DNA of 64,000 nucleotides from Candidatus Woesearchaeota archaeon (GTDB lineage Archaea; Nanobdellota; Nanobdellia; Woesearchaeales; UBA10216): NCBI GenBank assembly GCA_002688315.1, contig NZCN01000002.1:38979-102978 (forward strand), read 5' to 3'. Below the pieces are notes generated by a model. That model made no database searches. It had not been told where the DNA came from and saw only the letters and a list, made by a program, of their open reading frames with translations. This document shows, piece by piece, positions 1-64,000 of the stretch (within the stretch, counting starts at the first letter, position 1; each line of letters starts with the position of its first letter). The translations under genes and the position numbers were made by a program.

Positions 1-1310
1 TTCAGAATGATGTATTGGCAAATCTCATAGCTTATTTGATTGGAATAACTACTGTCATTTCAGTTTATGCTTTTACTTCTCAAATATTAAATAAGAAAAC
101 TGGCATAATAGCAAGCACTATTTTTTATTCTACTCCAATGGTTATTCTTTATGCCACTTCTGCGCTTATTGATATTAGCACGACCTTATTTGCAGTTCTT
201 GGTTTGTTTGCGTTTTATCTATGGATAGAGAAAAAGGAAATGCGCTGGCTTGCTTTGTCTGCGGTTGTACTGGGGTTAAGCGCATCTACAAAAATGATAG
301 GCTTGATTAACATTTTTATTGTTGGCTTGCTGGTTTTGTATGCTTCCAGGAATAATCAGCTGGTTAAGCATGCAGCTATATTTGGTCTTATCTCGATTTT
401 AGTAGCTTCTCCTTTTTACATTAATAATTACGTAAACACAGGCAACCCTGTTTACCCTTTGTTCTATAATTATTTTGGGGGAACGCATTGGTCAAGTTAT
501 GAGCAGGACAAATGGAACGATATTGCTGCTCAGAGTTATCCTTATTCAGGCTTTTCTAATTTTTTGCTTCTGCCTTGGAACCTCACCATGCACAGCTCTC
601 AAATAAGCAGGCTTTTGGGAATAGGCCCTTTATTTCTTGCATTTATACCTCTTTACATATTTCTTAAGAAAAAACAGTCAATTAATTACCTTTTAGCTTT
701 TCTTTTATTGTTCTCAATCCTTTGGTATGTTGTTGTTCCTTCTGTTAACATTCGCCATTTTATGGTTGGTGTTGCTTTACTTAGCATAGTTGCAGCTTAT
801 TCAATAAAGGAAACAATGAAAACTCCTGTTAAATATGTTACAGCTGCAGTAATAGTGACTTTTCTACTTTTTGGCTTTGTCCTTTGGTATGGAACCACTT
901 CAAAAAATGTTCCTGTTGCTCTTGGCTTGGAATCTGAAGGTGAATTTTATGATAAATTAATAGATAAAAATCCATACAGGGCATGCCAGCACCTGAATGA
1001 TAATTTTCCTGATTCTAAAACATTGTTATTTTCAGAATCCCGAGGATTTTTCTGTGATACAGAATATGTTTGGGGCCAGCCTGGAGTTCAAGGATATGTT
1101 GCTTACGGAACTATGGAAACTTATGAAGACCTGTATTTGCGTTTGAGCGAAATCGGAATAACCCATGTAATGTTAAATCCTGGATTGCTGCCCAAAATAA
1201 GTTTAAATGAAAAAGAGTTCAACCTCATGGATGGCTTGCTTGCGAAATACGGTGAAAAAGTTTACGAAGATAAAAGCATTATTTTGTACAAATTGCTGGA
1301 TAAACAATAA
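1..1310 (+). CDS. GT-C fold membrane glycosyltransferase, PMT_2/ArnT-like (5' end probably truncated by the window edge; the ORF track uses TTG at 15)
   Basis: Polytopic membrane protein. The TM-loop region reads '...ALIDISTTLFAVLGLFAFYLWIEKKEMRWLALSAVVLGLSASTKMIGL', which is typical of the dolichyl-P-sugar dependent GT39/83-like family. The reading frame stays open upstream of position 15. Confidence 0.55.
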   Translation, partial: QNDVLANLIAYLIGITTVISVYAFTSQILNKKTGIIASTIFYSTPMVILYATSALIDISTTLFAVLGLFAFYLWIEKKEMRWLALSAVVLGLSASTKMIGLINIFIVGLLVLYASRNNQLVKHAAIFGLISILVASPFYINNYVNTGNPVYPLFYNYFGGTHWSSYEQDKWNDIAAQSYPYSGFSNFLLLPWNLTMHSSQISRLLGIGPLFLAFIPLYIFLKKKQSINYLLAFLLLFSILWYVVVPSVNIRHFMVGVALLSIVAAYSIKETMKTPVKYVTAAVIVTFLLFGFVLWYGTTSKNVPVALGLESEGEFYDKLIDKNPYRACQHLNDNFPDSKTLLFSESRGFFCDTEYVWGQPGVQGYVAYGTMETYEDLYLRLSEIGITHVMLNPGLLPKISLNEKEFNLMDGLLAKYGEKVYEDKSIILYKLLDKQ

Positions 1311-1343
1311 AATTTATAATATGAACTTTGATTGTGAGTTCTG

Positions 1344-1835
1344 ATGAATCTTATAATACCAATTACAAAGAGAATCAGAGCTCACCACGCAAAAAAGCAC
1401 ATTCAGGATTTAGAAGGTAAAACAATCCTTGACATTGGTTGTGCTGACGGTTATTTTGGGCGTTCATTGAAAAAAGCAAAAGTGACTGGAATAGACATAA
1501 CATTGGGTCAGGATGCTGAAAAAGGCTTGAAATTTCCTGATAATTCTTTTGATTATGTAGTTATGCTTGCAGTCATAGAGCATTTCAAAGACCACACAAA
1601 AGTTTTGAAAGAAGTAAAGCGTGTGCTTAAAGATGGAGGAGTTTTAGTTGTAACAACTCCTTTCCACAAAGCTGAAAAGTTCATAAACTTGTATGCTTCT
1701 AGGCATGAAGAAGGCATGCAGCATACCAGAAATTTTGTAAAACAGGATTTTGAAAACTTTGAAGGTTTTAATCTTACCCATCATTCTACTTTTGAATTCG
1801 GACTAAATCAAGTAGCTGTTTTACGAAAAAAGTAA
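1344..1835 (+). CDS. Small class I SAM-dependent methyltransferase
   Basis: Motif I 'ILDIGCADGYFG' and post-I acidic 'TGIDI'. 'LKDGGVLVVTTP' is typical of motif III/IV. Confidence 0.6.
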   Translation: MNLIIPITKRIRAHHAKKHIQDLEGKTILDIGCADGYFGRSLKKAKVTGIDITLGQDAEKGLKFPDNSFDYVVMLAVIEHFKDHTKVLKEVKRVLKDGGVLVVTTPFHKAEKFINLYASRHEEGMQHTRNFVKQDFENFEGFNLTHHSTFEFGLNQVAVLRKK

Positions 1836-1889
1836 CGAGTTCTTCTCACCTAGAAAGCTTTTTAAATTATCCATTACTCACTTCTTTTT

Positions 1890-2747
1890 ATGAAAATCAA
1901 ATTACTTTCCATTGTTATCCCAGTATACAATGAAGAGCGTTCTATTGATGAAACCATTAAGCAAATCAGAAAAGTAATGGCCAGCACCTCTGTTACTTAT
2001 GAAATTATAGCAGTGAATGACGGCTCTGAAGACAAGAGCAAAGAAATCTTGGATAACGTAAAAAACATAAATGTTGTTCATAATGCTTATAATCTTGGCT
2101 ATGGTGCATCGTTAAAACGCGGAATTCTTGCCAGCAAAGGAGACTGGATACTAATAACTGATGCAGACGGCACATACCCTTTGGAAGATATTCCTAAGCT
2201 TCTTTCTTATGATAATTATGACATGGTTGTTGGTGCGAGAACAGGTAAGAGCGTAAAAACTCCTTTTTTAAGAAAGCCAGCTAAGTTTATTATTGGAACT
2301 TTCGCAAATTTAATTGTAGGCCAAAGAATTCCTGATGTTAACTCTGGTTTTCGTGTTTTCCGCAAAGAAATTGCTATGCGTTTCTTTAATCTTTTCCCTC
2401 AAGGTTTTTCTTTCACTATCACAATTACGCTTGCATGCCTTACAAATGCTTACCTTGTCAAATACGTTCCTATCAATTATCTTTCCCGTACTGGTAAATC
2501 TTCAATACACCCGATTAAGGATTTCATTGGATTCATGATTCTTATTTTGCGCATGGCAACGCTTTTCAAGCCTGTTATGGTTTTTTCTACTATTAGCGCT
2601 TTATTGTTTGCTGCATCAGTATCTGTTTTTCTGTACAGCTTCTTTGTTCTTCAGCGCCTTCTTGATTTAACAGTGCTTATTCTTTTCCTAGGCTCACTTC
2701 AAATATTTCTTTACGGATTGCTGGCTGAAGTAATAAAAAATCGCTAA
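1890..2747 (+). CDS. GT2 glycosyltransferase, Dpm1/GtrB-like polyprenyl-phosphate sugar synthase with C-terminal TM helices
   Basis: 'LSIVIPVYNEERSI', 'AVNDGSEDKS' and 'ITDADGTYP' (DxD). Hydrophobic C-terminal ~90 aa. Confidence 0.75.
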   Translation: MKIKLLSIVIPVYNEERSIDETIKQIRKVMASTSVTYEIIAVNDGSEDKSKEILDNVKNINVVHNAYNLGYGASLKRGILASKGDWILITDADGTYPLEDIPKLLSYDNYDMVVGARTGKSVKTPFLRKPAKFIIGTFANLIVGQRIPDVNSGFRVFRKEIAMRFFNLFPQGFSFTITITLACLTNAYLVKYVPINYLSRTGKSSIHPIKDFIGFMILILRMATLFKPVMVFSTISALLFAASVSVFLYSFFVLQRLLDLTVLILFLGSLQIFLYGLLAEVIKNR

Positions 2748-3949
2748 GACAACCTTCCTGTTGAAGTGAGATAGTCAATAACACATTCTGCTATAACATC
2801 ATTTCCTAAAGAATTAGGGTGAGAAGGATAACCTACATAAATCCCTTCTGAACTATTTGTTTTGTTGTAATAATTTAAAACACATTCTTGCGTGTCTATG
2901 AAGTCTATTTGTTTCTCCTTAAGAAGTTCTATCAGTATATCTTTGTTCCAGTTATCTTCATCCATTATTTCATTTTCCCTATACAAGAGAACAAAGACAA
3001 CATCCAGCTCTTCCTGTTCTTTTAGCTCAATAACTTTGTCTAAGAGGAGTGATATAAGAGAAACTAGATGGTTGTGCATGTCTACTAAACGCGCTTTCCC
3101 TGCTTTGCTGAAAAGCAATTGCAACCCGTACAGCTTGAACTTGACTTTATATTCCCTAAAATATTGGTTTAAGTCACTTTCATTAATGTGTTCAGTATGC
3201 AATACCAGTTCATTGTCTTCTACTTTAAAATATGGTTTAGGAGAGTTGCTCTTGGCTTTTAGAAGCATCCTGTTTAAGTCATCGCTAATCCCTCCTAATA
3301 AAAATACATTTTTCGATTCGTTAAACTGCCTGTAAGTTTCATTAAATAGAAGGTATATCTGGTCCCATCCATAGCCTCCCACGCCATAATTAAGCGTGTC
3401 TATGCCTGATTTTTTCTCTATTTTAGCTGTAAGCGTATTGTTGGAGCACGCATTTGATTCTACATAAGAATCTCCGTAAAATATTAGCTTATTTTCTTTA
3501 AGACTGTATTTTTTTGTTCCTCTGGTTCCTAAGTTTGATGTTTCATGGCAGGGAGTTGTAATGTTTGATATTCTTGTGTATCCTAATAATCCGTCTGGCT
3601 CTAAACTTAGCCCCCAGTTGTCATAAAATTCGCCAGTAATCTCATCTTCAGTATATTCTTTCTCCACGTCAAATGACTTGTCAAACAAATTCTTAAAATA
3701 CCAGAAATCATCATCATTTAATTGTGCATAAATGCCTGGCTGTTTTATTGTTTCAATTGTGCAGGATTGTGAGAAAAGGCAAAACCTGACAGCAAGTTCC
3801 AAGCCCACTAGCAATATTATTATGGTTATAAGCAGCAGCAACAGCTCTGCTTTCTTTCTCCATAAGTAAGCAATAATACGTGCCATTTCTCTTTTTCTGC
3901 TTCCTCTATCATTATAAATCTTTCCACAAAAAGATATATAAACGAACAA
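2744..3949 (-). CDS. Membrane-anchored SGNH/GDSL-fold hydrolase (esterase/acyltransferase-type); true start possibly near 3886
   Basis: N-terminal TM ('LLLLLITIIILLVGL'), 'LIFYGDSYVES' (GDS block I), 'GVGGYGWDQ' (block II) and 'YPSHPNSLGND' (catalytic His block). Confidence 0.55.
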   Translation of the reverse strand: MFVYISFCGKIYNDRGSRKREMARIIAYLWRKKAELLLLLITIIILLVGLELAVRFCLFSQSCTIETIKQPGIYAQLNDDDFWYFKNLFDKSFDVEKEYTEDEITGEFYDNWGLSLEPDGLLGYTRISNITTPCHETSNLGTRGTKKYSLKENKLIFYGDSYVESNACSNNTLTAKIEKKSGIDTLNYGVGGYGWDQIYLLFNETYRQFNESKNVFLLGGISDDLNRMLLKAKSNSPKPYFKVEDNELVLHTEHINESDLNQYFREYKVKFKLYGLQLLFSKAGKARLVDMHNHLVSLISLLLDKVIELKEQEELDVVFVLLYRENEIMDEDNWNKDILIELLKEKQIDFIDTQECVLNYYNKTNSSEGIYVGYPSHPNSLGNDVIAECVIDYLTSTGRLS

Positions 3950-3955
3950 CCATTT

Positions 3956-4909
3956 TTGATTCCAATGAAGCTTAAGAAATTTCTCCCTTACCTAATTGGT
4001 TTTGGCTTGTTTTTTTTAATCCTTTCCCGCATTGACATTTCTGAAACACTTTCTATATTGAAGCAAACTAACCTTCCCCTCTTCTTAACCGCATTGTTGA
4101 TGATATTTCCTACTTTTTTCTTAAAAACTTTGCGCTGGAAGTATATCATGAAGCTGCAAAAAATAAACTATTCATTAAACAACATTTTTCTTATGTATTT
4201 AGCTCCTATACCTCTCGGCTTGGTTACTCCAGGCAGATTTGGTGAAATGCTTCGCACCTCGTATCTGAAAAATGATGGTTATTCTCTTGGCAAATCTTTC
4301 TTCAGTGTTTTTTTTGACCGTTTTTCTGACATTGTATTTCTGTTGATGTTTGGATATGTTAGCATGTTCTTTTTTGCAAAATGGTTTCAGCGAGAAATTA
4401 TAATACTGACTCTAGTTTTTTCCTTAGCTGTTCTTATCTTCCTTTTAGTGCTTGCTAAAAGACATGCAGTTAAGAAATTGACAATTTTTTTTCTGAACAA
4501 TTATGTCTTTAAGAAACACCGAGAAATGCTGAAAGGAAATCTTCATGATTTTATTGCTTCTGCACGCATTCTTGGACTAACCAATGTTTTTGTTATTGCC
4601 AGTCTTACTGCTTTGTCATTTGTCTTCCATTATTTTTATTATTACTTGCTTGCGATTAGTCTTGGCATTCAGATGGAACTGTTCTTCTTTATCTTTGCTA
4701 TAACTTTGATTATCTTTGTCAATCTTGTCCCTATTACTGTTTCTGGTATTGGAACCAGAGATTTGGTACTTGTCTTCCTCTTTTCGCTTGTTGGCATATC
4801 CCAAGAACTGGCAATTGCATACTCAGCTATTATTCTGGTTTCTGTTTCGCTTTTCTCTCTTGTTTGCATGGCTGCATGGATAAAAAAACCTGTTAAGTTA
4901 CAACATTGA
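3956..4909 (+). CDS. Polytopic membrane protein, UPF0104 / LPG-synthase-TM-region (flippase-like) family
   Basis: ~8 predicted TM helices. N-terminal 'KLKKFLPYLIGFGLFFLILSRID' pattern is typical of this family, which often accompanies GT2 genes. Confidence 0.45.
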   Translation: MIPMKLKKFLPYLIGFGLFFLILSRIDISETLSILKQTNLPLFLTALLMIFPTFFLKTLRWKYIMKLQKINYSLNNIFLMYLAPIPLGLVTPGRFGEMLRTSYLKNDGYSLGKSFFSVFFDRFSDIVFLLMFGYVSMFFFAKWFQREIIILTLVFSLAVLIFLLVLAKRHAVKKLTIFFLNNYVFKKHREMLKGNLHDFIASARILGLTNVFVIASLTALSFVFHYFYYYLLAISLGIQMELFFFIFAITLIIFVNLVPITVSGIGTRDLVLVFLFSLVGISQELAIAYSAIILVSVSLFSLVCMAAWIKKPVKLQH

Positions 4910-6203
4910 TTTGCTCACTGCTAACTTCGTTTAGAACAGCAGATGCAACATTTTCTGCAATTAACATATTGCCTTGGAATGTTGCATGTCCAAAAGAGCC
5001 TCTGCTTCTGTCTACGAACAGTTCATCGTAACTGAAGTTCTCCAAGGCTTTTCTGAAATTTTCTTCATTGCTAACAAACAATACCTTTTCATTTCCTGTG
5101 AATAACTTCTCAAATTCAGAAATTTTTTGGGTTGGATATTGCATGACCACTAATTTAATACCTTGCTTATTCAGAATTTTATAAAGCTCTTGGTAGTTAT
5201 CTCGGGTTGCCGGGCTATAATAATTCTTCCTGAGTTCAGAAATTCTTTTGAGCAATTCATCTGCTTCATTCTTATGTGCTGGGGAGCGTTCGATTACAAT
5301 GCTCAATACCTGCACAGCTTTTTCTGACCTGTTAGTCATAGTATATAAATGGCCTAGCCCTAAGTGTGTTTCGTAGTAGATTGGATCAATAGAGATTGCC
5401 TTTAGCAACGCTTCTTCTGCTTCATCATAATATCCATATCCTAGGTAACTGCTGCCTGCTTTTTGGAATATCTGGACATTATTAGGCGCTACTTTCAGCA
5501 TTTTTCCCATTGTTTCAGCCATTTTCTCAATATCACCTCGTTCTTCGTAATAAGTGACCAAATACATCCATGCTTGAATATTATCAGGCTCATCAGTTAC
5601 AACATTAATCAACTGCTTTTCAATAGCATAATCTTGTTTTTTTTGTTCAGGAGCCAGTGCACTATCTGACTTCCCGGTAAATTTGTTGTTTAAGCCCACA
5701 ATTATCAATTTGCCTAGCTTATATGTCCGAAATTTTTTGAAAATGTCGGACTTTCTTTTAACTTTAGCTCCTTGGTCATTAGTTCCCATCATTGTAATTA
5801 CCATGTGTGGATTATACCTATCCAGGTTATATTCCAAATTTTTCAAAATGTCAGTAGTTACTGTTCCAGGACGGCCTTCATTGAATACCCTATACATGCC
5901 AGGACTCTCATTGTTCAGAATCTTTTCTAATTCTGCAGGCCAAGCTCCTTGCCCGTTGTGTAAATTTGCAGTGGTAGATTCACCCAGTGCCAGAATTCTA
6001 TAGTCTTCAGATGATTCAGACAACTCATTATCAGCTTGCTGTAAAGCTAAAAAAACAAAACCGCCAATGCGTAGAAACCCTTCAATAATTACTAATGTTA
6101 AAATTATACTTCCAATCAATAGCGCTATTTTTCTTGAATCGAGTGCCATTTTCTTGTTAAAATAAAGCATATATGAATGGTGTCTCTGAACTGCTTTGGG
6201 CAA
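4893..6203 (-). CDS. Membrane-anchored SGNH-like hydrolase with C-terminal TPR repeats; likely start at ~6149 (MALDSRK...)
   Basis: TM 'IALLIGSIILTLVIIEGFL', 'ILALGESTTANL' (GDS-like block I), 'RPGTVTTD' (block II), 'GSFGHATFQGN' (His block). Central TPR-like repeats 'YYDEAEEALLKAISIDP...HLGLGHLY'. Confidence 0.5.
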   Translation of the reverse strand: MPKAVQRHHSYMLYFNKKMALDSRKIALLIGSIILTLVIIEGFLRIGGFVFLALQQADNELSESSEDYRILALGESTTANLHNGQGAWPAELEKILNNESPGMYRVFNEGRPGTVTTDILKNLEYNLDRYNPHMVITMMGTNDQGAKVKRKSDIFKKFRTYKLGKLIIVGLNNKFTGKSDSALAPEQKKQDYAIEKQLINVVTDEPDNIQAWMYLVTYYEERGDIEKMAETMGKMLKVAPNNVQIFQKAGSSYLGYGYYDEAEEALLKAISIDPIYYETHLGLGHLYTMTNRSEKAVQVLSIVIERSPAHKNEADELLKRISELRKNYYSPATRDNYQELYKILNKQGIKLVVMQYPTQKISEFEKLFTGNEKVLFVSNEENFRKALENFSYDELFVDRSRGSFGHATFQGNMLIAENVASAVLNEVSSEQINVVT

Positions 6204-6400
6204 AAATTATTAAAATACTCACCAAGATAAGCATTATCAGAATAGTAGATATCAATAACTTTTTTTTCTCTTTAATATAACTCCAAATCTCTACAATTAA
6301 CCCACGCAGAATGGCTTTGAATACAAGAATATTATATATAAAGATTTTGCACCCAATTCAATGCAAAAATATTTAATAAAACCTCTTTTAGCTTTAAGCC

Positions 6401-7828
6401 ATGAAAGCGTTTAATGTTGTATTCAAAAACACAGCTTTTTTGTTTTCTGCTGATGTTATTTCCAGGCTCCTTTCATTTTCCTTGTTCTTGGTAATTGCTC
6501 GCACGCTTGGCAAAACAGGATTAGGAGATTATTCATTCATCTTTGCTTTCACAGGCTTGTTCTGGGTTTTCAATGACCTCGGGATTTCAACTTTGTTTGT
6601 AAGGGAAGCTGCAAAAGACCTGAAAAAAGCAGATTACCTTTTTAAGAACGTTCTTTCGATAAAAATTTTGCTTGTTACACTAGTAGCTTTAGCTACTATT
6701 ATTGGTGCTAACTTTACTAGTGTTTCAGCTAATTTAGCGCTGCCTATCTACGTTGTTGCTTTGGCTGTTTTTTTCCAAAGCTTTAAGGACTTGTCTTTTT
6801 CTGTTTTCCAAGCGCATCAAAGAATGCTTTTTGTTGGGATTGCTAGGTCTCTTGAAATGCTTCTCTTGGTTGTTTTAGGAATTCTGGCTTTGCTTGCAGG
6901 CTATGGCTTGCTTGGCCTTGCATTTGCTTTTCTCATATCTTATTTTCTTATTTTTGTCTTAAGCGCTTTTGCAGTAAGAAAATTAATTACAATACGTTTT
7001 GGCTTTGACTTTGATTTCCAGAAAAAATTTGTGAAAAGCTCTATGCCTTTCTGGTTTACAGGTCTTTTTATTGCAATTTATTTCAGGATAGACACTGTTA
7101 TGATTGCTTTTTTCAGAGGCTCAGCAGAGACAGGCCTTTACAATGCTTCGTACAGGCTGCTTGACGCTCTTTATTTTGTTCCTGCTGCTGTCATAAACGC
7201 TATTTTCCCTGCTATGTCCCGGCTTTACGTGGAAAACAAAGCTGTTTTGCGCAGCCTTTACAGAAAATTCTTTTATTACCTTCTTGCAATAGCTCTTCCT
7301 ATGGGTGTAGGAGTTACATTGCTTGCTGAACGCTTGATTCTTTTCATTTATGGAAGCGAATTTTCCGGCTCTAACATTGCTTTGCAGGTGTTGATTTGGG
7401 CATTGGTTGCTGTTTTCCTCAGCTCAATAACAGGCCATCTTTTAAATGCAGTTCACAAGCAGCTTCTTTTCACTTTAACAACTGCTTTTGCAGCTGCTTT
7501 AAACATTGGCTTAAACCTTTTCTTCATTCCATATTGGGGTTACATGGGCGCAGCAGCTTCTACGCTAATAACAGAGCTGGTTGTTTTGCTAGGTTTGCTT
7601 TATTTTGCACGAAAAAACAGTTATTCATTTAACATTTTCAAATTGTTATTGAAGCCTCTTGCTGCAACTGTTGTCATGAGCTTGGTTATACTGCTAACTT
7701 TGCAATTGCATGTGCTAATAATACTTCCAGTTGCTGCAATAACTTACTTTGCTGCTTTATTCTTGATAAAAGGAATAGAAAACGAAGAAGTAATTTTGAT
7801 TAAAAGTTATCTTAAGCAGTTCATATAA
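6401..7828 (+). CDS. Wzx/MOP-superfamily oligosaccharide flippase (polysaccharide biosynthesis protein)
   Basis: 475 aa, ~12-14 TM helices. N-terminus 'NTAFLFSADVISRLLSFSLFLVIARTLGKTGLGDYS' is typical of Wzx/RfbX flippases. Confidence 0.6.
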   Translation: MKAFNVVFKNTAFLFSADVISRLLSFSLFLVIARTLGKTGLGDYSFIFAFTGLFWVFNDLGISTLFVREAAKDLKKADYLFKNVLSIKILLVTLVALATIIGANFTSVSANLALPIYVVALAVFFQSFKDLSFSVFQAHQRMLFVGIARSLEMLLLVVLGILALLAGYGLLGLAFAFLISYFLIFVLSAFAVRKLITIRFGFDFDFQKKFVKSSMPFWFTGLFIAIYFRIDTVMIAFFRGSAETGLYNASYRLLDALYFVPAAVINAIFPAMSRLYVENKAVLRSLYRKFFYYLLAIALPMGVGVTLLAERLILFIYGSEFSGSNIALQVLIWALVAVFLSSITGHLLNAVHKQLLFTLTTAFAAALNIGLNLFFIPYWGYMGAAASTLITELVVLLGLLYFARKNSYSFNIFKLLLKPLAATVVMSLVILLTLQLHVLIILPVAAITYFAALFLIKGIENEEVILIKSYLKQFI

Positions 7829-9713
7829 CATTAAACACTATTGCGCCATTTGTTTGATATGCAATTGTAAAGAGTCCTGATGTTGCTATTCCATTGACTT
7901 TATTTACTGTTATGTTTTGTCCGAACTTATTGACTTCCATTCCACCCATTATTAAGTATTCGTAGCTGTTTCTTTTCATCCATGCAGAAGTTTCTTCAGC
8001 TGTATCGTCAAATCCTGTCTGCCTGTACTCTGCTTCTGCCTCGCACCATCCGCAGCTGAACTTATCCATTCCAATAACCTGGCCGTCTGTTACAAATGAA
8101 AAAACTTTTGTGTCTGGCGGCAATGTTTTGAGCCAAACATAAGCGCCTACTTCATCAGGCGACCCCCAGAAAGCTCCTGGCGGCCAGACAGCAGTGTTTA
8201 CTTCATACTTTTGCTGCCCAGAAGTAAACCATATCCCACCTAGCACAACTAAAACTATTGCTATTTTAGCAGCTGGAATCATTTTTTTATCTATATTAAG
8301 CAAAGACAGAACTCCAAACAAGCTCCATAACCCTTCAGCAGCAATCAATGATACAGGCACTGCAAGTATCATCCATGTTCTGAACGCAAACCATCCAATT
8401 GGCAAATTAAAAGTTTGGTTGTTTACAATCAAAAAAGTAAAAACAAGCCAAATCAGTGTTATAATCAAATAATTGTTCTTCTTCAGTGTTTTCACTTTTG
8501 CAAATTTTATTAGCTTTGCAATTACAAATAAAACTCCAAGAATTGTCAGAATAGAAACAACAATGCCAAACCCTACTGGATTGTTTATTAAGTTCTGCCC
8601 TTTAGCGAAAAAGAAATCATTGAACGTGTAGGGCCTTGATGCTGTTCCTGTCCACCTTGAAAAAACTCTTAGGAACGTGTTCATTATCTTTGCAAAAATG
8701 CTTGTGCTTTGGACTACTACTGCTGCAGTGCTTGCTTTGTTTGCACTAACCACTCCTCCAAGAAATTCTTTTCCATGAAAACCCCACCAGCTCAATGACG
8801 CTATTGCTCCCATAAAACCTGCTATAAAGTATGTTGGCTTTTTTTCTGAAACAAATTTTACAAGAATGTAAACAGATATCATTGCAAATAATGTTAACGT
8901 GTGTGTTGGATGTGATACTATTAATCCTCCTATTGTGATTGCTGCAATCCATTGCCATTTTTTGTCGTGCTTTACTTTTTCCAGTGCATAAAGTGCAGGG
9001 AAAAACATTGTCATTGCAAGTGCTGGTGCCCAGATAAAATGGCTTAGGTAAGCAGGAACTGCTGCTAGCACAACTGTTGCAAATAATGCTTTATTTCTGT
9101 TGCCAACAAATTCTGCTGCAAAAAAATAAAAGAAAACTAAGCTTAGTGAGATTAGAAGCGCGTTAAAAAATTTGAGAGTCCAGTAAAGCGAGTCATTTGT
9201 TTGGTGCATCAATCCTAATATAAAATTGTAGCTTGGAGGGTAAGGATTCATGTACTGGAAAGCTTTTTGCGGGCTTGCATCAAAGGTTTTCTCAACCGCA
9301 ATGTATTTTGTTCCTTCAGCATGCCCCCATGGGTCGTCATTTTCAAGATAAGGGTAGGCAAAAGCTCCTGATGCATACATGTAAAAGCTTCCAAAAAAGA
9401 TGAGAAGCACAAAAGCAATGCTAATGTCAGATTTTTTTACCTTTAGTTTTGCCTTTCCAATGTTTTTAAAATTCTTGAACAAGTAAATAGCAGGAACTGC
9501 AACTGCTAAAACCAAAAATATTTTCCAATCCAATGGAATGTTAACAATGTTAAGAAGCATGGCTAATATTATGATGGCTGCAAGCCCTGTTCCTAAACGA
9601 GTAAGCTGCCTTTCAAGAAAACTCTCTGATTCTTTGACTCTCGCCAACTTCCCAGCTGCAAAACCAAACCCCCAAAGATACACAAAAAAGAGCGCTATTG
9701 AAGTTATTGCCAT
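7821..9713 (-). CDS. Large polytopic membrane protein, probable GT-C type glycosyltransferase
   Basis: 630 aa, >10 TM helices. Acidic extracytoplasmic loop 'PYLENDDPWGHAEG' after TM1-2, resembling the GT-C first-loop motif. Same-strand operon with the GT2 at 12004..12705. Confidence 0.4.
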   Translation of the reverse strand: MAITSIALFFVYLWGFGFAAGKLARVKESESFLERQLTRLGTGLAAIIILAMLLNIVNIPLDWKIFLVLAVAVPAIYLFKNFKNIGKAKLKVKKSDISIAFVLLIFFGSFYMYASGAFAYPYLENDDPWGHAEGTKYIAVEKTFDASPQKAFQYMNPYPPSYNFILGLMHQTNDSLYWTLKFFNALLISLSLVFFYFFAAEFVGNRNKALFATVVLAAVPAYLSHFIWAPALAMTMFFPALYALEKVKHDKKWQWIAAITIGGLIVSHPTHTLTLFAMISVYILVKFVSEKKPTYFIAGFMGAIASLSWWGFHGKEFLGGVVSANKASTAAVVVQSTSIFAKIMNTFLRVFSRWTGTASRPYTFNDFFFAKGQNLINNPVGFGIVVSILTILGVLFVIAKLIKFAKVKTLKKNNYLIITLIWLVFTFLIVNNQTFNLPIGWFAFRTWMILAVPVSLIAAEGLWSLFGVLSLLNIDKKMIPAAKIAIVLVVLGGIWFTSGQQKYEVNTAVWPPGAFWGSPDEVGAYVWLKTLPPDTKVFSFVTDGQVIGMDKFSCGWCEAEAEYRQTGFDDTAEETSAWMKRNSYEYLIMGGMEVNKFGQNITVNKVNGIATSGLFTIAYQTNGAIVFNVI

Positions 9714-9738
9714 TTTATTTTGTTTGTTCTGCGTTTAT

Positions 9739-12003
9739 TTAAATTTTCTTGAATAAATACACAATCACAATCAACCCTAATAGTGACACTAGCATGAGTT
9801 GTTTTCTCAGTGTTGATTGCTTGCCTTGTATTGTTATTGTATGCTCGCCTGGCTCTGTCTTTACTGCTATGGTGTTGATTGCTGTTTTCCAGTATTCTGT
9901 TTCTTTTCCGTCTATTTTAACTGAAAGGTATGGACTGTGGGAATAGCTTAGCTGCAGGAAAGCATCGCTGTTTATTTTGTAATCTATTTCTGCTTTGTCT
10001 ATGCGTGTTCTTGCTTCTTTAATGTCTATTTCTAAATCTTTGCTTGCTATGAACTCATTTGAGCTGTCCTTTACTAATATCTGCCCAGCCACTCTTTTTT
10101 CAGTATCCACCTGCATTAAGTTTAGTATAGAACTTACTTCGCTGAAGTCTATGTTTCTGTCTTCAAATCTTGTTCTAAGCTCCCAAGCATGTTCTTTTTC
10201 CAATTCTGGAAAACCAGCTAGTGTTTTCTGATTTGAAGCTATTATTGGAGAATGATTTAGTTCTATTGCCTGAAAATTTCTTTCCAGTCCTAAAGCATCT
10301 TTTTTCTCTGCAAAAACTTTTTTAGCATCTTTGCCTATTTGCTCTTGATGGACTATTACTTGCTTTACTCCTAAAAGATAAAGCCCTTGCAAAGTCTCTT
10401 CTGAAAAATCCTGCTGCAAATCGTAAATTTCCTGAGCAGCTTTGGTTGAGATTGAAGCAGCATATCCTGTGCTTCTTGGCGCGCTTTCTATTAGTGCTCC
10501 AAACAATGCCTCATCTTTGTTGAAAAGATAAGGCTCACCTTGCCAAAAAATCCTTCTGTTTGTTGATAAGTCCAGGATTCTCTCGCCACTTCCAGCTTTT
10601 ATTTCATTGTAAAACGATTCTTTGTAGCTAAAGTCAGGATATCCGAGCTGCAAAGTAGCAGGCACCATGTCTACAATCATTATTGCTAATATCAGGAATA
10701 GCAGTTTTCTGCTGTCAAACTTCAATTTCTTATTCAGATACATAAACCCATACCCTGCACTTAAGCTGAGCATTAGCAGCATTACTGGAGCATATCTTGT
10801 TGTTTGTATTATTAACAAAATTACTACAGTCAGTGTAGTTACTGTTATTGCGAACTTGCGTTGCTTGCTTAAGTAGTACATTCCTAAAATGCTTAATAGC
10901 AGCGAGCTAAGCCCTAGATAATACAGTTGTTTTGCTCCCCATTTTCCTGGCCATGAAACCATTTCTTTTACCACTTCAATCCTTGGAGCTTTTGGCATAA
11001 ATATTTCCAAAGTTTTGTCAGTGCCGCTTGTTTCTGCTTTTTCCACAAGCATAGGCACAGTCCAGAAAGATATCAAAACAAATGCAAGCAGCAAGCTTAT
11101 CACCATCTCAGGCGAGATTTCTTTAAGTTTGCGTTCTTCAATTGCTTTAAAGCCAGCATACAAAACAAATATTGCTACAATAAACACAGAATCAGGATGA
11201 TTAAACATTAGAAGAGCAACAATTGCCGCTATTCCAGCTACTGCTTTATTTGTGCTTAATTTTTTATTCAGCCTTAGCGAGTACACAAGGAAAAGCAATG
11301 GCGTTAAAAAGTAAGTTAGTGAGGTTATGCTTCTCCCAATCATTACTCTTGCCATGTGCTCAAAACTCAAGCCGTATACAAGCGCTGATATTATTGCTAT
11401 CTTGCTGTTGTTTGTTGTAACCTTGACGAATTTGTACATTAGCAAGGCACTGCCAAGGTGCAGTAAGAAAAACATTATTTTGTTAGTCCAGTTTATTCCG
11501 ACAAAGATGTTTACTATTGCAAATACGAAAGAATGAAGCCATCCATAAAATGCGAAAGGCGCGCTTCCCATATACCAGTAAAATGTCCAGAAAGGATATG
11601 TTAATGAAGTAAGCGCTTGCTTTACATAAACAATTAATGCAGAGAACTGCATTGCATCTCCTAAAACAACATCTCCTTTTGAAAGGTAAGCAAGTGTTGC
11701 TAAAGAAATCAGTACAGCTACTATACTCCATTCTCTTTTTTTCTTTTCTAAGCGGTCATACAGCTCAGTAAAATACCCTTGCTTTAATGCAAGCAGCATG
11801 ACAGCTGTAAGTAAGCCAAGAATTGCTATTGTTAACGACAAGCTTAAGCTAGTGCAACTTTGCAATGCACTGCTAATTGAAGAAGAAAACAATCCGTTTT
11901 CCAAAGCACAGTTTCTAACATTTGGTGCAAGAAAAAGCTGCAAGTAAGCAAACACCAAAATCCACGCTATCCCTCCAACATGGTAATACTTTGAAACTTT
12001 CAT
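9739..12003 (-). CDS. Large polytopic membrane protein with C-terminal soluble domain (YfhO/GT-C-like)
   Basis: 754 aa. N-terminal ~450 aa is multi-TM, followed by a ~300 aa hydrophilic domain and a final TM ('LMLVSLLGLIVIVYLF'). Abuts the Dpm1-like GT2 with no gap. Confidence 0.4.
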   Translation of the reverse strand: MKVSKYYHVGGIAWILVFAYLQLFLAPNVRNCALENGLFSSSISSALQSCTSLSLSLTIAILGLLTAVMLLALKQGYFTELYDRLEKKKREWSIVAVLISLATLAYLSKGDVVLGDAMQFSALIVYVKQALTSLTYPFWTFYWYMGSAPFAFYGWLHSFVFAIVNIFVGINWTNKIMFFLLHLGSALLMYKFVKVTTNNSKIAIISALVYGLSFEHMARVMIGRSITSLTYFLTPLLFLVYSLRLNKKLSTNKAVAGIAAIVALLMFNHPDSVFIVAIFVLYAGFKAIEERKLKEISPEMVISLLLAFVLISFWTVPMLVEKAETSGTDKTLEIFMPKAPRIEVVKEMVSWPGKWGAKQLYYLGLSSLLLSILGMYYLSKQRKFAITVTTLTVVILLIIQTTRYAPVMLLMLSLSAGYGFMYLNKKLKFDSRKLLFLILAIMIVDMVPATLQLGYPDFSYKESFYNEIKAGSGERILDLSTNRRIFWQGEPYLFNKDEALFGALIESAPRSTGYAASISTKAAQEIYDLQQDFSEETLQGLYLLGVKQVIVHQEQIGKDAKKVFAEKKDALGLERNFQAIELNHSPIIASNQKTLAGFPELEKEHAWELRTRFEDRNIDFSEVSSILNLMQVDTEKRVAGQILVKDSSNEFIASKDLEIDIKEARTRIDKAEIDYKINSDAFLQLSYSHSPYLSVKIDGKETEYWKTAINTIAVKTEPGEHTITIQGKQSTLRKQLMLVSLLGLIVIVYLFKKI

Positions 12004-12855
12004 TTAGACCTTTCTGAACAGCACTCTTGAAAGAACTTTAAGATAGCTTGGCGCGAGGCCCAGCACTTTGAAATCTGACTTTCCGTGTGAGCGTTGTATC
12101 CATGCAACAGGTATCTCTACTACTTTATATCCCTTAACATATGGAAAAAGCCCTGTTTCTGCATTGATTGCAAAATCATTGCTTTTCCATTTGATGCTTT
12201 TTACGATTTCTGCTTTGTAAAGCTTGAAATTATTTGTTAAGTCATGGCATTTGATTCCTAAGACATTCCTAAGCAGGATATGATACATCCTGTTTGTAAT
12301 CCTTTTCAACAGAGGATAATTAACCAGTTTTCCTTCTGGCATGTATCTTGAGCCTATCACTAAATCATAGCCTTCTTTTGTTTTTTCAATAAATCTTTGC
12401 AAGTCAGGAACATTATGGATAAAGTCAGAGTCCATTGTCAACACCCAGTCTGCTTTTTCACTTACGTTTCTAAACCCGTCTTTTAGGGCTCTTCCAACAC
12501 CGCATGGCGGCTGCCTGTTAATCAGCTTTATTTTGCTGTGCTTTTTCATTAGCTTTCTGGCAACTTCTTCTGTTTTGTCTGCGCTTGCGTCATTAACAAC
12601 CAGGATTTCAAGAATATGCTTGTTGTAGCTCTTTATTAAGCCAGGTATTAGCTTAGCTATGTTTTCTTCTTCATTATGTGCTGCCAACACGACAGAAAGC
12701 TTCATTTTAAGTGTGTAAATGACAAATTTTTTAAAAAGCTTGCTAATTCGTTTACCCATGGCTAAGGTTTTGGTTACTGGAGGAGCTGGTTTTATAGGCT
12801 CTTTTATAGTGGATGAACTTGTCAAAGAAGGCAATGAAGTTGTTATTCTTGACAA
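12004..12855 (-). CDS. GT2 glycosyltransferase, Dpm1-like dolichyl-phosphate sugar synthase; likely start ~12705 (MKLSVVLAAHNEE)
   Basis: 'LSVVLAAHNEEENI', 'VVNDASADKT' and 'LTMDSDFIHNVPDL' (DxD). The stop abuts the start of the downstream membrane protein. Confidence 0.75.
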   Translation of the reverse strand: MSRITTSLPSLTSSSTIKEPIKPAPPVTKTLAMGKRISKLFKKFVIYTLKMKLSVVLAAHNEEENIAKLIPGLIKSYNKHILEILVVNDASADKTEEVARKLMKKHSKIKLINRQPPCGVGRALKDGFRNVSEKADWVLTMDSDFIHNVPDLQRFIEKTKEGYDLVIGSRYMPEGKLVNYPLLKRITNRMYHILLRNVLGIKCHDLTNNFKLYKAEIVKSIKWKSNDFAINAETGLFPYVKGYKVVEIPVAWIQRSHGKSDFKVLGLAPSYLKVLSRVLFRKV

Positions 12856-13870
12856 TCTTGAGCCTCAAGTCCATCAAGGAAACACTCCTGACTACATAAA
12901 CAATTCAGCCAAGTTTGTTAAAGGCAGTGTTCTTGACTTTGAGCTTTTCAAAAAAACAGTGGAAGACGCTGATGTAATCTTACACCAGGCTGCTATGGTT
13001 GGCGTAGGCCAGTCAATGTACCAAGTTTCTCGTTACTCTTCTGCTAATGTTATAGGAACTGCTTACCTCCTTGACATTCTCGCAAATGAAAAGCACAATG
13101 TAAAAAAGGTTTTGGTTGCAGCTTCTATGAGCAGTTATGGCGAAGGCTCTTACAAATGCGAATCCTGCGGGATTGTATCTCCGCCATTAAGAACAGAAGA
13201 GCAGATGAAATCAAAGAAATGGGAGCTAATTTGTAGTTGCGGAAAGCAGCTCGTTCCTATTCCTACTCCCGAGTCCAAGCCATTGCATCCTAACAGTGTC
13301 TACGCAATTACCAAGCAGAATCAGGAGCAAATGGTATTAACAGTTTGCCAGGCTTACGGTATTCCTGCTGTCGCACTGCGGTATTTTAACGTTTACGGCC
13401 CAAGGCAGTCTCTTTCCAATCCTTACACTGGTGTTGCTGCTATTTTCATGAGCCGCATCAAAAATAATAATCCGCCTACTATTTTCGAAAACGGCGGTCA
13501 AAGCAGGGATTTTGTTTCTGTTCACGACATAGTCCAGGCAAATCTTTTGGCTATGAAGTCAAGTGCTGCGGATTATGAAGTTTTGAATGTTGGTTCAGGC
13601 GCTCAAACAACAATAAAAAACGTTGCCGACACTCTTATTAAGCTCTACGGAAAAGAATTTGTTCCGCAGATTACTAGCAGCTTCAGGAAAGGCGATGTAA
13701 GACATTGCTTCGCTGACATTTCAAAAATTAAAAAGCTGCTTAACTTTGAGCCTAAGGTTTCTTTCGAGCAGGGAATGCAGGAGCTTATAGATTGGGGCTC
13801 TTCGCAAAAGTCGGATGATAAAGTTGACCAAGCCACCCAGGAACTTAGGGATAAGGGCTTGATGGAATAA
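12719..13870 (+). CDS. NAD-dependent nucleotide-sugar epimerase/dehydratase (SDR) with a Cys4 zinc-ribbon-like insertion; likely start ~12758 (MAKVLVTGG)
   Basis: 'VLVTGGAGFIGS' Rossmann motif and 'YAITKQNQ' (YxxxK). Insertion 'YKCESCGIVSPP...ELICSCGKQ' (CxxC...CxC). Confidence 0.75.
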   Translation: MTNFLKSLLIRLPMAKVLVTGGAGFIGSFIVDELVKEGNEVVILDNLEPQVHQGNTPDYINNSAKFVKGSVLDFELFKKTVEDADVILHQAAMVGVGQSMYQVSRYSSANVIGTAYLLDILANEKHNVKKVLVAASMSSYGEGSYKCESCGIVSPPLRTEEQMKSKKWELICSCGKQLVPIPTPESKPLHPNSVYAITKQNQEQMVLTVCQAYGIPAVALRYFNVYGPRQSLSNPYTGVAAIFMSRIKNNNPPTIFENGGQSRDFVSVHDIVQANLLAMKSSAADYEVLNVGSGAQTTIKNVADTLIKLYGKEFVPQITSSFRKGDVRHCFADISKIKKLLNFEPKVSFEQGMQELIDWGSSQKSDDKVDQATQELRDKGLME

Positions 13871-13876
13871 GAATTC

Positions 13877-14305
13877 TTACGCTAGCTCAACAACTTTTAC
13901 CTTAAAATTAAGTGTTTTTCCTGCAAGCGGATGGTTTAAGTCTAGCGTTACTTCTGTTTCTGTAACTTCTGCCACTTTTACAGGTATTTGCTGTCCGTCA
14001 GGGCTTTGCAGTCTTAGCATCATTCCTGCTTTTACTTCTTTGTCAGGAGGAAACTGCGCTTTTGGAACCTTTTTCAGCATGCTTGGATTGTGGTCTCCGT
14101 AAGCTTCTGCTGGAGGAATTTTAACGTCTTTTTCTATTCCTTTTTCCATGCCTACGATTGCATTGTCAAGCCCTTTGATTATATTGCCTGAGCCAACTTC
14201 AAACTCAAGTGGTTTGCCGTGCTTCTCAGAACTGTCAAACACTGTTCCGTCTTCAAACGTTCCAGTATAGTCAATTTTTACTTTGTCGCCTTTCTTTACA
14301 GCCAT
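13877..14305 (-). CDS. FKBP-type peptidyl-prolyl cis-trans isomerase (short SlyD/FkpA-like)
   Basis: 'GDKVKIDYTGTFEDGTVFDSS' and 'LEFEVGSGNIIKGLDNAIVGMEKG' are classic FKBP signature blocks. Confidence 0.85.
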   Translation of the reverse strand: MAVKKGDKVKIDYTGTFEDGTVFDSSEKHGKPLEFEVGSGNIIKGLDNAIVGMEKGIEKDVKIPPAEAYGDHNPSMLKKVPKAQFPPDKEVKAGMMLRLQSPDGQQIPVKVAEVTETEVTLDLNHPLAGKTLNFKVKVVELA

Positions 14306-14404
14306 TATTATCGTTTTTTAGAGAATCTGATGTGTTATTTAAGTGTTTAGGTTAGTCCTTTTATTCAGAAACCTTTAAAAAAAGCTCTGACAACGTTTGT
14401 CCCA

Positions 14405-16075
14405 ATGACAACTGTCCTTGGTTTAACAGGGCTTGAGCCTTACAGCGAGAACACTCATGATTCCAGTGCGTGCATTACTGACAAAGCTAAGATAATTGGC
14501 GCTGTTTCTGAAGAGCGCTTTACCAGAAACAGACATCATGCTGGTTTTCCCTGGATGAGTGTTAATTACCTCTTAAAGTTGGGATACTTGTATTCTGATG
14601 TTGATGCTGTTGCAATTCCCTGGCCATTGGAGAAAAACACTTCTAAGAAATTAAAAATTGTCAAACAGCTTTATAGCGCAATTCCAAGATTTAAGGCAGA
14701 ATTCCACAGGCCTATTTTACCTTTTGAAAAGAAAAAGATAATTGGAATAGGACACCAGCGCGCTCATGCTGCTTCTGCCTACAGAACTTCTGGTTTTAAG
14801 AAAGCATTAGTTGTTTCTCTTGACCTTGGCGGTTCTGAGGAAGATGTAGTTAACGCTGAAGGCGGCATCTTTGTTGGCGAAAATGGAAACTTGAAAAGAA
14901 TAAAAGCATTTACTTCAGGTTTTGGAATGTTTTACGCTTTTGTAACTGAAGGCCTTGGTTTCAGAGCTGTTGATGGAGAAGGAAAAACTATGGGCTTGGC
15001 AGCATATGGCGACCCTCATACTGGCGCTTACAAAAGTTTAAAGAATTATGCTTCAACAGTAAGAGGAATTGATTTAATAAAGCAGAAAAGAAACTTTAAA
15101 GCAAGCTTTGCTGTAGTAAACAATTATCAACGCTTTGTTTTTAATGATTTGAACCGTATTCGCTCATTGGTTAAGCGCTTTTCTGATAAGGATGTTGCTG
15201 CTGCTGCCCAAAAAATTCTTGAGGAGCGCGTTACAGAACTGATTGAAAATGCTTTGAAAGAAACAGGAATGAACAAGCTTTGCCTTGCTGGAAGAGTTTT
15301 CCTGAATGTCAAGCTTAATAAAAAACTCAGAGAGCTTAAGAAAGTTAAAGACATTTACATTTATCCAAATCCTGGTGATGCAGGAACTGTTGTTGGAGCA
15401 GCTCTTGAAGCTCATCACAATCTTACTGGAGAAAAAACTATTCCCCAAGTTGAAAACAATGTTTACCTAGGTCCAGAATACAGTGATTCTGAAATTGAAG
15501 CAGTTTTAAAGAAGAATCGCGGTTTGTCTTACAGGAAAACTTCTGACCCTTCAGGAGATGCTGCTGAGCTTATCAGCAGAGGAAGAATTATCGGATGGTT
15601 CCAGGGAAGAATGGAATGGAGTTCCAGAGCTCTTGGTGCAAGGTCTATTCTTGCTGCCCCGCATGATGTTAAAATTAAAGAAAAGCTTAATTCCAGATTA
15701 AAACAGCAGGACTTCTCTGCTTTTGCTCCTTCAATACTTTTGAGAGATGCTCATGAATACCTGAAAAACCCGTCTGAAAGCCCTTTCATGCTTATGGCTT
15801 ATGATGTTTTGCTTAAAGCAAGAGATGATATTGCTGCTACAGTTCATACTGACAATACTGTTGTTCCGCAAACAGTAACTAAAGAGCAAAATCCTTTGTA
15901 TTATGATTTGATAAGAGAGTATGATAAGATGACTGGTGTTCCTGCTGTTCTTCACACTTCTTTAAGGAGGCATAATTGGCCTATTGTTTGCACTCCTGAA
16001 GATGCTTTGGATTATTTATTTATGAAATGCGTGGATTATCTTGTAATAGGCAATTTTATCGTTAAGCTTAAATAG
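14405..16075 (+). CDS. Carbamoyltransferase, NodU/CmcH family
   Basis: N-terminus 'VLGLTGL...HDSSACITDKAKIIGAVSEERFTRNRHHAGFP'. 556 aa length and overall pattern match NodU/CmcH O-carbamoyltransferases. Paralog at 49465..51192. Confidence 0.85.
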   Translation: MTTVLGLTGLEPYSENTHDSSACITDKAKIIGAVSEERFTRNRHHAGFPWMSVNYLLKLGYLYSDVDAVAIPWPLEKNTSKKLKIVKQLYSAIPRFKAEFHRPILPFEKKKIIGIGHQRAHAASAYRTSGFKKALVVSLDLGGSEEDVVNAEGGIFVGENGNLKRIKAFTSGFGMFYAFVTEGLGFRAVDGEGKTMGLAAYGDPHTGAYKSLKNYASTVRGIDLIKQKRNFKASFAVVNNYQRFVFNDLNRIRSLVKRFSDKDVAAAAQKILEERVTELIENALKETGMNKLCLAGRVFLNVKLNKKLRELKKVKDIYIYPNPGDAGTVVGAALEAHHNLTGEKTIPQVENNVYLGPEYSDSEIEAVLKKNRGLSYRKTSDPSGDAAELISRGRIIGWFQGRMEWSSRALGARSILAAPHDVKIKEKLNSRLKQQDFSAFAPSILLRDAHEYLKNPSESPFMLMAYDVLLKARDDIAATVHTDNTVVPQTVTKEQNPLYYDLIREYDKMTGVPAVLHTSLRRHNWPIVCTPEDALDYLFMKCVDYLVIGNFIVKLK

Positions 16076-16081
16076 CAAGAT

Positions 16082-16891
16082 TTGTTTGCTTCTTTTATGG
16101 TGAAACCAACAATAACTGTTTCAATAATAGCTTATAACGAAGAATCGAATATCAAGCGCTGCCTGGATTCTGTTTCTTCCTTAGTTGATGAGATTGTTGT
16201 TGTGCATGACGGCCCTTGTTCTGATAACACTTTAAAGATAGCAAAGAAATACACAAAAAAAGTTTTTATTCAGCCAAGAATCGGTGAAGCTGAACCTCAC
16301 AGAACATTTGCAATGGAACAGGCAACTTCTGAATGGGTTTTAACATTAGATGCTGATGAGTATCTTTCTCCTCAACTGCAAAAAAATATCAAAAGTCTTG
16401 TTAAGGATAATAGCGTTGATGGCTATGAGTTTTACTGGTCTTTTTATGACAAAGGCCATCAAATCACTTCAGGCCCGCTTTCCAAAGGCTTTCGCTTGGC
16501 TTTGTTTAGAAAAGCAAAAACTGTTGCTCCGAAAAAGTTTCATGAATGGTATAAGGTCAGAGGAAATGTCAAACGCTTGAACCTCACTCTTGAGCACACT
16601 GTTCCTTACGACAACTGGCAGTTTTCCGGCTTTAAGCGTAAGAACTGGCCTCGAGCTCGCTACGATGCCCGCCATAGAATCTTGTACGGCTATGCAAAAA
16701 TGCCTTTCTTTTTTTATCTGATTAAAGCAATGTTATGGTTTACTCTCCTAATGCCGTATAATTTTGTTTATCAAAAAAGCTTTCTTCATGGCTCTTTGGG
16801 TTTGAGAATGGCTTTCCAGGTTGCTTTTTACAATTTTCTCGTTTACTTTTACATTTTCAAATACAAAATAACAAAAAAATACCCGTTCTAA
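16082..16891 (+). CDS. GT2 glycosyltransferase with C-terminal TM segment
   Basis: 'ITVSIIAYNEESNI', 'LTLDADEYLSP' (DxD) and a hydrophobic C-terminus. Confidence 0.65.
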   Translation: MFASFMVKPTITVSIIAYNEESNIKRCLDSVSSLVDEIVVVHDGPCSDNTLKIAKKYTKKVFIQPRIGEAEPHRTFAMEQATSEWVLTLDADEYLSPQLQKNIKSLVKDNSVDGYEFYWSFYDKGHQITSGPLSKGFRLALFRKAKTVAPKKFHEWYKVRGNVKRLNLTLEHTVPYDNWQFSGFKRKNWPRARYDARHRILYGYAKMPFFFYLIKAMLWFTLLMPYNFVYQKSFLHGSLGLRMAFQVAFYNFLVYFYIFKYKITKKYPF

Positions 16892-16896
16892 AGCAT

Positions 16897-18315
16897 TTAA
16901 AATTGGAAGTAAATAAATGCCTGGCTTAAGCTTGGTGTAAACAAGAATAAAAGCAATAAAACAAACGCAACGTAAACTGTCCAGTGGCTTAATTTTAATG
17001 AATTCACCTTATAAATGATATTGTGAACTTTATATGAAAAAACATGCAAGTAAATGAATGTTATCATAAGGAGAATTGCGAACTTGTTTGCCAGCAAAAA
17101 AGGAATTATTTCAGATACGCCTGCAGAAAAAAAGTCTAAGAACAGGAATTTCTTTATGGCAAACATCAAATGATCAAAGTTTCCAACCCTGAAAATAAGC
17201 CAGCCTAAAAATATGAAATATTGAGTGATAAAGATAGAAACAACCCTGCTTTTGATTATGTTGAATCTGCCTGTAATCCATTTATGAATTACTAGCAGTG
17301 TTCCATGATAAGCTCCCCAGATAACAAAGTTCCACGCAGCGCCATGCCATAGCCCTCCTAAAAGCATTGTTATCATTAAATTAATGACAGTTCTGGATTT
17401 TCCTTTTCTATTGCCTCCAAGTGGAATGTACAGGTAGTCTCTAAGCCATGTTGAAAGAGATATATGCCATCTGCTCCAAAAATCTGAAGGATTGCGCGCA
17501 AAATAAGGCTTGTTAAAATTCTTAGGCAATCTAAATCCAAGTATTCTTGCAGCACCAATTGCAATGTCAGTATATCCTGAAAAATCACAATAAATCTGTA
17601 TTCCAAACGCCAAAGTTCCAAGTATTATGTGGAAAGAGCTTAAGCCAGTTGGGTCAGAGAAGATTGAGTCAACAAAAGGAGCAAGATTATCTGCGAAAAT
17701 AACTTTCTTAACCAAACCCCAGCTAATGTAGGTTAAGCCAAGTTTTAAATTGTCTGCAACTATTGTAACTCTATTTTCTAATTGAGGCAAAAATTCAGAA
17801 GCTCTTACAATAGGACCTGCCACAAGTTGTGGGAAGAAAGAAACGAAAAGCGCGTATTTTAAAAACGAATTTGAAGGGGTTAACTTTCTTCTGTAGATGT
17901 CAATAGTATAACTCATTGTCTGAAAAGTGAAAAAAGATATTCCTACAGGAAGAACTATGTTTAAAGCGCTTAACGAAGGGCTTGCTCCAAACAAGTTCCC
18001 TATGTCATTAGCTACTCCTATTGTAAAATTCGCGTACTTAAAAAAAGCAAGCACTCCTAAATTACCGATTACGCTTAGGATGAGAAAAAATTTTCTTTTT
18101 CGCAATGATTCATTTTCATATATCTTTCTTCCAATGTAAAAGTCTAGCACTGAAGAAAACAAAAGAAGAACAAACAGCAAACCACTGTCTGCATAGTAAA
18201 AAAAGTAGCTTGCAACAACCAAAAGAGATAATCTTAACCTGTTTTTCCTGAATAATTCAATAACCAGGAGCAGAACAATCATAAAGATTGCAAATTGTAT
18301 TGAGTTGAATAGCAT
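16897..18315 (-). CDS. MBOAT-family membrane O-acyltransferase (AlgI/DltB-like)
   Basis: 'WHISLSTWLRDYLYIPLGGNRKG' containing the conserved MBOAT His, plus 'GPIVRASEFLPQL'. ~10 TM helices. Confidence 0.8.
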   Translation of the reverse strand: MLFNSIQFAIFMIVLLLVIELFRKNRLRLSLLVVASYFFYYADSGLLFVLLLFSSVLDFYIGRKIYENESLRKRKFFLILSVIGNLGVLAFFKYANFTIGVANDIGNLFGASPSLSALNIVLPVGISFFTFQTMSYTIDIYRRKLTPSNSFLKYALFVSFFPQLVAGPIVRASEFLPQLENRVTIVADNLKLGLTYISWGLVKKVIFADNLAPFVDSIFSDPTGLSSFHIILGTLAFGIQIYCDFSGYTDIAIGAARILGFRLPKNFNKPYFARNPSDFWSRWHISLSTWLRDYLYIPLGGNRKGKSRTVINLMITMLLGGLWHGAAWNFVIWGAYHGTLLVIHKWITGRFNIIKSRVVSIFITQYFIFLGWLIFRVGNFDHLMFAIKKFLFLDFFSAGVSEIIPFLLANKFAILLMITFIYLHVFSYKVHNIIYKVNSLKLSHWTVYVAFVLLLLFLFTPSLSQAFIYFQF

Positions 18316-18316
18316 T

Positions 18317-19327
18317 TTACGGCTCTAGTGTTTTTATTACTTCTAATCCCAATTCTTTTGAAAAAACTTCTTTCCCGTTAACATTCAAATGGTGCCCGTC
18401 ATAAAAGTAGGACTCATTATACTGAAGGGTGTAATCTATCACCTCAACATCATATTGCTCAGAAACTTCATCCAAGAAAACATCAAAATTATTCTTGTAT
18501 TCTTCAGGTATTTTCTCAACCAATCCAGGATTTAAGGGTATCTTTACTATGATGACTTTTATTTTGTTTTTCAATAATTCCTTAACAATAATCTCAAAAG
18601 CAAGTTTCTCTGAATTTTCTCCTTCAGGAACACTGTATTCGTTAAAATCTTCTTTTGCTTCCAGCTTCATTGCAAATTCAGGATCTTGCAATTCCTCAAA
18701 TTGCAGTAAAATACCTTCAGATTTAAAATCTGAATTGTATTTCTTGTAGAAACCAGGCTTTTTTGCTTTGAATACTGCATGCTTAAGCAATTCAAAATTA
18801 TTATCTGTTGCAGGGTTAATGAATTTCCTCTTGTATATCAATAGCTCTAACTTGTTCTTGCCTAGCAATTCCCTGTAAGTTTCATTATACACAGTTAAGT
18901 CTCTTAAATCAACGTATTTTGATATTAGCGCGTATTGGTCGTCCGGGAAAAGCCAGTGCCCGCTTAAGCTCATGTAGCCAAGGCCTATCACTACTGCTTT
19001 TGGTTTTGATTTGATTGCAGCTTCGAGTTCTGCAATTCTTCTCAAGGGAGTTGATGCAGGGTTTCCAAGGTTATAATGCGTAAACGAGTCATCCAAATCA
19101 TCTATTATGTTAGCGTCAACATCTTCTTTTATGGAAGATGCGCCCCAATAGTAAACTTTATCAGCTTCCTTCTCTTTCTCATAGAATTCAAACAGCATCG
19201 GAGCTCTGTTTAAGTCAGAATAATTTTCTAAGTAAGGGTCAACGTAAAATTTTATTGCAAGAAAATAAATTGAGAATGAAATAAGTAGTGCAAGCAACAG
19301 AAATATAATTATTCTTATTTTTCCCAT
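18317..19327 (-). CDS. Membrane-anchored SGNH-like protein, probable partner of the MBOAT (AlgJ/AlgX/DltD-type O-acetyltransferase)
   Basis: N-terminal TM, 'DGHHLNVNGKEVFS' (SGNH Asp/His block), 'YYWGASSI'. Stop/start overlaps the MBOAT and GT4 neighbours. Confidence 0.5.
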   Translation of the reverse strand: MGKIRIIIFLLLALLISFSIYFLAIKFYVDPYLENYSDLNRAPMLFEFYEKEKEADKVYYWGASSIKEDVDANIIDDLDDSFTHYNLGNPASTPLRRIAELEAAIKSKPKAVVIGLGYMSLSGHWLFPDDQYALISKYVDLRDLTVYNETYRELLGKNKLELLIYKRKFINPATDNNFELLKHAVFKAKKPGFYKKYNSDFKSEGILLQFEELQDPEFAMKLEAKEDFNEYSVPEGENSEKLAFEIIVKELLKNKIKVIIVKIPLNPGLVEKIPEEYKNNFDVFLDEVSEQYDVEVIDYTLQYNESYFYDGHHLNVNGKEVFSKELGLEVIKTLEP

Positions 19328-20391
19328 TATAATAACAACTTCCTGAACATTTCTTCCATCTTTTTATGCACTACATTGTAATTTGCTACTTCTGAAAACT
19401 TCTTTGCTTTTTTACCGTTAGCTTTTCTTAGTTCTGGGTCTTTGTAATACTTGATTATGTCTTCTGCTAGTTTTTCTGCGTCTCCAACTTGGTGATACAA
19501 TGCAGAATCCTTGAAAACTGTGGTAAATGATTCTAAATTAGATAAGCAAAGCGGGATGCTGTTTGTTCCTGCTTCGTAAATTGTTAGGCATTGCGGCTCT
19601 ACGTTTGATGCCATGCAAAAAACATCTGTAACATCAAGTACTGCTTTGATATCCTCTCCTTCCAGAAATCCAAGGTGAATTACGTCTTTGTCCTGCGCCA
19701 TTTGTTTAATAGTTGGCTTTCCTTCTTCTGCAAGGCAGTCTTTTCCTATTAGAACAAGTTTTGCATCAACTGTTTTTTTCACTATGCTGAATGCTTTGAT
19801 TAAAACATCAACTCTCTTAATTCCTCTGAAGTTAGCTACGCATGTTATTATGAAAGGTTTCTTTTTTAATTTTAAAATTTTAAGCCCTTTTGCTTGTGAT
19901 TTTGGTTTTGAAAACAAATCAATGTTTACTGGCAGCGGAATTCTTTCAACTTTTTCACTTGGTATGCGATTTTTCCTGTAAACTTCTGTTTCATATGGTG
20001 TAAGCGCCAGTATCTTGTTGAATCTTTTTAGCAGGAATAAGGAAAGCATTGCGATTGGCTTGCTTGAACCCAATATGTATGTTACTGCTGTATGCACTTT
20101 TTTGCCTGGCAATAGCGCTGCAAAAAGCGATGCAGGATATGGTCTTAGGAAAGTATGAATCAGTAAAGGTCTTTCTTTTAGAGCATACCAAAGCAGTGTA
20201 ACAAAATTAGAAAATCTTTTTACTTTGAATCCGTCAATTACTTCTTCTTTTGCTTCATCTTTTTTCCTTACAGTTAATATTTGCACTCCTAGCCCTAACT
20301 GCTTGAGTATTTTTGCTGGTAAGTTGATGTAGTCTTCTTTTTCAGGCTGGTTTAGCGGATAAACTGGCGCTATTACTATTGCTTTTTTCAT
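19327..20391 (-). CDS. GT4 (GT-B fold) glycosyltransferase
   Basis: C-terminal EX7E-like block 'NVEPQCLTIYEAGTNSIPLC' and overall GT4 layout. Confidence 0.65.
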   Translation of the reverse strand: MKKAIVIAPVYPLNQPEKEDYINLPAKILKQLGLGVQILTVRKKDEAKEEVIDGFKVKRFSNFVTLLWYALKERPLLIHTFLRPYPASLFAALLPGKKVHTAVTYILGSSKPIAMLSLFLLKRFNKILALTPYETEVYRKNRIPSEKVERIPLPVNIDLFSKPKSQAKGLKILKLKKKPFIITCVANFRGIKRVDVLIKAFSIVKKTVDAKLVLIGKDCLAEEGKPTIKQMAQDKDVIHLGFLEGEDIKAVLDVTDVFCMASNVEPQCLTIYEAGTNSIPLCLSNLESFTTVFKDSALYHQVGDAEKLAEDIIKYYKDPELRKANGKKAKKFSEVANYNVVHKKMEEMFRKLLL

Positions 20392-20882
20392 TCTTTGACT
20401 GCTTTTAGTTTAAACTTGATTTCATTAACAACATTCAGGAGAACGTATCTTAGCAAATTTCTGAATGGAATGTAGCGGAAAGGCATTGTGTAAACCAATT
20501 TTTGGCTCACAAGCTCAAACTTAAACTTCCTGTTGTATCCATTATTTACAATGTAATGCTTGGCTGTATCGTCTGCAAAGAAATGCTTGTGTGTTGGGTC
20601 TTGGAATGCTCCGCTTGAGCTGAAGTATGGAACAATTGCTGTTAGAATTCCGTTTGGCTTTAGGATTCTGTAAAGCTCTTCCATTACTTTAAGCACATCA
20701 TCCACATGCTCCAGAAGGTGCGATGCGTGTATTTCTTCAAAATGGTTTTTAGGAAAAGGATACGGAAATTTGTTTAAGTCATGCACAACATCAACACCAT
20801 CACGTTTAATGATGTCAACATTAACATACCCTTTTCTCACATCAGTCCCACACCCTAAATTAAGCTTCGCCATTCTTTTCAC
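20388..20882 (-). CDS. Class I SAM-dependent methyltransferase (type 11-like)
   Basis: 'LNLGCGTDVRKGYVNVDI' and 'LKPNGILTAIVP'. Overlaps the GT4 start by 4 nt. Confidence 0.65.
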   Translation of the reverse strand: MKRMAKLNLGCGTDVRKGYVNVDIIKRDGVDVVHDLNKFPYPFPKNHFEEIHASHLLEHVDDVLKVMEELYRILKPNGILTAIVPYFSSSGAFQDPTHKHFFADDTAKHYIVNNGYNRKFKFELVSQKLVYTMPFRYIPFRNLLRYVLLNVVNEIKFKLKAVKE

Positions 20883-20962
20883 GAAACTTACTCCCTATAA
20901 AAATTTAATTACTGGTGGGAACGAAACATTTTAATACTTCTGTTTAAGGAACTGTTTTTGGA

Positions 20963-21133
20963 ATGGAAGAAAATACAAACAGTTCATCGCTTTCAGATGC
21001 TTGGAAGTATTTGAAAGCAAGGAAAGCATGGTGGCTTCTGCCACTTATTGTTTTGGTTGTGTTAGTTGGTGGAACATTAGTTCTTTCAACACTGTTTCCT
21101 AAAGTGATTCCCTTTCTTTATGCTGTAAGGTAA
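20963..21133 (+). CDS. Small membrane protein (56 aa), DUF5989-like; not in the supplied ORF track
   Basis: Translation 'MEENTNSSSLSDAWKYLKARKAWWLLPLIVLVVLVGGTLVLSTLFPKVIPFLYAVR'. Shares the 'K(K/A)xWLLP..LVLVGG...PF(I/L)YA' pattern with ORF 49220..49426. TATA-like 'ctataaaaattta' lies ~55 nt upstream. Confidence 0.5.
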   Translation: MEENTNSSSLSDAWKYLKARKAWWLLPLIVLVVLVGGTLVLSTLFPKVIPFLYAVR

Positions 21134-21163
21134 TTTCAAGTTAATCAAAAATTCCGACATTTA

Positions 21164-21215
21164 CTCTTTTTCCCTTATCTCCTCCCCTTAAAAATTAGGG
21201 GGAAGAGATAAGGAA
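21164..21215. terminator. Intergenic inverted-repeat hairpin (CTCCTCCCC family) between convergent genes; putative bidirectional terminator
   Basis: 'ctctttttcccttatctcctcccc-ttaaaaatta-gggggaagagataagg': ~15 bp stem with a T-rich 5' flank and an A-rich 3' flank. Confidence 0.4.
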
Positions 21216-21251
21216 TCGAGCTAAGCTAGAAAAGAGTTTGATGTTAATAAC

Positions 21252-22370
21252 TTAGCTTTCTGTTTCACTCTGCATTATTTCTTTTTCAACTATTTCTGCA
21301 GCTAAAGCATGGCCTTCCTTGTTCCAATGCGCTTCTATTGGATAGTATAGTTTCCTGCTTTTTCCTTCTTCCTTGAATTCAGGAAGCGGGTCAACAAGTT
21401 TTATTCTTTCTTTGTCTGCAAACTCTCTCATTGTTTTGCTGAACTTTCCAAAGTCATAGTCTTCAGGGTTTACTGCTGTTTTCTTGATTATGTCTTGCCA
21501 TAGTTCATTGTCAACCTGAAGCTGGTCTGGAATCATAACAATCCAGAACTGTGCGCCTTCTTTTTCCACGTCTTCTTTGAGTTTTCTTATTGCGTCAAAT
21601 GTAAGCTCAAGCCATTCATTTACATCTTCTCGTTCTGTTTTTTCAAGGTATGGAAGAACTGTTGCTTCTGCGTCTATTGTTACAGTTTTAGTTCTGATTA
21701 CAGGAGCTAGTTGGAGTGCAGTGTTTTTTGTCATGCAGTATAAGTCGCTTTTTCTGTTTAGGAAAAGTTTTGCTTTAAAAGACAAAGCTGTTTGCGCTGC
21801 TGTATAGTCATCAACAAGGTAGCCGTCTCTCACAAACCAATCGCAGCTGTCTGAAAGTTTTCTTACTACATCGTTCTGGTAAAAGCTTAGTATCACAATG
21901 TCTGGATTGTATTTTTTGCCTTCTTCGTTAAAGTATTTTTGCTGCTGGTCAAGCCCATAACCTAGAACTCCCATGTTCATTACTTCGTACTTTCCATTAG
22001 AATTCTTGTTTAAGTTCTGTTCAAGAACGTTAAGATAGACTTCTTCTCCTTCAACACCTACTCCAAACTGAAATGAATCTCCTAACCCGAGTATTCTGGT
22101 TGTGTCTGCAGGTTTTTCGTAGCTGTATTCGCTGTCTCTTAGTCCTTGGCTGTTTGTTTTGATGTTTATGCTGAATTCTGCTGTTTTTATGCTTCCTTCA
22201 TAATCTTTGCTGAGTTCGTGGCATAGCAGTTCGTCTTCAACAAACATTCCTTTTGGATAAGCATAACACTTCTGAGGCGCCATTAACTTTAACGAAAACT
22301 CTGCCACAAGAATAAAGACGACAATAGTAAAAACCAGCAACACTATCCGATCTTTGCTTATCCTCACCAT
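21252..22370 (-). CDS. Membrane-anchored SGNH/GDSL-fold hydrolase
   Basis: N-terminal TM 'LLVFTIVVFILVAEF', 'ILGLGDSFQFGVGV' (block I), 'GVLGYGLDQ' (block II), 'EAHWNKEGH' (His block). Confidence 0.6.
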   Translation of the reverse strand: MVRISKDRIVLLVFTIVVFILVAEFSLKLMAPQKCYAYPKGMFVEDELLCHELSKDYEGSIKTAEFSINIKTNSQGLRDSEYSYEKPADTTRILGLGDSFQFGVGVEGEEVYLNVLEQNLNKNSNGKYEVMNMGVLGYGLDQQQKYFNEEGKKYNPDIVILSFYQNDVVRKLSDSCDWFVRDGYLVDDYTAAQTALSFKAKLFLNRKSDLYCMTKNTALQLAPVIRTKTVTIDAEATVLPYLEKTEREDVNEWLELTFDAIRKLKEDVEKEGAQFWIVMIPDQLQVDNELWQDIIKKTAVNPEDYDFGKFSKTMREFADKERIKLVDPLPEFKEEGKSRKLYYPIEAHWNKEGHALAAEIVEKEIMQSETES

Positions 22371-22453
22371 AACCTTTTTTTCCTGCCTGCATGCTATTTA
22401 ATTGTTTTGGATTTTACCAAAATTTATATACGTATTATTAATAGCTTGTTTAG

Positions 22454-23530
22454 ATGGTTAAGAACAATCCTGTCGTATCAGTCATTCTTTTGAACTGGAA
22501 TGGAATTCGTTATACTGTTCCGTGTTTAAAGTCTTTGAAAAAGCAGTCTTACAAGAACTTTGAAATAATTGTTGTGGATAACGGCTCTACAAAAGATAAT
22601 TCTGTTGAAATACTTAAAAAAACAAAAGGAATCAAGCTTGTCTTAAATTCAAAAAACCTTGGTTTTGCTTCTGGGAACAATGTTGGTGTTAAGGCTTCCT
22701 CAGCTACAAAATACATTGCTTTCCTAAACAATGATACCACTGTTTCCAGGGATTGGCTTAAAGAGCTTGTTGGTGTCATGGAAGCAAACCCAGAGCTTGG
22801 CGAAGCAGAATCAAAAATTTATAACAAGTATTACAATAAAAAATACCAGTTTGACTATTACGGAACACCTACGCACTTGCTGTTTGTTTCTGAATATGAT
22901 TTTGATGTTTCTGAAAAAAAATACGTGCCTATGTTCAGCACAAGCGGCGCTGCAATGATTTACAGGAAAAACCTTGTTGAGATTCCTTTTGATGACGATT
23001 ACTTCATGTACAATGAAGACAGCTATCTTGGATGGCTTTTAAGATTAAAAGGCTACAAAGCTGGTGTTGTTCCTAAAGCAAAGGTTTACCATGAAGGCGA
23101 AGCAACTATCAAAAGTGTTAAAGGAATGAGCAATTTTTTCACTTATCTTGGTGAACGCAATCGTCTGATGAATCTTTTCATTTTCTACAGCCCTTTAACC
23201 TTGCTGAAGATGCTGCCGCTAATTTTGTTAACAATATTTTTCATAAATGTTTATGATTTCAAAAAGATTCCTTCAAGGCTGAAAAGTTATTTATGGCTTT
23301 TAACGCATGCATTCTCAATATTGTCAAAAAGGTTTAAAATTCAAAAGCAGAGAAAAGTTCCTGACTCTAAGATAACTCCTTACTTGTCTTCCAAACTGTT
23401 TGAAGTTAAGTATTTCAAAAACAAAAGTGCAAAACTTGTTGCAAAGCTGTTAAATGGCTTTTCTTTTGCATACTGCAAACTAATGGGAATAAAGTCTGTT
23501 GAGTTTAACAGGGAAGAAGCAGGATTCTAG
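22454..23530 (+). CDS. GT2 glycosyltransferase (rhamnosyl/galactofuranosyl-transferase-like) with C-terminal TM helices
   Basis: 'VSVILLNWNGIRYTVPCLKSL', 'IVVDNGSTKDNS' and 'FLNNDTTV'. Hydrophobic C-terminal 'LLKMLPLILLTIFFINV'. Confidence 0.65.
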   Translation: MVKNNPVVSVILLNWNGIRYTVPCLKSLKKQSYKNFEIIVVDNGSTKDNSVEILKKTKGIKLVLNSKNLGFASGNNVGVKASSATKYIAFLNNDTTVSRDWLKELVGVMEANPELGEAESKIYNKYYNKKYQFDYYGTPTHLLFVSEYDFDVSEKKYVPMFSTSGAAMIYRKNLVEIPFDDDYFMYNEDSYLGWLLRLKGYKAGVVPKAKVYHEGEATIKSVKGMSNFFTYLGERNRLMNLFIFYSPLTLLKMLPLILLTIFFINVYDFKKIPSRLKSYLWLLTHAFSILSKRFKIQKQRKVPDSKITPYLSSKLFEVKYFKNKSAKLVAKLLNGFSFAYCKLMGIKSVEFNREEAGF

Positions 23531-24555
23531 CATAATTTTTTGTAAAGTTCCAAGTGGTTTTCTGCAGTCTTTTTCCAGTTTGCTTCTTTTCTGTAAGCAG
23601 CAAGTCCTTTTTTGTATTGGTCATAGTTTTTCATTGTTTTTTTAATCCCATTTGCTACAGCCTTGGGATTTTTCTCAACTATTTCTCCAAACTTAAAGTG
23701 TTCAACCATTTCCGGCAATGCTCCGGCATTAGTAACAACAACAGGAATTCCTACTGAAACTGCATTGTGCAAAGGACCTGACTGGTATTGGGCTTGCAGG
23801 TAAGGCAAAACTAGTAAATCAGCTTCTCTGAACTGTTTCCATCGTTCTTTATTGCTTACCCATCCGAATTTGAAGCTTATGTTTGGAACATCTACCATTT
23901 TCCTTATTTGCTTTTCTTGTTTTTTGTCAACAAAACTTCCTATTATCTTAAGATGGTATTCTGGAAGCATTTTCATTGCTTTTATGAGCATTTCAAGCCC
24001 TTTTTTTCTGGATATTTTTCCAAAAAACAAAATTTTATTGCTTTTTTTATGCGAAACATCAAATAACTCAAGCCCATGGCATATGCATGTAACATTTTTT
24101 GCATCATATTTCTTTGCTAAGAAAGCTTTTTGCTGAGGTGTATGCGCAATAATCATCCTGGACTTTCTTACAATTTCTTTTTCAAGAAATGCCATTGCTT
24201 TTTTTCTTAAAAAATTATAACCTTCATAATTGTAATGCACTTCATGCATTGTGTTCACAACAGGAATTTTTTGTCCTAATGATTGCAAAAGGTTTAGGTT
24301 TAAAGTATGCCTTCCAAAATAAGCTGCTATGTATTGGATGTGCAAAACATCAAGCTGCTCTTTTTCTATTATTCTTTGCAGCTGGCTTTTCAGCCGGAAT
24401 GATTTGAAATTAACTTTGTAATCAGCAGATTCTGATTTCAAATCTCCAATCTTAACAACTTTGCATATCTTGCTTAGCTCTCTGCATAGATTTTCAGAGT
24501 ATATTGCTATTCCGTCTTTTTCAGGCATGAATTTGCTTATTATTCCTACTTTCAT
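23527..24555 (-). CDS. GT4-like (GT-B) glycosyltransferase
   Basis: C-terminal 'SGPLHNAVSVGIPVVVTNAGALPEMV' block is typical of GT1/GT4 nucleotide-sugar binding domains. Confidence 0.6.
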   Translation of the reverse strand: MKVGIISKFMPEKDGIAIYSENLCRELSKICKVVKIGDLKSESADYKVNFKSFRLKSQLQRIIEKEQLDVLHIQYIAAYFGRHTLNLNLLQSLGQKIPVVNTMHEVHYNYEGYNFLRKKAMAFLEKEIVRKSRMIIAHTPQQKAFLAKKYDAKNVTCICHGLELFDVSHKKSNKILFFGKISRKKGLEMLIKAMKMLPEYHLKIIGSFVDKKQEKQIRKMVDVPNISFKFGWVSNKERWKQFREADLLVLPYLQAQYQSGPLHNAVSVGIPVVVTNAGALPEMVEHFKFGEIVEKNPKAVANGIKKTMKNYDQYKKGLAAYRKEANWKKTAENHLELYKKLC

Positions 24556-24597
24556 TTTTCAATTCCTCTACCGATCATCATTTGCTAAGTAAATTTC

Positions 24598-24634
24598 ATT
24601 TTTCCTCCCCTTAACTTTTTAGGGAAGGGAAAAT
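24598..24634. terminator. Intergenic imperfect hairpin (CTCCTCCCC family), downstream of the 24666..25400 gene
   Basis: 'ttttcctcccc-ttaacttttta-gggaagggaaaa'. T-rich and A-rich flanks. Related to the hairpins at 21164 and 49089. Confidence 0.35.
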
Positions 24635-24665
24635 GAACTTGAGCATTGCTTAGGTGTGGCTTGTA

Positions 24666-25400
24666 TTATCTTAACCTCAACTTCAAAGCTTCAATCCAAT
24701 ACAAAATACTTGTTTTGAGCAGGTTTGTTTTGCTTTTCCCATAGCGTCTTGGCATGTAAGCAAAAGGCATTTCTTTTATTCTTAATTTTGAAGGCTTTAA
24801 TGCGTAGAGCATTCTGAAACAATAGTCCCCATAACCTCGAAAAATCTTTTCTATGTTCAGCCCTTCAAAAGCTTTTCTTTTGATTGCGAAGAATCCGCCT
24901 GTTGAATCAAGTACTTGGATTCCAAGAAACATTTTAATGATGTAATTAAATAGCTTGCTTAGGCTGTACTGAACAAAATCAGTATTCATGCTTCCTCCTT
25001 TAACATACCTGGAAGCAAAAACAGCGTCTGCGTCTTTCAACTGTCTGAGAAGCATTGGAACAAGTTCTGGTGGATGACTAAAGTCAGTGTCCATTAGTAC
25101 AATTGTTTCTCCGCTGCTTTCTTTAATTCCTCTTAGAATAGCTGTTCCTAATCCTCTTTCAGTTCTTATTATTACCTTGACTTCTTTCAACTTTTTAGCT
25201 TCTTTTCCTGTTCCATCAGGGCTGTTATCATCTACTACAATGATTTCAGGAGCATAACCAGCTGACTTGATTTTCTTAGTAAGTTCTTTACATAATTCAC
25301 TGATGTTCCCGCGCTCATTATAGGTTGGGAGTATTACAGAAACTTTTGATGCCATAAGAAAAAGCATCAAATAACATCTTTTAAAGGTTTTGTTCAGCAA
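24666..25400 (-). CDS. Dolichyl-phosphate mannose/glucose synthase (Dpm1-like GT2); likely start ~25355
   Basis: 'VSVILPTYNERGNI', 'VVDDNSPDGT' and 'LMDTDFSHPPELVP' are the canonical Dpm1 motifs. Confidence 0.8.
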   Translation of the reverse strand: MLNKTFKRCYLMLFLMASKVSVILPTYNERGNISELCKELTKKIKSAGYAPEIIVVDDNSPDGTGKEAKKLKEVKVIIRTERGLGTAILRGIKESSGETIVLMDTDFSHPPELVPMLLRQLKDADAVFASRYVKGGSMNTDFVQYSLSKLFNYIIKMFLGIQVLDSTGGFFAIKRKAFEGLNIEKIFRGYGDYCFRMLYALKPSKLRIKEMPFAYMPRRYGKSKTNLLKTSILYWIEALKLRLR

Positions 25401-25414
25401 AACCTACGAATTTA

Positions 25415-26293
25415 ATGAGTTTGGTTTTGTTGCATTATCTAAAGGTTTCAACCATAAATTTAAATATAACTCTATTCATAATTCAAAGCATGACTACTCT
25501 TTCAAAATATTTTATAGAAAGCGAAAACATTGGGATTTATGAACAAATTCTTGAAAAAGTGACTATCATTGATGCGCATACTCACATTGGTTCTGATGTT
25601 GACGGGCATAAGCTGAGTGTTCCTAGCTTGCTCAAAAGCATGAAACACAATGATATCAATAAGGCCATTATATTTCCTCCTGATGATAAGCGGGCAGGAA
25701 GAACTTTTTCACATCCTAACGAGCATATCCTTAAAGCTTACCAAAACAACCCGCAAAAATTCATACCTTTTTTCAGATTAAATCCAAAATACGACTGGAC
25801 AGAAGAGCTTGAAAAAAGAGTTTCGCAGGGATTTTTAGGTGTAAAGCTTCACCCACGCGCTCAAAAATTTTTTATGACATCACAAAAAGCAATGAGTTTA
25901 TACAAAAAGCTTGAGAAAGAAAACCTTATCCTGCTTATTCATGCTGGTTTTGGCCTTGATTCAATTGCTGAAGACCTTAACAGCATAGCAAGGACATTTC
26001 CTAAGCTTAAGATACTTGTCGGCCATGGCGGTTTTCCAGATTTGGAAAGTGTAATTCGTTTGCTGAAAGCTCGCGATAATATTATGTTTGAGATTTCCAC
26101 TATGCGCATTTTTGACTTGCTTGAATTGCTGAAGTCTGTTTCTTCAAAAAAAATTGTTTTTGGTTCAGATGTTCCTTATTACGACCAAACGCTTTCTTTG
26201 CAGGTGTTGATTGATTCAGCTACGCTTGCCAGAAAGCAACCCCATCAGATTAGAAGAATGCTTGGAGAGAACTTGGAAAAATGGCTAAAGTAA
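25415..26293 (+). CDS. Metal-dependent amidohydrolase (TIM-barrel, amidohydrolase_2-like); likely start ~25490
   Basis: 'IIDAHTHIGSD' (HxH metal site), 'LILLIHAGFG', 'VGHGGFP', 'FGSDVPY' (terminal Asp). Confidence 0.6.
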   Translation: MSLVLLHYLKVSTINLNITLFIIQSMTTLSKYFIESENIGIYEQILEKVTIIDAHTHIGSDVDGHKLSVPSLLKSMKHNDINKAIIFPPDDKRAGRTFSHPNEHILKAYQNNPQKFIPFFRLNPKYDWTEELEKRVSQGFLGVKLHPRAQKFFMTSQKAMSLYKKLEKENLILLIHAGFGLDSIAEDLNSIARTFPKLKILVGHGGFPDLESVIRLLKARDNIMFEISTMRIFDLLELLKSVSSKKIVFGSDVPYYDQTLSLQVLIDSATLARKQPHQIRRMLGENLEKWLK

Positions 26294-26664
26294 ATGTTTA
26301 CAAGACGTTTTTTGAAAAGAAGATTTTGCCTATTATGAGAGAAGAAGGCAAAAACAGGGAAAAGCTGATTTATTATCTGAAATTGTATACACATTTAATC
26401 ACAGCAATTGAGGAACTTGGTTCCCGCAGAGGTTTTGACAGGCTTAAGATAGTCTCCCAACTTACAAGAGAAAGCCATCCTGGAGAAACCCATTATATCA
26501 AGTACATCCATTCCCTTGTTCGCAGTGTTTTTTCCCATAAACGGCGCATAAAGAACATACTCAACAAAGACCCTGCTGCAGACCCTCTGCACGCCAAGAC
26601 CCAGCTATTAACAGCACAAAACATCTGCATGCTTCGCATTCTCAAGCTTAGCTCTTCTGCTTAG
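26281..26664 (+). CDS. Hypothetical protein (127 aa); start overlaps the amidohydrolase stop
   Basis: ORF only; no recognisable motif. The 13-nt overlap with the upstream gene suggests co-transcription. Confidence 0.35.
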   Translation: MAKVNVYKTFFEKKILPIMREEGKNREKLIYYLKLYTHLITAIEELGSRRGFDRLKIVSQLTRESHPGETHYIKYIHSLVRSVFSHKRRIKNILNKDPAADPLHAKTQLLTAQNICMLRILKLSSSA

Positions 26665-26774
26665 TAAAAGCAATAAAACCTATTTATTTTCAATATAGTA
26701 AATAATACATATTCCTACTATGAAGTAGTTACAAATAGAAAGATTTAAATACTAGTGGTTTCAATCTTTTTGAT

Positions 26775-27824
26775 ATGTTAAGCTACGCAAGACTTGAGAA
26801 TGGATTAGATCAAGATAAAATAGATCATCTAACTAGTCGTAATATTGAAGTGCATACAGATTCTAGTAGAGGCACTACTTTTTTAGTTAAAAATCATGGA
26901 AGCCTCCCTAATGATCTAATTGTGGCTGAAAATTTGACTGATTTTAATGACGCGTTAAACGGTGTTCATAATTTATTTTCACAAACTGTCGATACAGTTG
27001 CAGAAAACGCTTTTCTTGATGTCCTTCTATTGGATGATGAAAGAATGAAAGTTGATGGCAATGAAGTAACTGGCTTTGCAGTTGTTAAGAGACCTAATGG
27101 ACGTTTTGATGTTAGAGGCGAAAAAGCGCTTTCTGAAGACAATCCATTAATTGGTGGATATGGCAGCTTATTGCGTGTTGCTGAATTAGCTTCAACATAT
27201 GCCACTCCTGTTGGTATTGATTTCGGTAACGTATACTGGATGATTGGAGAAAGCATGGAAGTAATTCTGGATAAACTTCCAAGTAGAGGTTTCTGGGAAA
27301 AAGATCCTGAAGTTGTTGCAAGAACTGGAGTACTTAATATTAGAGAGAATCCAACTGGTAGGTTCGTTGCAATAGTTTATGATGCTAATGTTGATAACAA
27401 AGATGCTCACAGAACTTTTATGAGAGAGCAAGATTATAGGTTTGTTGAAGTACCACCAGAAGTTTCAGTAGAATATGTGAGTGATAGAGAGAATCCTCGT
27501 GATTTAAGTAGACCGATTTATGTTGTTCAAGCTCACAAGCTTAAAGTTAGAGATGGAGCAAATGGAGTTCACGATTTCCGTGATTTCCAAGCTGTGTCTG
27601 ACGCTGAACCTAGTTTAAATTATATTAAAGTTGTTGCAGAAGGTTTGGCATATGCTGCTGCAGTTGAAAACGAACCAGGAAGATTGTTAAAAACTTATAA
27701 GGAACATACTGTTATGCCTGATGGTCAAACATTGCTAGCTTCTCGTCCGGAATTTGATGAAGCTCTTGGTGTTGTTCAAGAACGTTTGCAAAAAGGTATA
27801 GACGCATTAGTTTCTGCTAGATAG
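26775..27824 (+). CDS. Hypothetical acidic protein (349 aa) of unknown function
   Basis: Long ORF with no recognisable motif. Arg codon usage (cgt-rich) differs from neighbouring genes (aga/agg). Confidence 0.4.
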   Translation: MLSYARLENGLDQDKIDHLTSRNIEVHTDSSRGTTFLVKNHGSLPNDLIVAENLTDFNDALNGVHNLFSQTVDTVAENAFLDVLLLDDERMKVDGNEVTGFAVVKRPNGRFDVRGEKALSEDNPLIGGYGSLLRVAELASTYATPVGIDFGNVYWMIGESMEVILDKLPSRGFWEKDPEVVARTGVLNIRENPTGRFVAIVYDANVDNKDAHRTFMREQDYRFVEVPPEVSVEYVSDRENPRDLSRPIYVVQAHKLKVRDGANGVHDFRDFQAVSDAEPSLNYIKVVAEGLAYAAAVENEPGRLLKTYKEHTVMPDGQTLLASRPEFDEALGVVQERLQKGIDALVSAR

Positions 27825-27868
27825 CTTTCACAGAATTTTTTACGATTTGCTTAGAACCGCATAATTAT

Positions 27869-28120
27869 CTATTGTTTGTATATATTTCTTCTATGCCCTA
27901 TTCTAACGACAAATATCGTTTTTCCTTTTATTAAGACGTCTAGTTCTGCTCTGTAAACTCCTATCCTTAATTTCCACAATTGCGTTCCTTTAAGCCTCAT
28001 TACATAATGAAACGGATCGCTCTTTATAGATTGTAATTTATTAAGAATTATTTCCGTTTGTTTCCTAGGCAATTTTTTTAGAAACTTCTGTGAAGTGGCT
28101 GATAGTTCTACATTGTACAT
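27869..28120 (-). CDS. Type II toxin, RelE/ParE family
   Basis: 83 aa with 'GVYRAELDVLIKGKTIFVVRIGHRRNIY' C-terminal RelE/ParE signature. 4-nt gap to the upstream antitoxin gene. Confidence 0.75.
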   Translation of the reverse strand: MYNVELSATSQKFLKKLPRKQTEIILNKLQSIKSDPFHYVMRLKGTQLWKLRIGVYRAELDVLIKGKTIFVVRIGHRRNIYKQ

Positions 28121-28124
28121 TATT

Positions 28125-28373
28125 CTAGCCTTTTAGTTTAACACCTAATTCTTTTGCTGCTTTCTCAAGAGAAACAGTTCGTCCAGCTCTTATATCTTCC
28201 AATCCTTGCCTTATATCATTTATATCTTCTTTTGTTAACACATCTGTATCATTTGTTTGAATTAACTTCCTAATTATGTCGTCATAAGACTGTCTATTGT
28301 AATCTTTTAACTCTTTTAGCTTTACAGCTGTATCTTTTTTTACTTGTATCATAGTTGTTTTCATTTTCATCAC
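28125..28373 (-). CDS. Antitoxin partner of the RelE-like toxin (RHH/AbrB-like N-terminus)
   Basis: 82 aa, 'MIQVKKDTAVKLKELK' and 'DINDIRQGLEDIRAGRTVSLEKAAKELG'. Position immediately upstream of the toxin. Confidence 0.55.
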   Translation of the reverse strand: MMKMKTTMIQVKKDTAVKLKELKDYNRQSYDDIIRKLIQTNDTDVLTKEDINDIRQGLEDIRAGRTVSLEKAAKELGVKLKG

Positions 28374-28476
28374 CTATTATAAACTACTTATAAAGAAGTA
28401 TTAAACTACTATATAAGCTTTTTGGTCTTTTTGTTTTAATAAACATTTATAAACCAAACTTCGTAACCTTTTTCTT

Positions 28477-29571
28477 ATGAAATCGCTTCCTGTTGCAGAG
28501 CCGGATTTGCGAGGCAATGAATCTAAATACGTAATGGAATGTCTTGAGAGCACTTGGATTTCCAGCTTAGGTAAGTACATCTCTGCTTTTGAGGAAAAGT
28601 TCAGCAGTTACTGCAGTGTTAAATATGGTGTCTCAACTTATAATGGAACAGTTGCATTACAGCTTGCTTTGGCTGCTTTGAACATAAAAGAGGGTGATGA
28701 GGTTATAGTTCCTGCCCTTACTTTTATAGCTACTGCAAACGCAGTTACTTACTTAGGCGCAAAACCTGTTTTTGTTGATGCTGACAGAAAGACATGGAAC
28801 ATGGATGTAAATAAGATTAAGGAAAAAATCACAGACAAAACTAAAGCAATAATTCCTGTTCATTTGTACGGTCATCCATGTGATATGGATCCGATTCTTG
28901 AATTAGCTCAACAGTATAATCTTTATGTTATTGAGGATGTTGCAGAAGCTCACGGAGCCGAGTATAAAGGAAAAAAGTTAGGCAGTTTAGGAACAATTGG
29001 CTGTTTCAGTTTTTACGGAAATAAAATAATCACAACAGGTGAAGGCGGAATGTGCGTTACAAATGATGAAAAGCTTGCTGAACGCATGCGTTTCCTGAAA
29101 GACCATGGCATGACTGAGCAATATTACCATCCTGAGATTGGATTTAATTTTCGCATGACAAACTTACAAGCTGCTATTGGTGTTGCGCAGTTAGAAAGAA
29201 TTAACGAGCTTATTGCAACTAAAATAAAGCATGCTAAGCTTTACAAGGAGCTGCTTAGCTCTGTGAAAGGCATTACTTTTCAGCCTGAAGAAAGCTATGC
29301 GAAAAGTGTTTTTTGGCTTCACTCAATCCTTATAGAAGATGATTTTAGATGCAACCGCGATGCTTTAATGAAAGAGCTGAAAGACGCTGGCATTGATTCA
29401 AGGCCTTTTTTCATTCCAATGAATGAGCTTCCTCCTTACAGGCAGGAAGGCTTTCCTGTAGCTTCAGAGCTTTCCAGGAAAGGCATGAATCTTCCAAGCT
29501 CAACCCTTCTTACTGATGAGGATATAAAGCGGGTTTGTTCTGTGATTGCTGGCAATCCCAAAACTTTATAA
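28477..29571 (+). CDS. DegT/DnrJ/EryC1/StrS-family PLP-dependent sugar aminotransferase
   Basis: 'FSFYGNKIITTGEGGMCVTND' (PLP Lys block) and 'VIVPALTFIATANAV'. 364 aa. Confidence 0.85.
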   Translation: MKSLPVAEPDLRGNESKYVMECLESTWISSLGKYISAFEEKFSSYCSVKYGVSTYNGTVALQLALAALNIKEGDEVIVPALTFIATANAVTYLGAKPVFVDADRKTWNMDVNKIKEKITDKTKAIIPVHLYGHPCDMDPILELAQQYNLYVIEDVAEAHGAEYKGKKLGSLGTIGCFSFYGNKIITTGEGGMCVTNDEKLAERMRFLKDHGMTEQYYHPEIGFNFRMTNLQAAIGVAQLERINELIATKIKHAKLYKELLSSVKGITFQPEESYAKSVFWLHSILIEDDFRCNRDALMKELKDAGIDSRPFFIPMNELPPYRQEGFPVASELSRKGMNLPSSTLLTDEDIKRVCSVIAGNPKTL

Positions 29572-30073
29572 ACCTCTCTTTTACTTTTCTTCTAAAATGA
29601 TTAAGCAGGCTTTAGCGCACCAGGAGCGTCTTACTGGCGACCCCCTTATGGCTACTATTAAGCGCTATTTTATTTTTATTACAGGCGGTTTTGTTGGGTG
29701 GCTGATTATTATTGGTATGCAGGCAGTTTTTCTTGCTTCGCTTGGTGAAATATTTTCGTATTGGGTTGGTTTGTTATTCGCAGATATTTTCACTTTTGTC
29801 TATCATAGGCTTATAACTTTTAAAATAAAATCTAATTGGAAAATACGGTTCGTGAAGTTTGTTATAATTGTAACTGCAATTACATTAGCTAACGGAGCCT
29901 TTTTCTCCCTGACTGCAGCAAGCTTTGATTTAGCAAAGCTTAATTTAAGCATTATTTTCTTAGAGCAAACTTTAATGATTCCTGGAAGAATAATCGCAAG
30001 CTTTTTCATAACTTTTGTGCTTTCTGTAATTAATTTTGGCATCAACCGAATATTTATATTCAGGCATCATTGA
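29546..30073 (+). CDS. GtrA-family small membrane protein (likely start ~29597, MIKQALAH)
   Basis: ~4 TM helices, 'RYFIFITGGFVGWLIIIGMQAVFL' and C-terminal 'INFGINRIFIFRHH', as in GtrA-like proteins. Confidence 0.5.
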   Translation: MLAIPKLYKPLFYFSSKMIKQALAHQERLTGDPLMATIKRYFIFITGGFVGWLIIIGMQAVFLASLGEIFSYWVGLLFADIFTFVYHRLITFKIKSNWKIRFVKFVIIVTAITLANGAFFSLTAASFDLAKLNLSIIFLEQTLMIPGRIIASFFITFVLSVINFGINRIFIFRHH

Positions 30074-30114
30074 CCACAATAACTTTTATATAATCTCCAT
30101 CTACTCTTAAATTC

Positions 30115-31752
30115 ATGAATAAAATAGACATTGCAGCTTTGGTTGTTCTTTTCATAGTTGCTTTTTCCTTGTGGACTTTGCCTTTGCAGAATGATCCCAG
30201 GCCTTTTGGTGAGGGTGATGCTGCCTGGCACTTTTCTATTGGCGATTACATTGCATCTTCTGATGAGCCTATCTGGAGGCTTCCTTTTTATATAGGGCTG
30301 TGGTATTACAGCTATAACTCTATCCTTGGCCCGTTTGCTCCTGAGTATCCTCCTCCAAACCATTACAATTATGCTTTGATGCAGGTTGCTGGTGGTGAGC
30401 GCTTTGTTCCTGTGATTATGTACCGCGCTATCGCAAGTTTTCTGGGAATTTTTGCAGTTTACTTTCTTGTTTCAAAGTTGTTTGGAACTTATGCTGCTAT
30501 TATTGCTTCTTCCAGCCTTGTTTTTTCAATTAGGGAGCAGATGATTTATCTTTGGGGCCAGCAGCCAACTCTTATATCTGTGGTTATTGCTCCTGTTACT
30601 TTTTATGCTTTTTACCGCTACCTTGATTCTTATTACAAAAACAACTCAAAACCAGTTTATCTTTATGTTACTGCTTTCCTTCTGGGTTCTCAGTATCTTT
30701 TGCACATTCAAGGCTTTGCGCTTTCTGTCCTTGTTTTATCACCTTTTACTGTTTTGATGTTTGTTAAGCACAGAAAGCTTCCGTTTATCAAAGAAAGCAA
30801 AAAACATCTTGCTGCTATCACTGCTATTGTGTTGATAATATTCCTTCCGTTTATTACAATTTATTTAGGAGCTCCTGATATTGGAGGTTCTACTCCTGAT
30901 TATAGCAGGGTTTTCAAATGGGGTATTGACCCTGGTATTATTGCAGCAAGTTACCCTTCTATGTATACGTTAGGCAAATATTCTTTTTTTGTTCTACCTT
31001 TGTTGTTGCTAGGAGCCTTGTTTGCATTATTAAGGCGCAGAAATAAAGACTTGCTAATGCTTGCATGGATCGCTGGACTTTATCTTGTTCTGCATGTTGA
31101 CCTTTACCTTGGTGTTAGCCAGGAAAGATCTGCTCGCCTGCTTATTTCAGAAGCTGCTTTGTTTTATTCCTTAATGGCTGTTGGAATAATTTCATTGCTA
31201 TCTTTTGCTCTTTCCTTTGTTAAACTGCCTTCCAATGCAAAAACCATTGCAAAGATTGGTGTTACAGCAATTTTTGTATTGATAATATTTAATGGAAACA
31301 ATGTAGATGTTTCTAAAGATACTTTATCTGCGTCATACCAAAGCCTTTTCCGTATAACTCCTGTTCAATCTGAGTTTGCTGACTGGCTGTATGAAAACAT
31401 TCCTGAAAATGCTTATCTTCATTATATTCCCGGAGGCAACGAATACAAGCTTGGCTCTTGGCAGTATCAAAAGCTTAGGTGGATTCTTGCTTCTTCCCAA
31501 AGGCACGTTGCTAGTGGTTTTTCAGGCAAATTTTCTTCCAATCCATACCTTGAAGATGATTCTTTTTATTTTATCTTTGATTATTCTGATTTAGTGCTGC
31601 TTGCATCAGCTCCTAATCAGATGCAGGAGATGGCTCGGCAAAGCGCTCAGGCTTTGCAACAATACGAGCTTGACCATTTTAATATTTCAGACGCGTTATA
31701 CAATAAAAACAATATAAGGGTGTATTCAGTTGAAACTGAAAATTTCCAATAA
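30115..31752 (+). CDS. GT-C fold polytopic membrane glycosyltransferase (PMT_2/ArnT-like)
   Basis: 545 aa, ~12 TM helices, loop-1 acidic residues 'GEGDAAWHFSIGDYIASSDEP'. Confidence 0.5.
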   Translation: MNKIDIAALVVLFIVAFSLWTLPLQNDPRPFGEGDAAWHFSIGDYIASSDEPIWRLPFYIGLWYYSYNSILGPFAPEYPPPNHYNYALMQVAGGERFVPVIMYRAIASFLGIFAVYFLVSKLFGTYAAIIASSSLVFSIREQMIYLWGQQPTLISVVIAPVTFYAFYRYLDSYYKNNSKPVYLYVTAFLLGSQYLLHIQGFALSVLVLSPFTVLMFVKHRKLPFIKESKKHLAAITAIVLIIFLPFITIYLGAPDIGGSTPDYSRVFKWGIDPGIIAASYPSMYTLGKYSFFVLPLLLLGALFALLRRRNKDLLMLAWIAGLYLVLHVDLYLGVSQERSARLLISEAALFYSLMAVGIISLLSFALSFVKLPSNAKTIAKIGVTAIFVLIIFNGNNVDVSKDTLSASYQSLFRITPVQSEFADWLYENIPENAYLHYIPGGNEYKLGSWQYQKLRWILASSQRHVASGFSGKFSSNPYLEDDSFYFIFDYSDLVLLASAPNQMQEMARQSAQALQQYELDHFNISDALYNKNNIRVYSVETENFQ

Positions 31753-32059
31753 GCATTTTGCAATAGCAGGACTTGCAGTTGTTTTAGCTACAGCCTTTTA
31801 CCATTTCCAGCTGACTGGCTTAAGAACTCTTGCAGCTATGGCTATTTTCTTTTCACTTCCATTTTATCTTATTCTCGGAAGGTTTAATATTGAAAACGAT
31901 GAAAGAATATTTTTCTCATTTTTCATTGGCCTTGGCTTGTTTTCAACAACTGTTTTCTATGTTGGACGAGTAGTTCCGTCTTACAGGCTTTCAATAGCAG
32001 CAGCTTTTATCGTATTGCTGCTGGTTTTTGTTTTTTTGAAGCGGATTAAAAAGAATTAA
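31730..32059 (+). CDS. Small membrane protein (109 aa, 3 TM)
   Basis: Hydrophobic ORF overlapping the upstream gene end by ~20 nt. Confidence 0.3.
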   Translation: MKLKISNKHFAIAGLAVVLATAFYHFQLTGLRTLAAMAIFFSLPFYLILGRFNIENDERIFFSFFIGLGLFSTTVFYVGRVVPSYRLSIAAAFIVLLLVFVFLKRIKKN

Positions 32060-32409
32060 GCTACTTTTTTCTTTTTCATTATAACAGCAGAAATTATTAG
32101 CATTGCTGCAGGCAGCACTATCCCATGATATTTTACTTGCAAGCCAATCAAGCCAAGGTAATAGCTTGCAATTGATACAACTGCTGCAGCAGCAGCTGTT
32201 CCGATTACAATTCTTTCTGCAAAGTCTAGTTTTTCTTTCCAGTAATAAAGCATTGCGTATCCTGGCAGTGCAAACATCCAGAAAAGAGCAAGTGCTGTTC
32301 TTGTTGTGCTGATTAAGTCTTGCTTGTAGAACACTATTTTCATGACTACTGCTAACACTACAAGCATTAATGACAGCTTTATGATTTCGCTCTTAAGCGC
32401 TTTGTCCAA
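32056..32409 (-). CDS. Small membrane protein (117 aa, 4 TM; GtrA/DUF2304-like size class)
   Basis: Hydrophobic ORF, immediately downstream of the GT-C gene 32393..34177 on the same strand (16-nt overlap). Confidence 0.3.
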   Translation of the reverse strand: MDKALKSEIIKLSLMLVVLAVVMKIVFYKQDLISTTRTALALFWMFALPGYAMLYYWKEKLDFAERIVIGTAAAAAVVSIASYYLGLIGLQVKYHGIVLPAAMLIISAVIMKKKKVA

Positions 32410-34177
32410 TGCAATCTCCTCCTGGGTTTGTGTTCTTTACAATGCTTGTTGCCTGGTTGCTGAATACTTCTTCCATTCCGTTTTGCACAAAAGTTTGTTT
32501 AATCAAGTTGTTATACTGTATGAAAGGAACTAGTTGCTGTATTGAAGTTCCTTTGTCAAAAACATAGTACTCAAATCTGCATATGTCAAAGTCTGGCTTT
32601 GCATAATCCGGGTCTTCAAGGTGGTGTCCAAAGCTCAGAAGCCCTGTTCTGTATGGAAGCCCTGTTCCATAATCTATGTTTCTTGAGTGCTTGTACTCTC
32701 GTTTTATTGTTTGCTTGTTCAACCCGTCTGCATAGTCTTCCATTTGTATTAGGAAGTTTGACCTGCCGGAATTGTACAGAATTGAAGTTTGTTCGTATCC
32801 GTCTCCGTAAAAGAACATTACTTCAGAACCGTGCTCTGTGTTTTCCTGCAGCCACTTAAACATATCCCATCTTTCCTTGTACATTGAGCCAGATGTGGAA
32901 ACAGGGTCATAGTTCATTCCTAAAATAACAATTGTTAGAATAATTGTTATTCCCATTGTGTAAGCAGTGTTCCATTTCATTCCTCTGCTTTTTGCCAGCA
33001 TTATGAGCTTGTAAGCTGCAATTCCAAATAACGGCGCTAATGTTACCGGCCACATAAATCTTGTTTGGAATGCTCTTGCCCTGAATCCTACCAGGCCTGA
33101 AAAGCCTATTAAAAGCATGTAAGGAGCAAAGGTTTCCACAAAATCCGGTTTTCTTTTCCAGATTACGAAAAGAAATGCTATTGAAAATGCAGCAAATATT
33201 CCAACAACAACCACATCAGAAGTTAATTTTGGAGAAATATTGAAAAGCTTCATTATTGCAACGTAAAGTATTGCTGCAGCAAAGGCAATTATTGTTTTTC
33301 TGTAATAAATTCCTATAATTCCTGCTGCCATGAAAACTATTATCCAAAGCTGAAAGTCCTGAAAAATTTTTACGTTAGGAAAACTCCCGCTGGATTGCGC
33401 TACGTTAAAGCTGTATGCAAATCTCGGCCCCCATGAATAGCTGAATATTATCAGGTAATATACGCTTGCAATTGCTGTTATTATTCCTGCTCCTATTAAT
33501 GTTTTAATTCCACTCCAGTCTTTTTTCATTACAGAAAGCAAGAACGCTATTCCGGTTAGTCCTACTACAAATATTAGTTCAGAAGTGTGTGTTAGCGCAA
33601 CAGAACTAACAAACAAAGCAATTAGCCATATTGACTTTGGCCATTTTAGTTTTGTCAATGCCCAGAACGAACCTAGTAAGAAAACTGTTCCAAAAGCAAA
33701 AGGCCATTGGCCTAAAAGTATTCCTGCATAGAATGTTTTTGCAAATGTTAAAGTTGTTATTGGAAGCGCTAGCAATGCCACGTGCTTGTTATAGCCTTTT
33801 AATCCGTAATACATTACAAGCGCTGCCATTACTGAAAAAAAGTATACAAGAAAATATAATGAATCATAGCTTTCAAGACCGCTTACGTGCGAGAAAACTC
33901 CTACTAATTGAAAAGAGCCTGGCATGTAGTAGCCAACAACGTCTTCATAGCCTCCAACGATTTCAGGCGCTTCATTTGCATAACCATTATTTTTAACCCA
34001 TTCTGCCCTTACTTGGTGCTGGTAAGCGTCTGCTGCAGAATATCCATAAGGAAAATCATGCTTTAATGTATGGCCCCAGAACGTGCCTATGCCTATCCAC
34101 AGCATTAAAACAAAGAATGCCAGCAATAACACTTTCTCAATGTCAAGCTTCATCTGTAAATGGCACGAGCATGACAT
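32393..34177 (-). CDS. GT-C fold polytopic membrane glycosyltransferase (PMT_2/ArnT-like)
   Basis: 594 aa, multi-TM N-terminal domain with 'KLKWPKSIWLIALFVSSVALTHTSEL' and a C-terminal soluble domain. Confidence 0.5.
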   Translation of the reverse strand: MSCSCHLQMKLDIEKVLLLAFFVLMLWIGIGTFWGHTLKHDFPYGYSAADAYQHQVRAEWVKNNGYANEAPEIVGGYEDVVGYYMPGSFQLVGVFSHVSGLESYDSLYFLVYFFSVMAALVMYYGLKGYNKHVALLALPITTLTFAKTFYAGILLGQWPFAFGTVFLLGSFWALTKLKWPKSIWLIALFVSSVALTHTSELIFVVGLTGIAFLLSVMKKDWSGIKTLIGAGIITAIASVYYLIIFSYSWGPRFAYSFNVAQSSGSFPNVKIFQDFQLWIIVFMAAGIIGIYYRKTIIAFAAAILYVAIMKLFNISPKLTSDVVVVGIFAAFSIAFLFVIWKRKPDFVETFAPYMLLIGFSGLVGFRARAFQTRFMWPVTLAPLFGIAAYKLIMLAKSRGMKWNTAYTMGITIILTIVILGMNYDPVSTSGSMYKERWDMFKWLQENTEHGSEVMFFYGDGYEQTSILYNSGRSNFLIQMEDYADGLNKQTIKREYKHSRNIDYGTGLPYRTGLLSFGHHLEDPDYAKPDFDICRFEYYVFDKGTSIQQLVPFIQYNNLIKQTFVQNGMEEVFSNQATSIVKNTNPGGDCIGQSA

Positions 34178-34231
34178 TTAAAAAATTATTCATAGAAAGC
34201 TTTTTAAATCTTGATTTAAGCACGTTTTAAT

Positions 34232-35164
34232 ATGTTCTGGGATGATAAAAATGTGCTCGTAACCGGCGGGCATGGTTTTTTAGGCAAGCAACTTATTGAT
34301 TTGCTTAAAGAAAAAAACCCTAAAAAATTGTTTGTACCTTCTCATGAAGAGCTTGACTTGACAAAGTTAGAAAACTGCAAGAAAGCAGTTGAAGGAATGG
34401 ATATTGTCATTCATTTGGCTGGAAAAGTAGGCGGTATTGGCTTTAATCAGGGAAAGCCTGCAGAAGTCTTCTATGATAACCTTGTTATGGGTGTTCAGTT
34501 AATGGAAGAAGCGCGTAAAGCTAATGTAAAAAAGTTTGTTGCCTTAGCTACTGTTTGCTCATATCCTAAAATCACACCAGCTCCGTTTAAGGAAGAAGAC
34601 TTATGGAACGGTTATCCAGAAGAAACAAATGCTCCTTACGGTTTGGCAAAGAAAATGCTAATTGTTCAGGCTCAGGCATATAGGCAGCAATACGACTACA
34701 GCGCTATCTCTCTTTTGCCAGCCAATCTTTACGGTCCTCGCGATAATTTTGATCTTAACAGTTCCCATGCTATTCCTGCAATTATCAGAAAAGTGCTTGA
34801 GGCAAAGAAAAAAGGAGAAAACAAAATTACCTTATGGGGAGATGGCTCTGCAACAAGAGACTTTTTGTATGTTAAAGATGCAGCTAATGGTATTCTTCTT
34901 GCAACTGAAAAATACGATAAGCCAGACCCTGTTAACATTGGAACAGGCAGAGAAATTTCTATTAAGGAACTAGCGGAGCTTATCTGCAAACTTTGTGATT
35001 TTAACGGAACAATAGAGTGGGATACCAGCAAGCCTAATGGCCAGATGAAGCGTCATCTTAATATTGAAAAAGCTAAAGCTGAGTTTGGCTTTCAGCCAGA
35101 AGTGCCGCTTGAAGAAGGGCTAAAAAATACAATTGACTGGTATAGAAATCAAAGTGGAATCTAA
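34232..35164 (+). CDS. fcl: GDP-L-fucose synthase (GDP-4-keto-6-deoxymannose 3,5-epimerase/4-reductase)
   Basis: 'VLVTGGHGFLGKQL', 'ANLYGPRDNFDLNSSHAIPAIIRK' and 'YGLAKKM' (YxxxK) are classic Fcl/GMER signatures. Confidence 0.8.
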   Translation: MFWDDKNVLVTGGHGFLGKQLIDLLKEKNPKKLFVPSHEELDLTKLENCKKAVEGMDIVIHLAGKVGGIGFNQGKPAEVFYDNLVMGVQLMEEARKANVKKFVALATVCSYPKITPAPFKEEDLWNGYPEETNAPYGLAKKMLIVQAQAYRQQYDYSAISLLPANLYGPRDNFDLNSSHAIPAIIRKVLEAKKKGENKITLWGDGSATRDFLYVKDAANGILLATEKYDKPDPVNIGTGREISIKELAELICKLCDFNGTIEWDTSKPNGQMKRHLNIEKAKAEFGFQPEVPLEEGLKNTIDWYRNQSGI

Positions 35165-36104
35165 TCAAAAATTCTTGGAAAGGAAAAACGTTTTAGTTAC
35201 AGGAGGCGCAGGCTTTATTGGCAGCCACCTTATTGAATCCATTCAGAGTGCAGGTTCAATTACAGTTGTTGATGATTTTTCTTCAGGCAGAAAAGAAAAC
35301 ATAGACACTTCTAAGATAAAACTTATTGAACAGGATGTAAACAGCTTTCCTGAAGACATCTTAAAAGATATTGATGTTGTTTTTCATCTTGCTGCGATTG
35401 CGTCAGTGCCTAAAAGCAATGAAGACCCGCTTACAGATTTTAAAGTAAACGCGCATGCAACCTTAAGGCTCCTCGAGCTTATAAGAAAAAATAAGGCTGA
35501 CATAACTTTCTTTTACCCATCTACTGCTCTTGTTCATGGCGAATCAAATCAGGAAAAAATATCTGAGGAAACAGATGTCAAACCGATTTCATTTTACGGC
35601 TTAAGCAAATATGCAGGAGAACATTACGTAAAGCTTTACTCAGATATTTATGGTCTGAAGACAAAGATTGCAAGATTCTTTAATGTTTACGGGCCTAGGC
35701 AGCATACTCATGTTATTTTTGACACTCTTCAGAAGATTGCAAGCAATCCTAAGCATTTAAGCATGCTTGGAACTGGCAAAGAAACCAGGGATTTTGTTTT
35801 TGTGAAAGATGTTGTTTCTGCTACTTTAGCTTTTCTTGATTCACCAAGCTCAGAGAAAATCATCAATGTAGGCAGTGGTGATGCAATACCTATCGAGCAA
35901 TTAGTTTCTTCTATTTTGCGCTTATGCAATATCACTGACTGTAAGGTTGATTTCAGCCAGAAATCATGGAAAGGCGATGTAATGAAATACAGGGCAGACA
36001 ATTCTAAGCTAAATGCTTTCTTTAAGCCAGCATACTCGCTTGATGAAGGCCTTAGAGAAACAATTCAATGGTTTGAGAATTCTTACCAAAAAATTACGCG
36101 TTAG
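35133..36104 (+). CDS. NAD-dependent nucleotide-sugar epimerase/dehydratase (SDR family)
   Basis: 'VLVTGGAGFIGSHLIE' and 'YGLSKYAGEHY' (YxxxK). Overlaps the fcl 3' end. Confidence 0.75.
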   Translation: MTGIEIKVESNQKFLERKNVLVTGGAGFIGSHLIESIQSAGSITVVDDFSSGRKENIDTSKIKLIEQDVNSFPEDILKDIDVVFHLAAIASVPKSNEDPLTDFKVNAHATLRLLELIRKNKADITFFYPSTALVHGESNQEKISEETDVKPISFYGLSKYAGEHYVKLYSDIYGLKTKIARFFNVYGPRQHTHVIFDTLQKIASNPKHLSMLGTGKETRDFVFVKDVVSATLAFLDSPSSEKIINVGSGDAIPIEQLVSSILRLCNITDCKVDFSQKSWKGDVMKYRADNSKLNAFFKPAYSLDEGLRETIQWFENSYQKITR

Positions 36105-36811
36105 TCTTTAAGAAGTTCTTTTCTCAATTTAAACAAGTCTCTTATTTGGCCTAAAACGATTGAAGGCAGCTTTAAGATTGGAAACATGCTTGTGCCTCCA
36201 TATTTTCTTGGCTTGTGCCTGATAGGAACTTCTAGTATGTTAAAGCCTTTGTAAAATGTTCTTATGTTAAATTCAGCTGTAAATCCGTATTTTAAATGCT
36301 TAATCTCTCCTATTACATCATCCACTACTTCTTTTCTCATTAACCTAAATCCGCTGTCCAGGTCATGATAAGGCATTTTAAACATAATGCGTATTATGAA
36401 GTTAAATCCTCCTGCTAAGAATTTTCTGTAAAAAGGGTCTTTTCTGTTAATTTTACGCCCGTAAATAACATCATAGTTTTTCATGTTTCTGTATAGTTTC
36501 CAAAAGTCTTGCGGAACATACTGTCCATCAGAGTCAGTAAAGAATATCCAAGGTGTTCTTGCAGCGCTATACGCATCAATGCAGGCTTGCTTAAACCCTT
36601 TCTTTTTGTCTCCCATGATTAGCCTCATTGGCATTTTTTTCTTCATTCTCAGAAGTATTTCTTTGGTTCCATCAGTGCTTCCATCTTCTGCAATCAAAAT
36701 CTCACAGGGAATTTTTTTGCAAATTTCGTTGTAATAAGAAGTTATAACATCCTCAATAATTCCTGCTTCGTTATGTGCAGTCATCACTATTGACAGTTTT
36801 GGTGTTTTCAT
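36101..36811 (-). CDS. GT2 glycosyltransferase
   Basis: 'LSIVMTAHNEAGII', 'IAEDGSTDGT' and 'FTDSDGQYVPQDF' (DxD). Confidence 0.7.
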   Translation of the reverse strand: MKTPKLSIVMTAHNEAGIIEDVITSYYNEICKKIPCEILIAEDGSTDGTKEILLRMKKKMPMRLIMGDKKKGFKQACIDAYSAARTPWIFFTDSDGQYVPQDFWKLYRNMKNYDVIYGRKINRKDPFYRKFLAGGFNFIIRIMFKMPYHDLDSGFRLMRKEVVDDVIGEIKHLKYGFTAEFNIRTFYKGFNILEVPIRHKPRKYGGTSMFPILKLPSIVLGQIRDLFKLRKELLKD

Positions 36812-36874
36812 GATTTCAGAGAGTCTTTAGCTTTTACTTATAAAGTTTCCTAAATCTTTATAAAATCAATTCTA

Positions 36875-38794
36875 GTGTCTGAAAGCAGTATGGGATTTGG
36901 TTTTATAGTGCTGTTTTACGCATTGCTTGCCTTATTTGGATTTTTATTTCTGAAGTTTTGGAAAAACCTAGATGATTTTGAACGTGCTGTTCTTTCATTT
37001 CCTTTTGGCAGCGCGCTTTACGCGATGACAGCATTTGTTTTGAGTGAATTTATAGGAATTAAACTAAATGTTTCTGTGCTTTCACTTTTACTTGCTGCAA
37101 TGCTAATCATAGTAATTGCATTTAATTTATTTCTAAAAAACTTAAAAATTCCAAGACCAAAGCTGCAGTTTAAGTTTTCTTTTGTTACAGTTTTATTAAC
37201 GCTTTTTATTATAGCAATGTCTTTGCATGCTTTGGCTGTTCCGATATATAAGCAGGACGCTTACATGTATCACCTTCCGTTTGCAGAAAAAATATACGAA
37301 ACAGGTCATTTGCCAGATATTAATCCTAGCGTAATTCGTTTTGAATACGCTTACCCTCCTTATCAGTATATGATGTATGCGTTTACCAGTTTCTTTAATG
37401 GTTCAATGACTGCTGTTCCTGCAAAAATTCTTCCATTAATATTCGGGCTTTTGTTGCTTGCTTTGCTTTACCGCACTACAAGAACTTTTGCTGACAGAGA
37501 AACATCTTTATTTGCTGTGCTGCTTTTCACAGCAGCTTATTATTATTCTAACATGATATTTTATTCAAATACAGACATAACTACTGCTTTTTATGTGGTA
37601 GCAGCCATTTACATTCTTCTGAAGATAGTAAAGCAGCCGCTTGCCCATAACTATTTGCTTTTTTCAATGCTTACTGCAATGGCATACTGGACTAAATATA
37701 CTGCAATTGCTCCATTGATTATAGCATGGGTTATTCTTGCAGCTTATTCTTTTGCATCACACAAGAAAAAGTTCCTGATTTCAGTTGCAGTGGTTTTACT
37801 CTTTATTTCTCCTTATTTTATTCGCAATATATTAGAAACTGGAAACCCGCTTTATCCTGGGTTAAGCTCATTGTTTGGTGGAAAAGGCTTATCTCCATGG
37901 TATGAAGCAAATATTTTATCATCTTACCTGCCAAAACCATTTTCCACTTTTAATCCAGTGTTTTTCTTTAAGTTAAGCTATCTTTTGCTTCCTTTAACTG
38001 CAGTGTCATTGTTCATGAGAAAGAAGCTCTCTCAAAGAATCTTGCTTATCTTTGCCATAAGCTATATCGCATTATGGTTTCTTTTTTTAAGAAATCCTGC
38101 AATGCCAAACACTTACAGATATCTTACACCAGCAATTATTTCCTTTTCTGCTGTTGCTGCTCCTGCATTTGTTTTGTTCCTAAAGCAAGAGCTTAATGCT
38201 AAAATGAAAAAAGTATTTTTCATAACATCTTCCTCCATAATAGCTTACTTGCTTTATCTAATATTAATCAGAAAAGATGTTGCAGAAAACATAGTGTTGA
38301 TTGCGGTTGTCTTTATTGCAATAGCATTTTCTTTAACAAAAATTAATTTAAAATTTGCTTCAGCTGCAATGCTGCTTGTTTTCCTTGCTCCTTCTGCATT
38401 AAGTCTCCATGTACAACCCTTAAATTTTTCAGAAGAGCTTTTTTCTGATGTAACTTACCAAAGCTCAGGAAAAATTCCCTTGTGGATAGATTCAAATCTG
38501 CCTGACGATGCTAAGATATTGTATTTTTTTGAATATCCTTACCTTGTTCCACGCACAATAATTCCAGCTGATGATCCTTCTGTTCAAAAAATGTATGTAA
38601 GTTCAAAAGAAGAAACTTACGAACTTTTGAAAGAGCTCGAGATAACGCACGTTTACTCTCTGGATGATGGCAAAGGAGCATTCAGGTTCTTTTCCAAGTC
38701 TGCTCCTAACATAAACCTTGCTGAACCAGAGTTCACACTTCTTTATAATGAGACATTTAAAGGGAAAATACGCGGCTTGTACAGGGTAAATTAA
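36875..38794 (+). CDS. GT-C fold membrane glycosyltransferase, PMT_2 (ArnT/PMT-like)
   Basis: 639 aa, 'AMAYWTKYTAIAPLIIAWVIL' (the TKYTA block typical of PMT_2) and a loop-1 'PIYKQDAYMYHLPFAEKIYETGHLPD'. Confidence 0.6.
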   Translation: MSESSMGFGFIVLFYALLALFGFLFLKFWKNLDDFERAVLSFPFGSALYAMTAFVLSEFIGIKLNVSVLSLLLAAMLIIVIAFNLFLKNLKIPRPKLQFKFSFVTVLLTLFIIAMSLHALAVPIYKQDAYMYHLPFAEKIYETGHLPDINPSVIRFEYAYPPYQYMMYAFTSFFNGSMTAVPAKILPLIFGLLLLALLYRTTRTFADRETSLFAVLLFTAAYYYSNMIFYSNTDITTAFYVVAAIYILLKIVKQPLAHNYLLFSMLTAMAYWTKYTAIAPLIIAWVILAAYSFASHKKKFLISVAVVLLFISPYFIRNILETGNPLYPGLSSLFGGKGLSPWYEANILSSYLPKPFSTFNPVFFFKLSYLLLPLTAVSLFMRKKLSQRILLIFAISYIALWFLFLRNPAMPNTYRYLTPAIISFSAVAAPAFVLFLKQELNAKMKKVFFITSSSIIAYLLYLILIRKDVAENIVLIAVVFIAIAFSLTKINLKFASAAMLLVFLAPSALSLHVQPLNFSEELFSDVTYQSSGKIPLWIDSNLPDDAKILYFFEYPYLVPRTIIPADDPSVQKMYVSSKEETYELLKELEITHVYSLDDGKGAFRFFSKSAPNINLAEPEFTLLYNETFKGKIRGLYRVN

Positions 38795-39810
38795 CTCTTT
38801 AACATTCTTTTAACAGCGTCTGCAAATCCTTTCACATCTCCATCTTTAACAAGAATTCCTTTCTTTACAACTTCTGGATGGCTTCCTACATCAAATGCAA
38901 CAACTTTCTTGCCGCACATCTGCGCTTGCACAGTAGGAATGTCAAACCCTTCCCATAATGTTGCTGTTGCATACAAATCGCAGGCTCCGAAATAGTAAGG
39001 CAAATCTTCATCACTTACAAAGCCTGTAAATACCACACTGTCTCTATGATTTTTACTCAGCTTCATCAGTTTCTTTGAATATTTGTCAAATGTTGGTTTT
39101 CCTACAATAACTAATGTTGCATCTATTTCTTTTTTAATTATGTTAAATGCTTTTAACAGCAAATGCACTCCTTTGTGCGGTGATAGTCTTCCAACAAAAA
39201 GAATTACTGGTTTCTTTAGCTTGTGTTTCTTAACAATTGCCTGTATTTTTTTCTTATCCAGATTTGTATTATACTCTTTGCTGTCAACTTTAACATGTTT
39301 TACTGTGCTGTCAAGCCCTGTTTCTCTCAATAATTCTTTTCTGAGAAAATCACTTATTGAAATAGCTGAGTCCGCATTCTTAACACTAAGATTAGTTAAT
39401 ATATTAAAAAAATTCATGTAAGTTCTTTCAAATAAATTAAACAGTTTTGGATAAGCTACTCCAACGTTATAATAAACATATTTTTTCTTGTAATACTTTC
39501 TTGCAGTAGATGCTATTATTGTCATTGGGTAAAGAAAGCTGACAACTTCATCGTACTCCTTAAGCATTTTCGCAGTTTTTATAATTTTAAAAAAGTCCAG
39601 AAAGAAGAGAAGCCTGTAAATCCTTTCCAAAGTTGCGTTTGAAGGCATCCAAAGCTCAACAACATTGTAATTCTTGGCTTTTATGTCTCCTTTGAAAGTA
39701 AACACTGTTACTTTGTTTCCTTTGGCAACGTGTTCTTCTGCCTCATTCTTCACAACCCTATCAGGCCCGGAAAACCGGAAAAAAGTCGGAGTAAGTATGG
39801 CTATTCTCAT
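38791..39810 (-). CDS. GT4 (GT-B) glycosyltransferase
   Basis: 'LYATATLWEGFDIPTVQAQMCGKKVVAFDVGSHPEVV' (EX7E-type block). Confidence 0.7.
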   Translation of the reverse strand: MRIAILTPTFFRFSGPDRVVKNEAEEHVAKGNKVTVFTFKGDIKAKNYNVVELWMPSNATLERIYRLLFFLDFFKIIKTAKMLKEYDEVVSFLYPMTIIASTARKYYKKKYVYYNVGVAYPKLFNLFERTYMNFFNILTNLSVKNADSAISISDFLRKELLRETGLDSTVKHVKVDSKEYNTNLDKKKIQAIVKKHKLKKPVILFVGRLSPHKGVHLLLKAFNIIKKEIDATLVIVGKPTFDKYSKKLMKLSKNHRDSVVFTGFVSDEDLPYYFGACDLYATATLWEGFDIPTVQAQMCGKKVVAFDVGSHPEVVKKGILVKDGDVKGFADAVKRMLKS

Positions 39811-39880
39811 ATTGTTTCACAACTTATCGCTATTTTAAAACGTTTTCTATACTAACAGAAACTATTTAAATCGTCCTCAG

Positions 39881-40621
39881 TTGCTTTTTTTTATGGAAAA
39901 ATTGTCTGTTGTTATTCCTGCTTATAACGAGGAGCGTTATATTGAGGAAATCATTACCAGAGTTAAAAAAGTAAACTTGAAATTCCTGAACTTGCAGAAA
40001 GAAATAGTTGTGGTTGATGACGGTTCAACAGACAAAACAGCTTCTATTGCTTCAAAAATTAAGGGAGTTAAGCTTATTCGCCACATAAAAAATTCTGGAA
40101 AAGGCGCTGCCATACGAACAGGTCTTAAGCATGCAACTGGCTCAATTATTTTAATTCAGGATGCTGATCTGGAATATAATCCAAATGAAATGCCAAAGGT
40201 TGTTCGTCCTATTGTTGAGCGCAAAGCAGATGTTGTTTACGGCTCCCGTTATCTTGACCCAAATCAGAAAGCGAGAAACAAAACTTATCTGAAAAAAGTG
40301 CATAAAAATGCTTACCAGCTTTTCTATATGGGGGGCAGAGGACTTACTTTGATAGCAAACTTTCTTTACAATGCTAAAATTACTGATGAAGCAACCTGTT
40401 ACAAAGCTTTCCGCGCAAAAATAATCAAGAGCCTTAACTTAAGATGCACTCGTTTTGAGTTTTGCCCTGAAGTAACTGCTAAAGTCGCAAAGCGAGGCAT
40501 AAAAATAATGGAAGTTCCTATCAGCTACACTCCCCGCTCTTTCGAAGAAGGCAAAAAGATAAAAATGCGAGACGGCATAGAAGCCTTCTGGACACTTCTC
40601 AAGTATAGGTTTTTTGATTGA
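39881..40621 (+). CDS. GT2 glycosyltransferase (Dpm1/GtrB-like catalytic domain; likely start ~39893)
   Basis: 'LSVVIPAYNEERYI', 'VVDDGSTDKT' and 'IQDADLEYNPNEM'. Confidence 0.75.
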   Translation: MLFFMEKLSVVIPAYNEERYIEEIITRVKKVNLKFLNLQKEIVVVDDGSTDKTASIASKIKGVKLIRHIKNSGKGAAIRTGLKHATGSIILIQDADLEYNPNEMPKVVRPIVERKADVVYGSRYLDPNQKARNKTYLKKVHKNAYQLFYMGGRGLTLIANFLYNAKITDEATCYKAFRAKIIKSLNLRCTRFEFCPEVTAKVAKRGIKIMEVPISYTPRSFEEGKKIKMRDGIEAFWTLLKYRFFD

Positions 40622-40657
40622 TAAACATTAAATACAACTTCTTCATCACTAAATTGT

Positions 40658-41722
40658 ATGGAAGAAAGTCGTCAAATTTTTATTGAAAAAGAAACTCCAA
40701 GTACTACTCCTGCAGCGCCAACGCAGACAACTACGCCAACTTCGCCAGTTACTCCAGCGTCACCTACTCCTGCTCCTTCATCTACCCCTGAACCAGTTCC
40801 TGAACCTCTTCCTCCTAACATGGAAAATGTAAGATGTGATTTATGCGGCAAGGATGATAATGTTGTTATTTACAAAGGCGCTTTAAAATCTGAAGAAGGC
40901 GGTTCTACGAAGGAAGAAGAAACTTACAAATCTTCTGGAAACAAGCCAACTGAAGATACCATAGTTAAGTGCAACAATTGCGATTTAATTTACGTTAATC
41001 CAAGGTTAAAAGCAGAAAAGATTGTTCATGGCTATTCTGAAGGCGCTGATGAAAGCTTTGTAAGCCAGGTTAAAGGGCGCGAAACAACGTCTGTTGCAGG
41101 GCTTAAGTTCATAGAAAAGTTTGCCAAGCCAGGAAAGATTCTTGATATTGGAACTGCTTCTGCAAGCTTTCTCCATGTTGCTAAAAATCGCGGCTGGCAG
41201 GTTTACGGAGTTGAGCCAAACAAATGGCTTTGCAATTGGGCGCAGAAAAATTACGGCCTTTACATACAGCCTGGAACTATTGACAGCTTAAATTACCCTG
41301 ACAATTTTTTTGATGTTATTACTTTGTGGGATGTTTTAGAGCATGTTCCTAATCCAACTGAAGTTTTAAAGAAATGCCATCGCCTTATTAAGCCAGGCGG
41401 CTACATATACCTTAATTATCCTGATTATGAAAGCTACGCGTCCAAGATTATGAAAAGCAAGTGGATATTCCTGCTTTCAGTCCACATCTACTATTTTACC
41501 AGAGAAACAATTGCCAAAACACTTGAAAAAACAGGGTTCCAAACCTTAAAATATAGAACTCACTGGCAAACACTAAACTTTGGCTACCTTATTTTCAGGA
41601 TGCAGCCTTACAGCATGCTTCTCTACAAACTTGGCAACTTTTTCGCAGGTCTGCTCCACGTAAAAAACTTCCCGTTAAAATACCAGCTAGGTCAAACCGG
41701 AGTTATTGCTAGGAAGAAATGA
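40658..41722 (+). CDS. SAM-dependent methyltransferase with N-terminal Pro/Thr-rich low-complexity region and a Cys4 zinc ribbon
   Basis: 'TPSTTPAAPTQTTTPTSPVTPASPTPAPSSTPEPVPEPLPP', then 'CDLCGKDD...CNNCDLIYVNP', then 'ILDIGTASASF' (motif I) and 'IKPGGYIYLNYP'. Confidence 0.6.
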   Translation: MEESRQIFIEKETPSTTPAAPTQTTTPTSPVTPASPTPAPSSTPEPVPEPLPPNMENVRCDLCGKDDNVVIYKGALKSEEGGSTKEEETYKSSGNKPTEDTIVKCNNCDLIYVNPRLKAEKIVHGYSEGADESFVSQVKGRETTSVAGLKFIEKFAKPGKILDIGTASASFLHVAKNRGWQVYGVEPNKWLCNWAQKNYGLYIQPGTIDSLNYPDNFFDVITLWDVLEHVPNPTEVLKKCHRLIKPGGYIYLNYPDYESYASKIMKSKWIFLLSVHIYYFTRETIAKTLEKTGFQTLKYRTHWQTLNFGYLIFRMQPYSMLLYKLGNFFAGLLHVKNFPLKYQLGQTGVIARKK

Positions 41723-41725
41723 GAC

Positions 41726-41953
41726 TCATAAGTGTTTTACGAATTCTTCTCTCTTTATTTTCAAATCCTGTTTAATTATTTTGTTCAGTAGACCTCTATC
41801 AACTTCTTCTCCTGGATGATTAGGTACTACGGTAGTTCTTCCATCAGGATGATCGAAGAACATATGACTTCCTTTTTGTCGCTTAAACTCAAACCCAAGC
41901 TTTTTCAGAACTTTAGCAATTTCTTTAGCTTCAAGTAAAGGCAGCTTTGTCAT
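41726..41953 (-). CDS. hicA: HicA-family toxin (mRNA interferase, YcfA-like)
   Basis: 75 aa with 'AKVLKKLGFEFKRQKGSHMFFDHPDGRTTVVPNHPG'. Confidence 0.8.
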   Translation of the reverse strand: MTKLPLLEAKEIAKVLKKLGFEFKRQKGSHMFFDHPDGRTTVVPNHPGEEVDRGLLNKIIKQDLKIKREEFVKHL

Positions 41954-42168
41954 TAAACTTCAACTTCTATTTGTTCTACACCTAAGAATTTAGTTTTTGT
42001 TTCAATCTGCTTATTCTCGTCTATATACAACGAAATAGCCTCTTTAGTTCTTTTAATCAGTTCATCACGTGTTTTTGCTTGAGTATGACAGCCAGGAAGT
42101 CCAACTACTTCAGAAATCAAATACCCATCTTCACCTTGTTCAACTATTATCGTAAATTTTTCAACCAT
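41953..42168 (-). CDS. hicB: HicB-family antitoxin (UPF0150-like)
   Basis: 71 aa with 'FTIIVEQGEDGYLISEVVGLPGCHTQAKTRDELIKRTKEAISLYI'. Stop overlaps the hicA start. Confidence 0.7.
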   Translation of the reverse strand: MVEKFTIIVEQGEDGYLISEVVGLPGCHTQAKTRDELIKRTKEAISLYIDENKQIETKTKFLGVEQIEVEV

Positions 42169-42250
42169 TTTTATCTAATCATAACTGTTGTTTCTGCGTT
42201 TATATACTTTTTGGCTGGTCTAAAGAAAAACATTTTAAAATCATCTCTCA

Positions 42251-43744
42251 TTGCTTTCGTACATGATAACTCTTATTAATCCAAATATTGTCATGCAGAA
42301 GGATGACTTGTTTGGAACTGGTATTCCTTACATGCCTGTAGAGCTTGCTTATGTTGCAGCAACGCTTAGGGCAAAAAATATTGAATTCAAGCTCATCGAT
42401 TCTTTTGGATTAAATCCAAAACAAATCACCAGGCTGGACAGCCAGTTTGTTCAGGGCCTAACCACTGATCAAATTCTCGCTCAAATACCTTCTAGTTCAA
42501 AATATATTGTTGTTTATTGCGGTCTTGTTGTTACGTTCAGAGTAATTACGCAAATTATTTCAGCTGTAAAAGAAAAATTCCCGAATATTCCTGTTATTTG
42601 CATTGAAAACACTCAGCAGGTAACTTCTTTCTCAATCAAAGAAGCTTCTCCAAAATTGTTTAAAGCAGGCGCAGACATTATTATGATTGGAGATCCTGAA
42701 GCGCGAATAGTTGATGTTGTTTCAGGGAAAGACTTGAAAAAAATCAAAGGATTGATGTTTAAGAAAAACAATAAGATTGTGAAGACAGAGCTTTCAGACA
42801 TTTTTATAAAAGAAGTTGATGACCTTCCTTTCCCTGCATGGGATTTGTTTCCATTAAAAAATTACTGGAAGCTTGGATATGCGCATGCGCCTTTAAAATC
42901 AAAAAAATACATTTCTATTCTAACTTCCAGAGGCTGTCCTTTTGGATGCCATTTTTGCGTTATTCCTGCAACTAACATTAGAAGATGGACTCCACGCTCC
43001 GCAAAGAATGTTGTAGATGAGATGGAGCACTGGATTAAAACTTTTGGAGTGCATGAATTCCATGTTGAAGACTTAAATCCTACAGTTAAGAAGGAAAGAA
43101 TGGTTGAGATTTCAAAGGAAATCCTTGAAAGAAAATTAAAAGTTTCGTTTAAGTTTGGCGCTGGAACTAAAATAGAAACCATGGATGAGGAAACTATTGA
43201 CTGGATGGCTAAGGCTGGTTTAACTTACTTGTCCTGCTCGCCAGAGTCAGGCTCTCCCCGCATACTAAAAGCAATGGACAAGCCGTTTAGCCACCAATTA
43301 GCATTGCAACTCATAAAGCGTCTTAACAAAGACAAAGTAACAACTCAAGCCTGCTTTGTTCTTGGCTATCTTAATGAGACTGATGATGACCGCAAGCTAA
43401 CTCAGAACTATGTTAAAGAGCTTACAAAAGCAGGTGTTGATGAAATAGCATTGTTCATAATGACTCCGATACCAGGAACTTATACTTTTGACAAGGTAGA
43501 GGGCTATGATGATTATTCTCAGCTTACTTTTTCTCCAAAATGGAGGAAAGAATATAAAAAGCTGTCATCTTTTAGAATTCATACGTACATGAAATTCCTT
43601 TTATGGAAACTGCGTTACCATCCCATAAAACTTTTTAAGCAACCTATCAGTTTCCTTACTGGAAGGTTTAACACAAAAATGGAAATGACAGCTTTCAGAT
43701 GGCTTAAAATTAATATATTATCAAGAATTCCTTTTATTGGTTAA
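42251..43744 (+). CDS. B12-binding domain radical SAM enzyme (class B rSAM)
   Basis: N-terminal cobalamin-binding-like Rossmann region, then 'LTSRGCPFGCHFCV' (CxxxCxxC) and 'CSPESGSPRILKAM'. Confidence 0.75.
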   Translation: MLSYMITLINPNIVMQKDDLFGTGIPYMPVELAYVAATLRAKNIEFKLIDSFGLNPKQITRLDSQFVQGLTTDQILAQIPSSSKYIVVYCGLVVTFRVITQIISAVKEKFPNIPVICIENTQQVTSFSIKEASPKLFKAGADIIMIGDPEARIVDVVSGKDLKKIKGLMFKKNNKIVKTELSDIFIKEVDDLPFPAWDLFPLKNYWKLGYAHAPLKSKKYISILTSRGCPFGCHFCVIPATNIRRWTPRSAKNVVDEMEHWIKTFGVHEFHVEDLNPTVKKERMVEISKEILERKLKVSFKFGAGTKIETMDEETIDWMAKAGLTYLSCSPESGSPRILKAMDKPFSHQLALQLIKRLNKDKVTTQACFVLGYLNETDDDRKLTQNYVKELTKAGVDEIALFIMTPIPGTYTFDKVEGYDDYSQLTFSPKWRKEYKKLSSFRIHTYMKFLLWKLRYHPIKLFKQPISFLTGRFNTKMEMTAFRWLKINILSRIPFIG

Positions 43745-45131
43745 AATGAGAATCATCATAATAGGAGCAGGTGTAACTGGCTTGGCTGTTGCATGGAAGC
43801 TGGCTAAAGACCATGAGGTTGTTATTCTTGAAAAGCGCAAAGTTATTGGTGGTATAGCAACTACTTTTAAGCATCAGGACTTTTTGCTTGACTTCGGTCC
43901 GCACAAAATCTATTCTTTAATTCCAGGAATACTCGATGAAATGAAAGCATTGCTTGGCGATGAAGCAACAGTAATTCCAAAAACATCCGGAGTTATTATT
44001 GATGGAAAGCGCTTAGATTATCCGATTAAGTTTACTGACTTGTTCCTTAAGCTTAGCCCTTTAACCAGCTTTAAGCTAATGTTTGGCTTTGGCATAGCGT
44101 TTCTATTATCTTTTGTAAACCGCAAAACTCCAGTGTCTTATGCTGATTATTTCAGAAAAAATTTCGGAGTTCCTGCTTATAATTTAGTTTTCAAGCCAAT
44201 AGCAGATAAATCCTGGGGAAATCCTGAAAATTTGACTGCTGAGCTTGCTCAAAAGCGTGTTCCTTTCGACGGTATATTTAAGCTTATCAAATCAATGGTT
44301 ATGAAAGACAACAAACTGAGCGCAGAAAACTTTTACTATCCTCGTCAAGGATTTATCAGAATGTCAGAGATTATGCTCGATCATGTAACTAATAATAAAG
44401 GCCACTTAATGCTGGATGCTGAAGTAAAAAATTTCAGCATAGAAAATAACAAAATAACTTCTGTTGAATTCCAGCATGAAGGAAAGCTTAAGAAACTCAA
44501 TGCAGATTATGTTGTGTCTTCTGCGCCTATTACTGCAATGCCGGCTATGTTTAATGCTCCTCCTGAAGTAATGAATGCTGCTTCAGAGCTTAAGTTTCGC
44601 TCTTTGCTGTTAGTTTACGTTTTAGTGAACAAGCCTAAAGTAATGCAGGATGTGTGGACTTTTGTTCCTGATAAGAATTTTATTTTCCAGCGTGTTTCAG
44701 AGCAGAAAAACTTTAGCCAGCAAATGGGTCCTGAAAACCAGACTGTTCTTATTGCAGAAATAATGTGCGATTATAATGATGGTTTGTGGAATGCGCCTGA
44801 TGCAGAGCTGTACAGCAAGGTAATATCTGATTTAACTAAAGGAAAATTTGTAAATGAAGGAGAAGCATCTGGCTTCTATATTTTAAAGGTAAAAAACATT
44901 TATCCTGTTTACGAAATTGGCTATAAGGAACGGCTTTCTAAAGTCTTAGGATTTACAGACAAATTTGAAAACTTTATAACGCTTGGCAGGCTTGGCTTGT
45001 TCAACTACAACAACACTGACCATTGTGTTGACATGGCAATCTGGGCTTCAAACCACATCCGCTCCAAGAAGCCAATAAGCGACTGGCTGGAAACAAGAAA
45101 AAGATTCGATGAGTATGTTATTGTTGATTAG
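43737..45131 (+). CDS. FAD-dependent oxidoreductase (amine-oxidase / UDP-galactopyranose-mutase-like fold)
   Basis: 'IIIIGAGVTGLAVAWKLAKDHEVVILEKRKVIGG' (GxGxxG dinucleotide fold) and 'DFGPHKIYS'. Start overlaps the rSAM stop by 8 nt. Confidence 0.6.
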   Translation: MVKMRIIIIGAGVTGLAVAWKLAKDHEVVILEKRKVIGGIATTFKHQDFLLDFGPHKIYSLIPGILDEMKALLGDEATVIPKTSGVIIDGKRLDYPIKFTDLFLKLSPLTSFKLMFGFGIAFLLSFVNRKTPVSYADYFRKNFGVPAYNLVFKPIADKSWGNPENLTAELAQKRVPFDGIFKLIKSMVMKDNKLSAENFYYPRQGFIRMSEIMLDHVTNNKGHLMLDAEVKNFSIENNKITSVEFQHEGKLKKLNADYVVSSAPITAMPAMFNAPPEVMNAASELKFRSLLLVYVLVNKPKVMQDVWTFVPDKNFIFQRVSEQKNFSQQMGPENQTVLIAEIMCDYNDGLWNAPDAELYSKVISDLTKGKFVNEGEASGFYILKVKNIYPVYEIGYKERLSKVLGFTDKFENFITLGRLGLFNYNNTDHCVDMAIWASNHIRSKKPISDWLETRKRFDEYVIVD

Positions 45132-45377
45132 CTATTTCTTCCTGTTCATTCTAAACATCCTAGCTTCTCTTTTGATGTCTACTATGTCAAATATTTTTAT
45201 TTTTGGGATTAATGGAAGTGTCATTAGAACAAATATCATTGCAACCAGATAGCGTGTAAAGAATCCTGAATCTAAAGGATAAAGCTTGAATGCGTGTATT
45301 ATCAGCAATATCAGCAGAAAAACAAGCAAGACAAAGTATAGCGCAATAGCTGTCTTTTTACCTCTTTTTTTTGCCAT
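45132..45377 (-). CDS. Small membrane protein (81 aa, 2 TM) downstream of the processive GT2
   Basis: Hydrophobic ORF with a basic N-terminus 'MAKKRGKKTAIALYFVLLVFLLILLII'. Confidence 0.3.
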   Translation of the reverse strand: MAKKRGKKTAIALYFVLLVFLLILLIIHAFKLYPLDSGFFTRYLVAMIFVLMTLPLIPKIKIFDIVDIKREARMFRMNRKK

Positions 45378-45434
45378 AGTATTTATTTCTTATTGTCTTT
45401 ATTTAAATCTTTCCAAGTAACTAATTGTTGTTGT

Positions 45435-46661
45435 TTACCTGAACGTCATATATAACGAATTTGCCAGTGCTGTTGCTGCCTTTTTTGAAACGGGAAGAAC
45501 ATGTCCAGCTATATTTTTAACCGTTTTTGTTACTCCACCAACAATATCTGGTTGATTTACGTAAGCGTATAAAAGAGCATCATTTATGCTGTTCTTAGTA
45601 TGATTGTAAATGGCGCGTGATCTCGAAGGATATATTGTTGCAGCTCTGTAGAGAGGCATTAAAGGCATTGTTGCAAAAAATTGAGCATCTTTTTTAATTT
45701 CTTTACGTGCCATAACCGCCATGGCGCTAAGGAATGCAAGATCAGTACCGTAATAAAGTGCAAAATATTTCCAACTTTTATCTATGCCACTTGATACGCC
45801 TGTGTATTCAGTGATTGGTAAAGCAGCGAATACTCCCATCTGGATAGCTGTTAATATCCCAAACCTTTTTAATTTCAGTGCTGATAATGCAGTTTTGGCA
45901 AAGAAACCTCGTTCTTTAGTGTATGTTTCTAAAGCACCGAGTTCCCACCTTACTCTTTGCTTATGCAAAGTCATTATATCTTCAGGCGTTTTAGTATTGA
46001 TTACAAATTGAGAAAAATTTGTTAAACCATATCCGTGACGCATGGCCATTGTTGTAAGCTCCATATCATCTCCATTATGCCTGCCGCTGTGCTCTGGAAA
46101 TATTTCTTCCAACACATCCCTTTTCCAAATTCCTCCAGCTCCGGCTATACATCGTGTTTTTCTTTCTTTTCTAGCTATACCATCAAAGGCTCGTCCAAGA
46201 GTATACTCTAGATTTTGAATATAACCAAGCAATGTATCTGTGTTCTCTCCATCAACTCTTAATGCAAAACCACCTAACCCTGAATCAGAATTTAAAGAAT
46301 CAACCATATCATCAAAATGCGCCATGCTTTCTTCAGGAATAGAGGAATCAAAATCAGTGAGTAATACGGTGTCTATATAATCAGGTGCAGTGTCGACAGC
46401 TTTCTCGATAGCTCCGATTTTATTGCCATTCTTAGACATAAACACTGCCTTAAAAGCAGGAGTGTTTCTTTCTACATAGTCTGAAAGCTCTTCTTTTGAG
46501 CCATCTGTTGAGGCATCATCAATTATAATAACATCTAAAAAGTCTTTATAAGTATCTGCTAACCAAGCAAAATAATCCAGCCTACCCTCTAAGTTGGAAC
46601 GACTCTTCTCGTTATATTCAGGAACTACTACTGCTGTTCGTTTCATATTCCAAAAGCCCAT
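45435..46661 (-). CDS. Processive GT2 beta-glycosyltransferase (cellulose/chitin/hyaluronan-synthase-like)
   Basis: 'IIIDDASTDGS', 'LLTDFDSSIPEE' and 'KQRVRWELG' (Q(R/Q)xRW processivity motif). Hydrophobic C-terminal region. Confidence 0.7.
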   Translation of the reverse strand: MGFWNMKRTAVVVPEYNEKSRSNLEGRLDYFAWLADTYKDFLDVIIIDDASTDGSKEELSDYVERNTPAFKAVFMSKNGNKIGAIEKAVDTAPDYIDTVLLTDFDSSIPEESMAHFDDMVDSLNSDSGLGGFALRVDGENTDTLLGYIQNLEYTLGRAFDGIARKERKTRCIAGAGGIWKRDVLEEIFPEHSGRHNGDDMELTTMAMRHGYGLTNFSQFVINTKTPEDIMTLHKQRVRWELGALETYTKERGFFAKTALSALKLKRFGILTAIQMGVFAALPITEYTGVSSGIDKSWKYFALYYGTDLAFLSAMAVMARKEIKKDAQFFATMPLMPLYRAATIYPSRSRAIYNHTKNSINDALLYAYVNQPDIVGGVTKTVKNIAGHVLPVSKKAATALANSLYMTFR

Positions 46662-46742
46662 ATTTCTCCCTTTATAAACCTTTCTATTTGTTACTACTTG
46701 ACAGTTATTATAACTGTAAAGAAACTTCGGAGTTTTTGGGCT

Positions 46743-47867
46743 TTAAACTTCAGAATTAATCAGTTCTCTATAAACTTTCAGGTAACCGCTTATGTTTTTT
46801 TCCAGCAGGAACTTTTTGAGTGGTGCTTTATTGTATTTTTTGTGGTAAACGCGTTCAACTGCGGTTGCTATTTCTTCACTGCTTCTTGGATTTACAAGCA
46901 AATATTTTCCAGATACAACTTCTGGAAGCGATGTTGTGTTTGTTGCAACTACTGGAACGCCTAGCGCGCATGCTTCTGCTGCTGTATACCCAAAACCTTC
47001 TGAAAGGCTCGGTACAACCACACAGTCTGCTGCTTTTATGTGTTTTGGCAGCATTTTATAAGGAACAGGCTCGAGCAGAATTACTTTATTTTCTATTCTT
47101 AATTTTCTTATCAATGCTTTTAGCTTTTTCAGTTTTAGATTGTACTGCTTGTCTTTGCTTAGTATGAACAAGTATTTGAGTTTTGGAACATCTATCAAAG
47201 GTATGGCTTTTATTGCGTATTCGATTCCTTTGCTTGGTCCAGGTCTTCCATAAGTCAGGCAGACAAATTTGTTTTCCAGCTCATAGTCCTGCCTTATTTT
47301 TTTCCCGCTGTGCTTTTTAGGGTCAAAATGCTTGTAATCAACTGCATTGTAAACAGTTAAAGCTTTTCCAGGGCTTTTCCCTATATCTAACAATTGCTTT
47401 CTTGTTGAATTAGAGACTGCTGTGTATTTGTCAAATGGAAGAAGGTAAATTAGTTTTTCAAGGAAATTATGCAGAAACGCTGTTAGCGTGCTCATTGTTG
47501 TGTATTCTTTCCATTTTCCTATCCAGACTTCATGAACTGTTATCAAGCATTTTTTTCTGGAAAGTTTAGAGACAATCCATGCAGGAAACGCTCCATTGAA
47601 AGTTGTTGTGTGGATTATATCTGCTTTCTTTGCCTCTTTTAGTGCTTTTGGTATTGCCAAAAAGCTAAACAAGTACCTGCTTTGCAGGCAGTTAATGCGA
47701 TGAATCTTCACTCCATTAAGCTCTTCATATTTTCTTGTATTCTTAGGTCTATGCGTAATAATTGTAATGTCATGCTTCTTGGCAAGTCCTTCTGCAAGGT
47801 TTTTGAAAACTATCTCTACCCCACCAATATGAGGAAGATAGTTCTCAATAACAAATAAAATTTTCAT
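46743..47867 (-). CDS. GT4 (GT-B) glycosyltransferase
   Basis: 'VVVPSLSEGFGYTAAEACALGVPVVATNTTSLPEVV' is the classic GT4 EX7E block. Confidence 0.7.
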   Translation of the reverse strand: MKILFVIENYLPHIGGVEIVFKNLAEGLAKKHDITIITHRPKNTRKYEELNGVKIHRINCLQSRYLFSFLAIPKALKEAKKADIIHTTTFNGAFPAWIVSKLSRKKCLITVHEVWIGKWKEYTTMSTLTAFLHNFLEKLIYLLPFDKYTAVSNSTRKQLLDIGKSPGKALTVYNAVDYKHFDPKKHSGKKIRQDYELENKFVCLTYGRPGPSKGIEYAIKAIPLIDVPKLKYLFILSKDKQYNLKLKKLKALIRKLRIENKVILLEPVPYKMLPKHIKAADCVVVPSLSEGFGYTAAEACALGVPVVATNTTSLPEVVSGKYLLVNPRSSEEIATAVERVYHKKYNKAPLKKFLLEKNISGYLKVYRELINSEV

Positions 47868-47894
47868 CTTAATCTGAGAAACTTTTAATCCCTT

Positions 47895-49007
47895 TTAAGG
47901 TTTACTGAAAACAACAGCATCATATACAAACTCGCTAAAAACAGTCTCTCCGTTTTCATTAAAATGAAAATCATCTGGATAGTAAACATCGCCATCTTTT
48001 GCTCCCTCAATCAGGGCTTGGCTTGGGTCAAAGAAATTTATTCCCAGCTCTTCTGCGATTTCTCCAAGCTTTTCAGCGTAGGAAGTTATGCTGACATTTT
48101 CAGCTTTCAAATTGTTCTGCTGCAAAAACAAATCAAAGTCTGTTTTCTGGATTTCCAGTTTAGCTGGAACGTAAACAATGCTAAAGCTAACGTTTTTTTC
48201 GTCAAGAGTTTCTTTCATATCCCTGAGAATCAAAGCAGTGTTTCTCCATGCAAGCTCAACAGCTTCATTAGACTCTTTTGTGTAAGGGTCTACTCCAAAA
48301 TTCACGCTTTTCTGGGAAATTTTCGGTTTAGCGCCTACACCTATTAATCTTACAAACCTTCCGAGCTTGTCATTGTGTGCAGCATAAAACCTGACTGTCC
48401 AATGGCACGTGTTTAAGAATCTCGCGCAGTTAAGCAACGTTTTCTTTATAAATGGAATTTTTACAGGTGTTAAATCAATCACTTTGTCATCTTTAAATGC
48501 AAGCAAAAATGTGCTGGCAACGTTTTCAAGGTCATTATTGTAATAAGGCATTATCAATTGGTCTGGGTTGTATTTCAAGGCATTTTCAAGATATTTGAAC
48601 TGGTTTGCTGTTCCCCATGAGCCTGCGCCGTATGAAAGAACTTCGTAGCTTTCTTCAAACTCGTTGTTAAGTTTTTTCTCAACTAACCTTGAAAAGCGTT
48701 TTTCCGGTTCAATGTACAGTCCCATGGCAAACGAATCTCCTAATATGAAAATTCTTTTGTCAGTGCTTCTTTCTATTTGCGGGTTTTGGTAGACAAAGCC
48801 TGCGTCATTTGTTACTACATGCCCAATCCTGGCTCCCTCATGAGGCATATCCAGATTTTCTCCCATTCTATAAACTAGATTTTCATCAGGAATGTATGTT
48901 GCATAGTACGGAAACAAAAAGAAATGGAACAGAACTTCAGTAAAAACTAAAAGTATTGAGACTGTTATCATAAGTAATAATAAGTTTTTCAGGATGTTTT
49001 TAACCAT
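47895..49007 (-). CDS. Membrane-anchored SGNH/GDSL-fold hydrolase
   Basis: N-terminal TM, 'IFILGDSFAMGLY' (block I), 'SYGAGSWG' (block II), 'DDFHFNENGETV' (DxxH block). Confidence 0.6.
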   Translation of the reverse strand: MVKNILKNLLLLMITVSILLVFTEVLFHFFLFPYYATYIPDENLVYRMGENLDMPHEGARIGHVVTNDAGFVYQNPQIERSTDKRIFILGDSFAMGLYIEPEKRFSRLVEKKLNNEFEESYEVLSYGAGSWGTANQFKYLENALKYNPDQLIMPYYNNDLENVASTFLLAFKDDKVIDLTPVKIPFIKKTLLNCARFLNTCHWTVRFYAAHNDKLGRFVRLIGVGAKPKISQKSVNFGVDPYTKESNEAVELAWRNTALILRDMKETLDEKNVSFSIVYVPAKLEIQKTDFDLFLQQNNLKAENVSITSYAEKLGEIAEELGINFFDPSQALIEGAKDGDVYYPDDFHFNENGETVFSEFVYDAVVFSKP

Positions 49008-49088
49008 TCCAATCTAGCACAACTCTTTGTTTTTAAGCTTTACTGATAAAGAGGCTTAGTAGAAAATCTCGCTTCACTCACTTATGCT

Positions 49089-49141
49089 GCGCTTATTTTC
49101 TCTCCTCCCTAACTAAGGTAAGGAGGAGGAAAATAAGCGCG
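49089..49141. terminator. Long near-perfect intergenic inverted repeat (CTCCTCC family hairpin), downstream of 49220..49426
   Basis: 'gcgcttattttctctcctcc-ctaactaaggta-aggaggaggaaaataagcgc': ~20 bp stem. Confidence 0.4.
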
Positions 49142-49219
49142 TGACAATAACTTTCTAGAGAGGAGAAGAAAAGGGAAAACAAGCAAAAGAACAGTAGCGA
49201 GTAGAGTATGACAAATGTT

Positions 49220-49426
49220 CTAGAACAACGCGTAGATGAATGGGCTTAGTCCTGTGCTTTGCCCGAATATTATTAAGCCGCCTACCAAAACAAGCATTAG
49301 TATTGTTGGAAGCAGCCAGAATTTCTTGCGAATTCTCATAAAATTCCATAAGTCTGAAAGAACTGAAAAATGTCTCTGAACGAAACTCTTTTCTTTTTGT
49401 TCAGGCGCTATTGGCTCTGGTTCCAT
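49220..49426 (-). CDS. DUF5989-like small membrane protein (SxtK-like companion of carbamoyltransferases)
   Basis: 'LSDLWNFMRIRKKFWLLPTILMLVLVGGLIIFGQSTGLSPFIYALF'. Directly downstream of the carbamoyltransferase on the same strand. Paralog at 20963..21133. Confidence 0.5.
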   Translation of the reverse strand: MEPEPIAPEQKEKSFVQRHFSVLSDLWNFMRIRKKFWLLPTILMLVLVGGLIIFGQSTGLSPFIYALF

Positions 49427-49464
49427 AAACTCTCCAATTTATTCCTACTTTAAAAATTTTTTCA

Positions 49465-51192
49465 TTAGTCTTTCGCCAGGCTCTCAGAGTCCCACAAGTC
49501 TTTTTTGTTTTCGTTTCTGTCTATTAGGCAGTTTCCAACAACTAAATAGTCAATGCCTGTTCCTGTGAAGCAGCGGTAAGCGTGCTGGGGTGTCATTACT
49601 ATTGGCTCGCCTCTTATGTTAAATGACGTGTTTACCAATACAGGAACTCCGCTGTGTTTCTTGAACTCTTTTATTAGCTTGTAATACATGGGATTTTGTT
49701 TTTCTGTTATTGTTTGCAGCCTTCCGGTTCCGTCAACATGTGTTATTGCAGTGAGTATTAGCCTCATTTCTTCTCTTACAGGATAAACAAATGACATGAA
49801 CGGCACTTCCAAGTCAACTTCAAAGTATTTTTTTGCGTCTTCTAAAGGAACAACTGGCGCAAAAGGCCTGAATTGTTCGCGGTGTTTGACTTTCAAATTT
49901 AATATGTCTTTCATTTTAGGATTGCATGGGTTAGCGAGTATGCTTCTGTTTCCTAATGCACGCTCTCCAAATTCCATTCTTCCTTGGAACCATCCTATTA
50001 CATTGTTTTCCCACAAAAGTTTTGCTACTGTTTTAATCAATTCAGAATTTTTCAGTCTTTTGTATTTTACTTTCTTTTCATTCAGAAAGTTTTCAATGTA
50101 TGCTTCGTCATATCCTGGCCCGAAAAAAGTGTCAGTTATTTCATATCTTTTTTTGCTTCCTAATGCCATGTTCCAGACTGCCATGGCTGCTCCCTGGCTT
50201 GAGCCTGCATCACTTGGCGCTGGAGGCACGTAAACATTTTTGAATTTTGTATTCTTGGTTATTTTTCCGTTTGCAACGCTGTTCAATGAAACTCCTCCTG
50301 ACAAACAAAGGTTTTCTGACCCGCTAATTTTCTGTAAATGGTTGAGCATTTTGAAGTAAACTTCTTCAACTACTTTTTGAACCGAAGCTGCCAGGTCTTT
50401 ATGGTATTGCTCTACTTCAGATTCTTTTTCTCTTTCAGGCCCAAACTCTTCAACGAATTTTTTGCTGTGCATTTTAGCTTTGTAATGAAATACAAAGTAG
50501 CTCATGTCAAGCCTGTAGCTTCCGTCTTCTTTGATGTCTATAAGTTTCTTGACTTTGTCATAATATATTGGCTTTCCGTAAGGAGCAAGCCCCATTACTT
50601 TATACTCGTCATTGTTTACTTTGAATCCAAGATAACCTGTTACTGTGCTGTAGAGCAATCCCAATGAGTGTGGAAAATTTATTTCTTTAAGCAGTTTTAT
50701 GTTGTTGTCTTTTCCTGTTCCAAGAGTTGTTGTTGCCCATTCTCCAACACCGTCTGTTGTCATTATTGCTGCTTCTTTGAATGGTGAGGCAAAGAATGAG
50801 CCTGCTGCATGCGTTAAGTGGTGCTCAACATAGTAAATCTCTCCTCTGTAGCCGCATTTTTTGCTCATCAAGGAAGGTATTCTTAATTTTTCCATGGCCC
50901 ATGAAGGCAAAGCTTGAACAAAAGTTAATAATGATCTTGGAAACATTTCTAAGTGTGAGTTAAGAAGCCTTTCAAACTTCAGCATAGGTTTTTCGTAAAA
51001 CGCAACATAACTTACGTCTTTTATTGTAATTCCTGCTTCCCGCAGGCAGTATTTTATTGAGTTTATTGGAAAGTCTGTGTCATGCTTTTTCCTGCTCCAT
51101 CTTTCTTCCTGAGCTGCAGCTATTAGCTTTCCGTCTTTTATTATTGATGCTGAAGAGTCGTGGTAAAAGCAGGCAACTCCAAGTATGTACAT
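49465..51192 (-). CDS. Carbamoyltransferase, NodU/CmcH family (second copy)
   Basis: 'MYILGVACFYHDSSASIIKDGKLIAAAQEERWSRKKHDTDFP', 575 aa. Confidence 0.85.
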   Translation of the reverse strand: MYILGVACFYHDSSASIIKDGKLIAAAQEERWSRKKHDTDFPINSIKYCLREAGITIKDVSYVAFYEKPMLKFERLLNSHLEMFPRSLLTFVQALPSWAMEKLRIPSLMSKKCGYRGEIYYVEHHLTHAAGSFFASPFKEAAIMTTDGVGEWATTTLGTGKDNNIKLLKEINFPHSLGLLYSTVTGYLGFKVNNDEYKVMGLAPYGKPIYYDKVKKLIDIKEDGSYRLDMSYFVFHYKAKMHSKKFVEEFGPEREKESEVEQYHKDLAASVQKVVEEVYFKMLNHLQKISGSENLCLSGGVSLNSVANGKITKNTKFKNVYVPPAPSDAGSSQGAAMAVWNMALGSKKRYEITDTFFGPGYDEAYIENFLNEKKVKYKRLKNSELIKTVAKLLWENNVIGWFQGRMEFGERALGNRSILANPCNPKMKDILNLKVKHREQFRPFAPVVPLEDAKKYFEVDLEVPFMSFVYPVREEMRLILTAITHVDGTGRLQTITEKQNPMYYKLIKEFKKHSGVPVLVNTSFNIRGEPIVMTPQHAYRCFTGTGIDYLVVGNCLIDRNENKKDLWDSESLAKD

Positions 51193-51428
51193 TAGAAACT
51201 CCTCTTAAAATCTTCCAAGCTTATTTCCTTTCTTTCTGCCCAGTAGCTTTCTTTTTCAGGCTCAAGTTTTAGCTCAAGAAAATGTTTTCTGAAAGTTTTT
51301 GCAATCAAAGCAGAAAATCCTATTCCTAGAATGTAAACTACTGAAAGCAATACTCTGCTGTTAAATTCCCCTATTTTTTTCCCTACTTTGAGGAAGCCGT
51401 TCCAGAAGCTTTTGATTATTTTAATCAT
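51192..51428 (-). CDS. SxtJ-like small membrane protein (78 aa); stop overlaps the carbamoyltransferase start
   Basis: 'MIKIIKSFWNGFLKVGKKIGEFNSRVLLSVVYILGIGFSALIAK...'. Gene order SxtJ-like, carbamoyltransferase, DUF5989-like resembles the sxtI/J/K-type trio seen with carbamoyltransferases. Confidence 0.4.
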   Translation of the reverse strand: MIKIIKSFWNGFLKVGKKIGEFNSRVLLSVVYILGIGFSALIAKTFRKHFLELKLEPEKESYWAERKEISLEDFKRSF

Positions 51429-51429
51429 G

Positions 51430-51774
51430 CTAATCTTTCTTTTTCTTTTTTTCTTTTTCTATTGCCATGTTTCTTACTAGTTCTTCAACTCTTTTGTCTG
51501 TATTTCTGGCAACACGATAAGTGTAGAATGTGGTTGCTATCAGAAACATGAATCCCAGTATTATGAATAAGTCTAGTTTTCTTCCGAGGTTAAGGCTTCT
51601 TACTATTGGGTCAAGCACTTGCGGAAATACTGATAGGGTTGCAAACAAAATTGCAAACAATGCCCAAAAGCTCCATTCTGTCAAGGTAAATTCTTTTTTC
51701 TTGTAGTACAGAAATGACATGTAAAGTATGAATGCGCTAAATACTAATCCAAATACTTGTATTCCCAATGGCAT
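51430..51774 (-). CDS. Small membrane protein (114 aa, 3-4 TM), DUF2304-like GT2 companion
   Basis: Hydrophobic ORF with a K-rich C-terminus, immediately downstream of the GT2 at 51827..52486. Confidence 0.35.
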   Translation of the reverse strand: MPLGIQVFGLVFSAFILYMSFLYYKKKEFTLTEWSFWALFAILFATLSVFPQVLDPIVRSLNLGRKLDLFIILGFMFLIATTFYTYRVARNTDKRVEELVRNMAIEKEKKKKKD

Positions 51775-51826
51775 TTTTTGTTATCCCTCTGTTTTTTTGA
51801 AATTACCGCTGTTTTTTAAATTTATT

Positions 51827-52486
51827 TCATTTGCTTAGCTTCCACCATAGCATTCTCATGGCTATGTTTATTCCGTCAAACACAGTAGTTCCTTTATATT
51901 TGTCATTGTAAACAGTTTCTATTGGAAGTTGTTTGAATTTTAATTTGTGTTTTCCTGTTTTTGCAGCTATCTCAGATTCTATATTGTAGTCGCTTGATAT
52001 CAAGCCAAGCTTTTTGTAAGCATCTGTGGTCATTGCTTTGAAACCGCATTGAGTGTCTTTTATTCTTATGTTAAACAGGATGCTCAGAAGCGTATTCAGT
52101 ACAAAGTTTCCTATTTTTTTAATTAAAGGCATGTTCATGCTTTTGAGGTTTCTGTAAGTGAAAACAACATCAATGTTTTTAAGCTCATTTAGCAGTCTTG
52201 GAAGGTCTTTTGGGTTGTGCTGTCCGTCGCTGTCAATGAAAATAATTGTGTCTGCTCCATGTTTGCCTGCGTATTCTATGCCTGTTTTTAGTGCAGCTCC
52301 TTTCCCGAGGTTTATTGGATGTCTTAAAACGATTACTTTTGTTTTCTTTGCTTCTTGGTATGTTTTGTCTTTTGAGCCGTCATCTACTACAACTATGTTT
52401 TTGCTGTATTTTTTTATTTCATTCACTACTTTTGCTATGTGCTTCTCTTCGTTAAACGCAGGTATTATTACAAACGGTTTTTTCAT
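51827..52486 (-). CDS. GT2 glycosyltransferase, Dpm1-like catalytic subunit (no TM)
   Basis: 'FVIIPAFNEEKHI', 'VVDDGSKDKT' and 'FIDSDGQHNPKDL'. 10 nt downstream of aglB. Confidence 0.75.
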   Translation of the reverse strand: MKKPFVIIPAFNEEKHIAKVVNEIKKYSKNIVVVDDGSKDKTYQEAKKTKVIVLRHPINLGKGAALKTGIEYAGKHGADTIIFIDSDGQHNPKDLPRLLNELKNIDVVFTYRNLKSMNMPLIKKIGNFVLNTLLSILFNIRIKDTQCGFKAMTTDAYKKLGLISSDYNIESEIAAKTGKHKLKFKQLPIETVYNDKYKGTTVFDGINIAMRMLWWKLSK

Positions 52487-52496
52487 TTTCTTACCT

Positions 52497-55400
52497 TTAC
52501 TTTATTTCCGCAATTTTAACTTTGAAATAAAGCGTTGTGTTGAAAAATACGTGGCTTGGATCAGTATATCCTTGCTCTGGCTCAACAGTTATTATTTTTT
52601 CTTCATTTAGCTTTGTTCCTAAGATTCCTTTTTCAAATCCAGGTATTACTGAGTTTAATCCTGTAGTGAATGCCATTGAATCATGCGGGTATTCGTCAAT
52701 GCCAGTTTCCTTAGTTACTCCTTTACCTCTGAAATCATTTATTGAGCTGTCAAACACTGTTCCATCCTCTAAATATCCTATATAGTTAACCATGACTTCA
52801 TCGCCTAAACTTACTTCGGTTTTTTCTTCTACTGGTTTAAGTTCGTTCATTATGTTTTGCTGCTTTCCTTCCCAGTCAACTTGCCATACCCATATGTTGG
52901 TTCCTGTAAAACTCTGCTGTCTTGTTAAAAGTTTGAAATATTTTAAGCTGTGTCCTTGCATGTAAAACATTTTTGCAAACATTCCATCAACTAATTCAGG
53001 GCTTCCTACAATCCTGTTATAGTTTCCTCCTGATGGAATGAGCAGTATTCCTAAATTTTGAGGCACTGTATTGTTATCAAACGTTTTCTTAATAACTTCT
53101 CCTTCAGCAGTAGGGTAGCTTATTGAAATTGGGTGCTGGTTTCCTTGTGGTGTTGGATACCATGCATTGTAGTCTGCAGGGTCAACAATTAATCCGTCTC
53201 CGCATTTTATTAGTTCATCAACAATGCTGCATCCATGCACTCCTCCTGAAAAACCGTTCCATGGTCCTATCCATGCATCTGCAGCTCCGTCATTTGAAAT
53301 TCCCTGCATTTGTTCATAAATGCTGTTTGCTTCTTCCTCGCTCATTTCATGTGTTTCTTTCATGTATTGCACTGCTTCTTCTCTTGGCTTTCCTCCAACT
53401 GCTTTCCATATGTCTGCTTTGGTGTAGTCCCAGGCTCCAAAGTGTCCCCATACTCCGGATTTGCCTATCATGTCTTCAGAAGCAATTACAAATGATTCAG
53501 GCGGGTTGCAATGTGTTAATTCCAAAATTTCATTTGCTTCCTGCTCACTCAATTCTTCTTCCAAAAGAACTTGTTTTGCTCCATCTCTGTCAAGCATTAT
53601 TATCTTTTTGGTAAGCTTAACAGCATAAACATTATCTTTTCCTGATTTTTTCTCTAATTCATGAGTTCCAAAATGCGCTCCGCAGTTAAGCATTCTTAAT
53701 ATGCCTATTGCTTCTCGCTCGTCGCTTGTGCTGAAAAATCTGCCTACCCAATGCGCTTGAGGAAATGCTTGAGTTGTTCCGTCAAAAGTTACAGCTCTGT
53801 CAGCCAAGGATTTGAAATGGTGTCCAAAGTCCCACCACGAGGTTATTATTGCGTCTTCTTTTGAGTTTTCTTTTATGCTGTTTAATGAGTTAAACCATGC
53901 GTCGTTTATTAGAGGAACATCATTGTTTACTACGTTTCGCGCAGCGTTAACTACGTCGCTGTTAAAAGTTGGTCCTGGAAACATCATGAATAACATGGCG
54001 AAGACAATAGTCATTACAATCAATTTGTTAAATTTGAATTGCTTGCTTGTCCATGCTCCCACATATCCTGTGATGAGGCCAAAGACAATGCCAAATGCTA
54101 TGCTGAATGCAGGCACTAAAAGAAGAACAAATCTAATTCCTTTTGTTACAGCATACAAAGTTGCTATGAACCATATTGTAAGCACAACCGCATAAAACAA
54201 ATCTCTTACTATTTTTTCATTGTCTCTTTCCTTTTTGTAGGCTTCAAATGCCGCTCTTGCTATTATGAGGATTATTCCAAAAACTGCAATGTAAAAAAGT
54301 GAGCTTCCAATCTGGTTTATTGCTTGCTGCGCTGTTCCTTCGTTAAGTTCTGCTACTGTTCTCAGAACGTTTGGAGCTGCACTTCCAACCACAGGTGTTT
54401 TTAGCGTCCTAAAGCCTATGGATGCTACAGGAGTTAATAAGAAAGTGCTCAACCCAGATGTTATGGTCATAGTAATGCCAGTAACTGCAAAGTACGTTGC
54501 TGTAATAGTGATTATTTTTCTGGAAACACTATTCTTAAGACTGTTTAACCCGTTTTTTATCACTGTGCCTTTTCCAGTAAAGGCTTGGTAAAGCACAAAC
54601 AATCCGAAAGTTGCTGCTGCTGAAGCTAAAATAAAGTCAAATATCCACCACCAGCCTCCCCACGTAAGGCTGTACAAAGTTGTTGCAATTCCTGAAAGAG
54701 CTGCAAACACGATTTTCAGCATTATTCTTTTTGCAGAAACTGCTTCAATGAAAAGCCACAGCACAAGCACTGCAAAAAATATGACTATTGCATCTGAATC
54801 CCCATGCCCGAACTGGGTTCTGTTGATTAAAGCTGCATGCACTCCCACCATTGTTGCTGCAAAAAATGCAGCTACGTTTCCAGCTATTCTTCTTGTTAGC
54901 AAGAACACAATTAATGTGGAAAGCGCTGATATGAAAACAGGATAAAACATTAATGCTCTTTGCAGCTCAAGGCCTGGCTTGAATATTTTTGCAACGTTGT
55001 AAAACAAAACTATGGATTGTGGATAAAAAGTATCTTTAGGAGCAATCATTCTTCCTACAGGCGCAAATTGGTGGTTATCCCATTGCATGCCATCTCTGAT
55101 TTCATCTCCTACGTGCCCTTTCTCAACTATGTTTCTGGAATATCTCCACCAGTAATAAGGGTCAATGTCAGGCATGTAGTTTTTTCCAGTTTCATCTTGG
55201 TAGAATGTTTTGAATTGCTGCGAGGCAATTTCAATCTGTTGCTGCAGGTTTATTGTTTGCCCTGCAAACTGGCTTGTTTTGAAAGTGTATGTTCCTGCCC
55301 TCTTTGCTTTATTAAGTTCTTCCGCAGCAAGCTGCTGCCTGTTGCTGTCCGGCAGATTCGGATATGTTTGGCTTACAAAACTGGCAATGTCATTGTTTAT

Positions 55401-55913
55401 TGTTTGATCAATGCTGTTTCTTGCCCAATTATCTGTAAAACCTAACTCTCCTGATTGCATTCTTAAGTTGAATCCAATTCCAACGCTAACAACTATTCCT
55501 AGAATCAAAAACAAAGTCATGTGATATTTCTTCAGAAAATTCATAACAGAACTGATATCGAAGTCTTCATCACCTTTGCTTTCTTTAGCTCCGCTTTTTG
55601 CTCCCTTAAAAATTCCTTTTATGCCGGCAATTGCTTTTCCAACATCTATTTCATCTTTGCTGTCATCGCTTTTACTGGTTTCGTGTTCAATTTTTTTATC
55701 ATTTTCTTTAACATCTTCCGCTTTATGTTCGCTTTTAGTTTCATTTTTGCTATCAACAGTAGTTGCAGAAATAGGTTCTTTTCCTTCAGAACTTTTTTTT
55801 CTCTTAAACAAGCCTGTTATCTTTCCAAAGTCAATCTCAACATCTTCATCTTTTTTATCTTCAACGACTTTTATGTTATCACCATAATCTTTCTTATCCT
55901 GAGATTCAGCCAT
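52497..55913 (-). CDS. aglB: Oligosaccharyltransferase AglB/STT3 with an N-terminal K/E/D-rich extension and a C-terminal FKBP-type PPIase domain fused in frame
   Basis: 1138-aa continuous ORF. ~13 TM helices, then 'ITSWWDFGHHF' (the WWDYG-type OST catalytic motif). The last ~110 aa, 'GDEVMVNYIGYLEDGTVFDSS...GLNSVIPGFEKGILG', align with the standalone FKBP at 13877..14305. The first ~135 aa are Lys/Glu/Asp-rich. Confidence 0.8.
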   Translation of the reverse strand: MAESQDKKDYGDNIKVVEDKKDEDVEIDFGKITGLFKRKKSSEGKEPISATTVDSKNETKSEHKAEDVKENDKKIEHETSKSDDSKDEIDVGKAIAGIKGIFKGAKSGAKESKGDEDFDISSVMNFLKKYHMTLFLILGIVVSVGIGFNLRMQSGELGFTDNWARNSIDQTINNDIASFVSQTYPNLPDSNRQQLAAEELNKAKRAGTYTFKTSQFAGQTINLQQQIEIASQQFKTFYQDETGKNYMPDIDPYYWWRYSRNIVEKGHVGDEIRDGMQWDNHQFAPVGRMIAPKDTFYPQSIVLFYNVAKIFKPGLELQRALMFYPVFISALSTLIVFLLTRRIAGNVAAFFAATMVGVHAALINRTQFGHGDSDAIVIFFAVLVLWLFIEAVSAKRIMLKIVFAALSGIATTLYSLTWGGWWWIFDFILASAAATFGLFVLYQAFTGKGTVIKNGLNSLKNSVSRKIITITATYFAVTGITMTITSGLSTFLLTPVASIGFRTLKTPVVGSAAPNVLRTVAELNEGTAQQAINQIGSSLFYIAVFGIILIIARAAFEAYKKERDNEKIVRDLFYAVVLTIWFIATLYAVTKGIRFVLLLVPAFSIAFGIVFGLITGYVGAWTSKQFKFNKLIVMTIVFAMLFMMFPGPTFNSDVVNAARNVVNNDVPLINDAWFNSLNSIKENSKEDAIITSWWDFGHHFKSLADRAVTFDGTTQAFPQAHWVGRFFSTSDEREAIGILRMLNCGAHFGTHELEKKSGKDNVYAVKLTKKIIMLDRDGAKQVLLEEELSEQEANEILELTHCNPPESFVIASEDMIGKSGVWGHFGAWDYTKADIWKAVGGKPREEAVQYMKETHEMSEEEANSIYEQMQGISNDGAADAWIGPWNGFSGGVHGCSIVDELIKCGDGLIVDPADYNAWYPTPQGNQHPISISYPTAEGEVIKKTFDNNTVPQNLGILLIPSGGNYNRIVGSPELVDGMFAKMFYMQGHSLKYFKLLTRQQSFTGTNIWVWQVDWEGKQQNIMNELKPVEEKTEVSLGDEVMVNYIGYLEDGTVFDSSINDFRGKGVTKETGIDEYPHDSMAFTTGLNSVIPGFEKGILGTKLNEEKIITVEPEQGYTDPSHVFFNTTLYFKVKIAEIK

Positions 55914-55932
55914 AAATTGAGAACATATGAAT

Positions 55933-55944
55933 TATTTATAAAGT
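55933..55944 (-). promoter_or_regulatory. Putative TATA box (archaeal) ~25-30 nt upstream of the aglB ATG
   Basis: Minus-strand 'ctttataaataattcatatgttctcaattt-ATG'. Confidence 0.3.
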
Positions 55945-55956
55945 TATTGCCCAAAA

Positions 55957-57069
55957 TCAAAACAACAATTTTCTTGACAAAAGCAGCAGTTTTGGCTCTT
56001 GCATCAGCAGTTTGAGCGCAAACTTTCTTGGTTCGTCTCTGTCAAAGGTTTCAAGGATTTTTTTATTTTTATCGCTGCTGAAAATTCTTATCAATTTGTT
56101 ATATTCGTTATCAGAAAACTTGTTCATTATCTTCCTCATCATTAGTGAAAGCCATAAATCTCTGCCAATTTTTGCTTTCCATAGCTTTTTGTAATCTTTT
56201 CCTGTTTCAATTGCTTCAGTAACAGCAGTTGCAGCTATCAGGCTCTGATTTATGCCGCCCAGTGTTGTTGACTTAATCATTGTTGCAGCATCTCCTGCAA
56301 GCAAAATTTTTCCTTTTTGTGTTTTCGCTTTTGGATTGTGAAGCGGAATAGGCCCTGCCTGGTGCGCTATTATCTTTTTCTTGTAGTCTTTTCCCACTGC
56401 TCTTGCCATAAACTCGTCAAAATATATGCTGGCTTGGTTAGAAACAGCAATCCCTGCCCTCACTATTTTATTATTTTCAGGAACAGTCCATGCTATTCCT
56501 TTCTCTGAAGGATAGAACTCTATTATATTGTCATTTTCTAAGTTCGCAGTAACTTGCAGCCCAACATAGAATTTTCTGTTTTCAAACAAGCCAGAAGATT
56601 TTGCTACTTCGCTTCTCGGTCCGTCTGCTCCAATAAGCCAGTCGCTTTCAACTTTGATAACATTTCCCAGGTTCTTGTTTTTGATGCTTGCTGTAATTTT
56701 TCCATTGCTTTGCTCTAATCCAATAAAGCGGTGGTTAACATAATACTTTGCTCCTGCTTCTTTTGCAAGCCCTGCAATGTGCTGGTCCATTCTTGCTCTG
56801 TCAACAATAATGTCGTTCTTTAGTTTTACTTCAACAGAATTTCCATCAGGAGCTATTATGCGGGCTTTTTCTATTCTATTAATAATAATGTTTTCCGGCA
56901 GTCTTATTTGTTTTGAAAGAACATCTCCTGTTATTACGCCTGTGCAGGCCCATGGTATTCCAATCACAGGCTGTTCGTCATAAACCGCAACATCATAGCC
57001 TTTTTTCGCAAGCAAGTAAGCGCTATAATTGCCTGCAGGCCCTGCTCCTATTATAGAGACTTTAGTCAT
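55957..57069 (-). CDS. Geranylgeranyl reductase-family FAD-dependent oxidoreductase (possible dolichol/polyprenol reductase)
   Basis: 'VSIIGAGPAGNYSAYLLAKKGYDVAVYDEQ' (FAD Rossmann of GGR family), 370 aa. Immediately upstream of aglB on the same strand. Confidence 0.75.
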   Translation of the reverse strand: MTKVSIIGAGPAGNYSAYLLAKKGYDVAVYDEQPVIGIPWACTGVITGDVLSKQIRLPENIIINRIEKARIIAPDGNSVEVKLKNDIIVDRARMDQHIAGLAKEAGAKYYVNHRFIGLEQSNGKITASIKNKNLGNVIKVESDWLIGADGPRSEVAKSSGLFENRKFYVGLQVTANLENDNIIEFYPSEKGIAWTVPENNKIVRAGIAVSNQASIYFDEFMARAVGKDYKKKIIAHQAGPIPLHNPKAKTQKGKILLAGDAATMIKSTTLGGINQSLIAATAVTEAIETGKDYKKLWKAKIGRDLWLSLMMRKIMNKFSDNEYNKLIRIFSSDKNKKILETFDRDEPRKFALKLLMQEPKLLLLSRKLLF

Positions 57070-57178
57070 TGCACTTAGGAAACTTCAGCAGCTTTATATT
57101 GATTTACGTTTTCAACACAAAACTCTTAATCACCCATCAAGCATTCTTTTACCCATTATCCAATAGTAACAATAGAAA

Positions 57179-57192
57179 CTTTTATATATGGG
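57179..57192 (+). promoter_or_regulatory. TATA-box-like element 'TTTTATATATGGG' upstream of the surface-protein gene cluster
   Basis: A/T-rich 'cttttatatatggg' ~55 nt upstream of the probable ATG at 57245. Nearly identical to the element at 60677. Confidence 0.35.
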
Positions 57193-57226
57193 AGTAAGAC
57201 TTCCAAATTAACCTGTTAATTAAACT

Positions 57227-58696
57227 TTGCTTGGAGATTCAAAAATGCCAAATCTGACTGATATCTTAAACAGAACTGAGGATATTGTTAAAAACACAGT
57301 CACTTTTGTTCCAACTGTTGCTGATAGATTTCTTGTTCAAAATGTAGTTAAAGGCAGTCAGAATCTTCCTGCCAGCGTTAAACAGTTCAATAGAGACCAT
57401 ATATTAAGAAACTCTCTCACTGATCGTTTGAAAGATTCAAATTCCAAGACCAGAAAAGCATTAAGCACTGTTTTGGGTTATGGTGTTCCTGTTGCTGCCT
57501 TAGCTGTTGCAGACAAGGTGTTGGGCACAGACACTGCTCCTATCAGGTCAGCTATTGACGAGATTGGGAAGTGGTATGGAAACAGCTGGCAAATCGCTAC
57601 TCCAATCACTGCTGGCGGCGCTGCCATGCTTGCTGCAACTCAAAGAAACGTAAGAGGCGCTGTTTCCACTGGCGCTAATTCTGCTGGAAGCTTTGTTTAC
57701 GATAACGCTTTACTGCCTGTTGCTCATGGTTTTAGAGGTATTTATAGAAATGCACGCGATCACCCGTTTATATGGGGCTACAGTGTATTTGGAGCAGCTC
57801 TTGGTTTAACCGTTGTTGCTGGTGCTGCTTATGCATTATTAACAAAAGACGATGCTTCTGAAGAAGCTCAAGAACCTATTGTTGCTACCGCACCTGTTAC
57901 TGAGCCTATTGATGGAAGCGTAGTCTTTAATTATTTAGAACAATATTTAGATGAGCATCTTAATGCTGCTAAGGTTTTCTTTAAAGCTTACTCGCCTGTT
58001 AGTCTTACTACAGACGATTTGAGAAGCATTGCTGATGTTATCAGTCAAATGCCAACTGCTGTTCCTGCTGATAACTTTGATGCAGGACGAGTAGTAAGAT
58101 TGATAGATGGTATTCTTGCAAGTAAAGGTTATGTTGACCAAGCTAGTTTAGATGCTGCTGTTGTAGGTGAGGTTGTAAAGAGTCTTACCGCTACTCCAAC
58201 TTATACTCATGTTCCTCCTGCTACTGAGACTCCTGTTCCTCCTACTCCTGTTCCAGCTACTCCTGTTCCAGCTACTCCTGTTCCTCCTGCTACTGGAACT
58301 CCTGTTCCTCCTGCTACTGAGACTCCTGTTCCTCCAGGCATTGCAGCATTGCAAGATGCTTTCGTGTATGGATTTTCAAAACAGCTAACAAGTGATATGT
58401 ATGACAGTAATCCTAATAGATTTTTAGACGCATTTGGTGTTGTTCCAGGCGCACGTAGCCAAATACTTAACTGGTTTGATGGAGATCTTGCTAATGCAGA
58501 AGCAGTAACTATTGATGGTGTGGCTATGGTAATTAATGGTGTTGATAACATATCAAAGATTTATTTAAGTGAACAAGGAAGAGGAGCTGAATTTTCTGAT
58601 GTTGTAGCACAAACTGCTAAGAACTTCACATTAGATTTTATGAGAGACAATCCAGAAAGAATTGAGGACGTTGTTGTAATTGAAGCAGGTAATTAA
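57227..58696 (+). CDS. Membrane-anchored protein with cytoplasmic N-domain, single TM, Pro/Thr-rich repeat linker and extracytoplasmic C-domain (probable ATG start at 57245)
   Basis: No N-terminal signal peptide. Internal TM 'FIWGYSVFGAALGLTVVAGAAYALL'. Repeat linker 'PATETPVPPTPVPATPVPATPVPPATGTPVPPATETPVPP'. GC is visibly higher than in the neighbouring genes. Confidence 0.5.
   Translation: MLGDSKMPNLTDILNRTEDIVKNTVTFVPTVADRFLVQNVVKGSQNLPASVKQFNRDHILRNSLTDRLKDSNSKTRKALSTVLGYGVPVAALAVADKVLGTDTAPIRSAIDEIGKWYGNSWQIATPITAGGAAMLAATQRNVRGAVSTGANSAGSFVYDNALLPVAHGFRGIYRNARDHPFIWGYSVFGAALGLTVVAGAAYALLTKDDASEEAQEPIVATAPVTEPIDGSVVFNYLEQYLDEHLNAAKVFFKAYSPVSLTTDDLRSIADVISQMPTAVPADNFDAGRVVRLIDGILASKGYVDQASLDAAVVGEVVKSLTATPTYTHVPPATETPVPPTPVPATPVPATPVPPATGTPVPPATETPVPPGIAALQDAFVYGFSKQLTSDMYDSNPNRFLDAFGVVPGARSQILNWFDGDLANAEAVTIDGVAMVINGVDNISKIYLSEQGRGAEFSDVVAQTAKNFTLDFMRDNPERIEDVVVIEAGN
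58209..58336 (+). repeat. In-frame tandem ~15-nt DNA repeats (ACTCCTGTTCC(A/T)(G/C)CT) encoding the Pro/Thr linker
   Basis: 'gttcctcctgctactgagactcctgttcctcctactcctgttccagctactcctgttccagctactcctgttcctcctgctactgg...'. Confidence 0.7.
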
Positions 58697-58711
58697 AGGT
58701 GAGTTTTAAAA

Positions 58712-60172
58712 ATGAGATTTTTCCTAATAATTTTTCTTTCAGCATTCTTGTTGACAGTTTTATCTACTTCTGTTAGTGCTTTTTGCGGAGATAACAAATG
58801 TATTGATAGTGAGCAAAGCTGGTGTAATCTTGATTGTTCTGATCCTGATCCAGTTGCTGAGTGTGGTAATGATGAATGTGAAGTTGGAGAAGAATCTTGG
58901 TGCACGTTGGATTGTCATGTGATTGATACTCCAGAACAAAAATCATGCACTACAAATACAAACACTTATGCTCCAAGTGATGAGCCTTACGAATTTAATG
59001 CTGATAAATATGAAACAGAGTTTAGCGGAAGTGTTAAAACTGTATGCCCTGCTCTTAATAGCAAAGCTTTTTTGATTTGTAATGATGAAGGTGAATTTGT
59101 TCTTGACGATTGCACTACTCCTTTTTACAGATGCACAACTCTTGGTTTTACTGAAGTAGCTCAAGTTTGTAATGTACCAGGCACTGCAAGCAATGATGCA
59201 GGCAGTGTTGTTAGCGAATATAGTGATTTGAATATAATTCCTCTTTACTGCAGTGATGAAGGTAAATTTGACGATATTATATTAACTTGTGGTGAAGGAG
59301 AAAACATACATCGTACTTTTTGCGAAATGGAAAAATCTTCTGTGCACGAACCTATTGTGACTTCAGAGCCTGAATGCAAAGATACAAGAATCACAATTAT
59401 AGATGCTCCACCTGCTCCTGCGCCAAGTCCTGCTCCTGATCCTAGTCCAACTCCGACTCCAGATCCAACTCCTGTTCCAAACAGCAATCCAACTATAACT
59501 GATTTTAATGTTCCTCTTACCGCTGATAAAGGTAGTCAGATAACAATCTCTGTTACTGCTACTGATTCAGACGGTACTATTGATAGGATAGAAATCTTGC
59601 AGGACTCTGATATTATAAAGAGTGAATCATGCGGCAATATTGCTACGTGCGCAAAATCGTTTGTAGTTCAAGTTCCGAATGCTTTCAGCACTGCTTACAA
59701 GTTCATTGCAAGAGCTTTTGACAATTTAGGCGCTTCTGCAACTAGAGAATCAGAAGAAGGTACAACAAACCCAGAGGTAATCCCTGATACTCCAGAAACA
59801 CCTGAACCAGAGCCTGATGAAGCTTTGGATGATGTTAAAGTAAAGCACTCAGGAGATTTGTTTGTTTCAACTGTTGCTCCTGGTGAAAGTTGTGTTTCTC
59901 CTGGTGCTGAGACTTTCTTATACGCGTCATTAAAGAATAACGGAGATAAAACAGTCAAGAATGTTAAGATAATTGCAGTAGTCTACGACCTTTCTTTAAG
60001 GGCTGTTTCAAACAATTTTAATATAAGAAGAGATGAGTCTGTTTCAAGATTCCTTAACTTTGATGTTCCTGAAGATGCAGAGGAAGGTCTTTACTACATG
60101 AAAATTTCTGTAAATTCCCAGAAAGACTCTATTGTTAAGTACAGAGTTTTCGAAGTTAATAACGTATGCTAA
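58712..60172 (+). CDS. Secreted cysteine-rich surface protein: signal peptide, two CGDxxC...E...WC.LDC repeats, P/T/S linker, Ig-like domain, C-terminal CARDB-like module
   Basis: Signal 'MRFFLIIFLSAFLLTVLSTSVSA'. 'CGDNKCIDSEQSWCNLDCS' and 'CGNDECEVGEESWCTLDCH'. 'PAPAPSPAPDPSPTPTPDPTPVP'. C-terminal 'FDVPEDAEEGLYYMKISVNSQKDSIVKYRVFEV' shared with the next two ORFs. 'aggtga' ribosome-binding site 8 nt upstream. Confidence 0.55.
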   Translation: MRFFLIIFLSAFLLTVLSTSVSAFCGDNKCIDSEQSWCNLDCSDPDPVAECGNDECEVGEESWCTLDCHVIDTPEQKSCTTNTNTYAPSDEPYEFNADKYETEFSGSVKTVCPALNSKAFLICNDEGEFVLDDCTTPFYRCTTLGFTEVAQVCNVPGTASNDAGSVVSEYSDLNIIPLYCSDEGKFDDIILTCGEGENIHRTFCEMEKSSVHEPIVTSEPECKDTRITIIDAPPAPAPSPAPDPSPTPTPDPTPVPNSNPTITDFNVPLTADKGSQITISVTATDSDGTIDRIEILQDSDIIKSESCGNIATCAKSFVVQVPNAFSTAYKFIARAFDNLGASATRESEEGTTNPEVIPDTPETPEPEPDEALDDVKVKHSGDLFVSTVAPGESCVSPGAETFLYASLKNNGDKTVKNVKIIAVVYDLSLRAVSNNFNIRRDESVSRFLNFDVPEDAEEGLYYMKISVNSQKDSIVKYRVFEVNNVC

Positions 60173-60254
60173 TTTTCTTATTGTAATCATTTTAAAATAG
60201 CGACAAAATAATAAACTTTAAATAAACAGGCTGTTACTCGAATTTTCTGGTGAG

Positions 60255-60632
60255 TTGATGAAAAAACTATTTATTTTCGCTATTGCTTTAATGATGTTAT
60301 TTTCACTTTCTTCAGTTGCTTTTGCTGAAAAGCAGCACAAAAACATTCTTTTTAACAGTGTTTTTATCATGGAAGAAAAGCCATTAATCACTTCTTTATC
60401 ACTGGAAAACCGTAATAAAGATACTGATTTAAGGAATGGCAGAGTTGTTGTTTCAATCCCTGAGCTTGGCTTAAGAGCATCAGGAAGCGTTGATATTGAC
60501 GAAGATAGCAGAAAAACAAAGAGAGTAACCTTACCAATTCCTGAAGACGTTGTTGAAGGCGAGTATTATGTGCGCATTGTAGTGTCTAATAAAGACGGAA
60601 AACAAGTAAAGTACAGATTAATCACAATATAA
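60255..60632 (+). CDS. Small secreted protein (125 aa) consisting of one CARDB-like module
   Basis: Signal peptide 'MMKKLFIFAIALMMLFSLSSVAFA'. 'VSIPELGLRASG...LPIPEDVVEGEYYVRIVVSNKDGKQVKYRLITI' matches the module of the flanking genes. Confidence 0.5.
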   Translation: MMKKLFIFAIALMMLFSLSSVAFAEKQHKNILFNSVFIMEEKPLITSLSLENRNKDTDLRNGRVVVSIPELGLRASGSVDIDEDSRKTKRVTLPIPEDVVEGEYYVRIVVSNKDGKQVKYRLITI

Positions 60633-60676
60633 TGGCTAAAGATAGTTACTACTATAGTATACTAAATAATCGAAAA

Positions 60677-60687
60677 GTTTATATATG
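60677..60687 (+). promoter_or_regulatory. TATA-box-like element 'GTTTATATATGAG' upstream of 60749
   Basis: 'aagtttatatatgagtcg' ~62 nt upstream of the ATG. 'ggggtgg' ribosome-binding site ~10 nt before the ATG. Confidence 0.35.
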
Positions 60688-60748
60688 AGTCGTATCTAAC
60701 ATAAATGAACTCAAAAATTAAAATTTTAACACTTGGGGTGGATAAAAA

Positions 60749-62071
60749 ATGAAAAGATTAATGATTGTAATGTTCGGTTTGATTATGTCTGTATTGATGG
60801 CAGTTTCTGCCTCTGCAGCTTTGCTTGATCTAGATGACACTAAAACCACAGTTAAGGTTGATGGTGAATTGCTTGAAGAAGGCGCTACAAATGCAATAAC
60901 GCAGCTTGAGCGTGGTGAAGAGTTTGATTTGAATGTTAAGCTACAAGCTTCTAACCCAGTAGGTGCTGAAGGAGACGTAGTAGAAGATGTTGAAATAAAC
61001 GTATTTATTACAGGTTTTGAACACAGTAGTTCTGAAAAGATTTCTGATTCAGTAAGACCTTTTAATCTTGGAGCAAATGAAAATGTTGTTAAGACTTTGA
61101 CATTAAAGCTTCCTGACAGAGCTGATGAAGGTAAATATCAGGTTCGTGTTATAATTTCTGACAAGAACAATGAACCTATAGTAAAGAATTACAATATTAA
61201 GGTTGAGCCTGCTGACACAAACGTTGTTATTAAGAGCTTTGAATTAAGCCCAGAATCAGAAGTTCAGGCTGGTAGACCTGTTATATCTAATGTAAGAGTT
61301 AAGAATTTGGGAGACTCAGATGAAGATGATGTACAGGTTAAGGTTAGCATCCCTGAATTGGGTGTTTCTTCATTCGGAGGTTCTATTTTCATAGATGAAC
61401 TTGAAGAAGACAAATCCACTACTGCAGGTGAGTTTTTCCTTCACATTAACAAATGTACAAGACCAGGAATTTACGAAGCAGTTGCTCAGGTAACATTTGA
61501 TGATGGAGATGAGACAGTTACTGCTACAAAAGAAATTACTGTTACAAAAGGTAACTGTGATGTTGTAACAGCAGAATCTGGACAGGTTGTTACTGGACAA
61601 ATAACAATAACTCCTAGCCCAGAAACTCAAACAATAGTTGCTGGTAGTTCAGCAGTTTCATACCCTATTACAATAACAAACTCAGGTACTTCAACAAAGG
61701 CTTTCACACTTTCTGTTGACAGTGCTGACTGGGCTAACTTTAGAGTAAGCCCAAGCAATTTGGTTACAGTAAAGGCAGGTCAAACACAGACTGTGTTTGT
61801 ATTTGCTTCTGCTAATGCAGGAACAAGCGCTGGTGATAGAGTCTTTACAGTAAGTGTAAAGAACTCAGCTGGTGACGTCTTGAAAAACCTAGCATTAAAG
61901 GCTGATGTTGCTTCTTCAGGACGCGCAGGTGTTGGAGACTTATCAAGTCTTAGAAACGCACTTACAGCTGGCCTAATCTTTGTAGTAGCAATTTTAGTTG
62001 TTATCGGCTTATTGCTTGCTTTCCGCCGTGTAAAGGGCGGAGACGAAGGCGAAAGCCAAACTTACTACTAA
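60749..62071 (+). CDS. Cell-surface protein: signal peptide, >=2 CARDB-like modules, Thr/Ser/Ala-rich stalk, C-terminal TM anchor (S-layer/adhesin-like)
   Basis: 'MKRLMIVMFGLIMSVLMAVSASA'. 'LKLPDRADEGKYQVRVIISDKNNEPIVKNYNIKVEP'. 'VKNLGDSDEDDVQVKVSIPELGVSS...'. C-terminal 'LTAGLIFVVAILVVIGLLLAFRRVKGG'. Confidence 0.55.
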   Translation: MKRLMIVMFGLIMSVLMAVSASAALLDLDDTKTTVKVDGELLEEGATNAITQLERGEEFDLNVKLQASNPVGAEGDVVEDVEINVFITGFEHSSSEKISDSVRPFNLGANENVVKTLTLKLPDRADEGKYQVRVIISDKNNEPIVKNYNIKVEPADTNVVIKSFELSPESEVQAGRPVISNVRVKNLGDSDEDDVQVKVSIPELGVSSFGGSIFIDELEEDKSTTAGEFFLHINKCTRPGIYEAVAQVTFDDGDETVTATKEITVTKGNCDVVTAESGQVVTGQITITPSPETQTIVAGSSAVSYPITITNSGTSTKAFTLSVDSADWANFRVSPSNLVTVKAGQTQTVFVFASANAGTSAGDRVFTVSVKNSAGDVLKNLALKADVASSGRAGVGDLSSLRNALTAGLIFVVAILVVIGLLLAFRRVKGGDEGESQTYY

Positions 62072-62143
62072 AACTTTTTTTTGTTTAATTGTTTTTTTCT
62101 TATTTTTCGTTTTGTCATCTTATTTTTACATTGTAGAATTATA

Positions 62144-62252
62144 CGCCGGGGACGGGACTTTCACCCGTGAGATGATTTGAACCCGCGTGAGAGCGGGTAC
62201 TCTCATCTGGATCTTAAGTCCAGCGCTTTAAGCCGAACTCAGCCACCCCGGC
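62144..62252 (-). tRNA. tRNA-Leu (anticodon UAA) with an ~18-nt insertion in the T-arm (putative non-canonical intron)
   Basis: Minus strand reads GCCGGGG-TG-GCTG-AGTTCGGCTTA-AAGC-G-CTGGA-CTTAAGA-TCCAG-(long variable arm GAGAG..CTCTC)-GCGGG-TTCAAAT-[CATCTCACGGGTGAAAGT]-CCCGT-CCCCGGC-G. 7-bp acceptor stem, perfect anticodon stem, canonical GGTTCAAAT T-loop. TATA-like 'atatataaa' ~20-28 nt upstream. Confidence 0.6.
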
Positions 62253-62562
62253 AATGTTTGGAAAAAATTTATATATTGGTCCTAATACACATTAATCTGA
62301 GCGGGTGCTTTCAATTGGAGTATTCAGCCACTCCGTTTTTCTTTATTTTTCATTTTCTTGTAAAGAACTAGTGGTTTAAATACCCTATCCCTGTATGTCC
62401 AATGCTAATGGTCAAAAAGGCTTAAACCTTTATTTTTGAAGACTTCAGGGCTTGAAAGCTTATTGCGCAAATCTTCCGGATTGTCCAGTGGTTTATTCGG
62501 AAACTTTTACCATAAAGTTTAAATAAAAGAATCTATTTTAAAGTAGTAACTGGGGATGTTAC

Positions 62563-63435
62563 ATGCCGGATTTTGCTTTTATTGCTATCATTGGACTTTT
62601 GTTGCTTGTTCCTTTGGAACTCTTTTTCATTATAATTCTTGCTGCTTTAACGCGCAAGCCTGAGACGCCAAAGATTGTTGTTCCTGAGCAGAAACCGCAG
62701 GAGCGTTATGGATGGGAAGATTACCTTAAAATTCCTTCTGAAAGAAAAAAGAAGCCTTTTCCTTTGCATATCTTTTTAGGTGTTGTAATCTTAGGAGTGC
62801 TGTCAATAGCATTGATAGCTCCTGTTTTCTTTTTTGGTGTTCCTTCATTTCAGCTTAACTTAACTAAAAACGAGACTATAAGCGAAATTCAAATAAATGA
62901 GTCGATTAGTGTTTCTGAACCTGCTCCAATTGCAAATATTAGCGCTCCTAAGCTTAATATTTCTTTTCCAACACTTAACGTATCTTTTCCAGAACTTGAT
63001 ATTTCCAAATTTTTCTCTGAAAAAATTAGTCCAAATAAAAAGTATATTTACGCTATTCTTGCAGCAGTTGTAATTGTTATTCTTGCTTTGGCAGTTTTCA
63101 TATTCTTTGTCAACAGGCGCAAGTTAGCAGTGATTAAGAAAGCGAAAAAAACCGCTGATAAGCTGATGAAGAAAGCAGATAAGGAAACTCCAAAGCTTTC
63201 TGGCATTAGGCAATATATTGCTCCTCTTGTCATTTTATTCTTGCTTACAGTAATTGCTTTACTTGTTTATTTTCTCCGAGATAAGGTAAGAACAGAGCTT
63301 GCTGATTTTGTTCTTAAATATTTAACAATAACAAAGACTTTTGCGCTTAATTACAGGCTTTACATTGCTGCTGGAATAGTAATCCTGCTTATTGCAATAA
63401 TTTTATTGAGGCGTCTAAGAAAATCTAGCTCTTAA
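62563..63435 (+). CDS. Membrane protein of unknown function (290 aa; N- and C-terminal TM helices, K-rich segments)
   Basis: ORF plus hydrophobicity only. Confidence 0.35.
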   Translation: MPDFAFIAIIGLLLLVPLELFFIIILAALTRKPETPKIVVPEQKPQERYGWEDYLKIPSERKKKPFPLHIFLGVVILGVLSIALIAPVFFFGVPSFQLNLTKNETISEIQINESISVSEPAPIANISAPKLNISFPTLNVSFPELDISKFFSEKISPNKKYIYAILAAVVIVILALAVFIFFVNRRKLAVIKKAKKTADKLMKKADKETPKLSGIRQYIAPLVILFLLTVIALLVYFLRDKVRTELADFVLKYLTITKTFALNYRLYIAAGIVILLIAIILLRRLRKSSS

Positions 63436-64000
63436 GCTGCTCATAAATTACTTCTGATACTATCTTATTCCCTTTTTCATTAAAGTGCCTGTCAAAATCA
63501 TAATAAACTTTTTCTTCTGCTTCCCTTAGTTGCGGAAGCGGGTCTATTACTGTTATGCTGCTTTCTTCTCCAAACTCTTTTATTAGCCTGTTTAGCTTTT
63601 CCATGTCAAAGTCTTTGCTTGTAATGCCATAACGTTCTGTTAGTGGTTTCCAGCTGTCTTCTTCCACTTGAAATTTATCAGGTATTATTAAGATGATGAA
63701 TTCTGAACCGCTTTCTTTGACAACTTCTGCAGTTTCTTTGAGCAGGCGTTTTGTTGTGTTCCAGTTTTCAGCGGTTTTTCCTTTATACGGCTCTTTGGTG
63801 AAATATGTTAGCAGGCTTCCTTGTATTGCAGGCTCTAGCTCGCGTTTTGTCAAGCGAGATTTTATGTTAAGGGCATTGTCTTTTAGCATGCAATAACTTT
63901 CTGCTTTTGTATTCAGAAAAATCCTTAAATTAAACAGTGGAAGTGGCATGTTTGCATAGTTGTCATTAACTAAGTACCCTTTTCTTACGTTTGACATACA
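63425..64000 (-). CDS. SGNH-like hydrolase domain protein, C-terminal part (5' end may lie beyond the window)
   Basis: C-terminal 'YDFDRHFNEKGNKIVSEVIYEQL' (DxxH block) resembles the other SGNH paralogs. The ORF runs to within 3 nt of the window edge. Confidence 0.4.
   Translation of the reverse strand, partial: CMSNVRKGYLVNDNYANMPLPLFNLRIFLNTKAESYCMLKDNALNIKSRLTKRELEPAIQGSLLTYFTKEPYKGKTAENWNTTKRLLKETAEVVKESGSEFIILIIPDKFQVEEDSWKPLTERYGITSKDFDMEKLNRLIKEFGEESSITVIDPLPQLREAEEKVYYDFDRHFNEKGNKIVSEVIYEQLKS

Follow-up and report, generated by a model that had tools for sequence, protein, structure and literature searches.

A cluster of genes for putative surface proteins stands beside the oligosaccharyltransferase gene of a marine archaeon of the Woesearchaeota (DPANN), and this arrangement raises the question of what kind of cell-envelope locus it is and which of its products are glycosylated by the neighbouring enzyme. 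The window analysed here is the whole 64-kb stretch of DNA. An initial annotation had described four ORFs (g1 to g4) for surface or secreted proteins, flanked by an oligosaccharyltransferase operon and a tRNA gene. All four ORFs were present, their products have the appearance of surface proteins, either secreted or anchored in the membrane, and the flanks are an AglB-FKBP fusion, a geranylgeranyl reductase (GGR) family gene and a tRNA-Leu gene. The starts ATG 57245 (g1) and ATG 60258 (g3) are favoured by public gene calls and a GGAG Shine-Dalgarno sequence. A further gene, g5, lies outside the cluster as it had been delimited. The genes of the locus are as follows.

51827..52486, - strand: GT2 glycosyltransferase of the polyprenyl-phosphate sugar synthase/AglJ-like type
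52497..55913, - strand: AglB (STT3) fused to a C-terminal FKBP peptidyl-prolyl isomerase (Pfam STT3 6.1e-43, FKBP_C 5e-14)
55957..57069, - strand: GGR family FAD oxidoreductase (NCBIfam TIGR02032, 169.6 bits vs a cut-off of 158.8)
57245..58696, + strand: g1, 483-aa type II membrane protein
58712..60172, + strand: g2, 486-aa secreted, acidic, Cys-rich protein
60258..60632, + strand: g3, 124-aa secreted protein, signal peptide and a single stand-alone module
60749..62071, + strand: g4, 440-aa type I membrane protein
62145..62253, - strand: tRNA-Leu(UAA) with an apparent ~19-nt insertion in the T-arm
62563-63435, + strand: g5, 290-aa basic protein with five predicted TM segments

The GT2 protein matched Pfam Glycos_transf_2 (5.6e-28), with PpgS and AglJ, both below cut-off, as the best NCBIfam models; its gene is syntenic in related loci (L007, L009, L012, L018, L022, L029, L030) and is part of a conserved N-glycosylation unit. 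The GGR-family gene, which presumably encodes a polyprenol/dolichol reductase, adjoins AglB in most related loci, and AglB and/or the GGR-family gene was found at most 7 kb from g4 in 17 of 28 loci, which show two different arrangements. The tRNA-Leu gene was placed at 62161-62253 by ARAGORN and at 62145-62252 by the Rfam tRNA model (41.7 bits, 19-nt insert). The order g1-like, g2-like, g3, g4 and g5 was observed in L007, L008, L013-L017, L019, L021 and L023, and because relatives with as little as 30-37% g4 identity share the gene order, the cluster appears to be ancestral to the lineage, not imported. From the sequence comparisons and the structural model presented below, we propose that the cluster is probably a lineage-typical cell-envelope locus, inherited vertically with the neighbouring N-glycosylation genes, in which g4 is the best S-layer-type candidate. 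The parts of g2 and g4 on which this reading draws are, all on the + strand:

58784-58915, + strand: two CG[DN]xxC...WCxLDC repeats of g2
59480-59746, + strand: Big_7/Big_9-like Ig domain of g2
59888-60169, + strand: shared module of g2, ending in Cys
60830-61213, + strand: D1 of g4, module copy
61214-61552, + strand: D2 of g4, module copy
61601-61918, + strand: D3 of g4, NEW3/FixG_C domain
61958-62029, + strand: TM helix of g4
62030-62068, + strand: cytoplasmic tail of g4, ending in invariant QTYY

It had been claimed that a CARDB-like module of ~60 aa is shared throughout the cluster. A module is common to g2 (aa ~393-486, the C-terminus), g3 (aa ~30-124) and g4 (aa 28-155 and 156-268), but g1 lacks it, and the real unit is a β-sandwich of ~100-113 aa, of which the 60-aa motif is the conserved C-terminal half; taken literally as a regular expression, the motif matches g3 only. 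BLASTP aligned g2 with g3 (E 1e-10), and hhalign gave 99.0% for the g2 copy with g3 (E 2.5e-18), 98.2% for D2 with the g2 copy, 97.7% for D2 with g3 and 91.4% for D1 with D2. No further copy was detected by a module HMM in the six-frame translation of the window, and in these data the module is confined to one lineage-specific gene set. CARDB (PF07705), NPCBM_assoc-NEW3 (PF10633) and DUF4625 (PF15418) are E-set β-sandwich domains of archaeal and bacterial cell-surface proteins, which the module resembles as a ~110-aa sandwich of seven to eight strands, and from which it differs by its own signature, an I-P-E-L-G turn and G-x-Y-Y...R-I-V-V, and by its sub-cut-off CARDB scores. With the Pfam HMM, window g2 and g3 gave no CARDB match and g4 reached 17.5 bits (E 0.005), below the gathering score of 22.7. 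Among isolated module sequences (n=25), 15 matched CARDB (best 2.2e-6), 17 NEW3 and 8 DUF4625, and among g4 homologues (n=56) NEW3 was matched by 54, FixG_C by 53, CARDB (E≤0.01, best 3e-7) by 29 and DUF4625 by 29. Since the window copies fall below the cut-off and their relatives score better, the module is a divergent relative of CARDB rather than a clean member, and the CARDB-like identity assigned previously holds in the sense of a CARDB-type E-set β-sandwich of the CARDB/NEW3/DUF4625 group.

Signal peptides and TM helices of all the cluster proteins were assigned solely by a Kyte-Doolittle hydropathy heuristic. By this heuristic g2, g3 and g4 begin with hydrophobic, signal-like segments ending in AxA (ASA in g4), in agreement with the signal peptides already noted, and the single C-terminal anchor that had been noted is that of g4 (aa 407-425, followed by RR-x-K). 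The g4 structure modelled by AF2 (pLDDT 87.6) comprises three β-sandwiches and a TM helix at 399-430. In this model D1 and D2 are sandwiches of seven to eight strands, i.e., Ig-like/E-set folds of ~100 residues in a predicted extracytoplasmic protein, and D3 (aa 304-371) matched NPCBM_assoc (PF10633) with 38.4 bits (cut-off 24.4, E 1.5e-9) and FixG_C with 31.6 bits (cut-off 25.6). In its layout, with a signal peptide, sandwiches in tandem and a TM at the C-terminus, g4 is like COG1361/COG1470-type surface proteins. Structures in the PDB that matched the model were generic multi-Ig proteins, among them SbsB, an S-layer protein of bacteria. When PDB sequences were searched with profiles, no solved structure with sequence homology to g4 emerged, established S-layer proteins included, a test that weighs little because S-layer proteins are notoriously non-homologous between lineages. 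The 91 homologues of g4 are limited to Woesearchaeota/Nanoarchaeota records, and some genomes carry paralogues (a single MAG contains both L026 and L036). Submitters labelled three clusters of the family "putative S-layer protein", which is annotation and not a test; some homologues are called "uncharacterized membrane protein" by JGI. The ectodomains are acidic (pI 4.1-4.4), a C-terminal TYY tail is the hallmark of the family, and conservation falls from the tail through the TM and D2/D3 to the distal D1, the gradient one would expect if the protein is anchored and its tip exposed.

In g2 the signal peptide is followed by the two Cys-rich repeats noticed earlier (C-G-[DN]-x-x-C-x6-W-C-x-L-D-C, aa 25-42 and 51-68), a Cys-rich region, a Pro/Ala/Thr linker, the Ig domain and the module. 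Its orthologues retain the module and the Ig domain (42-52% identity), and their N-terminal repeats are unrelated. An NCBIfam match of g2 to the PACE-CTERM "putative S-layer protein" model was weak (16.9 bits vs a cut-off of 110). The mature part of g3 has a pI of ~8.3, its model (pLDDT 67.5) matches generic Ig/FN3, and the gene is confined to lineages with a g4 of at least 46% identity. The description of g1 as a type II protein with a Pro/Thr stalk was borne out by one internal TM (aa 181-199, nt 57785-57841; Kyte-Doolittle), with the N-terminal region predicted to be cytoplasmic and the ectodomain acidic, and by the stalk itself, which is a DNA tandem repeat (nt 58205-58335); a conserved C-terminal domain of ~120 aa is encoded at nt ~58322-58693. 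No Pfam match was obtained for g1, a word-based search found only the protein itself, and an exhaustive HMMER search gave 20 matches (9 at ≤1e-10), mostly over aa ~315-483; judged by these searches, g1 is fast-evolving. The gap between g1 and g2 is 15 nt and contains AGGTGA, so that both genes are probably co-transcribed. Orthologues of g5 lie downstream of g4 in L007, L008, L013, L015 and L016, and its promoter and leader are conserved. The predicted transcription signals of the cluster are:

57174..57188, + strand: g1 promoter, purine-rich BRE-like stretch and TATA box TTTATATA (57181-57188)
60187..60224, + strand: g3 promoter, upstream element TCATTTTAAAATAG (60187-60200) and TATA-like TTTAAATA (60217-60224)
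60648..60685, + strand: g4 promoter block, ACTACT-N5-TAT-nCTAAATAA-n-CGAAAAG (BRE), then TATA TTTATATA (60678-60685)
62075..62127, + strand: oligo-T runs (8, 7, 5, 4, 5 T) directly after the g4 stop codon

The g1 TATA box lies 57-64 nt upstream of ATG 57245, with a Shine-Dalgarno GGAG at 57233-57236; that of g4 is GGGGTGG at 60735-60741. The upstream element of g3 is also present in L007 and L008, and the g4 promoter block, aligned for the window, L007, L008, L009 and L012, is conserved across lineages, down to 37%-identity orthologues. Paired near-identical TATA elements had been reported, and the repeat is real, the window having two and only two occurrences of TTTATATATGRG (57181 and 60678; 0.01 expected), but these are canonical BRE/TATA elements, whose extra G(G/A)G is not retained in the promoters of orthologues. 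The oligo-T runs likely act as an archaeal transcription termination signal.

In kind, this is an expected archaeal surface-protein locus, and its oddity is the avoidance of sequons beside a glycosylating enzyme. The initial annotation took g2-g4 for prime candidates as AglB substrates, which would make them N-glycoproteins and the principal substrates of the adjacent enzyme. Such a role would suit the linkage of g4 to AglB, GGR and GT2 genes in the 17 loci mentioned above; archaeal S-layer proteins are usually N-glycosylated, nearly all characterised ones carry N-glycosylation sequons, and a single sequon that aligns with window residue 110 occurs in 18 of 56 g4 homologues. For the canonical sequon, however, this role is contradicted by the counts: N-x-S/T is absent from window g2-g4 (0 vs 9.3 expected from shuffles; 0 vs 3.8 for g4) and from g2-g4 of L008 (0 vs 7.1), the g4 family has 78 where 226 are expected and the g3 family 0 vs 4.6, against an O/E of 0.88 for the other 43 window ORFs. 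The g1 ectodomain has two sequons (aa 435 and 460), and it is g5 that is rich in sequons, with six clustered in the TM2-TM3 loop (nt 62857-62985, aa 99-139; 0.8 expected) and 6-7 where ~1 is expected in three lineages. It is thus very unlikely that g2-g4 are the main targets of AglB; g5 is the better candidate, and its predicted extracellular loop is likely the AglB substrate of the locus. The higher GC of the cluster had also been read as a hint of a distinct history, as of a horizontally acquired island, and a tRNA gene does adjoin the cluster. The difference in coding GC is marginal (g1 0.41, g2 0.38, g4 0.39, vs a window gene mean of 0.37, sd 0.019) and confined to codon positions 1 and 2, GC3 being lower (0.22-0.24 vs 0.32, 2-2.5 sd below the other window genes). 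Amino acids and background codon usage predict a GC of 0.41-0.44, above that observed, so that composition over-explains the rise, an outcome that the initial annotation had itself named as speaking against its proposal. Synonymous-site usage is unlike that of neighbouring genes (T3-rich, G3-poor, z -2.7 to -3.6), but the same oddity occurs in the unrelated ORF 26775-27824 and expression-linked codon bias could explain it equally well. With integrase, repeat and mobile-element signatures absent from the window ORF list, and distant relatives showing an identical gene order beside the same AglB/GGR genes, an imported island is extremely unlikely.

The S-layer or adhesion functions suggested for the cluster are reasonable, and the proteins could mainly be host/partner-adhesion factors of an episymbiotic DPANN cell, g4 being one adhesin among several and the module a generic spacer. 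Between relatives, the N-terminal part of g2 is hypervariable and rich in repeats; g1 evolves too fast for the word-based search to have returned anything but g1; the distal D1 is the least conserved folded part of g4; and proposals that Ig-like surface proteins serve as interaction factors are routine for DPANN (bioRxiv 10.1101/2023.10.27.564410). Against this, g4 keeps a fixed ~430-aa architecture, well conserved together with its promoter across lineages from groundwater, marine and sediment habitats, for which a housekeeping envelope role is a better fit than host-specific adhesion; adhesion as the main function is therefore possible but unlikely. Both roles are compatible, as a g4 layer might carry g2 as an adhesin. 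For the preferred reading, in which g4 is the best candidate for the cell's major S-layer-type or S-layer-anchoring protein, export and membrane attachment are predicted by the heuristic and the model, and N-glycosylation sites are lacking in g4 and depleted in its family. The conserved consensus BRE/TATA, the strong Shine-Dalgarno and the atypical third-position codon usage suggest that g4 may be highly expressed; S-layer genes were among the top-expressed Woesearchaeota genes in one metatranscriptome (PMC11606122). The g4 ectodomain, of ~40 kDa, is near the lower limit of size among S-layer proteins, which counts against such a role, as does the lack of sequons, in which g4 differs from nearly all characterised archaeal S-layer proteins.

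In the mechanism that we propose, g4 would be transcribed from a strong, conserved BRE/TATA promoter of its own, secreted by means of a Sec-type signal peptide and held by the C-terminal TM helix, so that three acidic β-sandwich domains, two of the CARDB/NEW3 type and one NEW3/FixG_C, would face outward and might form a lattice. The module with its I-P-E-L-G turn may be a shared assembly or attachment interface, through which g2 and the basic, module-only g3 could join the g4 layer. With its module and Ig domain, g2 would present a rapidly diversifying outer N-terminal part (hypervariable Cys-rich/acidic repeats) suited to adhesion or host contact, g1, co-transcribed with g2, would sit in the membrane in type II orientation with a Pro/Thr stalk, and the five-TM g5 would have its extracellular loop glycosylated by AglB.

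Among known systems, SlaA/SlaB of the Sulfolobales are alike in gene adjacency, and g4 resembles SlaB in signal peptide, consecutive β-sandwiches and C-terminal TM anchor; by analogy, the upstream, larger, more variable, secreted multi-domain g2 could take an outer, SlaA-like role. However, neither g2 nor g4 has sequence similarity to SlaA/SlaB, g4 has no coiled-coil stalk but a low-confidence linker of ~10 residues (aa 391-399) between D3 and the TM in the model, g2 (486 aa) is much smaller than SlaA, SlaA/SlaB are heavily N-glycosylated whereas g2 and g4 are without a sequon, and SlaA/SlaB have no counterpart of the small module protein g3. Compared by description, Nanoarchaeum NEQ300, Micrarchaeum Micr_00292, Nanobdella MJ1_0160 and the TM-anchored MJ1_0707 are, like g4, multi-Ig-fold secreted proteins of the same superphylum. 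The DPANN S-layer candidates, multi-Ig proteins of which some have a C-terminal TM, are described as having 900-1000 aa or 4-5 Ig folds and 13-17 predicted N-glycosylation sites, the number given for those of Nanobdella, and these descriptions set g4 apart, with three folds and no sequon; according to the same 2023 preprint, no DPANN S-layer or envelope protein had been determined experimentally (bioRxiv 10.1101/2023.10.27.564410).

Taken together, g4, g3 and g2 might constitute the S-layer system of the Woesearchaeales, a small, acidic, TM-anchored lattice built of three Ig-type domains that deliberately carries no N-glycosylation sites although its genetic linkage to AglB is obligatory, with accessory proteins mounted via the lineage-specific module, the (Q/E)TYY-COOH tail, the most conserved part of g4, coupling the layer to a cytoplasmic partner, and the five-TM g5 as the glycosylated component; as a whole, this joint reading is rather doubtful. 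We know of no reported culture of a member of the Woesearchaeota. The g4 family is a well-defined, widely conserved envelope candidate with a confident structural model, and the locus gives it a recognisable genomic address beside AglB, together with the hallmark TYY tail. That proteins with a genetic tie to an oligosaccharyltransferase avoid N-glycosylation sites is a testable oddity, and the locus helps the annotation of DPANN genomes and the choice of targets for metaproteomics or cryo-ET.

All four plus-strand genes of the cluster (g1 to g4) were found in the ORF list exactly where the initial annotation had placed them. Their positions and those of the adjoining genes were as follows.

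The surface-protein cluster and its neighbours (g1 to g4 from the ORF list)
52497-55913, minus strand, upstream of the cluster: AglB/STT3 oligosaccharyltransferase fused to an FKBP domain
Upstream of the cluster, minus strand: GGR-family (geranylgeranyl-reductase-family) FAD oxidoreductase, TIGR02032 above cut-off
Upstream of the cluster, minus strand: Dol-P-sugar-synthase-like GT2
57227/57245-58696, plus strand: g1
58712-60172, plus strand: g2
60255/60258-60632, plus strand: g3
60749-62071, plus strand: g4
62145-62253, minus strand, downstream of g4: tRNA-Leu(UAA) (ARAGORN 62161-62253; Rfam 62145-62252)
62563-63435, downstream of g4: g5, a five-TM protein

In the public gene calls on identical contigs, g1 starts at ATG 57245, with GGAG 8 nt upstream, and g3 at ATG 60258; identical copies of the region were present on at least six public contigs (Tara Oceans, other marine metagenomes and MAG GCA_002505845.1), the samples with this contig including ERZ909154/ERR594345, ERZ908531/ERR599062 and JGI 3300020423. 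Elsewhere in the window, genes for glycan synthesis are abundant: GT2, two carbamoyltransferases, an epimerase/dehydratase and a PMT_2-family protein. The PPIase fusion partner of AglB varies among related loci, being FKBP_C in the window, L007 and L008 and a parvulin-type Rotamase in L012 (2244-5303), and AglB of L009 (925-4230) is without a PPIase fusion; this looks like a recurrent OST-PPIase fusion across different Woesearchaeota. The tRNA-Leu(UAA) at 62145-62253 carries an apparent insertion of ~19 nt in its T-arm, possibly a non-canonical intron; the Rfam tRNA model missed this gene with default filters and matched 62145-62252 (41.7 bits) with permissive ones.

It had been proposed that g2, g3 and g4 share a CARDB-like module of ~60 aa. 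When the four proteins were compared by BLASTP, residues 49-125 of g3 matched residues 406-482 of g2 (E 1e-10), two places in g4 matched g3 (E ~1e-5), g4 matched g2 (E 7e-4), and g1 matched g2 through Pro/Thr low complexity only. Profile-profile comparisons, built on alignments of orthologues and chosen beforehand as the test by which the claim could be refuted, detected the common domain in g2, g3 and the first two domains of g4 (D1 and D2), and the third domain (D3) showed no relation to the module copies at this level.

Profile-profile comparisons of the module copies
g2 C-terminus with g3: probability 99.0%, E 2.5e-18
g4 D2 with g2 C-terminus: probability 98.2%, E 3.5e-14
g4 D2 with g3: probability 97.7%, E 1.4e-12
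g4 D1 with g2 C-terminus: probability 95.4%, E 1.7e-8
g4 D1 with D2: probability 91.4%, E 9e-7
g4 D1 with g3: probability 90.4%, E 1.4e-6

A module HMM run against the six-frame translation of the window recovered the four known copies and no fifth. The ~60-aa motif corresponds to the better-conserved C-terminal half of an Ig-like unit whose true length is ~100-113 aa, and in its literal form it fits g3 alone.

With 56 homologues as input, AlphaFold2 gave a g4 model (mean pLDDT 87.6) that consists of a signal helix, beta-sandwiches at residues 28-153, 159-266 and 285-388, a TM helix (399-430) and a short disordered tail. Compared with the PDB by Foldseek, it matched generic multi-Ig proteins only (HYDIN/ASH-type ciliary proteins, alpha-2-macroglobulin MG domains and the bacterial S-layer protein SbsB), and the model of g3 (pLDDT 67.5) matched generic Ig/FN3 folds. 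A few weak Foldseek matches to pilins had prompted the reading of g3 as a donor-strand or pilin-like subunit; this was discarded because the N-terminal segment of g3 aligns with module strand A of g4 D2, so that g3 makes up a full domain. No relative turned up when PDB sequences were searched with profiles. The match of A3, the alignment of g1 homologues, to PDB 8zvk (E 4e-20) covers the Pro/Thr linker (A3 profile positions 193-277), and hence was attributed to low complexity and not to homology. In Pfam, D3 of the window g4 is NEW3/FixG_C above the cut-off, a domain present in 54 of the 56 homologues, and the module matched CARDB in 29/56 and DUF4625 in 29/56 of them; when 25 isolated modules were scanned, NEW3 was matched in 17 (best E 4e-5) and CARDB in 15 (best E 2e-6). 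"CARDB-like" is a fair label for this divergent E-set sandwich, although the window's own copies fall below the CARDB threshold.

The type II topology suggested for g1 agrees with its predicted N-in/C-out orientation, which follows from a single TM segment (aa 181-199) called by a hydropathy heuristic. A word-indexed search with g1 found only g1 itself; an exhaustive HMMER scan found 20 weak relatives, most of which share a ~120-aa C-terminal domain after the Pro/Thr linker, and the N-terminal region is common to three of them. The Pro/Thr stalk of g1 is encoded by a DNA tandem repeat that broke the assembly of the NCBI MAG: contig DAWD01000033 (L003) has an N run exactly at this repeat (window 58252-58265), and g1 is therefore annotated there merely as a 99-aa fragment. 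The signal peptide of g2 precedes two Cys repeats, both of which had been noticed before, and another Cys-rich region; after a Pro/Ala/Thr linker come an Ig domain that resembles Big_7/Big_9, below threshold in Pfam, and the module, which ends in Cys. The CGDxxC repeat also occurs in the g2-like genes of two related loci (L019 and L021); literature searches on Cys-rich surface proteins of DPANN, and on DPANN, S-layer and CARDB in combination, returned nothing relevant. Beyond its own cluster, g3 has 11 close relatives of 123-134 aa, all unnamed or "hypothetical". The g4 family comprises 91 clusters of about 430-aa proteins, 100% to 23% identical, from Woesearchaeota/Nanoarchaeota MAGs, and three of these clusters bear the submitter name "putative S-layer protein". 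Acidic ectodomains (pI 4.1-4.4) were found in g1, g2 and g4, and mature g3 is slightly basic (pI 8.3).

The higher GC content of the cluster had been taken as a hint of a distinct evolutionary history. Whole-gene GC is indeed 0.41 in g1, 0.38 in g2 and 0.39 in g4, and the 47 long ORFs of the window average 0.37 (sd 0.019); however, the amino-acid composition of these proteins, combined with the background codon usage of the window, predicts 0.41-0.44, i.e., more than is observed, so that the shift is an amino-acid effect. Moreover, GC3 of the three genes (0.22-0.24) lies below the background of the same 47 ORFs (0.322, sd 0.042), their synonymous sites being T-rich and G-poor (z -2.7 to -3.6). 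On these results and the conserved synteny, horizontal transfer or a GC island was rejected. The same T3-rich, G3-poor usage was seen in an unrelated plus-strand ORF (26775-27824, 349 aa), whose codon-position composition is more extreme than that of any other ORF in the window (GC1 0.57, GC3 0.186); it has no Pfam match, and its sequence shows no evident TM or signal segment. This bias may mark high expression; ribosomal and other reference genes are absent from the window.

Synteny was followed in loci around g4 homologues of 63%, 56%, 46%, 37%, 35% and 28% identity, and in 23 loci obtained by scanning GTDB species representatives with a 17-sequence g4 alignment. A tblastn survey combined with gene tables covered 28 distinct loci; in 17 of them AglB and/or the GGR-family gene was no more than 7 kb from g4, and contig ends truncate several of the other 11. 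Two arrangements occur: the glycosylation genes are divergent and upstream of g4, as in the window, or they share its strand and follow it, as in L029 and L030; L027 has GGR and a short AglB fragment on the downstream side. The closer lineages have, in this order, a g1-like membrane protein, a g2-like secreted protein, g3, g4 and a g5-like membrane protein. This recurrence of gene order and linkage among relatives indicates that the cluster is ancestral to this lineage. The g3 gene was seen only in loci whose g4 shares 46% identity or more with the window g4. The g2-like proteins retain the C-terminal module and between one and four Ig domains, and their N-terminal parts are unrelated repeat arrays, e.g., the acidic repeat DDDFYPGDDG in L007 and, in L008, sixteen copies of CEDDDYALAHPGEC. 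The latter protein (L008 3838-6792; 984 aa, 50 Cys) is an extreme repeat expansion at the g2 position, with 16 tandem copies of CEDDDYALAHPGECSVG, four copies of a second Cys repeat and four tandem Ig domains. As judged from these sequences, g4 is the stable core of the locus, and the accessory genes evolve fast.

The near-identical TATA elements reported for the cluster do occur twice: TTTATATATGRG is found in the window only at 57181 and 60678 (0.01 expected), and both sites are canonical archaeal TATA boxes with a purine-rich BRE-like sequence on their 5' side. A special regulatory element common to the two 12-mers was rejected, since orthologous promoters keep the BRE/TATA, including the TATA box upstream of g4, but not the G(G/A)G that follows it, and the identity of the 12-mers is thus without special meaning. 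A longer block of the g4 promoter, ACTACT-N5-TAT-nCTAAATAA-n-CGAAAAG-TTTATATA, is kept in the window, L007, L008 and L009 and partly in L012, its conservation reaching down to 37%-identity orthologues. Its upstream part, ACTACT-N5-TAT-nCTAAATAA, lies at 60648-60677, just 5' of the g4 BRE/TATA, and may be a transcription-factor site or an extended promoter. The 15-nt gap between g1 and g2 contains AGGTGA, so that these two genes are probably co-transcribed; conserved promoter regions of their own precede g3 and g5, and there are five oligo-T runs after the stop codon of g4. The promoter and leader of g5 (TTTAAATAAAAGAATCTATTTTAAAGTAGTRACTG) are almost identical in the window and L007, whose g5 proteins are only 40% identical.

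The most conserved segment of g4 is its 13-aa cytoplasmic tail (62030-62068), with a mean identity of 55% among the 56 homologues against 35% for D1, and in the window (...GESQTYY) and the orthologues of L007-L034 it ends in an invariant (Q/E)TYY-COOH. Among 536 long reading frames scanned in the window and in 29 related loci that are copies neither of the window nor of each other, 26 end in YY, every one of them a g4 orthologue. Hence, a general C-terminal sorting signal was dismissed; the conservation of the tail and the restriction of the YY end to g4 suggest instead a conserved cytoplasmic binding partner.

Their position beside AglB had made the module-bearing proteins appear prime substrates of this enzyme. 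The sequon counts do not support this view.

N-glycosylation sequons observed and expected from shuffles
g2: 0 observed, 4.7 expected
g3: 0 observed, 0.8 expected
g4: 0 observed, 3.8 expected
g2, g3 and g4 together, window: 0 observed, 9.3 expected
g2, g3 and g4 together, L008: 0 observed, 7.1 expected
g4 family (91 proteins): 78 observed, 226 expected
g3 family: 0 observed, 4.6 expected

In the other 43 window ORFs the observed/expected ratio was 0.88. Of 56 g4-family members, 18 have just one sequon, at a particular position in a D1 loop, and the window g4 lacks it. This depletion makes g2, g3 and g4 poor candidate substrates of AglB. One possibility is that sequon avoidance in AglB-linked envelope proteins results from selection against glycans at lattice interfaces. 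The basic protein g5, with five predicted TM segments, is conserved downstream of g4 and belongs to no Pfam or NCBIfam family; it carries six sequons against 0.8 expected, all in the extracellular TM2-TM3 loop (aa 99-139, nt 62857-62985), and its orthologues in L007 and L008 carry seven each, an enrichment that makes g5 a good candidate substrate.

The observation that led to this analysis is sound and the feature is of an ordinary kind, with two of the inferences attached to it, on AglB substrates and on GC, refuted. The evidence shows that the cluster is a conserved envelope locus and that its three module-bearing products are exported. Its domain layout, the names given by submitters, the conserved gene and promoter, and analogy to other archaeal and to proposed DPANN S-layer proteins suggest that g4 may be the S-layer protein or its anchor, a candidate role that is weakened by its small size and by the absence of sequons. 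Its ectodomain of three sandwiches would, if extended, measure an estimated 10-12 nm or so. It can further be hypothesized, from the conserved IPELG-containing domain that they share and from this only, that the module would mediate co-assembly of g2 and g3 with g4. Two modest surprises, the avoidance of sequons and the TYY tail of g4, are worth following up.

Follow-up and report, generated by a model that had tools for sequence, protein, structure and literature searches.

A 64-kb stretch of archaeal DNA, referred to here as the window, carries on its minus strand what appears to be a tRNA-Leu(UAA) gene whose T-loop is separated from the 3' strand of the T-stem by 18 additional nucleotides. 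This raises the question of whether the gene is functional and, if so, by what route the additional nucleotides would be removed. The answer developed below is that positions 62144-62252 very probably constitute a functional tRNA-Leu(UAA) gene of a marine woesearchaeote (DPANN) with an 18-nt intron of the bulge-helix-bulge (BHB) type, located in the T-loop between tRNA positions 59 and 60.

The host is a marine Candidatus Woesearchaeota. An archaeal origin, which the original prediction had proposed from the DNA letters, agrees with the fact that three window proteins, matched exactly, are deposited at NCBI under the name Candidatus Woesearchaeota archaeon (MAG15649.1, MAG15653.1). The G+C content of the window amounts to 34-40%, and Pfam scans of 40 window ORFs returned glycosyltransferases, sugar epimerases and aminotransferases, flippases and PMT_2-family proteins. 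Judged by this gene content, the window represents a cell-surface glycosylation island without informational genes, and no EndA or RtcB gene was found in the same scans of the 64-kb window. UUA accounts for 22.5% of the leucine codons in the window ORFs and, hence, a tRNA-Leu(UAA) gene is very likely needed.

Read from 62252 to 62144, the minus strand runs GCCGGGG-UG-GCUGAGUUCGGCUUAAAGC-G-CUGGA-CUUAAGA-UCCAG-AUGAGAGUACCCGCUCUCAC-GCGGG-UUCAAAU-[CAUCUCACGGGUGAAAGU]-CCCGU-CCCCGGC-G, with the insert given in brackets (Table 1). All elements of the convincing minus-strand tRNA that had initially been described, namely the acceptor stem, the GG of the D-arm, the anticodon, the long variable arm, the T-stem and the T-loop, are found in the sequence, and the 18 extra nucleotides lie exactly where they had been placed, between the T-loop and the 3' T-stem strand. 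The T-loop UUCAAAU (U54, U55, C56, purine 57 and A58) and the GG of the D loop conform to conserved tRNA positions. Moreover, deletion of the 18 nucleotides had been said to yield a standard cloverleaf, and ARAGORN indeed folds the sequence deleted in silico into a fully paired class II cloverleaf, as is typical of tRNA-Leu, a fold that is obtained only upon this removal. In archaeal tRNA-Leu the discriminator is usually A73; it is G in the window gene as well as in nearly the whole intron-bearing clade described below, and A in the insert-less archaeal tRNA-Leu(UAA) genes of the genome scan reported there.

Table 1. Features of the tRNA-Leu(UAA) locus in window coordinates; numbers in parentheses are counted from the 5' end of the gene, where position 1 corresponds to 62252.
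Feature	Position	Strand	Remarks
TATA-like box CCAATATATAAATT	62266..62279	(-)	~14-27 nt upstream of the gene; putative promoter
tRNA-Leu(UAA) gene including intron	62144..62252	(-)	109 nt; discriminator G at 62144; CCA not encoded
Exon 1	62176..62252	(-)	tRNA positions 1-59
Acceptor 5' strand GCCGGGG	62246-62252	(-)	part of exon 1
D region	62225-62243	(-)	part of exon 1; contains GG
Anticodon arm	62207-62223	(-)	anticodon TAA at 62214-62216; stem CTGGA/TCCAG, loop CTTAAGA
Helix X, exon strand AGAUGA	62203..62208	(-)	last 2 nt of the anticodon stem, 2 junction nt, first 2 nt of the variable stem
Variable arm	62187-62206	(-)	20 nt; part of exon 1
T-stem 5' strand GCGGG	62182-62186	(-)	exon 1
T-loop UUCAAA, exon 1 portion	62176-62181	(-)	
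Central helix H, exon strand UUCA (72-75)	62178..62181	(-)	T-loop positions 54-57; pairs with intron UGAA
Bulge B1, A58 A59 / intron U1 (76-78)	62175..62177	(-)	predicted 5' cut between 62176 and 62175
Predicted intron TCATCTCACGGGTGAAAG (78-95, UCAUCUCACGGGUGAAAG)	62158..62175	(-)	18 nt; between tRNA positions 59 and 60
Helix X, intron strand UCAUCU	62170..62175	(-)	intron nt 1-6; complementary to exon AGAUGA
Intron mimic ACGGG	62164..62168	(-)	complementary to the T-stem 3' strand CCCGT (62152-62156); alternative hairpin
Central helix H, intron strand UGAA (90-93)	62160..62163	(-)	
Bulge B2, intron A G / U60 (94-96)	62157..62159	(-)	predicted 3' cut between 62158 and 62157
Exon 2	62144..62157	(-)	U60 at 62157
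T-stem 3' strand CCCGT	62152-62156	(-)	exon 2
Acceptor 3' strand CCCCGGC	62145-62151	(-)	exon 2; followed by discriminator G (62144)

Standard tRNA predictors, which had been proposed as a check, recognize the gene in part. With the insert in place, ARAGORN does call tRNA-Leu(taa), but only in a distorted form spanning 62161-62253, in which the T-stem is mispaired (GCGGG against CATCT) and the acceptor stem is mismatched, while the Rfam tRNA model remains below its gathering score (26.6 bits versus 29) and assigns the same wrong 3' end. Upstream of the gene, the TATA-like box is probably the promoter; relatives feature a similar ATATATAAAT- or TTATTTAAA-type box at the same place. The upstream region also contains a partial tRNA-Leu-like copy, which extends only from the D-arm to the variable loop and is conserved throughout the clade; RNAalifold found no conserved fold for it.

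As the dinucleotide TC both precedes and ends the insert, its exact boundaries can be shifted by up to 2 nt. The choices 78-95, 79-96 and 80-97 all yield one mature RNA, so the insert as first delimited (CATCTCACGGGTGAAAGT, 79-96, 62157-62174) predicts the same product as 78-95 (62158-62175), the register picked by BHB geometry. In this register the T-stem (67-71/97-101) constitutes the outer helix h, and two 3-nt bulges, AAU and AGU, flank the 4-bp central helix H formed by UUCA and UGAA. Cleavage of BHB motifs takes place two nucleotides 3' of helix H on each strand; applied to the window, this rule predicts cuts 3' of A77 and G95. Only a single pair, C79-G89 (62174 with 62164), makes up the inner helix h', and therefore the motif corresponds to the relaxed hBH/BHL form, which consists of an outer helix, a 3' bulge and a central helix and has its 5' splice site in a loop or a weakly closed bulge, and not to the strict hBHBh' form, in which h' comprises at least 2 bp. 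Manual folding thus places helix-bulge structure at the proposed exon-intron junctions.

Several other ways of accommodating the insert were discarded. BHB registers with cuts at 60/61 or 61/62 lack a 4-bp helix upon inspection. The intron segment ACGGG, termed the mimic since it resembles the T-stem 5' strand, cannot provide the outer helix together with CCCGU because it sits immediately 5' of the central-helix strand, which is topologically impossible for a nested BHB. Self-splicing group I and group II introns possess a ribozyme core of hundreds of nucleotides; the insert measures only 18 nt and gave no Rfam hits. Finally, the intron is too short for a C/D-box guide, and box-like strings within it are not conserved.

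Comparative evidence for an intron at this site was obtained from two scans. In the first, 185,579 species-representative genomes were searched for tRNA-Leu(UAA) genes that agree with the window gene in anticodon loop, T-loop and 3' T-stem, any gap content being allowed. This yielded 52 loci, of which 46 are insert-less with a gap of 0 or 1 nt (Bathyarchaeia, Thermoplasmata, Thermococcus, Methanocaldococcus, Micrarchaeota, Nanoarchaeia, Poseidoniales and others) and six carry an insert of 14-25 nt at 59/60 (four Woesearchaeota MAGs, one unclassified archaeon and one genome labelled Methanosarcinales). The anticodon stem CUGGA/UCCAG occurs in all six intron-bearing loci and in none of the 46 insert-less ones. 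A second scan, of metagenomes, was anchored on this stem with the T-stem unconstrained and returned 85 loci. After parsing, the set comprised 25 distinct intron-bearing genes, that is, the window gene and 24 others from related MAGs and metagenomes, the inserts of which measure 13-25 nt. As TTCAAAT was part of both search patterns, the T-loop and the first intron nucleotide (U) were predetermined, so that the invariance of the T-loop does not represent independent evidence. A tblastn comparison of the window ORFs with all collected loci found no shared gene neighbourhood.

Throughout this family the end of the insert restores U60 (25/25 distinct genes). Helix H consists of four Watson-Crick pairs in 13 of the 25 genes and retains three of its four pairs in the remaining 12, with a G-U among the three in four cases. 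Introns of 20-25 nt additionally form 4-bp h' helices, the sequence of which varies by gene (GCUA/UAGC, UGUC/GGCA, GUUC/GAAC), and are textbook hBHBh' motifs. These sequences show one inherited tRNA-Leu intron in both strict and relaxed BHB versions.

For a quantitative treatment, the BHB region was aligned by hand, with intron nucleotides 1-5 anchored to the 5' splice site and the final ten justified against the 3' site. Given this hand-set register, 84.3% of the alignment cells of the 13 BHB pairs are paired, compared to 40-53% if the partners are shifted by 1-3 columns. For covariation, the BHB pairs score 0.236 versus 0.115 +/- 0.016 for shuffled alignments, a value reached by 0 of 500 shuffles; this count is not to be taken as a probability because the sequences are related. 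Five pair types account for the first h' pair, which is present in 21 of 24 genes, all four h' pairs exhibit changes on both sides, and compensatory changes extend to the T-stem across the 25-gene set. What had been predicted as a non-canonical intron at about 59/60, bounded by a BHB, is hence described here base by base, shared at the same site by 24 other genes and accompanied by compensatory changes. The sequence, the motif geometry and the conservation of the intron site, like the conservation and covariation of the BHB pairs over the 25 distinct genes, are direct observations.

A second tRNA with an insert at the same site emerged from a custom scan of 888 kb of DNA from the collected loci. 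The contig in question, L068, is of marine origin and harbours an intron-containing tRNA-Leu as well; its tRNA-Val(CAC) gene carries a 22-nt insert at 59/60 and reads GUGGG-UUCGAA↓U-GCCCUUAAAAAGGAC-CGAA-AA↓U-CCCGC (arrows denote splice sites), where the central helix UUCG/CGAA covaries with the T-loop. T-loop introns in these organisms are therefore not confined to one gene.

Almost every intron nucleotide of the window gene is complementary to its own tRNA: nucleotides 1-6 to the anticodon-stem/variable-arm junction (helix X), ACGGG to the T-stem 3' strand and UGAA to the T-loop. The mimic follows the T-stem from gene to gene, as ACGGG occurs with CCCGU (ACGG in L031 and L059), GAGG with CCCUC in four genes and GCGGG with CCUGU in one. 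On a MAFFT alignment that had not been fitted to any structure, 90.4% of the cells pair between the mimic and the T-stem 3' strand versus 32-64% after sliding, with switches from A-U to G-C and from C-G to A-U, and the covariation score amounts to 0.231 versus 0.110 +/- 0.025; a single clade probably accounts for the switches. The mimic of L107, GAGG, is not identical to the T-stem 5' strand GGGGG although both pair with CCCUC, which argues for complementarity rather than copying.

Helix X behaves alike. Across genes, the first 5-9 intron nucleotides pair with the 3' end of the anticodon stem, the junction and the first nucleotides of the variable stem, the exon/intron combinations being GUUGA/UCAAC in most short introns, GUAGA/UCUAC in L085, GUAGG/UCUAU in L048, AGUUAGCG/UGCUAACU in L061, UGAUA/UAUCA in L134, UGACA/UGUCA in L072 and AGAUGA/UCAUCU in the window. 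Because MAFFT scrambled the register at the intron 5' end, this helix was assessed by permutation: cognate pairs scored 5.62 versus 4.55 +/- 0.20 for permuted intron-exon assignments (0/20,000). The result was unchanged when the genes were collapsed to 18 distinct classes, and a control exon segment displayed no effect. Two further roles considered for these nucleotides were set aside. Helix X as an exon-supplied inner helix of a pseudoknotted BHB is topologically possible, but 14-nt introns would leave a 3-nt linker across a 5-bp helix, and the mimic would not be explained. Likewise, a function of the upstream partial copy as a trans-acting or leader 'sponge' for the intron 5' segment is at odds with the observation, made by inspection, that in L013 and L031, where the copy and the exon differ, the exon is the better match for the intron.

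Taken together, these segments specify a predicted, stable alternative fold of the precursor. The predicted MFE structure of the window transcript contains the mimic paired with the T-stem 3' strand as well as helix X, and is not a cloverleaf. The mimic pairs with the T-stem 3' strand in the MFE structures of all 22 complete precursors, and helix X is also present in 16 of these. The cloverleaf with the BHB lies 0.5-17 kcal/mol above the MFE (9.9 in the window) according to a nearest-neighbour model that considers neither tertiary contacts nor proteins. The alternative fold and the BHB rule each other out, and the former also precludes the mature variable arm and T-arm. The mimic is not required for splicing at 59/60, since the tRNA-Val intron at this position is devoid of it. 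We prefer, at about even odds, the reading that the exon-complementary segments constitute a selected, precursor-specific fold. More tentatively, the intron might act as a selected folding switch, which may block aminoacylation or translation of the precursor or may order end-processing before splicing; alternatively, the pattern might be the footprint of an intron gain by local exon duplication that created the BHB, and the upstream partial copy could belong to the same system. A limited literature search found no description of archaeal tRNA introns that mimic exons, which in itself does not establish novelty.

The duplication scenario deserves closer consideration, as it constitutes a plausible account of origin that is compatible with the presence of an intron. 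It holds that the preceding exon stretch, composed of the variable-arm 3' strand, the T-stem 5' strand and the T-loop, was duplicated in tandem and later became a BHB intron, leaving exon complementarity as a mere relic. Such an origin is suggested by the colinearity of the intron with the 18-20 nt that precede it: exon CUCUCAC-GCGGG-UUCAAAU faces intron CAUCUCAC-GGG-UGAAAGU in the window, and exon GCUA-C-GAGGG-U-UCAAA faces intron GCUA-ACUA-GAGG-UAGC-UGAAA in L061. A passive relic, however, would not follow later changes of the exon, whereas both complementary segments display compensatory switches. Helix X, moreover, pairs with exon nucleotides 46-50 and is thereby offset from nucleotides 49-53, with which the variable-arm 3' strand pairs; the 5' part of the L013 intron, UCAAC, is not a copy of its variable-arm 3' strand GUAUC; the L107 mimic is unlike the strand it would have been copied from; and the tRNA-Val intron occupies the same site without a mimic. 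A relic of this kind is possible but appears rather doubtful as the whole explanation.

The reading of the locus as a functional, intron-containing gene has to be weighed against three further explanations, of which the least improbable is that the gene is a pseudogene or was damaged by an 18-nt insertion that is never removed. The distorted calls by standard predictors and the MFE structure of the transcript, which is not a cloverleaf, would fit such a gene. Against this, 25 distinct genes share the site with conserved exons and with compensatory changes in the T-stem and BHB helices, six independent assemblies are identical, UUA is a major leucine codon here, and the TATA box is conserved upstream. 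We consequently regard loss of function as very improbable.

Even less credible is an RNA that works unspliced, with ACGGG/CCCGU serving as the T-arm and the remainder forming an oversized variable region. This fold, which had been named as one that might dispose of the intron, does exist as a hairpin, is preferred thermodynamically in all 22 complete precursors and covaries. Nevertheless, it cannot be the functional T-arm because its loop lacks the T-loop consensus, whereas GCGGG-UUCAAAU is the 5' half of a canonical T-arm. The loop reads UGAAAGU in the window and is variable in relatives, ranging from 5 to 14 nt (AAAAU, AAACU, UAAAAAU or 12-14 nt), with neither U54-U55-C56 nor a fixed length. 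In addition, the 'variable region' would reach 38 nt, and once the 18 nucleotides are taken out, a flawless standard tRNA remains.

That the insert reflects misassembly, or that it is the scar or att site of a mobile element which entered the tRNA gene, can practically be dismissed. It is true that tRNA genes are common integration targets (PMC4090602) and that a partial tRNA-Leu-like copy lies upstream. This copy, however, spans the D-arm to the variable loop only and recurs throughout the clade, and within the window neither the 3' part of the tRNA nor the insert occurs a second time. Furthermore, 18 nt would be much too little for an element, the insert is conserved vertically across the clade, and independent assemblies agree on it. 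With respect to the latter, the 440-aa protein encoded beside the tRNA was located on 14 contigs, and in the six of these loci that were compared the 109 nt are identical (6/6 independent assemblies, comprising Tara Oceans ENA assemblies, two UBA MAGs and one further NCBI assembly); the insert is thus real and not an assembly artefact.

For a spliced tRNA-Leu(UAA), we infer the following course of transcription, cleavage and ligation and the enzymes involved. The precursor would be transcribed from the gene's own TATA-box promoter and would adopt a splicing-competent fold with the T-stem GCGGG/CCCGU as outer helix, U54-A57 and UGAA as central helix, and splice sites AA↓U and AG↓U. On either strand, cleavage by the archaeal tRNA splicing endonuclease EndA would then take place two nucleotides 3' of the central helix (59/60), and a ligase of the RtcB type would join the exons, by which the T-loop UUCAAAU would be restored. 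The predicted spliced junction is GGGUUCAAA↓UCCCGU, which may also be written ...GCGGGUUCAAA↓UCCCGUCCCCGGCG. Since no CCA is encoded, this terminus would be added post-transcriptionally.

Of particular relevance for the cleavage step is the specificity of EndA. The strict-specificity types alpha4 and alpha'2 need the full motif, while (alpha-beta)2 and epsilon2 enzymes go along with relaxed motifs and disrupted tRNA genes (PMC3239211, PMC5829648). Moreover, alpha4-type EndAs of DPANN archaea that feature an L3 loop are apparently associated with disrupted tRNA genes, according to a survey that included a Woesearchaeota MAG (PMC5829648). Cleavage of the single-pair inner helix of the window would not be expected from an EndA of strict specificity.

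The original prediction regarded an intron at 59/60 as notable in itself. This does not hold, as both the position and the relaxed motif have already been described in ARMAN-2 (Candidatus Micrarchaeum acidiphilum), whose pre-tRNA-Cys(GCA) harbours a 13-nt intron at 59/60 with a relaxed hBH that is cleaved in vitro by the ARMAN-2 epsilon2 EndA (PMC3239211). The two cases share a short 59/60 intron (13 nt there, 18 nt here), a relaxed hBH/BHL motif, the T-stem as outer helix and a DPANN host, but differ in the tRNA (Cys versus Leu) and in the lineage (Micrarchaeota versus Woesearchaeota), the enzyme of ARMAN-2 being of the epsilon2 type. The ARMAN-2 report mentions neither exon-mimicking segments nor an alternative fold of tRNA-Cys, a comparison that was made by description and not by sequence (PMC3239211). 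The tRNA-Pro(GGG) of the same organism contains a strict 59/60 intron (PMC3239211), which resembles the strict T-loop motif of the long-intron relatives L061, L100, L113 and L064, although two adjacent introns are present there and the window intron represents the relaxed form.

Beyond ARMAN-2, the canonical archaeal 37/38 intron shares enzymology and motif logic with the window intron, namely a 4-bp exon-intron helix with splice sites in 3-nt bulges. It is located in the anticodon loop instead of the T-loop, uses the anticodon stem instead of the T-stem as outer helix, and is found by the standard predictors that miss the 59/60 intron of the window. In Thermoproteales, near-identical non-canonical introns in unrelated tRNA genes suggest movement, and transposition has been proposed (Fujishima et al. 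2010, as summarised in PMC4090602). By contrast, the introns described here form one family that has been passed on in one and the same tRNA gene, and their sequence shows no relationship to that of the tRNA-Val intron at this position. The tRNA-Trp intron of Haloferax volcanii, of about 100 nt, contains C/D boxes, pairs with its own exons and directs 2'-O-methylation (PMC4090602). It is thus likewise an archaeal tRNA intron complementary to its own exons, there with a function beyond forming the BHB; on the other hand, the present introns of 13-25 nt are too short for C/D boxes, and their exon pairings compete with the BHB.

Given that relaxed 59/60 introns were already documented and cleaved in vitro in ARMAN-2 (PMC3239211), the finding does not establish a new category but contributes another lineage, another tRNA and a well-populated family of inherited introns in strict and relaxed form. 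With it, the known range of the 59/60 intron reaches beyond Micrarchaeota to Woesearchaeota of marine and groundwater habitats. Because standard tools give a wrong 3' end or miss the gene, tRNA-Leu(UAA) is liable to be mis-annotated or counted as missing in Woesearchaeota MAGs, a problem of tRNA mis-annotation that has been noted for DPANN genomes before (PMC5829648), and the 25-gene family provides a clean test set for the detection of T-loop introns. Furthermore, the occurrence of strict and relaxed forms of one intron bears on the extent to which EndA specificity has been relaxed in this lineage. Should the exon-complementary segments have a function, they would offer an example of an archaeal tRNA intron shaping the folding of its precursor, and would also supply data on how such introns arise.

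Nearly all intron-bearing tRNA-Leu genes are preceded by a conserved box of the CACTGGACAT type, a TATA-like box and a stretch rich in A, after which a partial tRNA-Leu-like copy follows. Besides the window, this layout is found in the related loci L007, L013, L022, L031, L041, L059, L061, L064, L072, L073, L082, L100, L107, L113, L117, L125, L128, L139, L141 and L142. The partial copy consists of a hairpin resembling a D-arm, a degenerate anticodon arm, and the 5' strand and loop of the variable arm. It stops where the 3' strand of the variable arm would be expected to start and is devoid of both acceptor and T-arm. It matches the real gene of its own locus at 9 to 12 of 12 positions. Moreover, its distance from the gene is fixed: of 22 loci, 19 have the start of the variable-like segment 54-62 nt 5' of the gene. 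No consensus fold of the upstream partial copy was found by RNAalifold.

Positions of the upstream elements, the direct repeat and the tRNA-Val gene
Feature	Location	Strand	Remarks
Whole upstream layout	window 62297-62404	minus	box, TATA-like box, A-rich stretch, partial copy
Box	window 62395-62404	minus	CATTGGACAT
TATA-like box	window 62372-62385	minus	
A-rich stretch	window 62335-62352	minus	
Partial tRNA-Leu-like copy	window 62297-62334	minus	
A-rich direct repeat, 21 nt	window 62093-62113 and 62336-62356		minus-strand sequences AAAACGAAAAATAAGAAAAAA and AAAATGAAAAATAAAGAAAAA
tRNA-Val(CAC)	L068 (Tara contig CEPX01128019.1), from ~327 of the reverse complement	minus	

In the window, the unit of partial copy and tRNA gene is flanked on both sides by an A-rich direct repeat, the units of which share 86% identity at a spacing of 243 nt. 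This repeat is of low complexity and may have arisen by chance. The upstream architecture described above is shared by L041 (CAZLGX010000012.1), which carries the database label uncultured Methanosarcinales archaeon and harbors an intron-bearing tRNA-Leu near-identical to those of L013 and L098, both Woesearchaeota MAGs; a binning or labelling error is probable for this contig.

Positions 1-57000 of the window are almost entirely occupied by a single glycosylation and cell-surface island. Glycosyltransferases of the GT2 and GT4 families account for at least 16 of its genes, and it further encodes four PMT_2-family proteins and at least three sugar epimerases/dehydratases, as well as DegT aminotransferase, carbamoyltransferase, MBOAT and flippase-type proteins and several SGNH/AlgX-like proteins. 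An ORF of 1138 aa (52497-55913) contains the sequence WWDFGHH, which we take to be similar to the WWDYG motif of AglB/STT3.

In the clade of intron-bearing tRNA-Leu genes, the discriminator is G in nearly all loci (position 62144 in the window), whereas the insert-less archaeal tRNA-Leu(UAA) genes found in the scan of species-representative genomes feature A. The nucleotide 5' of position 1 is T or A, and CCA is not encoded. An insert at 59/60 is likewise present in a tRNA-Val(CAC) on L068, for which ARAGORN made no call. This 22-nt insert lacks a segment mimicking the T-stem 5' strand, and its central helix, UUCG/CGAA, fits that tRNA's own T-loop.

Further insertions occur in tRNA-Leu genes of relatives. 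In the tRNA-Leu(UAA) of two JGI metagenome contigs, L064 (Ga0209542_10087433) and L092 (C687J35174_10082463), the 59/60 intron comprises 20 nt, and an additional insertion containing a 9-bp hairpin lies immediately 3' of the T-stem 3' strand (CCCGT, AGTTGCCTGCGAGTTGCTCGCAGGCTCGCAACATTTA, CCTGGC); it is probably another intron near 65/66. The metagenome contigs L141 and L107, whose tRNA-Leu genes otherwise differ, share a near-identical insertion of ~40 nt past the acceptor GCCAG, TCGAATGCGAGTGAGCGAAG(C/T)GAACTCGCTCACAAGTCAC. The two G's required for a full acceptor stem are not evident. L141 is devoid of a normal acceptor 3' strand, and its 3' flank terminates in the reverse complement of CAGTCGAATGCGAGTGAGC, yielding a long flanking helix. 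Both genes may be multi-intron or otherwise rearranged.
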